In this document: positions 1 through 47,664 of the stretch, one piece after another
How the letters are laid out: each line of letters opens with the position of its first letter
How positions within the stretch are numbered: the first letter of the stretch is position 1
Origin: Thermodesulfobacteriota bacterium
Lineage (GTDB): Bacteria > Desulfobacterota > Thermodesulfobacteria > Thermodesulfobacteriales > Thermodesulfatatoraceae
NCBI GenBank assembly: GCA_013153725.1
Contig: JAADDY010000068.1
Location: 1 to 47,664 of the forward strand
Length of the DNA: 47,664 bases
Direction of reading: 5' to 3'
Notes under the pieces: model-generated
What the model saw: only the letters and a program-made list of their open reading frames with translations
What the model was told of the DNA's origin: nothing
Database searches by the model: none
Position numbers and translations under genes: made by a program

Positions 1-927
1 TTCTTTGAGGCATGTTATGTTCTTTTTATTTTTTCGTTTTTTCTCTTTTTGAAGAATTTCCTTCAGGAAAGGAAAGAGCTGTTTGTTTACTTTTTGTTTC
101 TTTTTTTGTTAACACCCGCAGGTATTCCTCATTTTGTTCATGATATTGGCCGTTTTGATATAATCAATTACAGTCTTTTATTTTTGGCGTTGGCTATTTA
201 TAGACCCGAAAATCGTTATTTTAATTTTCTCTCTCTTGTTCTGATTCTCTTAACCTATTTTATTCATGAGGCCTCCTTCTTTTATGCTTTTCCTTCTTTC
301 CTTCTTTTTTTGTTGCTAAACGAAAAAAAGAAAAAAGCTATGCTTTTTACAGGTGTAAGTTTAATATGTTTTCTTTTTATCATGGCTTTTGGCCAATATT
401 CATCGTTGGATGCCCAAACGTATTTCAGTTTAAAAGTAGCTCCTACCTGGGGTGATAAAACTACCAATAGTCATCTTGTGCTCTTTAGGTCTGTAACAGA
501 TAATTTAAAGTATGTTTTTTGTTTTCTTTCCAAATACCGGTCTTTTAGTCCGTTGGAGATATTTTTATATACACTATATTTTGGTATAATTTTGGCTTTT
601 CATACCCTCTTTTCGTCGATTTTTTGTCCCAAATTTTCTTGGCTTCGTCTGCTTCTTTTTTCTCTTCCCTTCTGGATCTTGCCGTTGTTTTTAGTGGGTA
701 TTGATTATTCCCGTTGGGTGAGCTTGTTCTTTGTGAATTCAGTAATAGCAGCCGTTTTCTTTGTGAAATATTTTAGCGATAAACATTTCCAGTTAGCCTC
801 AGCAACTCCTCTGTTGAAGATATATTATTTTGTGATGATAATTTTTATTCTGTTTGGCCCCCTGGGTGTAATTTTCCCCTTTCCTTTGTTTTTCAATTAT
901 CTCAACAAAGCCCTGGGTAAAGGCTAA
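1..927 (+). CDS. Polytopic membrane protein, hypothetical, 5'-truncated by the window edge
   Basis: Frame is open from base 1 (FFEACYVLFIFSFFLFLKNF...) to TAA at 925-927. Many hydrophobic segments with an HE motif (FIHEASFFY), loosely resembling GT-C-type membrane glycosyltransferases. Very AT-rich. Confidence 0.75.
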   Translation, partial: FFEACYVLFIFSFFLFLKNFLQERKELFVYFLFLFLLTPAGIPHFVHDIGRFDIINYSLLFLALAIYRPENRYFNFLSLVLILLTYFIHEASFFYAFPSFLLFLLLNEKKKKAMLFTGVSLICFLFIMAFGQYSSLDAQTYFSLKVAPTWGDKTTNSHLVLFRSVTDNLKYVFCFLSKYRSFSPLEIFLYTLYFGIILAFHTLFSSIFCPKFSWLRLLLFSLPFWILPLFLVGIDYSRWVSLFFVNSVIAAVFFVKYFSDKHFQLASATPLLKIYYFVMIIFILFGPLGVIFPFPLFFNYLNKALGKG

Positions 928-1019
928 GAGAGCTGCTTAATCTAAGGCCTGGAATCGAGCTGAAAGCGAGGTGTCTGAAAATTGCTCGGTATGGGAAGAG
1001 ACGAATGAAGCGGGAAGGA

Positions 1020-1044
1020 GAAGAGGGGGAGAACCCCCCTCTTC
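1020..1044 (-). terminator. Hairpin terminator between convergent genes
   Basis: GAAGAGGGGG-agaac-CCCCCTCTTC 10-bp stem just after the stop of 1047..2513; pyrimidine-rich tail on the minus strand. Confidence 0.6.
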
Positions 1045-1046
1045 CG

Positions 1047-2513
1047 TTATTCTTTAGTGAACCACTTATCTACCAGTCTGGCAGCGTGATCTTTGCAGCC
1101 CAGACCAAAGGCCAAGGCTACGGCTACGGCTATACCCGCCATCAAAATGGTGAAGGCGCTCACCACAATTTCTTTGCTGATGCCCATTTCCGTTAAAGCC
1201 ATGGCAAAAGCAAGGGCAATAACGGCACCTTTCAAGAAATAAGCAGGAACCCGCGCTTTTTCTCCTAAAGACTGTTCAAGCATTTTCTGGGCCAAACCCC
1301 CGATCCAAACACCCAAGGCCAAAATCAGAACCGCGATGATGGCCCGTGCACCGAAAAAGATGAGGTTGTTGATCAATATGGAGAGGTATTCCAGACGGAG
1401 AAGCTCGGCAGCTTCCATGAACGCCAAAAGAACTGCCAAAGTCATGATAATCGTGGAGACCAAGCGAACGATATCGACTTTGAAACCCAACCCCAGTTTT
1501 TCGGGAAGCTTGTTAGCTCCCATGCCTTCCAAGATGTCTGCAACCATTTTGGCCACGATTTTTCCGACAAAATAGGCCACCGCTATGATAACAAAGGCTC
1601 CGAAGATCAACGGTATAGCAGAGAGGAGCTGATTCAGCATAGCTATAGCAGGATCAGAAATAGCCTTAATCTTGAGAGCGTTGAGGGCTGCAATTAGTAC
1701 CGGAATGAAAATGAGGACGTAGATAATATTGCCAATGATTTGAGAAAGTTTGGCTTTGTCACCAAGACCAATCTTTTCTCCAATCTGATCAACTCCCAAG
1801 GCGGCAAGAAGGCCTGTAACTACCAATTTAATTACGTGTGCAATGAACCAGCCCACTATTAGGATAAGAACCGCGGCAAAAATATCGGGGATATAAGTGA
1901 GTATTTTTGAAACAAGTTCTTGGACAGGGACGACAAGAGATTCCATTTTTAGGGTTTCTAAGATAGCAGGAAGAAAGAGAAGGAAAACAAACCAGTAAGC
2001 GGCGTTTGCTATAGAAGTTGAGACAGGAACTTCCTCTCTGGCGCCTTTTTGGGCGATTCTTTCATCAAGTTTGATAGCGGCTGTGCCTTTCTTAATGACC
2101 AGACGTACAATGCTGGCAATGATCCAGGCCAAGAAAATTAAAAGAGCAGCACTTAGTAGGTTTGGTAAAAAGGCTATAATTTCATTTAACAAATTGTTTA
2201 GAGGTTCTGTAACAGCAGTTAACTGTAAACGCTGGAAAAAGGCTACCAGAACAAACAGAAACAGAATATAAAAGACAATCTTGGCTATGATGTTTTCTAT
2301 AGAGATTTTGATTTCTTCTCTTAAGATCTTTTCAAGAAGACCTCTCAGGTTGATTTTGATCAAAACCTTACGTATGCCAGCAGCGATTATCCTGGCGACA
2401 ATCCATCCTATGATGAGAATAAGAAAAGCTGCTAAAATTTGCGGTAAGCTGCTTCCAAGGGTGCTGGCAAGACTACGCCAAAATTCTTGTAATGCTTCCC
2501 ATATATTTGTCAT
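1047..2513 (-). CDS. Conserved TM-helix repeat membrane protein (CmpX / mechanosensitive-channel TM_helix family)
   Basis: Repeated units such as LPQILAAFLILIIGWIVARII, LPNLLSAALLIFLAWIIASIV and IPDIFAAVLILIVGWFIAHVI; C-terminal AVALAFGLG; SD AAGGAGG before ATG. Confidence 0.85.
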   Translation of the reverse strand: MTNIWEALQEFWRSLASTLGSSLPQILAAFLILIIGWIVARIIAAGIRKVLIKINLRGLLEKILREEIKISIENIIAKIVFYILFLFVLVAFFQRLQLTAVTEPLNNLLNEIIAFLPNLLSAALLIFLAWIIASIVRLVIKKGTAAIKLDERIAQKGAREEVPVSTSIANAAYWFVFLLFLPAILETLKMESLVVPVQELVSKILTYIPDIFAAVLILIVGWFIAHVIKLVVTGLLAALGVDQIGEKIGLGDKAKLSQIIGNIIYVLIFIPVLIAALNALKIKAISDPAIAMLNQLLSAIPLIFGAFVIIAVAYFVGKIVAKMVADILEGMGANKLPEKLGLGFKVDIVRLVSTIIMTLAVLLAFMEAAELLRLEYLSILINNLIFFGARAIIAVLILALGVWIGGLAQKMLEQSLGEKARVPAYFLKGAVIALAFAMALTEMGISKEIVVSAFTILMAGIAVAVALAFGLGCKDHAARLVDKWFTKE

Positions 2514-2720
2514 GATGCCCTCCTTTTTATAAAAATTTCTTTTATTCCTTATATTTCACTAATTTAATATCTAAATTTGTCAAGAAAATTCTCTCCTCTT
2601 TTCCTGTGGTTATGAGGTAAAAAATTTTCAGAAATACAAATAAAATGCAAATCGAAGGGATCGATTGCCTAACAGAAACCCTTAAGATAGTTTAATGGAA
2701 AATTTGAAAAGGAGAAGAAA

Positions 2721-3452
2721 ATGCTAGTTGTGCCGGCAATCGATCTCAAAGACGGACGATGTGTGAGGCTTTATCAGGGCGATTACAACAGGGAAACAGT
2801 CTATAGTGACGATCCCGTCTCCGTGGCCCGGCGTTTTGTTGACGCAGGGGCCGAGCTCATCCACGTAATCGACCTCTCCGGAGCCAAAGAGGGGCGGGCG
2901 GTTCATCGGGAGCTGATCCGCCAGATAGTCCAAAATATCGAGGTTCCCATCGAAGTGGGCGGAGGGATCAGAGACCTCGAAACCATCGAAGCATATCTTT
3001 CAGACGGGGTGGAGAGGGTCATTCTCGGGACGATTGCCTGCCGTGAACCGGAGCTGGTGCGTGAAGCGTGTCGTCTCTTTCCGGGTCATGTAGTGGTAAG
3101 CATTGATGTGCGAGGAGATTACGTGGCCGTAGAGGGCTGGACGGAAGAGAGCACCATTCACTATTTGGAGCTAGCCAGGCTCCTCGAAGATGCCGGTTTA
3201 AGGGCCCTCATTTTTACCGATATTACCCGCGATGGCACGGAGGAGGGAGTCAACCTGAAAAGGGTTCTCCCTCTCCTTGAGACCGTATCCCTTCCGGTTT
3301 ATCTTGCTGGAGGGGTTTCAAGTTTGGAGGACATCAAAAAACTCCTCCCTCTGGAGGAAAAAGGGCTAGAGGGAGTTATTACGGGGCGGGCGATTTATAC
3401 CGGGGCCCTCGATCTTCGCGAGGCGATAAAACTGGCCAAAGGCATCAAGTGA
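2721..3452 (+). CDS. hisA: ProFAR isomerase
   Basis: PAIDLKDGRCVRLYQG, GGGIR, FTDITRDGT and GRAIY motifs; SD AAGGAG. Confidence 0.97.
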   Translation: MLVVPAIDLKDGRCVRLYQGDYNRETVYSDDPVSVARRFVDAGAELIHVIDLSGAKEGRAVHRELIRQIVQNIEVPIEVGGGIRDLETIEAYLSDGVERVILGTIACREPELVREACRLFPGHVVVSIDVRGDYVAVEGWTEESTIHYLELARLLEDAGLRALIFTDITRDGTEEGVNLKRVLPLLETVSLPVYLAGGVSSLEDIKKLLPLEEKGLEGVITGRAIYTGALDLREAIKLAKGIK

Positions 3453-5434
3453 AGGAAAAAGATCTTTCCGGGCATCTCATAGAATTTGCCGAACAGGGGC
3501 GCATCCAAACCGCTTATTGTTTGGGTCAAAAGGACCGGCGCCTGAGAGTCCTCCTGCTCTCCGGCCGTGAAGAATTGCTCCCTCGCACCCGCATCCTTCA
3601 CATCTCAAAGCGGGCTTACCGGGCCAGCCACCGGCAAGAACAGCTCGAAATCCTGAAAGAAGCCCATGAGCGGCGGGAGAGACTGAAGGAGGAGATAGCT
3701 CTTGAAGACCTGTGGGAGCTCGTGGTTGACGAAGCCGAAGAGATGAGCCCGGAGGAGCTTGCCGAGATCTATTTCGGAAGCGGGGTCGACGATGACCACG
3801 TGGCAGCCCTCATAAGGGCCGTTCTCGAAGATCGTCTCTACTTTCGTTTCCGAGAAGGGCAAATCCTTGTTCACTCCCGCGAGGAAGTTGCGAGACTCAA
3901 GGAGGCCCGCCGGAAGGAGGCCGAAAGATTGGCCCGGCGCGAAGAGGGAGCGGCCTGGCTTTCCGCCCTCCTCTCGCAGAAAGATTACCCGGTCAAAGAT
4001 TCTGTGCGTGAGTACTGGCTCACTGCCCTCAAGGAATATCTCCTCTTTGGAGAGGAGGCCCGCAACGCCCGTGAAACCAAAGACCTTCTCAAAAGAGTCG
4101 GTGCCGATCGCCCTTCCAAGATCTTTGAGATCCTGGTGCACGAGGGAATTTTCTCGCCGGATGAAAATCTTGAGCTTTTGCGCTTCGACATCAAAGAAGA
4201 ATTCCCCGAAGCAGTGGAAAAAGAGGCCGAAGAACTGGTAAAGAAGGGCTTTTCCCGCGAAGGGCGGGAAGATCTGACACATCTTTCTCCTGTCACCATC
4301 GATGGCCCGGAGACGAAAGATTTCGACGATGCCCTTCATTTTGAAGAAAGAGACGGAAAGCTCCTGGTGGGAATTCACATTGCCGATGTATCGACCTTTG
4401 TGCCGCCGGAGAGCCGGCTCTTTCAGGAGGCCCTTTCGCGCGGGGCCACCATCTATCTTCCGGATCGCATCATTCCCATGCTTCCGCGAGTCATTTGTGA
4501 GGAGGCGGCAAGTCTCAAGGAAGGGGTCGAGAGGCCGGCCCTTTCTTTCCTGGTAGAGCTCAGCCCTTCGGGAGAGATCCTCTCTTTCCGCATCGTGCGC
4601 TCGGTCATCAAGGTGGCTCGCCGCCTGGTCTACGACGAGGCGGACGAATTGCTTCAGGGAGAACTTTCTCCCCTCTATCGCCTGGCGGAAAAACTCTTTG
4701 AGAGACGCCTGGCTGCCGGGGCGCTTCCCGTCTATCTTCCGGAGATAATGCTGCGTGTCGAAGACGGAAGGATAAGGCTTGAACGCATCGAGATTACGGG
4801 CTCGCGTTTTCTGGTCTCCGAGTTCATGATCCTTGCCAATTATCTGGCGGCCCGCTTTCTCAAAGAAAACCAGGTGCCAGCCATTTATCGTAGCCAGCCC
4901 AAGCCCAAAGAACGCCTCATTTCCGGAGGCGAGCAGGACATCTATCTCAACTTCCTGCAACTGCGGCAAATGTCCCGCGGAGAGATGCTCCTTACCCCGG
5001 AATTCCATCACGGCCTGGGGCTTCCCTGCTACACCACCGTCACCTCCCCCATCAGGAGAGCGGTGGACCTCATCGTCGAGCATCAACTCTGTCATTTTCT
5101 GGCCACCGGAAGCCCGCGCTTTTCGCAAGAAGAACTGGAGAGCTTCTTAAGGGAGCTTTCCCGTTCTCTCGAAGTGGTGAGCACGGTTAAGAACAGATCT
5201 TACCGCTACTGGTTGCTCAAGTATTTGCGAGAATACGCTCGCCAGCAGCCCCTGGAGAGTCTGGTGGTGGACATTCACCAGCGCAAAGCCAAAGTCCTGC
5301 TGCTGGATTACATGATCACGGTAGACGTTCCTCTTCCCCCAAGTCTCCGGCTTGAGCCTGGAAGCCGCCTCAAGATCGTTCTAAAAAGCATTAACCCCCG
5401 AGAAGATACCATCCGGGCCTTTCTGGCCCATTAA
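3449..5434 (+). CDS. Ribonuclease II/R family (RNB domain) exoribonuclease
   Basis: TIDGPETKDFDDA catalytic motif, GIHIADVS, SEFMILAN, HHGLGLPCYTTVTSPIRR; GTGA overlap with the hisA stop. Confidence 0.92.
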   Translation: MKEKDLSGHLIEFAEQGRIQTAYCLGQKDRRLRVLLLSGREELLPRTRILHISKRAYRASHRQEQLEILKEAHERRERLKEEIALEDLWELVVDEAEEMSPEELAEIYFGSGVDDDHVAALIRAVLEDRLYFRFREGQILVHSREEVARLKEARRKEAERLARREEGAAWLSALLSQKDYPVKDSVREYWLTALKEYLLFGEEARNARETKDLLKRVGADRPSKIFEILVHEGIFSPDENLELLRFDIKEEFPEAVEKEAEELVKKGFSREGREDLTHLSPVTIDGPETKDFDDALHFEERDGKLLVGIHIADVSTFVPPESRLFQEALSRGATIYLPDRIIPMLPRVICEEAASLKEGVERPALSFLVELSPSGEILSFRIVRSVIKVARRLVYDEADELLQGELSPLYRLAEKLFERRLAAGALPVYLPEIMLRVEDGRIRLERIEITGSRFLVSEFMILANYLAARFLKENQVPAIYRSQPKPKERLISGGEQDIYLNFLQLRQMSRGEMLLTPEFHHGLGLPCYTTVTSPIRRAVDLIVEHQLCHFLATGSPRFSQEELESFLRELSRSLEVVSTVKNRSYRYWLLKYLREYARQQPLESLVVDIHQRKAKVLLLDYMITVDVPLPPSLRLEPGSRLKIVLKSINPREDTIRAFLAH

Positions 5435-6700
5435 GCCCAGCGCCTGTATCTCTTCAAATTGCTGTCGCGAAGCTTCCTGTTTCTCCTTCATGTAGGCGGA
5501 GATGTAGGGATAGTTGTCGAAGAGGGCTTCGACGATGATGGGGTCGAGGTGTCTGCGTCGAGCCATCCCTTCCATGATACGGCGTATTTCCTTCTCTGGC
5601 AGTTCCTTGCGATAGGGACGATCTTCAAGGAGGGCGGTGAAGACGTCTGCTACGGCCAAAATCCTCGCGCCCAGGCAGAGGTCCCCGGCGGACAACCGGA
5701 AGGGATATCCGGTGCCATCCAGCTTTTCGTGATGAAAGGCTGCCCATTCGGTCACCTGTTCGAAGCCATCGATGGAATCAAGTATCACAAAGGTGTAGTA
5801 GGGGTGCTTTTTGATGATGTCGATTTCTTCGGGGGTCAGCCTTCCGGGCTTTTCCAGGATTTCCACCGGGATGGCCAGCTTCCCCAGATCATGGAGATTC
5901 CCGGCGATCTGGATGAGGGTGATCTCTCTTTCCGTGAAGCGCAGATACTTGGAAAGGGCTATGGCAGAGGAAGCAACTCCCACGGAATGAGTGGCGGTGA
6001 AATGGGAACGGAAGTCGATTATGCGGCTGAAGAAGCGAGAAAGGCGGGCCACGCTGTCGATGTCGATTTCTACCTTTTCGAGCGGGCCGCGGTTCAAAAG
6101 CAGGGAGTAGATGCGCGGATTGGCGACGTCGAACCAGAAGGCTTCTCTCCGGGCCAAATCCTCGAAAAGATCCACCACCTCGGGGTGAAACTCATCTCCT
6201 TCCAGGCTTCTGACCTTGGCCACGATGTCTGACACCTGGGAGAGGATGTAAACCTGACGGTCTATGGAGCGCTCCACAAAATCTGCCAGATTGAGGATCT
6301 GGGATTCCAGCACGTGGGGGTCTGTGAGCCTGGCGCCGCTTTCGCGCCAGACCTTCCAGGGCAGGTGGTGATAGCGCACGATGGGAGCGGCGGGTGCCAG
6401 AATCCAGATGGAGGCCAGGAGTTGTTCGCCACGCAGGCAATGGCTGTCTATCTCTTGGGCCTCGAAGCGGTGCAGAAGTAATTTTTCGCGAGGGTCAAGG
6501 GCCCCGATATCGTGAAACAGGGCCGCCATGTAAATGTTGCGGCACGTTTCATAGGGCAGGATGGCCTCTTTGGCCAGCTGCCAGGCAATGTAGGTGGTTC
6601 GCATCTGATGGAGAGAGATTGCAGGGTTGGCGAGATCGATGGCATCGGAGACGGAAAGGAAGAAGTTGTTCAGGTTGATACAGGTTTCACGTAGCATCAA
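5381..6700 (-). CDS. Tandem HD / HD-GYP domain protein (putative c-di-GMP phosphodiesterase)
   Basis: N-terminal ALFHDIG; C-terminal LHDLGK...HHEKLDGTGYP...AVADVFTALLEDRPYR. Confidence 0.9.
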   Translation of the reverse strand: MMLRETCINLNNFFLSVSDAIDLANPAISLHQMRTTYIAWQLAKEAILPYETCRNIYMAALFHDIGALDPREKLLLHRFEAQEIDSHCLRGEQLLASIWILAPAAPIVRYHHLPWKVWRESGARLTDPHVLESQILNLADFVERSIDRQVYILSQVSDIVAKVRSLEGDEFHPEVVDLFEDLARREAFWFDVANPRIYSLLLNRGPLEKVEIDIDSVARLSRFFSRIIDFRSHFTATHSVGVASSAIALSKYLRFTEREITLIQIAGNLHDLGKLAIPVEILEKPGRLTPEEIDIIKKHPYYTFVILDSIDGFEQVTEWAAFHHEKLDGTGYPFRLSAGDLCLGARILAVADVFTALLEDRPYRKELPEKEIRRIMEGMARRRHLDPIIVEALFDNYPYISAYMKEKQEASRQQFEEIQALGLMGQKGPDGIFSGVNAF

Positions 6701-6736
6701 TTTTTTTATCGAGAAAAAGGGGCATTGACGTTAAAT

Positions 6737-6762
6737 AGCGCCTCTCATTTTCGAGAGGCGCC
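6737..6762 (-). terminator. Terminator hairpin after the octaheme cytochrome / cytochrome b operon
   Basis: GCGCCTCTC-attttc-GAGAGGCGC stem a few nt past the cytochrome b stop; AT-rich tail on the minus strand. Confidence 0.65.
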
Positions 6763-6766
6763 GTTT

Positions 6767-7366
6767 CTATCGCAATTCCACTTCTTCCCAGCCCAGAATC
6801 ATGCCCCGCAGGTGGGAGTACCAGGGCTTTCCGGTGGTGGCGAGATAGACGTGGATGATCAAGAAGAAAAGGAAGGCAAAGGCCCCGGCGGTGTGGTAAT
6901 AAGCGACCTTCCTGAAGGATGCGCTGATCCCGAGGGCAGGCCACCACTGATAGGAGAGGAGCAGGAAGGCCGTTACGAACTGGAGAGGGAAGAGCACCAG
7001 CTTCAGAAAGAGATAGGCCAGCCGCTGGAGGGGGTTCAGCTTCTGATCGGGCCGTTTCTCAAAGGGGTGCGGTTCTCCGCGAAAGATGCCCACCAGATAG
7101 TAGTAACAAATTTGGGGGATCTTTTCCTTGACCGGCCAGTAATGCCGCCACGCCCCGGTGGTGAGATGCCAGAAGATGGCAAAGGCCGTAAGAATCACCA
7201 GGGCCATCCCGGCATATACGTGCCAGAGATAGGCCTTTTCGTAGCCAAAGATTTCGAGGCTGCCGTGGATCTCGAAACCCGTAAGGAGGAGAAAGATGAT
7301 GAGAAAGGCCTGGGTCCAGTGCCAGAGTCTTTCAAACCGGGTGTAGAGATAGAGCTTTTGCTTCAT
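6767..7366 (-). CDS. Cytochrome b/b6-domain membrane subunit (PhsC / Ni-hydrogenase cyt b-like), partner of the octaheme cytochrome
   Basis: FERLWHWTQA, LTGFEIHG, KLNPLQRLAY, YYHTAGA and IIHVYLATTG heme-b His motifs; SD AAGGAGG. Confidence 0.9.
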   Translation of the reverse strand: MKQKLYLYTRFERLWHWTQAFLIIFLLLTGFEIHGSLEIFGYEKAYLWHVYAGMALVILTAFAIFWHLTTGAWRHYWPVKEKIPQICYYYLVGIFRGEPHPFEKRPDQKLNPLQRLAYLFLKLVLFPLQFVTAFLLLSYQWWPALGISASFRKVAYYHTAGAFAFLFFLIIHVYLATTGKPWYSHLRGMILGWEEVELR

Positions 7367-7378
7367 TTGAGGACCTCC

Positions 7379-9010
7379 TTATTTCCGTTTCAGGGCGATG
7401 ATGATCCGGGCCACACCGTGAATCGAGACAAAGAGCAAGGCGATGAGGCAGAGGGTCTGACCGATCTTGTCCAGCTCCACGTGACGATCCCTTCCCGGAA
7501 GATAGACCCCCGAAATACTGGCCAGCCTTCCTCCCTGGCGAACATGACAGGCGGCACACTTGAGAGCGTCTTCCCTGGGGGCTACCATGTGAGAGAGGGC
7601 GTGGTAATAGACCGTCTCCACAAATTCAACTTTTCCGCTGAAGGGCAGCCCGGCGGCCTTCATGCCGGCTGCCGCGGCTTTCTTCCAGTCAAACTCCGCC
7701 CAGAAAGCTCCGCTTCCCTTGGGGCCGAAAAGCTTCGGGACGATCATGAGCTTGTTCACCGGGTCGTAGGGTTGTTTGCCAAAATGGGGTTTGAAGGGGA
7801 AGATCCGCGAATCGGGATCTTCCGGGCTCCCGTTGGGTTTGATCAGGACGATGGGGTCCTTGCCTGCCTCGACTTTTTCGCCAGGTAGCAGATAAGAATA
7901 CGTGCCGTTGTACCAGCGATAGACCGGTACCAGGTTCTTGCCCCATTTGAGGGTTCCCTTCTTGGTGTGATATTCCGGCCTGCCCAACGGACCCATCTTC
8001 ACGATGGGTTTTCCGTCCTTGAAGCGCCCGGCCGTGGACCAGTCCCAGTAGGTGTTGGTGGGAAGCCCTCTGGCATAGAGGGGGATGTGGCAGGTCTGGC
8101 AGGCCACACGGTCAGTATGGTCGTTGAGCTTCACAAGCCGCCAGTCAAAGAGCTTCTTTTCCGGGCGATGGGGCCTGGTGCCGTGGCAGGCCTCGCACTT
8201 TACCAGGTGCCCTTCGTATCTGGGGAGAGCAAGCTCCCGTTTCCCGGGCGCTGGGGTGTCGTAGTGTCGGCCGTCGATCTCGTGGGCGGTGGTGGTGTGG
8301 CAGGTGGCACAGGTGAAATTGAGCCCCTTGGCGTCCATGTGAGCATCTATCTTCTTGGGCGGGGCGATGAGGGTAGAGTCTATATCTCCACGTTTGACAC
8401 CGTCCCCTCCTCCGCTGAAGAAATGACACTTTCCGCAGGATTCCCGTGTGCTGTACCCCACGTGCTGGGCCACGTAGGCCAGATTGACGGCCTTGAAGAG
8501 TTTTTTGCCGGCAAATACCTTGTCTTTCAGCGGAGGATAGCCGCAATCGGTGGGGAATTTTTTATAGGTTCCGGTCGTGTCGTGGCAGACCAGGCAGTCG
8601 ATCTTTTCCACGGCGAAGTCGAAACTTTTGTCCTTCCATCCGTAACCGGCGTGGCAGCTGGTGCACCTGCACCAGTTGGAGGTTACCGCCACTCAGTAGT
8701 TGTTGATGACATGGGCCTTACCCAGAAGGCGGCCGTCTTTTCCCTTCCAGGTCCAGGTGTAATGCAGGGTCTTTTTGAACTGCTCTCCGGCCTTGTTGTG
8801 GCACTTGAGACAGGCCCTGGTGACTTCCTCCGGGGTTTTGAAGTCTTTTTTGAGTTCCTCGTACTTGGAGTGGTCCGCTGTAGACGCTGGCGGGGCAAAA
8901 TATCTGGGGCTGGCAAGCTGGATACCCGCATTTTGCCCCCGCACAAAGGCGGAATAACCGAAACCAGGTGCCAACAGAAGAATGATCACTCCCACCCACC
9001 AAACCCTCAT
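7379..9010 (-). CDS. Octaheme c-type cytochrome, tetrathionate reductase (OTR) family, probable selenoprotein (Sec at TGA 8693-8695)
   Basis: ORFs 8693..9016 and 7379..8692 share a frame and are separated only by one TGA. Joined, they give a signal peptide, eight CXXCH motifs (CLKCH upstream; CTSCH, CLVCH, CGKCH, CATCH, CEACH, CQTCH, CAACH downstream) and a C-terminal TM helix. Context GKAHVINNY-U-VAVTSNWCRCTSCHAGYGW. GGAGG lies 6 nt before ATG 9010. Confidence 0.88.
8651..8692 (-). promoter_or_regulatory. Candidate bacterial SECIS element
   Basis: Directly after UGA: GUGGCGG-uaaccuccaa-CUGGUGC-AGGU-GCACCAG-CUGCCAC. Lower 7-bp stem (one G-U), upper perfect 7-bp stem, AGGU loop beginning after 24 nt downstream of UGA. 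Confidence 0.8.
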
Positions 9011-9078
9011 CGGCAACCTCCGTTAATTGAGAAATAGTTGCTGTTTCTACAAAAAGAATGGGGCTTGGAAGGAAAAAG

Positions 9079-10020
9079 TCAAGGAAGGGATAGGCTTTTG
9101 GTCTTGGGATCGATCACCAGACAGTTTCCCCCTCGCCGTTTGGCCTCGTAAAGGGCCTCATCGGCTCGCAGGATCAGGTCGTCAACGTCTTTGTTGAGAG
9201 GGACATCCTCCCGGCGTATGAAACGGGCCACGCCGGCAGAAAGGGTGGTGGGCTCGAAACCTTCGGCCTGATAGCGGTTAAGGATTCGGCTCACTATCTT
9301 GCACACCCCGGCGGTATCGCAATGGGGGATCAGCAGGGCAAATTCGTCTCCTCCGTACCGGAAAGGCAGATCTATGTAGCGGCGGGTGGAAGAAAGGATG
9401 ATGTTGGCAAAACGCCGCAGGAGTTCGTCTCCAGCCTGGTGGCCGTAAGAATCGTTGTACTGTTTGAAATGGTCGATGTCGAACATCACCAGGTGGAGGG
9501 GATAGTTCTGACGCCACGCCCGGTAGCATTCCTCTGGAAGTTTTTCCTCAAAGTAGCGACGGTTGAAGATGCCGGTTAACGGGTCGCGAATGGTAAGGGC
9601 CCGGAGCTGTTCGCGAAGCTCTCGTTCCTTTAAGATGCGGGCAATCTTGGCCTCGAGCTCGTCGAAATCAAAGGGTTTTCGCACGAAATCGCTGGCCCCG
9701 GCCCGGATGACATCGGTGTATTTCACTTCCTTGGCGTGCCCGGTGATGGCGATGAGGTCAATCTCCGGCCATCTCTTCTTCACTTCCCTGATCAGGGTCA
9801 GGCCGTCCATTTCAGGCATCACGATGTCGGTGATGACGATGGTAAAAGGGCCGTTTGAGGAGATCTTCTCCAAGGCTTCCTTGCCGTTGGCGGCAACTTC
9901 ACACTGATAGCCAGCTCCTTCGAGATATTCTTTCAGGGATTCGCGAAAGAAGGCTTCGTCATCGACAACGAGGAACTTTTGTTTGGAAGGCTTTTGGAGC
10001 CAAAAAGTCGCTTTTTCCAT
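9079..10020 (-). CDS. Response regulator receiver + GGDEF diguanylate cyclase
   Basis: LVVDDE...[11 protein letters not shown]...RKPF receiver domain; [35 protein letters not shown]. Confidence 0.93.
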
Positions 10021-10456
10021 ATTTCCATTTTAGATAATCTGCCAGAATTCGGCCATGATCAAAAACCAACTTTTCCGCTGGGATTTCTTCGGGCCGAAAA
10101 AGGCGTGCCCGCAGGGCGTCGTCCTGGCCTTTGGGTTCCCCGTCGGCTTCGGCCACGTAAACCGTGGTGATGGTGTGGAAACGCGGGTCCCGGTTGGGTT
10201 CGGAATAGGTGTAGAACTGGCACTTGAGCCTCACCTCGAGCCCTGTTTCCTCTCTGGCTTCCCTTACAGCCGCCTCTTCCAGGCTTTCACCGTAATCCAC
10301 AAAACCTCCTGGCAACGCCCAGCCGTGAGGGGGGTTCTTGCGCTCGATGAGGACGATTCGCTCTCCCACCTCGATGATGATATCCACCGTGGGAAAAGGG
10401 TTGCGGTAAGTCTCGATTTCAGCCCCGCATTGGGGGCAAAGGCGTTTCTTCCTCAT
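9959..10456 (-). CDS. NUDIX hydrolase
   Basis: [28 protein letters not shown] Nudix box; N-terminal CPQCG. Confidence 0.92.
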
Positions 10457-11220
10457 GGGACATACTTCCGGGTGATGGGAACCATCTCTTCGTGGATGAG
10501 GCCGTTTGAGGCCAGGATGTGGTTCTGGAAGGGATCGTAAGCCTCGCCGAGATAGTTGGTCACCCTGCCCCCGGCTTCTTCTACCAGGAGGATACCGGCG
10601 GCGGTATCCCAGGGTTTGAGGAGTGGTTCCCAGAAGCCGTCGAATCTGCCGCAGGCCACGTAAGCCAGATCAAGGGCCGCAGCCCCGGCACGCCTTACCC
10701 CCTGGGCCTTGATCAAAAAATCCCGAAAGGCCCCCACCACTTTATCGGGTTGTTCGTGGATGCCATAAGGGAAACCCGTGGCCAAAACGGCGTCTTTGAG
10801 GGAGGAAACCCGGGAGACCTTTAAGGCTTTGCCGTTTAGAAAGGCGCCCTTGCCTCTCTCGGCCCAGAAAAGCTCGTCCAGCATCACGTGGTAGACCACC
10901 CCCAGCACCGGCTTCTTGTCTTCCATGAGGGCGATGCTCGGGGCAAACCACGGAAACCGGTGGGCGTAATTGGTGGTGCCATCAAGGGGGTCCACCAGCC
11001 AGTAGCGCCCGGAAGGTTCGGTCTTGGCCTTCTCTTCGCCCAAGACGGGGATTTTCGAGGCGGAAAGGAGATCGACGATCAGGGCCTCGCTCTTGAGATC
11101 CACCTCCGTGACGAGGTCTATCTCGCCCTTGTGCCTTACCTCGATGGGGCGGTCGAAATACTCGCGCTGGAGCCTTCCAGCGGCCAGGGCGGCAGCTTTG
11201 GCGAGGGCCAGAAGGTTCAT
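10453..11220 (-). CDS. suhB: Inositol monophosphatase family protein
   Basis: [49 protein letters not shown]. Confidence 0.9.
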
Positions 11221-12287
11221 GGGGTCTCCTTGAAGAGGGCTTTGAGGGCCCTTTTGTAAGGGGGCTTTGCCACCGCCACCTCGGTGATGATCCCCCGCAC
11301 GTAACGGGCAGGGGTCACGTCAAAGGCCGGGTTGGCGGCGGCCACCCCTTTGGGGGTGAGACGCTTTCCGCCACAGTAGTGGACCTCTTTCGGGTCTCGC
11401 CATTCGATGGGAATGTCTTTTCCGCTTTTTGTGTTGAGATCGATGGTGGAGCGCGGCGCCGCCACATAGAAGGGGATGCCGTTTTCTCTGGCCAGCACCG
11501 CCACGTTGTAAGTGCCGATCTTGTTGGCCACGTCGCCATTGGCGGCGATGCGATCAGCCCCTACCACGCAGGCGGCGATCTTCCCCTGGTGCATGAGGCT
11601 TCCCGAAGCCACGTCCGGAATGACGGTCACGGGAATGCCCACCTTTTTCATCTCCCAGGCGGTAAGACGCGCACCCTGGAGCCAGGGGCGGGTTTCGTCG
11701 GCGAAGACTTCGATTTTCTTGCCCGCCTCAAAGGCGGCACGGATGACCCCCAGGGCGGTTCCGTAGCCCCCGGTGGCCAGGGCCCCGGCGTTGCAGTGGG
11801 TGAGGATGGCGCCTTCCTCCGGAAGCAGGGCCGCCCCGAGCCTTCCCATCTTTCGGTTGGCGGCGATGTCTTCCTCCCAGATCTTCAAGGCTTCGGCCCG
11901 GAGGGCCTCTACGATGTCTGCCGGGGAGAGCTCTTCGCTTGCGGCCCTCTCAAGCATCCTCTCCACCGCCCAGGAGAGGTTGACTGCGGTGGGGCGGGCC
12001 TTCTTGAGCCCTTCTCCCACCCGCCGGAGTTTGGCCAAAAAGTCGCGCCGACTACGGGCCTTGATCCTCTCCGCCCCCAGAACCATCCCTATGGCCGCCG
12101 TAATGCCGATGGCCGGGGCGCCCCGCACCACCATGGACCGGATGGCCTCCCGCACCTCCTGCCAGGTGCGCAGGCGGAGATACTTCTCGCGCCAGGGTAA
12201 GAGCCGCTGATCGAGGAGCAGAAGCCCTTTGTCATCCCAGAGAATGGGGCGGATGATGTCGAGGTTGGGGGGGAGATATTCCGGCAT
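11217..12287 (-). CDS. mtnA: S-methyl-5-thioribose-1-phosphate isomerase
   Basis: LDQRLLP, MVVRGAPAIG, RPTAVNL, LTHCNAGALATGGYGTALG, DETRPWLQGARLTAWE. Start placed at ATG 12287, next to the gatB stop. Confidence 0.95.
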   Translation of the reverse strand: MPEYLPPNLDIIRPILWDDKGLLLLDQRLLPWREKYLRLRTWQEVREAIRSMVVRGAPAIGITAAIGMVLGAERIKARSRRDFLAKLRRVGEGLKKARPTAVNLSWAVERMLERAASEELSPADIVEALRAEALKIWEEDIAANRKMGRLGAALLPEEGAILTHCNAGALATGGYGTALGVIRAAFEAGKKIEVFADETRPWLQGARLTAWEMKKVGIPVTVIPDVASGSLMHQGKIAACVVGADRIAANGDVANKIGTYNVAVLARENGIPFYVAAPRSTIDLNTKSGKDIPIEWRDPKEVHYCGGKRLTPKGVAAANPAFDVTPARYVRGIITEVAVAKPPYKRALKALFKETP

Positions 12288-12288
12288 C

Positions 12289-13722
12289 TTAGCCCTCCTC
12301 CAGGAGCCTGGTAAGGAGCTGGTTGACCATCTTTGGGTTAGCCTTGCCCCTGGTCTCACGCATCACCTGGCCCACGAAGAAGCCGATGACGTTTTTCTTC
12401 CCTTTGCGGTATTTTTCCACCTCTTTGGGGTGAGCTTCGAGGACCTTCTGGCAAATGGCGAGAAGAGCACCCTCGTCGCTTTCCTGCTTGAGGCCCTTTT
12501 CTTCGACGATCTCTGAGGGGCTGCGCCCGGTCTCGTACACTTCCACAAAGATCTTCTTGGCGGCGGTGGAGCTGATCACCCCCTCGTCGAGCAACTTGAG
12601 GAGTTCGGTGAAGAGCTCCGGGGTGAGTTTCGTCTCGTCGATTTCCTTTCCTTCCCGGTTAAGTTCCCTGAGGACTTCCGTCATGATCCAGTTGCTGATG
12701 AGTTTGGGCTTGGGAAAGAGTCTGCAGCAGGCCTCGAAGAACTCCGCCAGCCGGCGGGAGGAGGTGATGATCTCGGCGTCATAGGCCGGGAGCTGATATT
12801 CTTCCATGAAACGGGCCTTTTTGACGTCGGGAAGTTCAGGGAGTGTCTTGCGGATCTCTTCCACCCAGGAGTCTTCGACCTCCACGGGCACCAGGTCGGG
12901 ATCGGGGAAGTAACGATAATCGTGGGCCTCTTCCTTGCCCCGCATGGACTGCGTTACCCCGCGGGAGACGTCGAAGAGGCGGGTCTCCTGGACGACCTCC
13001 TTGCCATCCAGGATGAGGGCAATTTGCCGCTTTATTTCATATTCCAGGGCCTTTTGCACGTGTTTGAAGGAGTTCATGTTCTTGAGCTCCACCTTGGTGC
13101 CGAAGGTCTCGCTCCCCTTTGGTCTCACGGAGACGTTGGCGTCGCAGCGGAGGCTTCCCTCTTCCATGTTTCCGTCGCAGATCTCGAGGTAGCGGACGAT
13201 GGAGCGCAGCTTCTTGAGGTAGGCCACGGCTTCGTCCGGGGAGCGCATATCGGGTTCGCTCACGATCTCGAGAAGAGGCACCCCGGTGCGGTTGAAATCC
13301 ACGTAAGAAACGGGCCGCGTTTCGTCGTGGATCAACTTGCCGGCATCTTCCTCCATATGGATGCGCACGAGGCCGATCTTTTTCTTCTGGCCGTCAATTT
13401 CGATTTCGATGTGGCCCCCTTCGGCCAGGGGGAGTTCGTACTGGGAGATCTGGTAGCCTTTGGGGAGGTCCGGGTAGAAATAATTCTTCCGGGCAAAGAC
13501 GGAGACGGGGTTTATGCGGGCGTTGGTGGCAAGAGCAAGCTTGATGGCGAACTCCACCACGCGTTTGTTGAGCACCGGAAGGCTTCCCGGCATTCCCAGG
13601 CACACCGGGCAGACGTGAGAGTTCGGAGCAGCACCGAACTCCGTGGAGCAGGAACAGAAAATTTTGCTCCTGGTGAGCAACTGGGCGTGGACCTCCAAGC
13701 CGATTACCGCCTCGAATTCCAT
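12289..13722 (-). CDS. gatB: Asp-tRNA(Asn)/Glu-tRNA(Gln) amidotransferase subunit B
   Basis: [50 protein letters not shown]. Confidence 0.98.
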
Positions 13723-13750
13723 ACGAAGACCTCCCTATGGCATTAGGCTG

Positions 13751-13780
13751 AACTTAGCTCTTCTTCGAGGCCCTTGTCAA
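13751..13780 (-). promoter_or_regulatory. Sigma70-type promoter for gatB operon
   Basis: TTGACA-N18-TAAGTT on the minus strand, then SD GGGAGG. Confidence 0.55.
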
Positions 13781-13789
13781 TCTGCAAAC

Positions 13790-13816
13790 AAAAAGGGCGC
13801 GTTTAAGACGCGCCCT
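13790..13816 (-). terminator. Rho-independent terminator of the small HTH gene
   Basis: AGGGCGCGT-ttaag-ACGCGCCCT stem with a T-run following on the minus strand. Confidence 0.8.
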
Positions 13817-13852
13817 CTAAAAAATTGTGGTTGGGGATGGTTTGGTTTGTTT

Positions 13853-14089
13853 TTAAGCTTTGCCAGCGGCCTTCAGCTCTTTGACAAAAGCATCGATGGG
13901 ATTTTCTCTTTTGCCGACTTTCTTAGGAATGTTAACCCCGCGTTTGCGCAACTCCGTAACGATTTTCATTACCTGGAACTTGCTGATGCCCAGCTTTTCT
14001 GCGATTTCCGCGGCGGACATCTTGAGATAGTTCTCATACACGAATTTTACGTCTTCTTTGGTTACGGGTCTACTACGCTTTCTCGCCAT
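13853..14089 (-). CDS. Small basic helix-turn-helix protein (78 aa)
   Basis: MSAAEIAEKLGISKFQVMKIVTELRKRG HTH signature; K/R-rich; SD AAAGGAGAGG. Confidence 0.85.
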   Translation of the reverse strand: MARKRSRPVTKEDVKFVYENYLKMSAAEIAEKLGISKFQVMKIVTELRKRGVNIPKKVGKRENPIDAFVKELKAAGKA

Positions 14090-14119
14090 AAAGCAGCCTC
14101 TCCTTTAAAGTTTTCTTCT

Positions 14120-14148
14120 TAGTTAGACAATTTATTATCAGATGTCAA
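14120..14148 (-). promoter_or_regulatory. Sigma70-type promoter for small HTH gene
   Basis: TTGACA-N17-TAACTA on the minus strand. Confidence 0.5.
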
Positions 14149-14161
14149 GCGTTTTGTCTTC

Positions 14162-14917
14162 TTAAAATTCGATTTTCCAAGAAGCGAGCTTTTTGAGAAC
14201 TTTTTCCGAGGTGAGGTTATAGTGGAGAGGAGTGATAGTTATGAAGCCTTCTTTCAAAGCTACCACGTCTGTCTCCGGATCGGTTTCTGTAAAACGTTCG
14301 CTGCACTGCCAATAATAAATGTTCCCATGAGGATCGACACGCTTTTCGAATTTTTCTATCAAGGGAGCGGTGCTTTGTTTAACGAATTTGATGCCCTTGA
14401 TTTTATGTGCCGGTAAAAAGGGAACGTTCACATTCAAACAAAAAATTTCCTCGGAGTTGTAATCTTTTAGTGCGTCCAGTAAACAGCTTGCAAAATAGGC
14501 GGCAAAACAATAATCCGGCTCTCGATATTCGCCTAGCGAAACAGCTATTCCCGGATAACCAAGAATTACTCCTTCTGTTGCGGCGGAAACCGTCCCGGAA
14601 TATAAGACATTGATGCCCACGTTAGCGCCTCTGTTTATACCCGAAAGAACGAGATCTATGCCAGGGCCAATCAATTCGTGAATGGCTATTTTGACACAAT
14701 CTGCAGGGGTGCCGTTAACAGCATAGCCAAAAAATACGTTACCTCTTTTTACTTTTTTTATACGGAGCGGGTCCGCAATGGTGATAGCATGCCCTACCGC
14801 GCTTCTTTCTGCTTCTGGAGCTACCACGAATACTTCGTGATCTTCGCACAGAGCATCGTATAGGGCGCACAGCCCCTCGGCAAAAATGCCATCATCATTT
14901 GTAAGGAGAATTCGCAT
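14162..14917 (-). CDS. surE: 5'/3'-nucleotidase SurE
   Basis: MRILLTNDDG, GTPADCV, LVLSGINRGANVG, YSGTVSAATEG. Start at ATG 14917 overlaps the upstream TAA (TAATG). Confidence 0.95.
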   Translation of the reverse strand: MRILLTNDDGIFAEGLCALYDALCEDHEVFVVAPEAERSAVGHAITIADPLRIKKVKRGNVFFGYAVNGTPADCVKIAIHELIGPGIDLVLSGINRGANVGINVLYSGTVSAATEGVILGYPGIAVSLGEYREPDYCFAAYFASCLLDALKDYNSEEIFCLNVNVPFLPAHKIKGIKFVKQSTAPLIEKFEKRVDPHGNIYYWQCSERFTETDPETDVVALKEGFITITPLHYNLTSEKVLKKLASWKIEF

Positions 14918-15042
14918 TATGATGGGCGCTCTTTTTCCAGGAAATGGATTAAGCAGGACTTGCGATGAGGACAATAATCTTTAGGATGCCGACATCCTTT
15001 CGATAAAGGGCTATATTCACCATCTTTGGCGCAGAAACCCAT
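14917..15042 (-). CDS. Small four-cysteine protein, hypothetical (start uncertain: 15042 or 15099)
   Basis: MGFCAKDGEYSPLSKGCRHPKDYCPHRKSCLIHFLEKERPS fills the argJ-surE gap, and its stop overlaps the surE ATG. Confidence 0.65.
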   Translation of the reverse strand: MGFCAKDGEYSPLSKGCRHPKDYCPHRKSCLIHFLEKERPS

Positions 15043-15061
15043 TTCCTCGGAATTGTCATCT

Positions 15062-16240
15062 TTAGGTTCGGTATTCGGCGTTGATTTTGACGTATTCATA
15101 AGAAAGATCACAAGTCAAAACTTCAGCAGAAGAATTACCCTCTTTTAGTTTAATTGTCAAAATGAACTCCGGTTTTTTCATTTCTTGGTGGGCCAGGCCT
15201 TCGGCTTCCTTTCCTTTTCCCAAGCCGTTTTTAACAATTTGTATTTGGTTGATGTAAATATCTACTTGGTACGGGTCAAAGTTGATACCGGCCCTTCCCA
15301 TGGCAGCCAAAATTCTTCCCCAGTTGGGATCTTCTCCAAAGAAGGCCGTTTTAACCAGAAGAGAATTGGCAACGGTTTTGGCCAGGGTCAGGGCTTCGGC
15401 TTCTGTGCGAGCTCCTTCAAGACGCACTCTCACCAGCTTGGTGGCTCCTTCTCCGTCTTTTACTATGAGACGAGCTAATTCCTGGCAGAGCTCCTGGAGG
15501 GCTTCCTCAAAGGTTTCCTGGTCCTGATGGCCTGACATTTCTCCCTGTAGACCATTGGCAAGGAGATAAACCGTGTCGTTGGTGCTGGTATCTCCATCCA
15601 CGGTGATGCGATTGAAGCTGAATTCCACGGCCTTCTGGAGGGTCTTTTGCAAGAAGGTCTTTTCTCCTCCCAGGTCCGTGAGCACGAAGGCCAACATGGT
15701 GGCCATGTTCGGGGCAATCATTCCGGCCCCCTTGGCAAAACCGAGAATTGTTCCCTCAAGCCCCGATGGTAAGGCTAACCGGCGGGAAACGATCTTGGGA
15801 AAGGTATCGGTGGTCATCATGGCTCGGGCGAAGGGCTCATATTTCTCCGGGGAAAGGCCTGAGAAGAGCTCCCCCAGCCGCTCTTTGATGCTGTTCACAG
15901 GTAAACGCTCTCCTATTACACCGGTAGAGGCCGGAAGAATGGTTTCCACAGGGGTCCCTGTGATGCTGGCCAGGGCTCCCAGAATCTCTTCGGCATCTTT
16001 CAGGCCGTCTTCACCGGTGCAGGCGTTGGCGCAGCCGCTGTTCACCAGGATGGCTCTTGCTCGCTTTCCGTGTTCCAAAAACGTATGCCCCAGAATCACG
16101 GGAGCGGCTTTGACGACGTTCTGAGTGAAGGTTGCGGCGGCTACGGCCTCTTTTTCGCTCCAGATGAGCCCCAGATCCAGCCCTTCTTTTTTGATCCCCG
16201 CGGCAAGGGCGTTGAACAGAAAACCTCTTGGTATTTCCAT
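15062..16240 (-). CDS. argJ: Bifunctional glutamate N-acetyltransferase / ornithine acetyltransferase
   Basis: NSGCANACTG, ASTGVIG, MTTDT, AKGAGMIAPNMATML, DGDTSTND, DGEGATK, INAEYRT; SD AAAGGAG 8 nt before ATG 16240. Confidence 0.97.
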   Translation of the reverse strand: MEIPRGFLFNALAAGIKKEGLDLGLIWSEKEAVAAATFTQNVVKAAPVILGHTFLEHGKRARAILVNSGCANACTGEDGLKDAEEILGALASITGTPVETILPASTGVIGERLPVNSIKERLGELFSGLSPEKYEPFARAMMTTDTFPKIVSRRLALPSGLEGTILGFAKGAGMIAPNMATMLAFVLTDLGGEKTFLQKTLQKAVEFSFNRITVDGDTSTNDTVYLLANGLQGEMSGHQDQETFEEALQELCQELARLIVKDGEGATKLVRVRLEGARTEAEALTLAKTVANSLLVKTAFFGEDPNWGRILAAMGRAGINFDPYQVDIYINQIQIVKNGLGKGKEAEGLAHQEMKKPEFILTIKLKEGNSSAEVLTCDLSYEYVKINAEYRT

Positions 16241-16433
16241 GGCCAAAACTCCTTTAGGTTAAATTCTGGGATTACTTTGTTTCATTCCCAACGACGGGCA
16301 AGGTGTTTTTCTCACAATGGCAGGGAAGATCCTTGCGCTCGCCATGTTTTTAACCCGTTATCTGTTTGTGCTTCCAGTAATATCTTATTGGGCTCCTTGT
16401 TGAGAAGCGCATTTCTTCCTAAAATGCCACCTT

Positions 16434-16709
16434 ATGGCCCGTATCAATATCGAAAAGGCCCTCCCCTGGGCCTTGAAACAAGCCGAACACCTCCAGGAGG
16501 GAGAGTGTGTCGACCTTCTCTGCAAAAAAAGAAACCGCCTGGTGCGAGTTGTAAAGCTGAAAGAAGGTTTCCGGCTGGAGGAGCGGGGCTTCTTCAAGGA
16601 GGATCATCGAGCTCAGGATATGAAGGAGTTGGAAAAGGCCCTTTCGCGCTTGATTGCTCGCGAATTTCCCCGGAGCCACATGCTTTGGGCCTTTAGACGG
16701 AGAGCCTGA
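16434..16709 (+). CDS. Hypothetical protein (91 aa)
   Basis: Protein-like composition with C-terminal EFPRSH; first gene of a plus-strand run, preceded by TTGTTG-N17-TAAAAT. Confidence 0.75.
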   Translation: MARINIEKALPWALKQAEHLQEGECVDLLCKKRNRLVRVVKLKEGFRLEERGFFKEDHRAQDMKELEKALSRLIAREFPRSHMLWAFRRRA

Positions 16710-16712
16710 AAA

Positions 16713-18401
16713 ATGGACGCCAGAGATCTTCTACAAAGAGTCTTGCGCCTGGAGGGCAAGGGATACGGGGCCTACAAGGACCTAAAGGGCCGCTATCGTT
16801 TCGAGGATTTCGAACTCATCATCGACAAGGTTCAGGCGGATCCCTTTGCTCCCCCGAGCCTTTTTCGATTGAGAATTTTTAGCGATCGGGCGCAGCTCCC
16901 CGCCTGGGCCTATGCCAACCCCTCACGTCAGATAGGGCTGGAGAACTTCCTGGCCTGGGTGGCGGAGAAGGAGGCCAGGCGCCTCACCAAACGATTGGGA
17001 ACCGGAAAGGGCGGCCTCATTTTGGTGCACGGGCCGGGGCAGGAGATGTTCCGGCGCACGGCCGTAGAGGTTGGCCCGGAAGGAGAAATAGAACTCCGGT
17101 TCTTTGTAGGGCTTCCCGCAGCAGGGCGCCGGATACTGGCCAAGGAAGCCCGAAAACTTCTTCTCGAGACCCTTCCTCTCCTCGCGAAGGCCTTGTTTTA
17201 CGAAAATCTTCCCCGAGATCTCCTGAAAAGATTTGTGGAAACAAACGAAGATGCCGATTTTTTAAGAACCAGACTCAAGGAACTGGGCCTGATCGCCTTC
17301 GTGGCTGATGGAAGCATTCTCCCCAGGGCTTCGGGGGTGGATCCTCGCCCTGCCCGGGGAGCAGTTCCCTTCAAGGCCCCGGAGAGCCTGGCGGTGGAGG
17401 TGGAACTGCCTCACCGGGGGCGGGTTCGCGGGCTTGGTATCCGCCCGGGGGTTACCCTCATCGTGGGGGGAGGCTTCCACGGGAAGTCGACCCTTTTGAG
17501 GGCGCTCGAGTTGGGGGTTTATAATCATGTTCCAGACGATGGAAGGGAGCTGGTGGTTACCGAACCTTCCGCGGTAAAAATTCGTGCTGAAGATGGGAGA
17601 CAGATAACCGGAGTAAATATCTCTCCTTTCATCGGGCGTCTTCCTTTTGGCAAGGATACGACCTCTTTTTCTACTCCCTGTGCTTCGGGATCCACCAGCC
17701 AGGCGGCCAATATCATGGAAGCCCTGGAAATGGGAGCAAGGGTCTTTCTCATCGACGAGGACACCTCTGCCACCAACTTTATGATTCGGGACGCTCGGAT
17801 GCAGGCTTTGATAAGCAAGGAAAAGGAGCCCATTATCCCTTACCTGGATCGGGTGCGGGAGCTTTATGAGAAGTTCGGTGTCTCAAGCATTTTGGTCATC
17901 GGTGGCTCCGGGGACTATCTGGAAGTAGCCGACACGGTAATAGCCATGGATCATTATCTTCCCGTCGACGTTACCCAAAGGGCCCGTGAGGTGGTAAAGG
18001 AGTTTCCCCTTGCCCGCAAAAGAGAGGTCGAAGGTCCTTTTTCCCTGCCTGCTCCGCGGAGGTTTGCCCCGCAAAGCTTTCCGAGAGATCGCAAAGGTCC
18101 GCGGGCCAAGGCCCTGGACCGCATCCTCTGGGGAAGGGAGCAGATCGACCTGGGGGCCTTGGAACAACTGGTGGACCGAGACCAGACCAACGCCATGGCT
18201 TACGCCCTCGAAATTCTGGCGGAAAGGCTCTCCCGGGGAGACAACCTCCCGGAGGCCGTTTCGAAGATCTGCGAAGAGGTCGAAAGAGAGGGGCTTCACA
18301 GGCTTTCGCCCCTGCCTCGAGGAGATCTGGCGGCGTTTCGCCCCTTTGAACTGGCAGGGGCCCTTAACCGGTTGAGGTCCTTGAAGATACGTCATGACTA
18401 G
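16713..18401 (+). CDS. ABC-class P-loop ATPase (ABC_ATPase / MRB1590-like family)
   Basis: GYGAYKDL, QADPFAPPS, Walker A GGGFHGKST, ASGSTSQAAN, Walker B LIDEDTSATNFM. Confidence 0.9.
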   Translation: MDARDLLQRVLRLEGKGYGAYKDLKGRYRFEDFELIIDKVQADPFAPPSLFRLRIFSDRAQLPAWAYANPSRQIGLENFLAWVAEKEARRLTKRLGTGKGGLILVHGPGQEMFRRTAVEVGPEGEIELRFFVGLPAAGRRILAKEARKLLLETLPLLAKALFYENLPRDLLKRFVETNEDADFLRTRLKELGLIAFVADGSILPRASGVDPRPARGAVPFKAPESLAVEVELPHRGRVRGLGIRPGVTLIVGGGFHGKSTLLRALELGVYNHVPDDGRELVVTEPSAVKIRAEDGRQITGVNISPFIGRLPFGKDTTSFSTPCASGSTSQAANIMEALEMGARVFLIDEDTSATNFMIRDARMQALISKEKEPIIPYLDRVRELYEKFGVSSILVIGGSGDYLEVADTVIAMDHYLPVDVTQRAREVVKEFPLARKREVEGPFSLPAPRRFAPQSFPRDRKGPRAKALDRILWGREQIDLGALEQLVDRDQTNAMAYALEILAERLSRGDNLPEAVSKICEEVEREGLHRLSPLPRGDLAAFRPFELAGALNRLRSLKIRHD

Positions 18402-20439
18402 AAGAAAGAAGAGGATTCGCACCAAAATTCCCAAAGTTCGGCAACTCTCCCACTACCACGTTGCCCTGGGGCTTTTTCTGACAGCGGCGGTGGCGCTGGG
18501 GATAATTCTCGCCGGAGTCCTCTTCTATCTTTCACTGGGGCTTCCCGACATTTCGAAGCTTATCAACTACGAACCCCCGGCAGCCACCCAGGTGCTCGAT
18601 CGCCACGGAGAAGTTTTGGCCTACTGGTACAAAGAAAGGCGCTTTCCAGTGCCCCTTTCGCAGATGCCCCCCTATCTCATCCAGGCCTTTGTGGCAGCGG
18701 AAGATTCTCGCTTCTTCGAGCACCGGGGGGTAGACTTCTGGGGGATCTTGCGCGCCGCTCTGGTTGATATCAAAGCCCGGCGCATCGTCCAGGGCGGCAG
18801 CACCATCACCCAGCAGGTGGCCAGATCACTCCTTCTCTCCAGGGAGCGAAGCTTTGTTCGCAAACTCAAGGAAGTGATCCTGGCGTGGAAGATCGATTCC
18901 GCTCTCACCAAAGACGAAATTCTCTATCTTTATCTCAGCCACATTTACCTGGGAGCAGGAGCTTACGGTGTAGAAGCCGCCGCCCGCACCTATTTCGGGA
19001 AGCACGTCTGGGAGCTTACTCTCCCCGAAGCAGCCCTCATTGCGGGCCTCACGCCGGCTCCCAGCCGCTACAATCCCCTGAAAAATCCGCAATTGGCCCT
19101 CAAAAGGCGGGCTTACGTCCTCCGCCGGATGGCAGAAGAAGGTTATATCTCCTGGGAAGAGGCGGAAAAAGCCATAAAGAGCCCTCTGAACCTGAACCCG
19201 GCGGATTTCTCTCCCCGTAAAGAAGCCCTTTATTTTCTGGAGCGCCTGCGAGCAGAACTGGAGCAGAACTTCGGAAAAAGCCTCTATACCGGCGGCTTCA
19301 CCATTTACACCACCCTGGATCTCACCTGGCAAGAGGCTGCGGAGAAGGCTTTGAAGAGACAGGTGCAGGCTATCGCCCGGCGCAATCGGAAGAAAAATCT
19401 CCCGCAGGGCGCCATTGTCTGTCTCGAAAATGGTACTGGAGCCCTGAGGATTCTCGTGGGGGGGACAGATTATCACAAGAGCCAATTCAACCGGGCGATC
19501 CAGGCCCGGCGGCAACCGGGGTCCGCTTTCAAGCCCCTTCTGTGGGCTCTCGCGCTGGAAAAACGGCTGGCCAACGTGGCCACGAAGATTGTGGATGAAC
19601 CGGTTGTGTTTCCCGGGGCCCGGCCCGAGGATTATTGGCAGCCTCGCAACTTTGACAAGACTTACCTCGGACCCATAAGTTTTCGTACCGCCCTAGTTCA
19701 TTCTCGCAACACCGTGGCGGTAAAACTGGCCTATGCTGTGGGGCTTTCGGATCTTCTCACTTTTGCTCGCACGTTGGGGATAGAAAGCCCGCTCGCGCCG
19801 GATTATTCGGTGGCCCTGGGAAGCTCGGGGGTCTCTCTTCTGGAGCTCACCCGGGCTTATACGGTTTTCACCAACCAGGGCTTTCTGACCAAAGAATCTC
19901 TGGTGGAAAGCATCTTTGATCGGCATGGAAAGGAAGTTCCCCTGGAATTCGAGCCGGAAAGACCCGTTCTCTCTCCAGAAACAGCTTACTTCATGACCTT
20001 TCTCCTGAAAGAAGTGGTGCGCACGGGCACCGGACGGTGTGCGAGAGCCCTGAGAGTCCCTGCGGGGGGCAAAACCGGCACCACCGACAACTATCACGAC
20101 GCCTGGTTCATCGGCTTCACCAAGGAGGTGACCTGTGGCGTCTGGCTGGGTTACGACAACTTCAAGCCCCTGGGGCGTAGAGAAACTGGTGGACGTGCCG
20201 CCTGCCCTCTCTGGTTGAAGGTCATGGATGAGCGGCCGGAGGGCTATCAAAAGGAAGATTTTGACCCGCCACCAGGGATAGTCTTCGTGGAGATAAAAGA
20301 TTTTGACCCGTTTCGGGGAGAGGAAACCCTCTGGATTCCTCTCCGGGAGGAGGAAACCCCGACACTTAAAAACACGCTTCCGCGTTCCTGGTGGCCTAAA
20401 TTTTTAAAAGAGCTTCTACAGCCTCGGAGCTTTTGGTGA
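18394..20439 (+). CDS. Class A penicillin-binding protein (PBP1A family)
   Basis: N-terminal TM; AEDSRFFEHRGVD, QGGSTITQQ and RKLKE transglycosylase motifs; QPGSAFKP, SRN and GKTGT transpeptidase motifs. Confidence 0.95.
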   Translation: MTRRKKRIRTKIPKVRQLSHYHVALGLFLTAAVALGIILAGVLFYLSLGLPDISKLINYEPPAATQVLDRHGEVLAYWYKERRFPVPLSQMPPYLIQAFVAAEDSRFFEHRGVDFWGILRAALVDIKARRIVQGGSTITQQVARSLLLSRERSFVRKLKEVILAWKIDSALTKDEILYLYLSHIYLGAGAYGVEAAARTYFGKHVWELTLPEAALIAGLTPAPSRYNPLKNPQLALKRRAYVLRRMAEEGYISWEEAEKAIKSPLNLNPADFSPRKEALYFLERLRAELEQNFGKSLYTGGFTIYTTLDLTWQEAAEKALKRQVQAIARRNRKKNLPQGAIVCLENGTGALRILVGGTDYHKSQFNRAIQARRQPGSAFKPLLWALALEKRLANVATKIVDEPVVFPGARPEDYWQPRNFDKTYLGPISFRTALVHSRNTVAVKLAYAVGLSDLLTFARTLGIESPLAPDYSVALGSSGVSLLELTRAYTVFTNQGFLTKESLVESIFDRHGKEVPLEFEPERPVLSPETAYFMTFLLKEVVRTGTGRCARALRVPAGGKTGTTDNYHDAWFIGFTKEVTCGVWLGYDNFKPLGRRETGGRAACPLWLKVMDERPEGYQKEDFDPPPGIVFVEIKDFDPFRGEETLWIPLREEETPTLKNTLPRSWWPKFLKELLQPRSFW

Positions 20440-21121
20440 TTTCCCCTTTGCGGGGGATGTGAGAGAGGTCGTCCTTCACCCAGTAGAGGACCTGGAAATC
20501 TTTTTTGAGGTCCTCTACCAGTTTGTGGAATTGCTCTTCGGGCATTTCTGCCAGCCGGACATAGACCCGGCGCCTTTCCGGTTCTATCCCTTCGTAAGAG
20601 GTCAGAACGCTGATGATGCGCCCGCCCATCTCCCGGATCTTTTTGACGAGTTCGGAGATCGTCCCGGGCTGGGTGCCCATCTCAAAGGCGATCTGCCAGG
20701 GCCCGTAGTAGATACCGGTGATGTTGATGAGCACCTTGAAAATGTCCGTCTGGGTGATGATGCCCACCACGTGGTTTTCGTCGTCCACCACGGGAAGCCC
20801 GGAAATGCGGTTCTCCAGCATGATGACCGCGGCGTATTCCACCGTCTCGTCGGGGTGGATGGCGATGGGGTCAGGAGTCATGATGTCTTTGACCTTTATT
20901 TCGGAGAGCAGATAGTAGAGCTCATGGACGTCGAGCGCGGTAGCTTTTGAAGGGGTGGCCTCGCGCACGTCACGGTCGGTGACTATGCCCACCAGCTTTC
21001 CGTTACGCACCACCGGGATACGGCGCATGCCGTGCTCTTTCATCACCTGGACCGCTTTCATAATGGAAGCGTTCTCGTCGAGGACGATGGGATCTTCTGT
21101 CATCCATTCTTTGACCAGCAT
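20396..21121 (-). CDS. CBS-pair + ACT domain protein (AcuB-like)
   Basis: MLVKEWMT, IPVV...LVGIVTDRD, ATPSKATALDVHELYYLL, ISGLPVVD, C-terminal ACT-like PGTISEL. Confidence 0.9.
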   Translation of the reverse strand: MLVKEWMTEDPIVLDENASIMKAVQVMKEHGMRRIPVVRNGKLVGIVTDRDVREATPSKATALDVHELYYLLSEIKVKDIMTPDPIAIHPDETVEYAAVIMLENRISGLPVVDDENHVVGIITQTDIFKVLINITGIYYGPWQIAFEMGTQPGTISELVKKIREMGGRIISVLTSYEGIEPERRRVYVRLAEMPEEQFHKLVEDLKKDFQVLYWVKDDLSHIPRKGEITKSSEAVEALLKI

Positions 21122-21202
21122 AAAAGCCCCCCTTCTTGTGGCAAAATAATTTGGCCTTTTATACCATTATCGCTTCTTCCCGCCAACGCGTTAAGAACAA
21201 AT

Positions 21203-21940
21203 TTAAGAAGGTTTGCGGAGAAAGATGAAAAATTCCTTGTTTCCGGCAGGCCCGAGGATGGGGCTCTCGCAAAGGCCCAGCACTTCAAAACCCTCTTTCT
21301 GGGCAAAGTCTCTGATCTTTTGCTTCACCTCCTCGTGAAGCCCGGGGTCTCTTACCACCCCGCCCTTTCCCACCTGCCTTGGCCCCACCTCGAACTGGGG
21401 CTTGATGAGGGCGATGACATAACCGCCTGGTTTGAGGATGTTTTTGGCTGCCGGCAAGATCTTCGTGAGCGAAATAAAGCTTACGTCGATGGTGACCAGG
21501 TCCACGGGCTCGGGCAGATCCTCCGGGCCAAGATAGCGGGCGTTCACCCCCTCCATTACCACCACCCGGGGGTCCTCCCGCAGCTTCTGGTGAAGCTGCC
21601 CCTTTCCCACGTCGATGGCGTAGACCCGCCTGGCGCCGGCCTGCAAAAGGCAGTCTGTAAAGCCTCCGGTGGAAGCCCCGAGGTCGGCACAGATAAGCCC
21701 CGAAACATCCACGCCAAACTCCTTGAGGGCGTGGGAGAGCTTGAGCCCTCCGCGTGAGACAAAGGGAAGCCCCCTTCCGCGTACTTCTATCTGGGCCTCG
21801 AGGGGGACTTTGGTCCCGGCCTTTTCCACCCGCCGGCCGTCAACAAAGACCTCCCCTGCCATGAGGAGGGCCTGGGCCTTCTCACGGCTTTCTGCAAGCC
21901 CCCGTTCCACCAGAAGTTTGTCGATCCTTTCTTTTTTCAC
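21203..21940 (-). CDS. tlyA: TlyA family rRNA 2'-O-methyltransferase
   Basis: ERIDKLLV S4 domain, VSRGGLKL, DLGASTGGFTDCLLQ, DVSFISL, LIKPQFE. Confidence 0.95.
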   Translation of the reverse strand: MKKERIDKLLVERGLAESREKAQALLMAGEVFVDGRRVEKAGTKVPLEAQIEVRGRGLPFVSRGGLKLSHALKEFGVDVSGLICADLGASTGGFTDCLLQAGARRVYAIDVGKGQLHQKLREDPRVVVMEGVNARYLGPEDLPEPVDLVTIDVSFISLTKILPAAKNILKPGGYVIALIKPQFEVGPRQVGKGGVVRDPGLHEEVKQKIRDFAQKEGFEVLGLCESPILGPAGNKEFFIFLRKPS

Positions 21941-23652
21941 TAGCTACTTTGTGCTTCTTTCACCTTTGAGGCCAGGAAGCTTACGGCTTCATCCGGGGAG
22001 AGCATCAGGGTTTCTCCCCCACGGCGGGGCTTGATTTCCACCTTTCCTTCGCTCTTGAACTTCTTTCCCAGCACCACGCGATAGGGCAGACCGATGAGGT
22101 CGGCGTCTTTGAACTTCACCCCGGGGCGTTCGTCCCTTTCATCCCAGAGCACCTCGACCCCGCTTTCCCACAGGGCCTGGTAGAGTCTTTCGGAAGCCTG
22201 AAGCAGGTCGCTATCTGCCCCCAGCGTGAGAAGAGCTGCGTGGAAGGGCGCCAGGGCCAGGGGCCAGATGATGCCGTTTTCGTCGTGGTTTTGCTCGATG
22301 GCCGCGGCCACGGTGCGGGAGACCCCGATACCGTAGCAACCCATCACGAAGGGTCTTTCCTTCCCTTCGCGGTCGAGGAAGGTGGCCCCCATGGCCTCGC
22401 TGTATTTGGTTCCAAGCTTGAAGACGTGCCCCACTTCAATACCCCGGGTGAGCTCAAGGGGCTTTCCGCAGCGGGGGCAGAGGTCCCCTTCGGTGACGTT
22501 TCGGAGGTCGAAAAAGGCCTCGATCTTGAAATCTCGCGGATGATTGACGTTTACGTAATGGGCGTCTTCTTCGTTGGCCCCGGTGACGAAGTTCTTGAGC
22601 CCTGCCACAGCCTTGTCCGCGATGATGGTAAGACCGGAGAGCCCCACCGGTCCGGCGAAACCCACCGGAGCACCGGTGAGCCTTTCCACGGTTTCGGGGT
22701 CGGCCATCTCCACCTTTTCGGCCCCGAGGGCTCGCCGGAGCTTGACCTCGTTAAGTTCGTGATCCCCCCGGACCAAGACGGCGTAAGGCTTGCCATCCAC
22801 GAGATAGAGCAAGGTTTTGACGAGTTTCCAGGTCGGCACCCCGAGGAAAGCAGCCACCTCTTCGACCTTTCGAACCCCGGGGGTAGAGACCTTCTCAAGG
22901 GGCCTTTCCTCCTCCTCGGGGTAGAAGTATTCCCGCACGGCTTCGGCCATTTCGAGGTTTGCAGCGTAACCGCAGGAAGGACAGGAGGCGATGACGTCTT
23001 CTCCGGTTTCTGCGAGCACCATGAATTCGTGGGACTCCTCACCGCCGATGGCCCCGGTATCGGCGAGCACGGCGGTGAAACGCAGACCACAGCGGGAGAA
23101 GATGCGCTCGTAGGTTTCGTACATCAGGCGGTAGCTTCTATCGAGGCCCTCTTCGTCGGCATCAAAGCTGTAGGCGTCTTTCATGATGAATTCCCTCCCC
23201 CGCATGAGGCCAAAACGGGGGCGGATCTCGTCGCGAAACTTGGTGGCGATCTGGTAGAGGATGAGGGGGAGCTGGCGGTAGGAGCGGACTTCACCGCGCA
23301 CCAGATCGGTGATGACCTCCTCGTGGGTGGGCCCGAGGCAAAAGTCATGTTCTTTGCGATCCTTGAAGCGCAGGAGCTCTTTTCCGAACCTGTCCCACCG
23401 GTCGGTTTCCTTCCATAGTTCCGCGGGTTGCACCAGGGGGAGCAATACCTCAAGGGCCCCGGCCCGGTCCATCTCTTCGCGAACGATGCGCTCCACCTTC
23501 CGCAGCGCCCTCAATCCCAGGGGCAGGAAGCTATAGATGCCCGAGGCCAGGCGCCGGATCATGCCGGCCCGGAGCATGAGTTTGTGGCTTATGACCTCGG
23601 CTTCGGCAGGGTCTTCCCGCAGAGTCGGCAAAAAATATCTGCTGAGGCGCAT
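21940..23652 (-). CDS. proS: Proline--tRNA ligase
   Basis: [48 protein letters not shown] editing domain, [10 protein letters not shown]. Confidence 0.98.
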
Positions 23653-23766
23653 TTCTCCCTCCTCTTTCGATCTTCTCCGCTAATCTAACAAGCCCTAAGA
23701 AAATTTCACTCGGAAGCCCTTCTCTTGGTAGCAAAAAACCTTTTGAGCTGCTAAAAGTTTTAGATC

Positions 23767-24531
23767 ATGAAGATCGCAGTTTGCGGCAAAGGTGGGGTGG
23801 GGAAATCCACCATCGCGGCCCTCCTGTGTGAGGCCCTGCTTGAGAAGGGTTTCCAGGTGCTTGCCATCGACGCCGACCCGAGCCCTCATCTGGCAAGGCT
23901 TCTGGGTTTTGCCGAGGCCGAGAAGGTCGTTCCCATCGCGGAGATGAAAGATTTGCTCGCGGCCCGGGCGGAAAAAGACGGCCCCTTCTATTCTCTCAAC
24001 CCTAAAGTGGACGACCTTCCGGAGAAGTTCATGCTTGAAAGAGACGGCCTCAAGCTGATGGTCCTGGGGGCGGTGCGCGAGGCCGGCGGTGGCTGTGCCT
24101 GCCCGGAACAAACAGTCTTAAGGAGGCTCCTTTCGCTTCTCCTCCTCCAGAGCAAGGAAGCCGTGGTGGTGGACATGGAAGCAGGGGTGGAACACTTTGG
24201 CCGGGCCACGGTCTCTGCCATCGACGCCGTTTTGGTGGTGGTGCAGCCCTATCGCGGCAGTATAGAAACCGCCAAACAGATCGCCCGTATGGCAGAAGAC
24301 CTGCGGGTGCCAAACGTATATTTCGTGGGCAATCTCGTGGCCTCTCAGGAGGACGAAGATTTCCTGAGCAGGGAGCTGGGGGCCAGGCCGCTGGTTTCCT
24401 TCCCCAGAGACGAAGAAATTCTCCGGCTGGAGAGGCAAGGGCTTCCTCTGGGAGAGGCCCGGGGGCCCGCCAGAGCGGCGGCCCTCAAGCTTGCCGAAGA
24501 ACTGACAAAACGTCTCCAAAATGGAACTTAA
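23767..24531 (+). CDS. CooC/AcsF-like nickel-insertion ATPase
   Basis: MKIAVCGKGGVGKST, DADP, GGGCACP (CxC Ni motif), DMEAGVEHFGR. Confidence 0.85.
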   Translation: MKIAVCGKGGVGKSTIAALLCEALLEKGFQVLAIDADPSPHLARLLGFAEAEKVVPIAEMKDLLAARAEKDGPFYSLNPKVDDLPEKFMLERDGLKLMVLGAVREAGGGCACPEQTVLRRLLSLLLLQSKEAVVVDMEAGVEHFGRATVSAIDAVLVVVQPYRGSIETAKQIARMAEDLRVPNVYFVGNLVASQEDEDFLSRELGARPLVSFPRDEEILRLERQGLPLGEARGPARAAALKLAEELTKRLQNGT

Positions 24532-25300
24532 AGACGTCCAGAGCCTTCCAGATCATCGTCAGATAGAGATCGACAAAGTGGGCATCAAGGGGATTCGCTA
24601 TCCCATCTCGGTCCTGGACCGCAAAAAGGGCGTGCAGCACACCGTGGCGGTGATCAACATGTACGTGGATCTTCCCCACCACTTCAAGGGCACCCACATG
24701 AGCCGCTTCATCGAGATCCTCAACGAATACCGCCACGAAATCCACATCAAGAAGATCCTTCGCATCCTTCAGGAGATGCGGGAGCGTCTCTGCGCCAAGG
24801 TGGCACATCTGGAGATCTCTTTCCCCTTCTTTCTGGAGAAGGAGGCCCCGGTCTCTGGGGCCCTCGCCCTCATGGAGTACGGCTGCAAGATTTACGGCTC
24901 TCTGGGCGAGGATTTTCGGGACTTGATCTTAGAAGTCTGCGTCCCGGTGATGACCGTCTGTCCCTGCTCCAAGGAAATTTCCGCCAGGGGGGCACACAAC
25001 CAGAGAGGGCTCGTGAGAGTAAAGGTGCGTTTCAAAAAATTCGTCTGGATCGAGGAGCTGATCGAGATCGTGGAGAAGTGCGGTTCCTCTCCGGTCTACC
25101 CTTTACTCAAGCGCCCTGATGAAAAGTTCGTTACGGAATGGGCCTACGACCACCCCATGTTTGTAGAAGATGTGGTAAGGGAAGTTTGCAAACGTCTCCT
25201 AGAACATCCAGAAATTACGTGGTTTGTGGTAGAGGCAGAAAACTTTGAATCCATACACGCCCACAACGCCTATGCTTATATCGAGCGTCACAAGTCTTAA
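24521..25300 (+). CDS. folE2: GTP cyclohydrolase I type IB
   Basis: IDKVGIKGIRYP, KGTHMSRF, VCPCSKEISARGAHNQR, LLKRPDEK, ENFESIHAHNAYA. Confidence 0.96.
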   Translation: MELKDVQSLPDHRQIEIDKVGIKGIRYPISVLDRKKGVQHTVAVINMYVDLPHHFKGTHMSRFIEILNEYRHEIHIKKILRILQEMRERLCAKVAHLEISFPFFLEKEAPVSGALALMEYGCKIYGSLGEDFRDLILEVCVPVMTVCPCSKEISARGAHNQRGLVRVKVRFKKFVWIEELIEIVEKCGSSPVYPLLKRPDEKFVTEWAYDHPMFVEDVVREVCKRLLEHPEITWFVVEAENFESIHAHNAYAYIERHKS

Positions 25301-25515
25301 GCCGTCTGTTGTTCCTGGTCTTCGACCTCCAGCTCCAGTTCGAAGAAGCTTTCCCCACAGTCGTAGCATTTGACGTCCAAGGTGTTACCCATGAGAGAAA
25401 CGTATATCTCGTCGCATCCGCAGGACGGACACGGGCCTTGCACCTGTTCTTCCACGATTTTTTTGATATCTTCCTGGAATTCCGCTGGAATATCCGGATC
25501 AAAGAATATTTTCAC
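25297..25515 (-). CDS. Small acidic zinc-ribbon protein, hypothetical
   Basis: CPSCG...CYDCG motif pair; GTG start at 25515 with SD GAGGAGG. Confidence 0.8.
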   Translation of the reverse strand: MKIFFDPDIPAEFQEDIKKIVEEQVQGPCPSCGCDEIYVSLMGNTLDVKCYDCGESFFELELEVEDQEQQTA

Positions 25516-25587
25516 GGTTCCCTCCTCTCTAAGGCGCCTGCATCTTAACAATCGCCCTATATATTGTAAAGCGCCTGAAGGCTTTTT

Positions 25588-26178
25588 TTAAGGATTTTTG
25601 CTCAAAAATTTGTAATTTTTTTGCCTTTTGTAAAGGGAATAGAAGCGCAGGACCCGGCGGACATAGGCCTGTGTCTCGGCGAAGGGGGGTATCCCGCCGT
25701 AACGCCTCACCCTTTCAGGGCCGGCGTTGTAAGCTGCCAGCACCAGGCGCAGGTCTTTAAACTCTTCGAAGAGATCTTTCAGGAAGGCCGCCGCCCCTCG
25801 CAAGTTCTCGCGGGGATCGAAGACGTTGGTTACATAGTAATCCGAAGCAGTTTCCGGCATGAGCTGCATGAGCCCCTGGGCCCCTTTGGGAGAGACGGCC
25901 AGAGGGTCAAAATTGGATTCTGCCCGGGCGATGGCCTTGAGGAGGGCTGGGTCCAGCCCGTACAAGAGCCCTATTTCGAGGAACAGCCTTTCGTTCACCA
26001 GTCTGGGCCTGGGAGAAGGTTTCCAGATGCGATGGTTGGTAGGGATGTTGGTGAAGTGGAGGACGCCCTTTTCGTCGCGGTAATAATAGAGTTCGGCTCT
26101 GAGGAGAGAAGGCAGAAGAAGGACTAGCCCGCAGAGGAGGCTGCAGAGCCCTTGGATGCTAAGAATTTTTGGCGGCAC
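25588..26178 (-). CDS. Lytic transglycosylase (SLT domain, N-terminal DUF4124-like); start uncertain
   Basis: YYYRDEKGVLHFTN, AIARAESNFDP.AVSPKGAQGLMQLMP, AAYNAG, PPFAETQAYV. Confidence 0.9.
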   Translation of the reverse strand: MPPKILSIQGLCSLLCGLVLLLPSLLRAELYYYRDEKGVLHFTNIPTNHRIWKPSPRPRLVNERLFLEIGLLYGLDPALLKAIARAESNFDPLAVSPKGAQGLMQLMPETASDYYVTNVFDPRENLRGAAAFLKDLFEEFKDLRLVLAAYNAGPERVRRYGGIPPFAETQAYVRRVLRFYSLYKRQKNYKFLSKNP

Positions 26179-26417
26179 TCTTCGCTGCAAAAGTAGTAAA
26201 CCCTCCCCTTCCAGATGGCGGTGTAAGCTTCTCTTTTGGCGCAGTAAACACCGCACACGGGATCTCTTACCAACTTATCGGTCACCGTCGGGGGAGGGCT
26301 TGAAGGGGTTTTTTTGTTGGAGGGTCTACGACGAAGATTTTTGATGTCCCGCCAGAGGGAGCGTGCCGCCCAATAAATGACCAACAAAAGAAAAAAGACC
26401 AGAATTAAGCGAAACAT
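26124..26417 (-). CDS. YHS/TRASH-domain membrane-anchored protein
   Basis: N-terminal TM helix; LVRDPVCGVYC...YYFCSEECRQKF. Confidence 0.85.
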   Translation of the reverse strand: MFRLILVFFLLLVIYWAARSLWRDIKNLRRRPSNKKTPSSPPPTVTDKLVRDPVCGVYCAKREAYTAIWKGRVYYFCSEECRQKFLASKGSAASSAG

Positions 26418-26932
26418 AGATGCTTGAGACTCCTGATTTTGGCCCTCTCTTTCTGAGAGAGATCTTCCCACAGGGCTTTGAAGCTCTTCTCTAGAATAGG
26501 ATGTTTTTCCTCGGGGATCAATTCCAGGAGCGGTCCGAGGACGAAGGCCCTCTCATGGAGCCTGGGATGAGGAAGTTTCAGGGTCTCCCCTTCGAGGATC
26601 AAATCCTCGTAGAGGAGGAGATCGAGATCGAGGGTGCGGTCAGCCAGCTCGCCGGTGCGGACCCTTCCGCACGAAAGCTCTATTTGCCACAGATGGAAGA
26701 GAAGAGCCGCCGGAGAGAGGGAAGTTCTTATCTCACATACCAGGTTGTAGAACCAGTTTTGCGAGGAGAAACCCGCCGGAGGCGAGAGATAGACACGAGA
26801 ACAGCGACAGACCCAGATGCCAGCCTTTTCTTGAAGCTTCGCCAGGGCCTTCCGGCAAAAATATTCCCGGTCTCCGAGGTTTGACCCGATGGCAATGAAG
26901 GCCCTTTTTAGAACTTCAGGGAGGCGATGCGT
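26405..26932 (-). CDS. folK: 2-amino-4-hydroxy-6-hydroxymethyldihydropteridine diphosphokinase; no canonical start codon, 5' end proposed at ACG 26932
   Basis: Manual translation upstream of the 26602 TTG gives [15 protein letters not shown]...WFYNLV...IELSCGRVR...[11 protein letters not shown]...[16 protein letters not shown], a full HPPK. Identity is secure; the start is inferred. Confidence 0.88.
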
Positions 26933-28071
26933 TCCAGGGCCTCCTTGAGGCGATTTTTGTCCACCGTGAGGGCGATGCGGAAGAACCCCTCCCCGGGCTC
27001 CCCAAAGCCGTTTCCGGGGGTGACGACGATGCCGGCCTCCTTGAGGAGCTTGGCGGCAAAGCTCGCCGAGGAGTAACCTTCCGGCACCCTGGCCCAGACG
27101 TAAAAGGTAGCCTTGGGGGGATCCACTTCAAAGCCGAGTTTCTTTAACCCCTCCACGACTACGTCGCGTCTTTCCTTGAAGATCTGCCGGAATTCCTCCA
27201 CGCACTTCTGGTCTCCGGAAAGGGCAGCGATCCCGGCTTCCTGGACTGCCTGAAAGACCCCTGAGTCCACGTTGTTTTTGACCTTGGTGAGACCGGAGAC
27301 GATGGTTTCGTTTCCCACGGCGAAGGCGATACGCCAGCCCGTCATGCAGTAAGTCTTGGAGAGGCTGTGAAATTCGATGGCCACCTCCCGGGCCCCTTCT
27401 ACCTCGAGGATGCTCGGGGGCCGGAAATCGTCAAAGTAGAGCTCCGTGTAGGCGGCGTCGTGGGCCACGATGAGATCATGCTTTTTTGCGAAATCTACCA
27501 CCTTGGCGAAGAAGTCTTTGTCCGCCACGGCGGCGGTGGGGTTGTTGGGGTAGTTGAGCCAGAGGATCTTGGCCCGCGAAAGGATCTCCTGGGGGATGCT
27601 CTCCAGATTCGGCAAGAAGTTGTTTTCCGGCAGGAGAGGGAGATAGTAGGTCTCCCCGCCGGCAAAAAGGGTGCCGATGTGGTAGACCGGATAGGCCGGA
27701 GTGGGCACCAGCACCACGTCTCCCGGGTTTACAAAAGCCAGGGGGAAGTGGGCGATACCCTCTTTGGAGCCGATGAGGGTTACGATCTCTTTGGTGGGAT
27801 CGACCTTCACGCCGAAGCGTCTTTCGAGCCAGGAGGCTGCGGCCTGCCGGAAGGCGAGCATGCCCACACTTGAAGGGTAGTGATGATTTTCCGGCTTCTT
27901 GACGGCTTCTACCGCCGCTTCGACGATATGAGAAGGGGTGGGAAGGTCCGGGTCTCCCACGCCCAGGTCTATTACGTCCACGCCTTTGGCCTGCACCTCG
28001 GCCTTCATGCGGTCGAGCTCTACAAAGAGGTAAGGAGGAAGTTTTTGCAGACGTTCGGAGAACGAAACCAT
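26908..28071 (-). CDS. dapL: LL-diaminopimelate aminotransferase
   Basis: [59 protein letters not shown]. Confidence 0.92.
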
Positions 28072-28084
28072 AGAGACCTCCGTT

Positions 28085-29191
28085 CTAGCGCTCCCGTTTC
28101 CCTTCGATGAACTCCATTACCATCTGTCTGGCGATGTCATCGGGATATTGCTCTGGGGGATGTTTCATAGTGTAAGCCGAAATAGAAATCAAGGGGCCGG
28201 CGATGCCCCGGTCCTTGGCGAGTTTGGCACAGCGGATGGCATCCATCGCCGAACCAGCCGAGTTCGGGGAGTCTTCCACGCTGAGCTTGAGCTCGATGTA
28301 CATGGGTACCCCGCCGAAAAGTTCGCCCTCCAGCCGGATGTAGGCGATCTTGTTGTCCTTGAGCCAGGGAATCCAGTCGGAGGGGCCGATGTGGATGTTG
28401 TCTTCCCCGATGTCGTAAGGGAGAAGAGAGGTAACGGCCTCGGTCTTGGAGATCTTTTTGGTCTTGAGGCGCTCACGCGCCAGCATGTTGAGGAAGTCGG
28501 TGTTGCCACCGAAGTTTACCTGGTAGGAACGTTTGAGCGGTACCCCGCGGTCCACCATGAGCTTGGTGAGGACCCGGTGGACGATAGTTGCCCCCACCTG
28601 ACTTTTGATATCGTCTCCCACCGCCGGCACACCGGCTTCTTCGAAGCGTTTGCCCCAGTCTCCGGAGACGATGAAGGTGGGCATGGCGTTTACAAAAGCA
28701 ACTCCGGCTTTGAGGCAGGCTTCGGCGTAAAATTTCGCGGCCTCTTCCGAACCCACCGGAACGTAGTTGATCAGGACGTCGGCCCCGGCATCCTTGAGGA
28801 CCGCCACGACATCTTCCAGTTCGTCTTCTTTTTCTTCAGAAAGGACGAAGGTCTTGTCTTCGGGATAATGGCTCATGTGTGGGGCGAAACCGTCGAGCAC
28901 CTTCCCCTTGCGCACTGTGACTCCAAGCTTGGGGACATCGGGGTAGAAGACGGTGGTGCAGTTTGGTGGAGCGAAAATGGCCTCACTCACGTCTTTGCCC
29001 ACCTTTCGGCTATCTATATCCCAGGCCGCTACGACCTCCACGTCCCAGGGTTTGTAGCCGCCGATTTCAGGAAACATAACGCCTTGGGTAGGATCAAGGC
29101 CTTTTTCTCGATAGTAGAAAATTCCTTGGACGAGCGAGCTCGCGCAGTTTCCCACTCCCGCGATCGCCAGACGAATCTTTTTTTCTGCCAT
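28085..29191 (-). CDS. ino1: Myo-inositol-1-phosphate (inositol-3-phosphate) synthase
   Basis: [63 protein letters not shown]. Confidence 0.95.
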
Positions 29192-29276
29192 TTCCTTCCC
29201 CCTTTCAAAAATTTAACCTTCTCAGGTTGAAAAATAGAGTTTTCGGCTCTGAGATCAAGCCACGCCCAAATGTTTA

Positions 29277-30164
29277 TTAATCGGATCGTCGACAAAAATC
29301 CACAAAAATTTGGGCCACGGGAGACAAAATGTGATGCCTGGGCGTTATGAGATAAAAGTACCTCTCGATTTCGAAAGGAAGAGAGAGTTTCAGGACAGAA
29401 CCTCTCTCTAAGTCCTCTTCCACGGCGATCTCTGAGACAAAAGCTGCTCCAAGCCCGGCCTTTACACCCTGTTTTACGGCCTCCGTAGAGCCGAGCTCCG
29501 CCACGATGTGGCACTCCTCCGGGGAAAGACCTTCTTCCCGGAGCTTTTCCTGTACCACCAGCCAGGTTCCCGACCCTTCTTCCCGGACCAGAAGCGGAAT
29601 CTCAACAAGATCCCGGAGGGAGAGGGTACAGGGCTCTTTGAAGAGCCTGGGGGAGGCGATGAGGACGATCTTGTCTTCCCAGAGAGGCTCGAAATCGAGC
29701 TCTCTTTCGGGAATCTTGGCGCCTACCACCCCCAGATCAAGTTCCCCCAGGGCGACCTGGCGCGCGATTTCCTGGGTGTCGGCAACCTTGAGGGTGATCT
29801 TGATGGCTGGATATTCTCTTTTGAAGGAACCCAGGAGCCCTGGCAAGATGTACTGCCCCGGGATGGTGCTCCCTCCCAGAAAAAGCACCCCCTGCCCTCC
29901 CTGGGCAAAGAGGCGCATTTCGCGCTCGAGTTCTTCGGAGAGCTTGAGCAAACGCTTGGCGTAGCGGTAAAGGAGCTGGCCAGCCCTGGTGGGCCGCACC
30001 TCCCTCGTGTGGCGGTCAAAAAGGGGGACCTGGAAATAATCCTCGAGACTCTTGATGTGGCCGGAGACCGTGGGCTGAGAAAGATGGCATTTCTGGGCGG
30101 CGCGGGAAAAACTCTCCTCCTCTATGACCGCCACGAAGACGGCGAGCTTCCGCAGATCAAGCAT
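29277..30164 (-). CDS. LysR-family regulator, resembling the selenium-metabolism-associated subfamily
   Basis: SFSRAA...LSQPTVSGHIKSLE HTH; GGSTIPGQYILP, REEGSGT, ELGSTEAVKQGV. Start at ATG 30164 overlaps the upstream stop. Confidence 0.9.
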   Translation of the reverse strand: MLDLRKLAVFVAVIEEESFSRAAQKCHLSQPTVSGHIKSLEDYFQVPLFDRHTREVRPTRAGQLLYRYAKRLLKLSEELEREMRLFAQGGQGVLFLGGSTIPGQYILPGLLGSFKREYPAIKITLKVADTQEIARQVALGELDLGVVGAKIPERELDFEPLWEDKIVLIASPRLFKEPCTLSLRDLVEIPLLVREEGSGTWLVVQEKLREEGLSPEECHIVAELGSTEAVKQGVKAGLGAAFVSEIAVEEDLERGSVLKLSLPFEIERYFYLITPRHHILSPVAQIFVDFCRRSD

Positions 30165-30534
30165 TTCCCGTCTCAAAGGTCCCCAGTACAGCCTCTCGCA
30201 CCCGCGGGGGAAGGATCTTGGCCCCGATCTCAAGGATCTTTTTGATCACCGGGACCACGTCCTCATCTCCTTCCCAGTAGGCCCGCAACACTTCTTCATC
30301 CGTATGATAGAGCAGCCGCAAAAGGGCCAGGGCCACCAGATAGAGGTCATCCACCATCCCGAAGAAAGGAATCATGTCCGGAACGAAGTCCACCGGGTTC
30401 AAGAGATAGGCGATGGCAGCCGCAAGAATGGTCTTGTCCTTGAGGGGGACCCGTTTGTCCTTCAATAGGCCAAAGAGAAGCTTCAAAAACCTGGGGACCA
30501 TGCCTATGTAGCGTTTCATCTCTACCAGATTCAA
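30157..30534 (-). CDS. YkvA / DUF1232 family membrane protein
   Basis: DKRVPLKDK...AIAYLLNPVDFVPDMIPFFGMVDD; TTG start with AGGAGG 6 nt upstream. Confidence 0.9.
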   Translation of the reverse strand: MNLVEMKRYIGMVPRFLKLLFGLLKDKRVPLKDKTILAAAIAYLLNPVDFVPDMIPFFGMVDDLYLVALALLRLLYHTDEEVLRAYWEGDEDVVPVIKKILEIGAKILPPRVREAVLGTFETGNA

Positions 30535-30619
30535 ACCGGGCCTCCTGAATTTATCGGTTTTCTCTATGAAACTTGTCAAAAAAGGATATAGTTTAAAGGA
30601 AACCTGCGCAACTCCAAAA

Positions 30620-31705
30620 ATGACGATGCGGATCAAGAGACGACCTACCAGGACGATTTACGTGGGGGACGTCCCGGTTGGCGGAGGCCATCCGGTGGTG
30701 GTGCAATCCATGACCAACACGGACACGCGTGACGTTTCCGCCACCGTGGCGCAGATCAGGCGTCTTGAAGACGTGGGGTGTGAGATCATCCGGGTGGCGG
30801 TGCTGGACGAAGAAGCGGCCCGGGCCATTGGTCAGATCAAGCAAGAGATCCGTATCCCCCTCATCGCCGATATCCATTTCGACTGGCGTTTGGCGATCGC
30901 GGCCCTGCGCGCCGGGGCCGATGGTCTGCGCATCAACCCCGGAAACATCAAGGGCCTTGAGAACGTGCGCAAGATCATCCAGGCGGCCAAGGAGCGGGGA
31001 GCCGCCGTGCGGGTGGGGGTAAACGCCGGTTCCCTTGAAAAGGACCTCTACCGGAAATACGGCGGCGCCACTCCCGAGGCCCTGGTCGAAAGCGCCCTCC
31101 GCCACCTCGATTTCATCGTGGGGGAGCTTGGTTTCGAAAACCTCAAGGTCTCTCTCAAGTCTTCCGACGTCTGGACCACCATCGAGGCTTACCGCCTCTT
31201 TGCGGAAAAAAGCGATTTCCCCCTCCACCTGGGGGTCACCGAGGCCGGAGGGCTCATCGCAGGCACGGTGAAAAGCGCCTTTGCCCTGGGGCTTTTGCTC
31301 TCCGAAGGCATAGGGGATACCATCCGGGTCTCCCTCACCCGCGATCCGGAAGAAGAGGTCCACGTGGCCTATGAGATCCTGCGGGCCGTGGGGCTGCGGG
31401 AGCGCGGCCCGGAGATCATTTCCTGCCCTACCTGTGGGCGCTGCGAAATAGAGCTCTTCCCCATCGCCGAAGAGGTGGAAAGGTTCGCCCGCGGCATCTC
31501 CAGGCCCTTGAAACTTGCGGTCATGGGCTGTGTGGTAAACGGCCCCGGGGAGGCGAAAGAAGCTGACGTGGGCCTTGCCGGAGGCAAGGGCGTGGGAATC
31601 ATCTTCCGCAGGGGGAAAATTGTCAAAAAGGTCCCGGAAGAAGAGATCCTTCCGGCCTTCTTTGAAGAAGTGAGGCGCTTCCTCAAAGAGAATCCCGAAG
31701 CTTGA
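30620..31705 (+). CDS. ispG: (E)-4-hydroxy-3-methylbut-2-enyl-diphosphate synthase
   Basis: VQSMTNTDT, PLIADIHF, RINPGN, PLHLGVTEAG, GIGDTIRVSL, SCPTCGRC, MGCVVNGPGE. Confidence 0.97.
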   Translation: MTMRIKRRPTRTIYVGDVPVGGGHPVVVQSMTNTDTRDVSATVAQIRRLEDVGCEIIRVAVLDEEAARAIGQIKQEIRIPLIADIHFDWRLAIAALRAGADGLRINPGNIKGLENVRKIIQAAKERGAAVRVGVNAGSLEKDLYRKYGGATPEALVESALRHLDFIVGELGFENLKVSLKSSDVWTTIEAYRLFAEKSDFPLHLGVTEAGGLIAGTVKSAFALGLLLSEGIGDTIRVSLTRDPEEEVHVAYEILRAVGLRERGPEIISCPTCGRCEIELFPIAEEVERFARGISRPLKLAVMGCVVNGPGEAKEADVGLAGGKGVGIIFRRGKIVKKVPEEEILPAFFEEVRRFLKENPEA

Positions 31706-32549
31706 GGGCCAGCTGGTAGACCAGCTTTTTGGGGGCCCCGGTCTCCTGCGACACTTTCTGGACGGCCTCTTTGAGGCTTGTGCCGTGGTTAAAGGCCGCT
31801 TTTAGTGCCTCTGCGATGTCTTTTTCCGAAGGGGTGCGGGGGCCCTTGCTGGCCCCGGCCAGCACCAGGGTGAACTCTCCCCGTGGCTTTTCCTGCGAGA
31901 ACCTCTCGTAGAGCGCTGAGAGCCGTGTGAGAAGGTACTCTTCGTGCTTCTTGGTCATCTCGCGGGCCAGGAAGACTTCGCGGTCTCCCAGGATTTCCAG
32001 GGCGTCTCCGAGGGTGCCTTCGATGCGATGCGGGCCCTCAAAAAAGACGAGCGGTCGCCTCTCTTTCGCCACTTCCTGGAATACGGCCCGTCGTTTGGCC
32101 CTTTTGGCGGGAAGAAAGCCCAGAAAGACGAACCCTTCGTCCAGCGGGAAACCGCTTACCGAAAGGGCGCAAGCCAGGGCCGAAGGCCCGGGAACGGGAA
32201 CGACGGGAAGGCCCTCTTCGTGGGCGCGTCTCACCAGGACGGCCCCTGGGTCCGAGATACCCGGGGTGCCGGCCTCGCTCACCAGGGCGATCTTCTTCCC
32301 TTCCTTCAGGGCCTTGATGAGGGAAGGGGTGCGCTCTTTTTCGTTGTGTTCGTGGTAGGCGACAAGCTTCGGGCCTTTGAGCTCGAAATGGTTGAGGAGC
32401 TTAAGCGTGGTGCGGGTGTCCTCGGCGGCGATGAGGTCGACGCTCTGAAGGATTTCAAGGGCCCGGAGGGTGATGTCTTTCAGGTTGCCGAGGGGGGTGG
32501 CGACGACATAAAGCACGCCGACTTCATTTTTTGGTGGCACGGTAGACAT
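31683..32549 (-). CDS. rsmI: 16S rRNA C1402 2'-O-methyltransferase
   Basis: LYVVATPLGNLKDITLRAL, AAEDTR, VSEAGTPGISDPG, AREMTKKHEE. Confidence 0.96.
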   Translation of the reverse strand: MSTVPPKNEVGVLYVVATPLGNLKDITLRALEILQSVDLIAAEDTRTTLKLLNHFELKGPKLVAYHEHNEKERTPSLIKALKEGKKIALVSEAGTPGISDPGAVLVRRAHEEGLPVVPVPGPSALACALSVSGFPLDEGFVFLGFLPAKRAKRRAVFQEVAKERRPLVFFEGPHRIEGTLGDALEILGDREVFLAREMTKKHEEYLLTRLSALYERFSQEKPRGEFTLVLAGASKGPRTPSEKDIAEALKAAFNHGTSLKEAVQKVSQETGAPKKLVYQLALKLRDSL

Positions 32550-33114
32550 GGAGCATCCGTTGAAGGGCTGTAAGGTTGGCCAGGATGGCGATGATGGCAA
32601 GAGAGAAGGTCACCCACTCCAGGAGGAGGCCGAGAGTAAGAATGGCCAGTCTTTCAAAGCGGGTAAGAAGCCCCACCTTGCACTCAAGCCCAAGGGCCTC
32701 GGCCCGGGCCCGGGCGTAACTCACCATGAGGGAGCCGGTGAGGGCGAAAAAAGAAAGAAGGGCCCAGTTCTTGGCCCCGATTTCCAGGGCGAAGTAGAGA
32801 AGACCGCCAAAGATGGCGATTTCGGCGTAGCGGTCGAGGGTGGAATCCAGAAAGGCCCCGAAGACGGACTGTTTTCCGGAGCGACGCGCCAGGAGGCCGT
32901 CCACGGCATCAAGGGGGCCGAAGAGGAGGAGCAGCAGCCCGGCAAGCCTCAGGTGCCCGAGGGCCAGAGCCGCTCCCACGGCCACACACCCCAGGAAACC
33001 CGCGATGGAAACGGCGTTGGGATGGACGTTCAGGCGGGCTAGAAAGTCAGCCACCGGGGCCAGAAAAGGACGGCTCAGTTCCCTTACACGGTCTGTCAGA
33101 GTGAAAGTGGCCAT
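32524..33114 (-). CDS. CDP-alcohol phosphatidyltransferase, phosphatidylinositol-phosphate-synthase-like
   Basis: HPNAVS, DAVDGLLARR...GAFLDSTLDR, MVSYARARAEALG...VGLLTRFER, TALQR. Confidence 0.88.
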   Translation of the reverse strand: MATFTLTDRVRELSRPFLAPVADFLARLNVHPNAVSIAGFLGCVAVGAALALGHLRLAGLLLLLFGPLDAVDGLLARRSGKQSVFGAFLDSTLDRYAEIAIFGGLLYFALEIGAKNWALLSFFALTGSLMVSYARARAEALGLECKVGLLTRFERLAILTLGLLLEWVTFSLAIIAILANLTALQRMLHVYRATKK

Positions 33115-33202
33115 GAAAAAGCTCCTTTGGCCCAATAATAACCTTGAAAAAGCCTTCAAGCCAAGCCTTCAAGTGGCCCTCAAAAGGGGCTAAGTTTATG
33201 GC

Positions 33203-33289
33203 ATGAAAGAATTTCTGCTGGAGATGCTGGCGATAGGGATCTTTGTGGGGTTTCTCTGGCTCTATCTCGAATGGCGGGCGCGTAAATAG
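33203..33289 (+). CDS. Putative 28-aa single-TM microprotein (below the ORF-track cutoff)
   Basis: MKEFLLEMLAIGIFVGFLWLYLEWRARK-TAG; hydrophobic core with basic C-terminus; TTCAAG-N17-TAAGTT ends 6 nt before the ATG. Confidence 0.6.
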   Translation: MKEFLLEMLAIGIFVGFLWLYLEWRARK

Positions 33290-33323
33290 TTGCATCCGCG
33301 GGAAAAACTTATAATTTGCCGCT

Positions 33324-34313
33324 ATGTCTCGAAAGTTTCCCAAAGAAGGGGTCTTGCTCCTGCGCCTCCCCAACTGGGTGGGGGACGCGGTGATGGCCTC
33401 CCCGGTGGTGGCCAATCTTCTGGCCACCTACGAGGGGCTTGCTCTGGTGGGGCGCCCCCATATCCTGGGGCTTTTCCAGGGGCTTCCGGCGCTTGAAGGG
33501 CTCTTTCCCCTCTCGCCCGGGCGCGGGGCCCTGCTCTCTCTGGCCCGAAAGATCAGGGGGCGTTTCAAGTGCGGTCTCCTCCTGCCCAATTCCTTTTCTT
33601 CCGCCCTTTTGTTCTTTCTGGCCCGGGTGAAGGCCCGGGCGGGTTACGCCACCGATGGCAGGCGCTTCCTCCTCACCCATCCCGTAAAAAGGCCCACCAA
33701 GCCCCTTCACCAGCGCGATTATTACCTGGAGCTCCTGAAAGGCCTGGGTATCGAGACCCCGTTCAAGAAATTGAGGCTTTTTCTGCCGGAGGAGGCGACG
33801 AAGCGGGCCGAGAGTTTTCTCACGGAGCTTCCTCCTCCCAGGGCAGTTTTAGCCCCCGGGGCGGCCTTTGGCCCGGCAAAATGCTGGCCCCTATCCCGCT
33901 ACCGGGCGCTCGCCTATCATCTGCGGCGCAAGGGGTTCAGTGTGCTGGTGGTGGGGAGCGCCGCGGAGCACAGGGCCGGTGCCGAAATCACCAAAGACCT
34001 CGCCCGGGCCCGCAATCTGTGCGGTCTTCTCGATCTCGCCACCACCGCGGCGGTGATCACGAGGGCTGATCTTTTCGTGAGCAACGACTCCGGTCTCATG
34101 CACGTGGCAGCGGCGGCAGGGGTGCCGCAGGTGGCCATCTTTGGTTCCACGAGCCCGGAGGCCACGGGCCCCCTCAATCCGCGAGCCCGGGTCCTTAAAG
34201 CGGATGTTCCCTGCAGCCCCTGTTTTGCCAGGACCTGTAAGCGAGGGTACTTTTGTTTCGAAAAGATCCAGGTGGCGGAGGTCCTGGAGGCGTGTCTTCA
34301 GGTGCTGACATGA
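33324..34313 (+). CDS. waaF: LPS heptosyltransferase II
   Basis: LRLPNWVGDAVM, LLPNSFSSA, APGAAFGPAKCWP, SNDSGLMHVAAA. Confidence 0.92.
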   Translation: MSRKFPKEGVLLLRLPNWVGDAVMASPVVANLLATYEGLALVGRPHILGLFQGLPALEGLFPLSPGRGALLSLARKIRGRFKCGLLLPNSFSSALLFFLARVKARAGYATDGRRFLLTHPVKRPTKPLHQRDYYLELLKGLGIETPFKKLRLFLPEEATKRAESFLTELPPPRAVLAPGAAFGPAKCWPLSRYRALAYHLRRKGFSVLVVGSAAEHRAGAEITKDLARARNLCGLLDLATTAAVITRADLFVSNDSGLMHVAAAAGVPQVAIFGSTSPEATGPLNPRARVLKADVPCSPCFARTCKRGYFCFEKIQVAEVLEACLQVLT

Positions 34314-34873
34314 AACGACCGGTGGTTTTTCTGGATCGCGATGGCACCATCAACGAAGAGGTGGGCTATCTGAACCACATAAGCCGTTTCAAGCTTCTCC
34401 CCCGCGTGGGAGAGGCCCTGAAGCTCCTGAAGGAGGCGGGTTTTGCCACGGTGCTCGTCACCAACCAGAGTGGCATTGCCCGCGGTTTTTTCCCGGCTTC
34501 GCTGGTGGAAGAGGTTCATCAGCACCTCCAGGAGGAGCTTTCCCGCTTTGGGGCGGAGCTTGATGCCATCTACTATTGCCCCCATCATCCCAGCGACGGC
34601 TGCCGGTGCCGGAAACCCAAGCCCGGCATGGTGGAGATGGCGGCGAAGGAGCTCGCTCTCGACCTCTCGCGGGCCTTTGTGGTGGGGGATCGTTTCACCG
34701 ATCTCCTCCTGGCGCGAGAAATCGGGGCGAAAGGGGTGCTGGTGCTCACTGGTTACGGGAGGGGAGAGCTCGCGTACTATCTCCCCCAGATCGGGCTTGA
34801 GCCGGATCTCGTGGCCGAAGACCTTTTCGAAGCCGCACAAAAGATCCTCTCTCATGAAGATACTTCTCGTTAA
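34310..34873 (+). CDS. gmhB: D-glycero-D-manno-heptose 1,7-bisphosphate phosphatase
   Basis: VFLDRDGTIN, VTNQSGIARG, YCPHHP..CRCRKP, VGDRFTD; ATGA overlap with waaF. Confidence 0.93.
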   Translation: MKRPVVFLDRDGTINEEVGYLNHISRFKLLPRVGEALKLLKEAGFATVLVTNQSGIARGFFPASLVEEVHQHLQEELSRFGAELDAIYYCPHHPSDGCRCRKPKPGMVEMAAKELALDLSRAFVVGDRFTDLLLAREIGAKGVLVLTGYGRGELAYYLPQIGLEPDLVAEDLFEAAQKILSHEDTSR

Positions 34874-35840
34874 ACTTTCCTCTCTGGGGGACGTCATCCA
34901 GGCCCTGCCCGTGCTCTCCGGCCTCAAGGCCGTCTTCCCCGAAGCAGAGATCGACTGGGTGGTGGAGGAACCCTCCGCGGCAATCTTGAGGAATCACCCG
35001 CTTCTCAGGCGGCTCCTCGTCTTTCGCCGCCCGCAAATCCTTGCGGGCCTCAAAAGGGGGTCTTTCGCGGAATTGCGGCGTTTCTTGCACCCTTTGCGCG
35101 AGGAGACCTACGACGTGGTGCTTGACCTCCAGGGTCTTCTCAAAAGTGGCCTCATCGTAGGAGTTTCCCGGGGAAGATGCAAGGTGGGCTTTGCCAACCA
35201 CCGGGAAGGGAGCCCCCTCTTTTACAATCTCAAGCTTCCTCCCTACGACCCCGAGATGCACGCCGTGAGGCGTTATCTTTCGACCTTGAGAGTCTTTGGC
35301 CTCGAGACCCCCGAGGCCCATTTTTCCTTCCCACCTCTGCCCCCTCTGGAAGAGTTGCGGCGGAAATTTGCCCTTCCGGAGCGTTTTGCCGTGCTCGTTC
35401 CGGTGGCCCGCTGGCCCACCAAGCTCTGGACGACTGAGGGCTGGCAAGTCCTCGCCCAAAGGCTCAAAAGAGAAGGAATTTTTCCGGTCATCGTGGGAGC
35501 GAAGGGAGACGCTTCCTATGCCCGGAAGATTCTTGCCGGGGCCCCGGGGCTCTCCCTTTGCGGGGAGACCGACCTTTTGGAATTGGCAACCCTTCTTAGG
35601 GGGGCAAGCGTTATAGTTTCGGTGGATACCGGGCCCATGCATCTGGCGGCGGCCCTTGGAAAACCCGTGGTAGCCCTCTTTGGCCCCACGGCTCCCTGGC
35701 GAACCGGCCCTTACGGTGAGGGGCACCGGGTAATCTTCAAGGGTCTCTCCTGCAGCCCGTGTTTTAAAAGGGAGTGCGCTTCAAGGCGTTGTCTTACGGA
35801 AATTGCGCCAGAGGAGGTCTTGCAGGCCTGCGGCTTTTAG
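34854..35840 (+). CDS. waaC: LPS heptosyltransferase I (GT9)
   Basis: MKILLVKLSSLGDVIQALP, DLQGLLKS, VDTGPMHLAAA, LFGPT. True start is ATG 34854. Confidence 0.85.
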   Translation: MKILLVKLSSLGDVIQALPVLSGLKAVFPEAEIDWVVEEPSAAILRNHPLLRRLLVFRRPQILAGLKRGSFAELRRFLHPLREETYDVVLDLQGLLKSGLIVGVSRGRCKVGFANHREGSPLFYNLKLPPYDPEMHAVRRYLSTLRVFGLETPEAHFSFPPLPPLEELRRKFALPERFAVLVPVARWPTKLWTTEGWQVLAQRLKREGIFPVIVGAKGDASYARKILAGAPGLSLCGETDLLELATLLRGASVIVSVDTGPMHLAAALGKPVVALFGPTAPWRTGPYGEGHRVIFKGLSCSPCFKRECASRRCLTEIAPEEVLQACGF

Positions 35841-36238
35841 TGCCCCTGTTTGGGGAGCAGGATCTTGAGAAGCCCCTCTTCGAAGACGGCTTCGGCGCCT
35901 TCAGAGGTCACTGGGAAGGGTAGCCTGATAAGGCGCTCAAAGGGGCCGTACTCTCCTTCTAGTTGGTAGATGCGTCCTCGTACGGGAAGCGCCCGGTATC
36001 CTTTGACGTAGAGGAAATGGCTATCGAGGCGGATATCGAAGCGATCTCTCTCCGCTCCGGGGCAGGCTATCACCACCATGAGGGCGTGCGGAATTTCGAA
36101 GATGTCCACCTGGGGGATCCAGGCTTCCTGGGCGGGGAGACAGCGGAGATGGTAGAAGAAGAGTTCGCTCAAATAGGCCTGCATCTGACGCTGCAGTTTG
36201 CTCAAGCCCTCACTCCAAAGGATGCGGATAACGGCCAT
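35837..36238 (-). CDS. Hsp20 / alpha-crystallin family protein
   Basis: WIPQVDIFE, EGEYGPFERLIRLP, AEAVFEEGLLKILLPK; SD GGAGGAGG. Confidence 0.88.
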   Translation of the reverse strand: MAVIRILWSEGLSKLQRQMQAYLSELFFYHLRCLPAQEAWIPQVDIFEIPHALMVVIACPGAERDRFDIRLDSHFLYVKGYRALPVRGRIYQLEGEYGPFERLIRLPFPVTSEGAEAVFEEGLLKILLPKQGH

Positions 36239-36249
36239 TTCCTCCTCCG

Positions 36250-37371
36250 TCAAAAGATCTTGTTCCCCGGGCGGCATACGGGTACATATTTAAACCAGCG
36301 GTATCGAAAAACCCCGACACTTCCGGGAATCAGCCCGTAGTGGTCGTCTGTAGATAGAAAGTAAAGTCCCGTCAAACCTTTGACAAGCCCCGCCTTTTCA
36401 AGCCCTTTGAGCCAGCGGCGCCTGTTTCGTTGCAAACCTTCCCGCAGAAAAAGGAGAGCATCGGTATAGGCGGCAAAAGCGGGGTCTCGCAGGACCTCGG
36501 TTTCCTTGCGCCATCTCTCGTAGAACCTGCGAATCTTTGGAGGGAAAGGACCTCGGCCGGCCAGGAAGGCGGCACCCACAAAGGGCCGACCGTAGAGACC
36601 GGCGTGATCCCTCAGGAAGGCCTCTTTTGCCACGAAATGTGGAAAATAGACCGGAAGGCCAAAGTTTTGTGCGGCGAGACTTTCTGCCACCCGGGCGGCG
36701 GTCTCGGGAGGAGCCCAGCAGATTACGGCTTCACAACCGAGGAAGGCTTCCACGTGGTAGGAGATGTTGGTGTCGTGGACTCCAAAATAGCGTTTACCCT
36801 CGATCTGAAGGCCATATTCCAGAGCGTAGGAGAGAAGCCACTTTTCCCCTTCTCTTCCAACGGCATCCTGGGTGAGGAGGAGACCGATCTTTTTGATCTT
36901 GCCCTTTCTGAGGCAGGAATAGAGGGCCTTGACCGCAGCCCTTGAAGAAAGACCTGTACGAAAGTAGGGACCAAGGGGTTTGCCTATTTCCTTCACCGGA
37001 TGAAATTCGCCGGAAGTGATGATGGCAGGTATGGCCAGAAGTCGGGCTTCTTTCAGCAGTTCCGGGACACAAGAGGGATTGAGGGGCCCTATGAGGACAT
37101 CGACTTCGTCCCAGTAGGCCTGATCCACGATTTTTTGCAGACGCCCGCACTTCCCTTCGGAATCGTAAAACACCAGGTTTATGGAAGGTGTGAAGCGAAA
37201 CTTTACTTCCTCGAGCCAGTCCTTGAGGGCCTGCCCCTGAAAGGCGTCTCTTCCGGAAAGAGGAAGGACAACCCCGGCCTTCAGCCCGGCCCAGGCCAGG
37301 GTCATTCTGCACAGGAGAACTACAAGGACACCGAAAAAGACGACTTTTTTAGGATTTTTTAAGTTTAGCAA
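36250..37371 (-). CDS. Periplasmic binding protein, LIV/PBP1 type
   Basis: Signal peptide then LKAGVVLPLSG, VDVLIGP, KIGLL, VKGLTGLY...DDHYGL. No adjacent permease. Confidence 0.8.
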   Translation of the reverse strand: MLNLKNPKKVVFFGVLVVLLCRMTLAWAGLKAGVVLPLSGRDAFQGQALKDWLEEVKFRFTPSINLVFYDSEGKCGRLQKIVDQAYWDEVDVLIGPLNPSCVPELLKEARLLAIPAIITSGEFHPVKEIGKPLGPYFRTGLSSRAAVKALYSCLRKGKIKKIGLLLTQDAVGREGEKWLLSYALEYGLQIEGKRYFGVHDTNISYHVEAFLGCEAVICWAPPETAARVAESLAAQNFGLPVYFPHFVAKEAFLRDHAGLYGRPFVGAAFLAGRGPFPPKIRRFYERWRKETEVLRDPAFAAYTDALLFLREGLQRNRRRWLKGLEKAGLVKGLTGLYFLSTDDHYGLIPGSVGVFRYRWFKYVPVCRPGNKIF

Positions 37372-38167
37372 GATATTTGCGAGCGATACGAGCTTGTTCT
37401 GATCGGGGATAAAGCTTAATCAGTTTCTTAAAGACAATCGCAGCGGCTTCGCGGTCTCCCAGCCGCAAAAAGGCGAGCCCCTGTTTCAATAAGGCGGCAG
37501 GGACCTTGCTGCTGCGAGGGAATTCGTCGATGACCTTTTGGTATTGTAAGATGGCATCTTCGTAAAGCTTGCGCTGATAGAGACACTCTCCGATCCAGAA
37601 GGTGGCGTTGGCAGCCCGTTTCCCCTGCGGGTACTTCTTGAGATACTCTTCGAGAAGGGCCTGGGCTTCTTCGTATTTCTTCTGGCGGTAAAGGTCGAGG
37701 GCCTTTTTGTAGAGGCTCTCCTCATCGAGAGACTTTTTGGGAGTACGGGCCTTTGAGGTCTTCTTTGGCGAAAGCCCCTTTTCCAGGTGGTCGAGCCGGG
37801 CAAGGATCATTTCTTGAAAGTCCTGAAGGGCCTCCCGGTCCTGTTCTTGCTGGTAAACGAGCTGTTCGATCTGGCCTGTGAGGCGCATCTGCTCTGCCTG
37901 AAGTTTTTCGAGCTCGGAGAGCAACTCCATCTGTCTTTCGCTGATCTGATCCATCTGTTTGCGGCTCTTTTCAAAGCGGCGCAACTCTTTGTTCAACCGG
38001 GCCACTTCGGTTTCAAGGGAGGCCAGCCGTTTGTCAAAGGCTTCCAGACGGTGGTTGATGTCGTAGATCTGGGCCTGGAGGCCTTCCACTTCTTGCTGCT
38101 GGGCCACGCAGCCCGAGACGATTAAACCCAGGACGAAAAGGCAGAGGATCTTCTTCCAGAGACGCAT
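37349..38167 (-). CDS. cpoB: Tol-Pal-associated protein YbgF/CpoB
   Basis: Lipobox-like VSGC, coiled coil, TPR with ANATFWIGE, AILQYQKV, KVPAALLKQG. Confidence 0.9.
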   Translation of the reverse strand: MRLWKKILCLFVLGLIVSGCVAQQQEVEGLQAQIYDINHRLEAFDKRLASLETEVARLNKELRRFEKSRKQMDQISERQMELLSELEKLQAEQMRLTGQIEQLVYQQEQDREALQDFQEMILARLDHLEKGLSPKKTSKARTPKKSLDEESLYKKALDLYRQKKYEEAQALLEEYLKKYPQGKRAANATFWIGECLYQRKLYEDAILQYQKVIDEFPRSSKVPAALLKQGLAFLRLGDREAAAIVFKKLIKLYPRSEQARIARKYLAKLKKS

Positions 38168-38192
38168 ATTTTGACTTCTAGTCTGAGGGGCT

Positions 38193-39107
38193 TTAAGCGT
38201 CAAGTTTAAGTCCACCTCTAAGTGAAGATAAATTTTCCCCCTCTTTCAGGAGCGAGGGAAGAACCGTCTCTATTTCCTGCAAAATTTGGGAGGGGTTTTG
38301 CGGATCAAGGAGGGTGGCTGTGCCTACCTGAACGGCGCTTGCCCCGCAAAGAATGTATTCCAGGACGTCTTTTCCGCTCGTGATTCCTCCACAGCCGAAG
38401 ATGGGAGCCCTGAAACGTTGCCAGAGTTCGAAGACCAGCTTGAGTGTCAGAGGTTTGACGGCTGGCCCGGAAAGCCCTCCGAAGCCCCGGCTGAGGGCTG
38501 GTTTGCGTTGCCAGAGATCCACTACCATGGCCGGGTAGGTGTTGGCCGCGGTGAGGGCGTCTGCCCCGGCGGAGAGGGCGGCCTCTGCCACCTCGAAGAC
38601 TGGCCCCACCGGAGAAAGTTTTACCACTAAAAACCCCTGGTAGATGTCCCGTACCTCTTGCACGAGCACCTTTACCGCCGAGGCGTCCTGGGCAAAAGAT
38701 AGCCCACCCTTTTCCACGTTGGGGCAGGAAATGTTGAGCTCGATCCCGGCCAGGGGCAGGGAAGAAAGTTTTGTGATCACTTCCAGAAATTCCTGGATGG
38801 TCTCGCCGAAGACGTTGACCAGGATGTTCCTGTTTGACTTCGAGAGCCAGGGCCAGATGTGCTGGCAAAAGGTTTCCACTCCGGGATTTTCGAGCCCGAT
38901 AGCATTCACCAGGCCGCAAGGGGTCTCCGCCAGCCGCGGAGGAGGGTTTCCTTCCCGGGGGTGGAGAGAGATGCCCTTGGTAAAGAGCCCTCCCAGGCTC
39001 GAAAGGTCGAGGTGATCCTTCAGGCGCTCTCCGAAGCCCCAGGTCCCGGAGGCGAGAAAGATGGGGTTGGGGGCCTTGAGAGGCCCAATCTCTACCGCAA
39101 GATCCAT
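38193..39107 (-). CDS. pyrD: Dihydroorotate dehydrogenase, class 1B catalytic subunit
   Basis: NPIFLASGT, GNPPPRLAET, NAIGLENPG, ELNISCPNV, GGLSGPAVKP, VQVGTA. Confidence 0.95.
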   Translation of the reverse strand: MDLAVEIGPLKAPNPIFLASGTWGFGERLKDHLDLSSLGGLFTKGISLHPREGNPPPRLAETPCGLVNAIGLENPGVETFCQHIWPWLSKSNRNILVNVFGETIQEFLEVITKLSSLPLAGIELNISCPNVEKGGLSFAQDASAVKVLVQEVRDIYQGFLVVKLSPVGPVFEVAEAALSAGADALTAANTYPAMVVDLWQRKPALSRGFGGLSGPAVKPLTLKLVFELWQRFRAPIFGCGGITSGKDVLEYILCGASAVQVGTATLLDPQNPSQILQEIETVLPSLLKEGENLSSLRGGLKLDA

Positions 39108-39136
39108 GCCCTAATCCTAGCCCCTTTCCTGAAAGA

Positions 39137-40642
39137 TTACCAGGAGAGGAGATCGAGGGCTCGGTACTGGAGCGCCTCCAGAAGATGGGGGCCTTTGATT
39201 TCTGTTTCTCCGGAGAGGTCTGCGATGGTGCGGGCAATCTTTAAGACCCGGTGGTAAGCCCGGGCCGAAAGGTTGAGCTTGCGGGCGGCTCGTTCGAGAA
39301 GAGACCTTTCCTCGCGGCCAAGGGGGCAATGCTCTTCGATCTCCGCCGGGGTCAAAGACGAGTTGGTCCGGCCCTTCCCGAGGCGTTCTTCCTGCCTTTT
39401 GCGGGCTTGAAGGACTCTTTCTTTTACTTGGGCGGAGCTTTCCTGCGGAGCTTTGCCGGCCAGGTCTTTGTAATCCACCGCTGGCACTTCCACCTGGAGA
39501 TCGATGCGATCAAGAAGGGGGCCGGAGAGCTTCTGACGGTAGCGCCGCACCTCCTGGGGGCTGCACTGGCAGGGCCGCTGGCGATCTCCGTAGTAGCCGC
39601 AACGGCAGGGGTTCATGGCGGCCAAAAGGAGGAAGCGGGCCGGATAGGTGATGCTCATTTGGGCCCGGGAGATGGTAATTTCACCGGCTTCAAGAGGCTC
39701 CCTCAGGGCCTCGAGGGCGTTTCGACGAAACTCCGGAAGCTCGTCCAGGAACAGGACGCCGTGGTGGGCGAGGGAGATCTCCCCTGGCCTTGGCGGGTTC
39801 CCTCCCCCGATGAGGCCGGCGTCTGAAATGGTGTGATGCGGGGCGCGGAAGGGTCGCCTCGTGAGCAGAGGCTTTTGGGGGTCAAGGAGCCCCAGGACAC
39901 TATAGATGCGGCTGGTTTCCAGGGCCTCTTCGTAAGTGAGGGGTGGCAGAATGCCGGGGAGCCTTTTGGCGAGCATGGTCTTTCCTGCTCCGGGTGGCCC
40001 GATGAAGAGGAGGTTGTGGCCCCCTGCCGCGGCGATTTCAAGGGCCCTCTTGGCGTGCTCCTGGCCCACCACCTCGGAAAGATCCGGCCCGGTCTCTTCC
40101 GCACCCGTATTTTGAGGGAGGGTGGAGGTCTTTTCCTGCCCCAGATTCAAGACGGCCTCTTTCAGGTGAGAAACCGCAAGCACCCTGAGATCTTTTGCCA
40201 GCGAAGCCTCGGGGAGGTTGCCTTCCGGGCAGACCAGCACCAGGCCCTTCTTCTGGGCCAGCAGGGCAACGGGTAACACCCCGGAGACGGGTTTGAGTTT
40301 TCCATCAAGAGAGAGCTCCCCGTAAAAGAGGTATTTGCTGAGCTGATCCTGGGGCACGATTCCGCCAGCAGCCAGCAGAGCCACGGCCAGAGGGAGATCA
40401 AAGGCGCTACCTTCTTTTTTGAGGTCTGCCGGGGCGAGATTGGCGGTAATCTTTTGCAGCGGGAAGGGGAACCCTGCGTTTCTAATGGCGGCCCGGAGCC
40501 TTTCCTTGCTCTCCTTCACCGCTCCCTGGGGCAGACCCACGATGGCAAACCCCGGAAGCCCCTGGGAGATGTCCACCTCCACCTCTACCAGATAGGCCTC
40601 CACACCCAGAATGGCGGCGGAAAAGACCTTGGCAAGCAACAC
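39137..40642 (-). CDS. YifB/ComM family Mg-chelatase-like AAA+ ATPase
   Basis: NLAPADLKKEGSAFDL, GPPGAGKTMLA, RPFRAPHHT, LFLDELPEF, SGPLLDRIDL, ARTIADL. Confidence 0.95.
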   Translation of the reverse strand: MLLAKVFSAAILGVEAYLVEVEVDISQGLPGFAIVGLPQGAVKESKERLRAAIRNAGFPFPLQKITANLAPADLKKEGSAFDLPLAVALLAAGGIVPQDQLSKYLFYGELSLDGKLKPVSGVLPVALLAQKKGLVLVCPEGNLPEASLAKDLRVLAVSHLKEAVLNLGQEKTSTLPQNTGAEETGPDLSEVVGQEHAKRALEIAAAGGHNLLFIGPPGAGKTMLAKRLPGILPPLTYEEALETSRIYSVLGLLDPQKPLLTRRPFRAPHHTISDAGLIGGGNPPRPGEISLAHHGVLFLDELPEFRRNALEALREPLEAGEITISRAQMSITYPARFLLLAAMNPCRCGYYGDRQRPCQCSPQEVRRYRQKLSGPLLDRIDLQVEVPAVDYKDLAGKAPQESSAQVKERVLQARKRQEERLGKGRTNSSLTPAEIEEHCPLGREERSLLERAARKLNLSARAYHRVLKIARTIADLSGETEIKGPHLLEALQYRALDLLSW

Positions 40643-40913
40643 GGCCTCCAGCTTCTTGGCGCTGGTTTATTTTTCGACGCCAGAGGACGAGAACTTGATT
40701 TGTTTTCGACGGGAAGCGTCAAAAAAGCGACAATTTTGTTTGCTCCACAGACTATTGCGGAGAGCACAAAATAAATGACACCTTGTTGAAGGTTGTTGCG
40801 AGCGGACCTCGATCGCCACGGTGGCGGCCTTGCCTTGCGATACAAGGACGTTTTTGTTGAGTAAAAAAGCGCTCCCGGCAATAAAAAGTTTGATAGAAGT
40901 GGGGCAAGTTTTT

Positions 40914-40929
40914 TGGCACGGGTTTTGTA
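40914..40929 (+). promoter_or_regulatory. Sigma54 (-24/-12)-like promoter
   Basis: TGGCACG-GGTT-TTGTA against consensus TGGCACG-N4-TTGCW; one mismatch at the conserved -12 C. Confidence 0.55.
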
Positions 40930-40939
40930 TCATTTCTTG

Positions 40940-41001
40940 TCAGTTTTGCCCAAAATCCCCCTCCCTCTAAGGTTTGCCCCCGCCACTGGCGGGGGTTTTT
41001 T
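40940..41001 (+). ncRNA. Candidate small RNA (~60 nt)
   Basis: Lies between the sigma54-like promoter and an orphan terminator; no ORF; contains AAAAUCCCCCUCCCUCU. 5' end inferred from promoter geometry. Confidence 0.5.
40977..41001 (+). terminator. Rho-independent terminator with no upstream plus-strand CDS
   Basis: CCCCCGCC-act-GGCGGGGG followed by TTTTTT. Confidence 0.85.
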
Positions 41002-41044
41002 CTTTTACTTGAAGCCTAGGGAGAGAATAATATAGTGTGAGAGC

Positions 41045-43752
<2,708 letters not shown>

Positions 43753-43819
43753 TTTCTCTGTTGCTTCTCAGGCGAAGGGAGACCATATTTTGACTTGAGA
43801 CCTGCCAAAGGAGGCGGAG

Positions 43820-44881
43820 ATGATTTCCTTCCGCAAGGAAAAGCACATCAAGACCTTTCACAACCCGCTGAACAATTTTGCCCCGGAAAGCCAGGAGGTG
43901 GAGATCCGTTTCGATCCCCTGCTGGACCATTTCGCCGTCTTCAATCCCGCCCTGGAAGACAAGGTGCGCCTCTTCTTCGGAAAGCACGACTGGTCCCTGG
44001 TCGAAAAGGTGGCCGAGGCCACCCGGGAGCAGTGTTTCATGTGCCCGCCCAAGGTGCGGGAGATAACACCCAAGTATCCGGAAGACTTCATCCCCGAAGG
44101 GCGCCTGGTGCGGGGCGAATGCACGCTCTTTCCCAACCTCTTCCCCACCACGCCGCGGCACGCCGTCATCGCCGTGGGAGAGGCCCATTTCAGGCGCCTT
44201 GAGGACTTTAGCCCGGAGCTTGTGGCCGACGGCCTGGCCCTGGGGCTTGATTTCCTGCGCCTGGTGGCCGAGGAAGACCCGGCCATGCGCTTCGGCTGTG
44301 TTTGTGCCAACTTCCTGCCCCCAGCCGGGGCAAGCCTCGTCCATCCCCATTTTCAGGTGGTGGCCAACAAGGAGGCCTTCCCGCAGCAGAAGCGCCTCCT
44401 TGAAAGAAGCTTCGCCTACTACGCCCGATGCGGCAAAAATTTCTGGGAGGAACTCGCCGCCAGAGAGAAAGAAGAAGGCGAGCGGTTCCTCGGCCAATTC
44501 GGGAGGGTGGTCTTCCTGGCAAGCTTTGCCCCCCTGGGGGGCAACGAAGTCCAGGCCCTCGTCGAGGGAGCCAGGGGGCTTTCCGAGATCACCCAGGAAG
44601 ACGTCCTGGACCTTGCCCGTGGGATTAGTGCTTGCCTCAAGGGCTACGCCGAAATGGGCTACGGCACCTTTAACTTTACCCTTTTCCTGCCGCCTTTAGG
44701 TGAGAAGACTTCCTGGTTCACCCCGCATTTGCGTCTCATCACCCGGCAAAATTTCTATGAAAATTACCGCACCGATGATTATTTTTTGCAGCGGCAACTG
44801 GCCTCGGAGCTGATCCTGACACCTCCTGAGAAGATGGCGCAGGTGATGCGAAAATTTTTTGAAGAAGGAGGGGCTTCATGA
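43820..44881 (+). CDS. GalT-like nucleotidyltransferase (HIT superfamily)
   Basis: EIRFDPL, CFMCP, FPNLFP, and GASLVHPHFQ (HxHxQ active site); SD AAAGGAGG. Confidence 0.85.
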   Translation: MISFRKEKHIKTFHNPLNNFAPESQEVEIRFDPLLDHFAVFNPALEDKVRLFFGKHDWSLVEKVAEATREQCFMCPPKVREITPKYPEDFIPEGRLVRGECTLFPNLFPTTPRHAVIAVGEAHFRRLEDFSPELVADGLALGLDFLRLVAEEDPAMRFGCVCANFLPPAGASLVHPHFQVVANKEAFPQQKRLLERSFAYYARCGKNFWEELAAREKEEGERFLGQFGRVVFLASFAPLGGNEVQALVEGARGLSEITQEDVLDLARGISACLKGYAEMGYGTFNFTLFLPPLGEKTSWFTPHLRLITRQNFYENYRTDDYFLQRQLASELILTPPEKMAQVMRKFFEEGGAS

Positions 44882-45402
44882 GAAACGGCTGGTCTCCCTA
44901 TCTCGGTGGTTTTCTGACGGGGGTGCTCCTCATCGTCTCGGTCCTGGTGACGCAGAAGTTCCTTGGCAAACCCAAATACCTGGGCACTTCTACGGCCTAC
45001 GTGAGGGTGGCGGGCCTCATCGAGGAGAAGCTCTCGCCTGCGGCGAGCAGGCTTTCCTACTACCAGAAGTATGTGCCGCGGGTGGACTGGAAGGTGAGTC
45101 TGGTCTTTGTGGGGGTGCCGCTCGGCGCCCTTCTGGCGGCCCTCAAAAACGGCGAGTTCCGGCCCCATCTGATCCCTCCTCGCTGGAAGGAGAGCTTTGG
45201 CGAGCGTCCGGCCCTCCGTGCCCTGACCGCCTTTCTCGGAGGGTTCCTCATCGTATACGGTGCAAGGCTTGCCGGTGGCTGCCCCAGCGGGCACGGCCTC
45301 TCCGGCATGTCTCAGCTTTCCCTCTCCGGGTTTTTGACGGTGATGGGGTTTTTCATCGGTGGCATCCCTCTGGCGCTAATCCTTTATCGGAGGAGGAAGT
45401 AA
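44878..45402 (+). CDS. YeeE/YedE sulfur-compound transporter family, first half-type protein
   Basis: WSPYLGG, LGTSTAY, GARLAGGCPSGHGLSG; ATGA overlap with the GalT-like gene. Confidence 0.9.
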   Translation: MRNGWSPYLGGFLTGVLLIVSVLVTQKFLGKPKYLGTSTAYVRVAGLIEEKLSPAASRLSYYQKYVPRVDWKVSLVFVGVPLGALLAALKNGEFRPHLIPPRWKESFGERPALRALTAFLGGFLIVYGARLAGGCPSGHGLSGMSQLSLSGFLTVMGFFIGGIPLALILYRRRK

Positions 45403-45927
45403 ATGGAGCTGCTACTCGGTTTTCTCACCGGTCTCATCTGGGGTTACATCTTTCAACGGGCCCGGATCTTGCGCTTCGAAAAACACATTGGCCTTCTCAC
45501 CCTGAAGGACTTTGACATTCTCAAGTTTCTCCTCACCGGGGTCATCGTGGGGAGCCTGGGAGTCAATCTTCTGGCCCAATTCGGGCTGGTTACCTACGCC
45601 GTGAAGCCCACTTACGTGCTCGCTAACCTCCTCGGCGGCATCATCTATGGTCTGGGCTGGGCCCTTCTGGGCTACTGCCCCGGGACCACCGGCGGCGCCT
45701 TGGCCGAGGGGGCCTTCGACGGGTTCTTCGGTATCCTGGGGGGCCTCTTCGGGGCCATTGTCTTTGCCCACACCTACGACTTCTGGAAGGCAAAGGTCCT
45801 GACCGTCGGAGCCCTGGGGAAGGTCACCATTCCGTCTTTGCTGGGGGTCTCTCCGGCACTTGCGGGTATCGTCTTTAGCCTCATGCTCCTTGGCTTTTGC
45901 CTCTTTCTGGAGAAAAAGGGCCTCTGA
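45403..45927 (+). CDS. YeeE/YedE family, second half-type protein
   Basis: FQRA, LGGIIYGLGWALLGYCPGT; SD AGGAGG. Confidence 0.9.
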   Translation: MELLLGFLTGLIWGYIFQRARILRFEKHIGLLTLKDFDILKFLLTGVIVGSLGVNLLAQFGLVTYAVKPTYVLANLLGGIIYGLGWALLGYCPGTTGGALAEGAFDGFFGILGGLFGAIVFAHTYDFWKAKVLTVGALGKVTIPSLLGVSPALAGIVFSLMLLGFCLFLEKKGL

Positions 45928-46688
45928 TGCGAAGCTTTCCCCTCATTGAAAAAGAAGCCCTGGCCCCGGGGTTCTTTCGTTTCCGCCTGCGCGGAAGCCT
46001 GGGGGGCAGGCCGGGCCAGTTCGTCATGGTAAAGGCCTGGCCCGGGCTTGATCCTCTGCTTGCAAGGCCACTTTCCATCCACGACCAGGACGAAGACTCC
46101 TTCCGGTTCCTCTTTCAGGTAAGAGGGCGGGGCACCGCCATCCTCGCCCGCCAGGAGGTGGGAGACGAAATCCTGGTGCTCGGCCCTCTGGGCCAAGGTT
46201 TTGAGACGGGCTCCGAAGGCCCGGCACTTCTGGTGGCGGGAGGCATCGGGATAGCCCCCTTTCTCTTTTTGGCCAGGGAGCTTCGGGCGCGGGGGAGGGA
46301 GGTCTATCTCTTCTACGGGGCCCGGACGGCAGCCGAACTCCTGCTCCTTGAAGAGTTCGAGTCTCTGGGGGTAAGGCTCCATCTCGCCACGGAAGATGGA
46401 AGCGCCGGGGTGAAGGGCTTCGTCAGCGAGCCCCTGGTTTCTTTCTTGAAGGAGTCGCCCGAAGGAACCCTTTACGCCTGCGGCCCCACACCAATGCTGC
46501 AGGCCGTAAGCAGGATAGCGCGGGAATTTGGGCTGCGGGCCTACGTTTCGCTCGAAGCCCGGATGGCCTGTGGCCTCGGGATGTGCCTTGGTTGTACGGT
46601 TCCCCGGGCAGAGGGAGGCTTCCTCCACGTCTGCACCGAGGGGCCCGTGGTCCCCGCGGAGAGGGTCTTCAGAGAAGCTCCTCCTTGA
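45927..46688 (+). CDS. pyrK: Dihydroorotate dehydrogenase electron transfer subunit
   Basis: [47 protein letters not shown]...VCTEGPV; TGATG overlap with the upstream gene. Confidence 0.92.
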
Positions 46689-47664
46689 AGACCGGACGGA
46701 TCTCCACGCCTCTTTCCTGCAGGTATTTTTTGACCTCTTCGATGCTCACTTCCCGGCGGTGGAAGATGCCAGCCGCCAGCGCCGCTTCCACGTCGGTCTT
46801 TACGAAGACTTCGTAGAAGTGTTCCGGGCAGCCGGCTCCGCTCGAGGCAATCACCGGGATGGAGACGGCCTCCTTGACCGCCTGGATGAGTTCGATGTCA
46901 AAGCCCTGGTTGGTGCCGTCGCGGTCGATGCTGTTCAAGAGGATTTCGCCGGCGCCAAGCTTTTCGCACACCCTGGCGAGGGTGATGGCATCAAGGTCTC
47001 GCCCCTCGCGCCCGCCTTTGATGGTGCACTGGAACCAGCAATACCGTTCCCCGTTGGGGCCGGGGATCTCGGTCTCGATGACAGGGTGTCTGGTCTTTGC
47101 CGGAGAATCCACGTAAACCCGGCGGGGGTCGATGGAGATCACTACCGCCTGGGCCCCGTAGACGCGGGAGATGGTCTCGATGGAGCTTTTGCCGGTGGCT
47201 TTGCCGGTGCGAAGATATTCCTCCACAATGAGGACGGCGTCACTTCCGATGGAGACCTTGTCCGCCCCGGAGCGGAAGTACTCCGCCGCCACTTCCAGCG
47301 CGGAATAAAAGCGCCCGTCCCGATCCATGAAGTCTCTGATCCCTCCGCCGATGGTGAGGGGAACGAAAACGTTTTGCGAAGTGAGGCGCAGGACCTCGAG
47401 CATGGGAAGATCTTTGAGGGGGAAGTCTCTGAAACCGGTGATGTTCAGGAAGGTGATTTCGTCGGCCCCTTCGGTGTAGTAGCGGCGGGCCAGTTCCACG
47501 GGTTTGCCCAGGTTGCGCACGCGCCCTGCTTCCCGCACGTCGTACTGGTCTCCCTTGGTGACCACGAGGTCCCCCTCGTCGTTGGTGCGCACGTCAAGAC
47601 AGGCCACGATGCGCTTGGCAAGGCGCGTCTTTTCCGGGCTGCGAGGAGGTTTGACCGCCGGAAG
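46669..47664 (-). CDS. hisF: Imidazole glycerol phosphate synthase cyclase domain, probably the C-terminal half of a fused HisH-HisF; 5'-truncated
   Basis: Frame is open to the window edge: [45 protein letters not shown]...[33 protein letters not shown]. Confidence 0.93.

Follow-up and report, generated by a model that had tools for sequence, protein, structure and literature searches.

The octaheme gene and its reading frame

The window analysed here is a stretch of 47,664 nucleotides from a Thermodesulfobacteriota bacterium. Its minus strand carries, at 9010-7379, a gene of the octaheme tetrathionate reductase (OTR) family, which runs from an ATG (9010-9008) to a TAA (7381-7379) and is followed by a gene for a cytochrome b. 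Standard ORF calling cuts the octaheme gene into two pieces of one frame, 8693..9016 (107 aa) and 7379..8692 (437 aa, GTG start), parted, as the initial annotation had stated, by a single in-frame TGA at 8695-8693 (codon 106). Reading through this codon yields a protein of 543 aa with CXXCH motifs at 67, 116, 139, 192, 234, 272, 304 and 485, one upstream of the TGA and seven downstream, in agreement with the eight hemes and the length proposed earlier. The context of the codon, GKAHVINNY*VAVTSNWCRCTSCH, matches exactly. A plus-strand reading of 7379..9010 was dropped; it has a TAG inside and zero CXXCH motifs. The features of the locus are as follows.

7379..9010, minus strand: octaheme OTR-family cytochrome c gene, 543 aa, UGA read as putative selenocysteine (Sec) (TIGR04315, 1SP3 alignment, Foldseek)
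9017..9021, minus strand: ribosome-binding site GGAGG, 6 nt 5' of the ATG (sequence)
8948..9010, minus strand: likely export signal peptide, approximately residues 1-21 (judged by eye and hydropathy)
8717..8719, minus strand: Lys98, equivalent to Lys56 of 1SP3, probable axial ligand of catalytic heme 2 (alignment; Lys in 135 of 135 loci)
8693..8695, minus strand: in-frame TGA, codon 106, putative selenocysteine, equivalent to Cys64 of 1SP3 (alignment, 136 loci)
8658..8675, minus strand: putative SECIS upper hairpin, design I, CUGGUGC-AGGU-GCACCAG, which also codes for N112-W113-C114-R115-C116-T117-S118 (cross-locus conservation, consensus rules)
8669..8671, minus strand: Cys114 (Pro72 in 1SP3), within the 5' arm of the hairpin (alignment)
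8651..8665, minus strand: heme 2 motif C116-T-S-C119-H120, catalytic heme by homology (alignment to 1SP3)
8543..8545, minus strand: Cys156 (Ala115 in 1SP3), candidate disulfide partner of Cys114 (alignment, covariation)
8390..8392, minus strand: Arg207, beside invariant Lys206; the column is His in 126 of 135 loci and Arg in the 9 that form the window's clade (alignment)
7385..7480, minus strand: C-terminal membrane helix (511-542) with His531 and Arg535, both invariant in 97 aligned proteins (alignment, model)
6767..7366, minus strand: cytochrome b gene, 199 aa, PF01292, HyaC/PhsC-like (profile matches, alignment)
6738..6761, no strand assigned: GC-rich hairpin of 9 pairs directly past the cytochrome b stop, possible end of a two-gene unit (terminator scan, weak)

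The octaheme protein is a member of TIGR04315, scoring 567.4 bits against a cut-off of 375 over the full profile (1-440). By sequence and by fold, its sole solved relative is the Shewanella OTR, 1SP3 (sequence E = 1.4e-108). The predicted structure (pLDDT 85.5) matches 1SP3 in Foldseek with an E-value of 1.7e-46, a TM-score of 0.88 by target length, an rmsd of 2.3 A and 41% identity. With 1SP3 residues numbered by counting along the sequence alignment, the equivalent columns are K98=K56, N103=N61, codon 106=C64, C116-C119-H120=C74-C77-H78, D203=D150 and K206=K153, so that the TGA does fall on the conserved OTR cysteine at which it had been placed. C64, N61, D150 and K153 of the Shewanella enzyme are residues that we take to line its active site, and by homology Lys98 would ligate heme 2. 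In the part available, a preprint (10.1101/2023.04.20.537704) names, in a figure legend and without a residue number for the cysteine, the second heme motif, the Lys ligand and a cysteine as features that are conserved at the catalytic site of OTR; it also describes the native function of OTR as cryptic and the range of its heme potentials as like that of MmcA, -100 to -450 mV.

The in-frame UGA and its hairpin

Homologs were gathered from 61 related genomes, 80 GTDB loci, 401 genomes of the phylum and 16 further regions; removal of five duplicates and one off-target row left 136 distinct loci spanning the site. Across these, the codon-106 column holds TGA in 44 and TGC or TGT in 92, which is the alternation that the initial annotation had proposed to look for among relatives. 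Hereafter the TGA-bearing genes are called Sec forms and the others Cys forms. The 44 TGA loci come from many families, and their match is free of any further stop. The Sec form is common in the phylum sample, where 29 of 68 above-cut-off matches, in 27 of the 61 genomes with an above-cut-off OTR, have one TGA, every one at the codon-106 column. Among loci with a named phylum, TGA occurs in Thermodesulfobacteriota only, and those from Pseudomonadota, Bacteroidota, Chlorobiota and others have Cys. One further TGA locus is titled merely 'delta proteobacterium'.

The proposed check for selenocysteine machinery was borne out in part. The genome encodes selA (644 bits), selB (384) and selD (383), all above cut-off, with selD carrying an in-frame TGA of its own; selC was not found in the assembly, which is 81% complete. 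The best Rfam match is a tRNA-Ser(UGA) at 48.9 bits, in a tRNA-Sec search that scored 150 of 323 candidates and returned ordinary tRNAs only. BLASTN and 14-letter words from the selC genes of relatives gave nothing tRNA-like in the source genome, and ARAGORN with a lowered threshold gave masses of spurious calls. The tRNAs for Asn, Asp, Cys, His and Phe are also missing from this assembly. All nine TGA-bearing relatives tested have selC (74-83 bits; anticodon seen for five), and selA is present in 32 of the 33 other TGA genomes, the exception having selB and selC. As a discriminator between Sec and Cys forms, selA proved useless in the phylum: 34 of 35 genomes with a Cys-type OTR have it too. 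The machinery therefore allows selenocysteine without dictating it.

The hairpin downstream of the UGA has a 4-nt loop (AGGU) on a 7-bp stem; the loop begins 24 nt past the UGA, and the 48-nt segment folds at -22.1 kcal/mol. Consensus rules for bacterial SECIS elements, as given in the accessible part of a 2026 review (PMC13188914), are a loop of 3-9 nt, a stem of 4-16 bp, a G in the first two loop places, a distance of 16-37 nt from the UGA and an MFE of -7.5 or lower, all of which the window hairpin satisfies. Neither the energy nor a loose hairpin rule was accepted as proof of a SECIS. The energy is at chance level (z = -0.75 to -1.74 against shuffles), and genome-wide the loose rule fires after 75 of 2762 TGA, 54 of 1520 TAA and 30 of 1208 TAG codons. 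Since the window hairpin taken alone is at chance, it is cross-locus conservation that carries weight.

This conservation is extensive. All 44 Sec loci have either design I (29 loci; stem complete in 28) or a second design, GCAACGA-GGC-UCGUUGC (design II, 15 loci; complete in 15). Among the 92 Cys loci, a complete design I stem occurs in one (L133) and a complete design II stem in none. The codons beneath the hairpins are frozen as well: in design I, Arg115 is AGG in 27 of 29 genes, compared with 20% AGG in the remainder of those genes, and in design II the codons AAC GAG GCT CGT TGC recur in 15 of 15 genes, with GAG, GCT and CGT each at 15 of 15 against backgrounds of 42%, 16% and 11%. In two loci (L153 and L159), C-to-U and G-to-A changes occur on both sides of the stem-base pair. 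The hairpin overlaps the residues ahead of heme 2, and position 114, a Pro in 57 of the 92 Cys loci, is Pro in none of the 44 Sec loci, being Cys (29) or Ala (15) instead. These two observations together suggest that the RNA signal constrains the protein near heme 2, in effect rewriting its sequence beside the heme site.

The sequence evidence makes it very likely that the in-frame UGA codes for selenocysteine at the catalytic-site cysteine and that the gene is intact. That the TGA is instead a true stop, the mark of a pseudogene, of two separate proteins or of an assembly error, is scarcely credible. The failure to find selC in the source assembly fits such a stop, as does the presence in databases of the 3' part as a protein; against this, 44 loci share a lone TGA at the one column and each has a frozen hairpin, and a split would leave the signal peptide and the Lys ligand on a different product from heme 2. 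The source assembly, moreover, misses five ordinary tRNA types as well. Public-run contigs agree with the TGA. One from run X1 (depth 104) covers the codon, with 39 letters on the short side and 0 differences over 8654-8820, X1 possibly being the source sample and to that extent not an independent check. Among the matches listed from four public runs, no alternative letter appears at 8693-8695, which speaks against the assembly error that had been raised as a possible refutation.

The initial annotation had also warned that pipelines could miscall such a gene, and they do: among 120 database homologs listed, at least 15 are seven-heme fragments that begin just past the UGA, including NCBI WP_197460471.1. 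With neither signal peptide nor catalytic Lys in the annotated fragment, the Sec OTR can escape work on the proteomes and metabolism of sulfate reducers and sulfur disproportionators.

Exchange of probable selenocysteine and cysteine

Trees were made without residues 106-118, from 135 rows and from a 58-row subset. Sec forms are scattered on them, with seven changes on the 58-row tree. A single origin of selenocysteine was rejected when all 27 Sec rows were held as one group (AU p 0.006), and design I as a single clade was rejected likewise (AU p 0.02); these tests used quick LG+G4 trees and groups named after the first tree had been seen, so the p-values are indicative. One Sec form (L067) sits among Cys forms 92-93% identical to it, while L133, the Cys locus whose design I stem is complete, seems to be a reversion from Sec to Cys. 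A Sec form surrounded by Cys forms of about 92% identity suggests that selenocysteine is a faster stand-in for cysteine in the same reaction; the swap, with nothing else altered, argues for one reaction at different rates. L067 and its approximately 92% identical Cys sisters offer a natural Sec/Cys pair for direct testing. Recurrent selection for selenocysteine at one residue, in turn, would mean that the residue does nucleophilic or redox chemistry, and favours sulfur over nitrite as the substrate.

A second change accompanies design I. All 29 design I loci have Cys156, and none of the 15 design II loci does. In 255 rows, composed of loci and database proteins that partly overlap, both Cys114 and Cys156 are present in 48, neither in 200 and one alone in 0, with gaps in 7. 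Ranked by corrected mutual information, the pair comes 6th among 91,418. A tree test of the coupling finds agreement in 2 of 2 independent pairs (p 0.5), there being two independent events only. A Cys114-Cys156 disulfide beside heme 2 is the simplest and most likely arrangement, and would pair off the cysteine that lies in the hairpin arm. Cys114 as an obligatory resolving cysteine was ruled out, the residue being Ala in 15 of 44 Sec loci. A redox relay of Sec106 with Cys114-Cys156 is possible, and it could not be general because design II has neither residue.

The cytochrome b partner, possible functions and known systems

The cytochrome b gene starts 12 nt after the OTR stop with a GGAGG of its own, and its 199-aa product matches PF01292 at 90 bits. 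Its best NCBIfam match is PhsC (107 bits, under the cut-off of 204), and HyaC scores 40 bits against a cut-off of 121.5; the nearest solved structure is the hydrogenase-1 cytochrome b HyaC (E = 1.5e-4). His16, His49, His158 and His172 are invariant in 80 aligned homologs. For the hairpin after the gene, the terminator scan called the plus strand and returned 5 sites against 3.2 in shuffles. A promoter scan returned 1 site against 0.9 expected by chance.

The C-terminal membrane anchor named in the initial annotation is present as helix 511-542, and its occurrence tracks that of the cytochrome b. A cytochrome b gene adjoins 91 of 95 OTRs with an HxxxR tail and 0 of 41 untailed ones, counts in which 6 of the 41 untailed loci lie at a locus edge and kin are not independent. 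Complex prediction for the OTR tail with the cytochrome b gives 0.81, against 0.02 for the best control. Of 157 solved complexes 116 attain the mark, as do 2 of 215 mismatched pairs; the runs have no fewer than 71% of their contacts in common, and the partner's pLDDT is at least 73. The score may reflect a resemblance to 4GD3, a solved complex of hydrogenase and cytochrome b. The modelling supports binding of the C-terminal helix to the adjacent cytochrome b. The model puts His531 near cytochrome b residue 174. His531 was set aside as a heme b ligand, as the cytochrome b already has four invariant His residues. PF01292-type cytochromes b form electrogenic loops, and such a loop would suit a low-potential substrate.

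By analogy, our preferred reading, to which we give a probability of roughly 0.55, is a quinone-coupled periplasmic S-S reductase with Sec106 as the nucleophile. SelB would almost certainly recognize the hairpin and insert Sec106. The protein would very probably be exported, take up eight hemes c and dock through its C-terminal helix on the cytochrome b, which would link heme chain and quinone pool for electron transfer. With somewhat better than even odds, the Sec106 selenolate would then, beside the Lys-ligated heme 2, attack the sulfane sulfur of tetrathionate, of polysulfide or of a carried persulfide, and the heme chain would reduce the Se-S adduct. The chemistry is suggested because an analogous mechanism has been proposed for an unrelated enzyme, MccSep. 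Counting against it, two Sec MccSep genes in the source genome already provide for polysulfide. The window operon has no gene for sulfur transfer next to it, and among 48 chosen neighbour ORFs of the 44 Sec loci, the hints of sulfur metabolism are one DsrE, one rhodanese-domain flavoprotein and two NrfD.

Pathway genes were counted in 34 Sec-OTR genomes with single queries against draft genomes: a NapA-like gene occurs in 9, NrfA in 2, a broken NarG piece in 1, dsrA in 19 and MccSep in 12, and 15 have no match to any of the five. A strict NapA family search gave 0 of 34 and missed the NapA-like gene seen by a laxer search in 4 of 5 genomes, so the search was redone with the genome's own protein. 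No tested pathway accounts for the distribution of the Sec OTR.

These counts bear on a nitrite or hydroxylamine reductase, in ammonification or detoxification, in which the same Sec protein and partner would act at heme 2 and the selenocysteine would serve as proton donor or second-sphere residue. In vitro, the Shewanella OTR reduces nitrite and hydroxylamine (as cited in the available parts of PMC4911364 and PMC4484225); Otr has been proposed as the nitrite reductase of NrfA-less Thermosulfurimonas dismutans (PMC4911364, PMC5276818); and the source genome likewise has a NapA-like gene and no NrfA match. However, 25 of the 34 Sec-OTR genomes have no NapA-like match and none has an intact NarG, a count that may have missed divergent nitrate reductases, and close relatives in which no OTR was matched carry a NapA-like gene in 6 of 7 cases. 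The rarity of NapA-like, NrfA and NarG genes weakens a dedicated role in nitrate ammonification, and recurrent Cys/Sec exchange suggests thiolate chemistry, so that we regard this function as unlikely. The gene counts are compatible with detoxification of nitrite from outside.

The quinone-coupled system might also run in reverse, a low-potential periplasmic sulfur donor (sulfide or persulfide) being oxidised and menaquinone reduced through the cytochrome b, building proton-motive force in the manner of hydrogenase or formate dehydrogenase loops; this could be an oxidative step of sulfur disproportionation. HyaC, the partner's closest solved relative, belongs to a family that forms donor-side redox loops, and the disproportionator T. 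dismutans is among the nearest named relatives (L069, 71%). Yet the top NCBIfam match of the partner, below its cut-off as noted, is the thiosulfate reductase subunit PhsC, which serves a reductase; dsrA is missing from 15 of the 34 Sec-OTR genomes; and Otr is absent from the main text, as available, of a 2026 proteome study of a disproportionator (PMC13490349). The oxidative direction is distinctly unlikely.

It is highly improbable that the enzyme is a reductase that detoxifies oxyanions of selenium, tellurium or other metalloids and is controlled by an ArsR-family repressor. In 9 of 29 design I loci the gene immediately upstream is of the ArsR family and has a single invariant Cys, and selenite is a second substrate of MccSep (PMC13510729, accessible sections). 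On the other side, no such gene occurs in the 81% complete source genome at E 1e-15, and the ArsR alignment is without a second conserved Cys. ArsR-family proteins also sense persulfides, so the upstream gene fits S-S reduction too.

In a bolder and unlikely version, S-S reduction by Sec106 would define a second, unrelated class of multiheme selenoenzyme, with a relay of Sec106 and Cys114-Cys156 at the Lys-ligated heme. Its PhsC-like cytochrome b would use proton-motive force for low-potential S-S cleavage as the native task of OTR, and its history would comprise at least seven Cys/Sec switches and two SECIS designs over a heme motif, one of which altered the active site by introducing a new cysteine pair.

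The gene is real, very likely a selenoprotein, and of a known kind. The SECIS hairpin, the cytochrome b and the Cys114/Cys156 pair go beyond the initial annotation. The initial annotation had left open that this Sec subfamily might be undescribed; the available part of the 2026 review (PMC13188914) tabulates TIGR04315 as a GenBank-annotated selenoprotein (WP_331457571.1) without a primary reference. That entry, with which the window protein is compared through the table alone, shares the family and one Sec and is listed with neither a motif nor a supporting paper ('GA'). Our literature search, outside which most subscription papers lay, returned no dedicated study of a Sec OTR, no paper with Cys64 for the Shewanella enzyme and none on SECIS overlap. 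Nor did that search turn up anything in print on the two SECIS designs, the scattered origins of Sec, the pairing of Cys114 with Cys156 or the coupling between tail and cytochrome b, save for the cytochrome b link in T. dismutans, and the available parts of PMC10376724, PMC4484225 and PMC13490349 hold no added expression data.

The T. dismutans Otr and its cytochrome b (TDIS_1881/1882/1883, L069) are a close comparison, being 71% identical with the same TGA, hairpin and gene pair. Their link has already been noted (PMC4911364). The accessible main text of PMC4911364 and PMC5276818 does not contain 'seleno', and the two papers give Otr different, adjacent locus tags (1882 and 1881), which would fit a split annotation in that species.

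MccSep (ExtKL, NF040886) of Geobacter sulfurreducens, a pentaheme polysulfide reductase in which Sec is the proposed nucleophile (PMC13510729), is likewise a periplasmic multiheme cytochrome c with one Sec near an unusually ligated heme. It differs in having five hemes, a His/Cys heme and a tetrameric structure, and it is inactive on tetrathionate or nitrite, according to the available sections of the same source. The 543-aa protein has no match to NF040886, and its best BLASTP hit to the MccSep copy of the source genome is at E = 0.014; membership was rejected, there being no homology beyond heme motifs and eight CXXCH motifs against five hemes. MccSep thus offers at most a functional parallel, as a working model for how Sec may attack S-S bonds.

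With the Shewanella oneidensis OTR (SO4144, 1SP3), the window protein shares eight CXXCH motifs, the same fold and the active-site columns. It differs in the putative Sec in place of Cys64, in the additional Cys114 and Cys156, and in Arg in place of His154. It also brings a membrane helix at its C-terminus and a cytochrome b of its own, whereas the Shewanella OTR has the soluble shuttle STC as an interaction partner (PMC4484225, part available).

Exchange of cysteine and selenocysteine

Some members of the octaheme tetrathionate-reductase (OTR) family, the locus L133 and the database proteins P0017, P0022 and P0069, carry Cys at position 106, yet retain Cys114 and Cys156, the cysteine pair of OTRs with the design I SECIS hairpin. 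L133 is likely a Sec-to-Cys reversion, as evidenced by a retained hairpin stem, the loss of the G loop and a position in the tree nested among Sec forms. P0017 is possibly the protein record of the L133 gene itself. The Sec form L067 is 92-93% identical to five Cys forms and possesses the same design II hairpin (the second SECIS type) as Sec forms to which it is only 67-68% identical, which would reflect either convergence or a short recombination.

Paralogs, 13-heme forms and gene neighbours

Both SECIS designs can occur in one genome, as in G260 (paralogs L157 and L159) and in G289 (L123, L153 and L161), the latter also with a Cys form. L154-L157 are Sec forms of the OTR family with 13 hemes, 675-720 aa and design II, and lack both the membrane tail and cytochrome b. 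L154 and L155 are immediately preceded by an NrfD gene. At nine Sec OTR loci (L017, L046, L129, L130, L136, L141, L144, L146 and L148), the gene directly upstream belongs to the ArsR family, frequently overlapping the OTR start. These ArsR-family genes form a tight clade with one invariant Cys, in the first helix.

Other genes of the window and genome

Four long ORFs of the window have no NCBIfam match at E 0.001; the first, the only one of the four scanned against Pfam, has none there either:

49-927 (+), 292 aa
16713-18401 (+), 562 aa
36250-37371 (-), 373 aa
45774-46628 (-), 284 aa

Selenium-related genes include:

29277-30233 (-), window, LysR regulator, 298.7 bits (cut-off 250) to the 'selenium metabolism-associated' family NF040786
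C92:3891-5198, same genome, MccSep/ExtKL
C12:17642-18805, same genome, MccSep/ExtKL

Further Sec codons with GG-loop hairpins are likely on contigs C5, C19 (two places), C88, C104 and C106. Among these sites, SelD was identified by its above-cut-off score; an ARV*HAP site, named formate-dehydrogenase-like from its motif, and several Cys-x-x-stop or GG-stop contexts are also present.

Both genes for MccSep/ExtKL (NF040886), a multiheme polysulfide-reducing selenoenzyme unrelated to OTR, have a single in-frame TGA and a related hairpin; the copy in genome G002 (L170) has two TGA codons.
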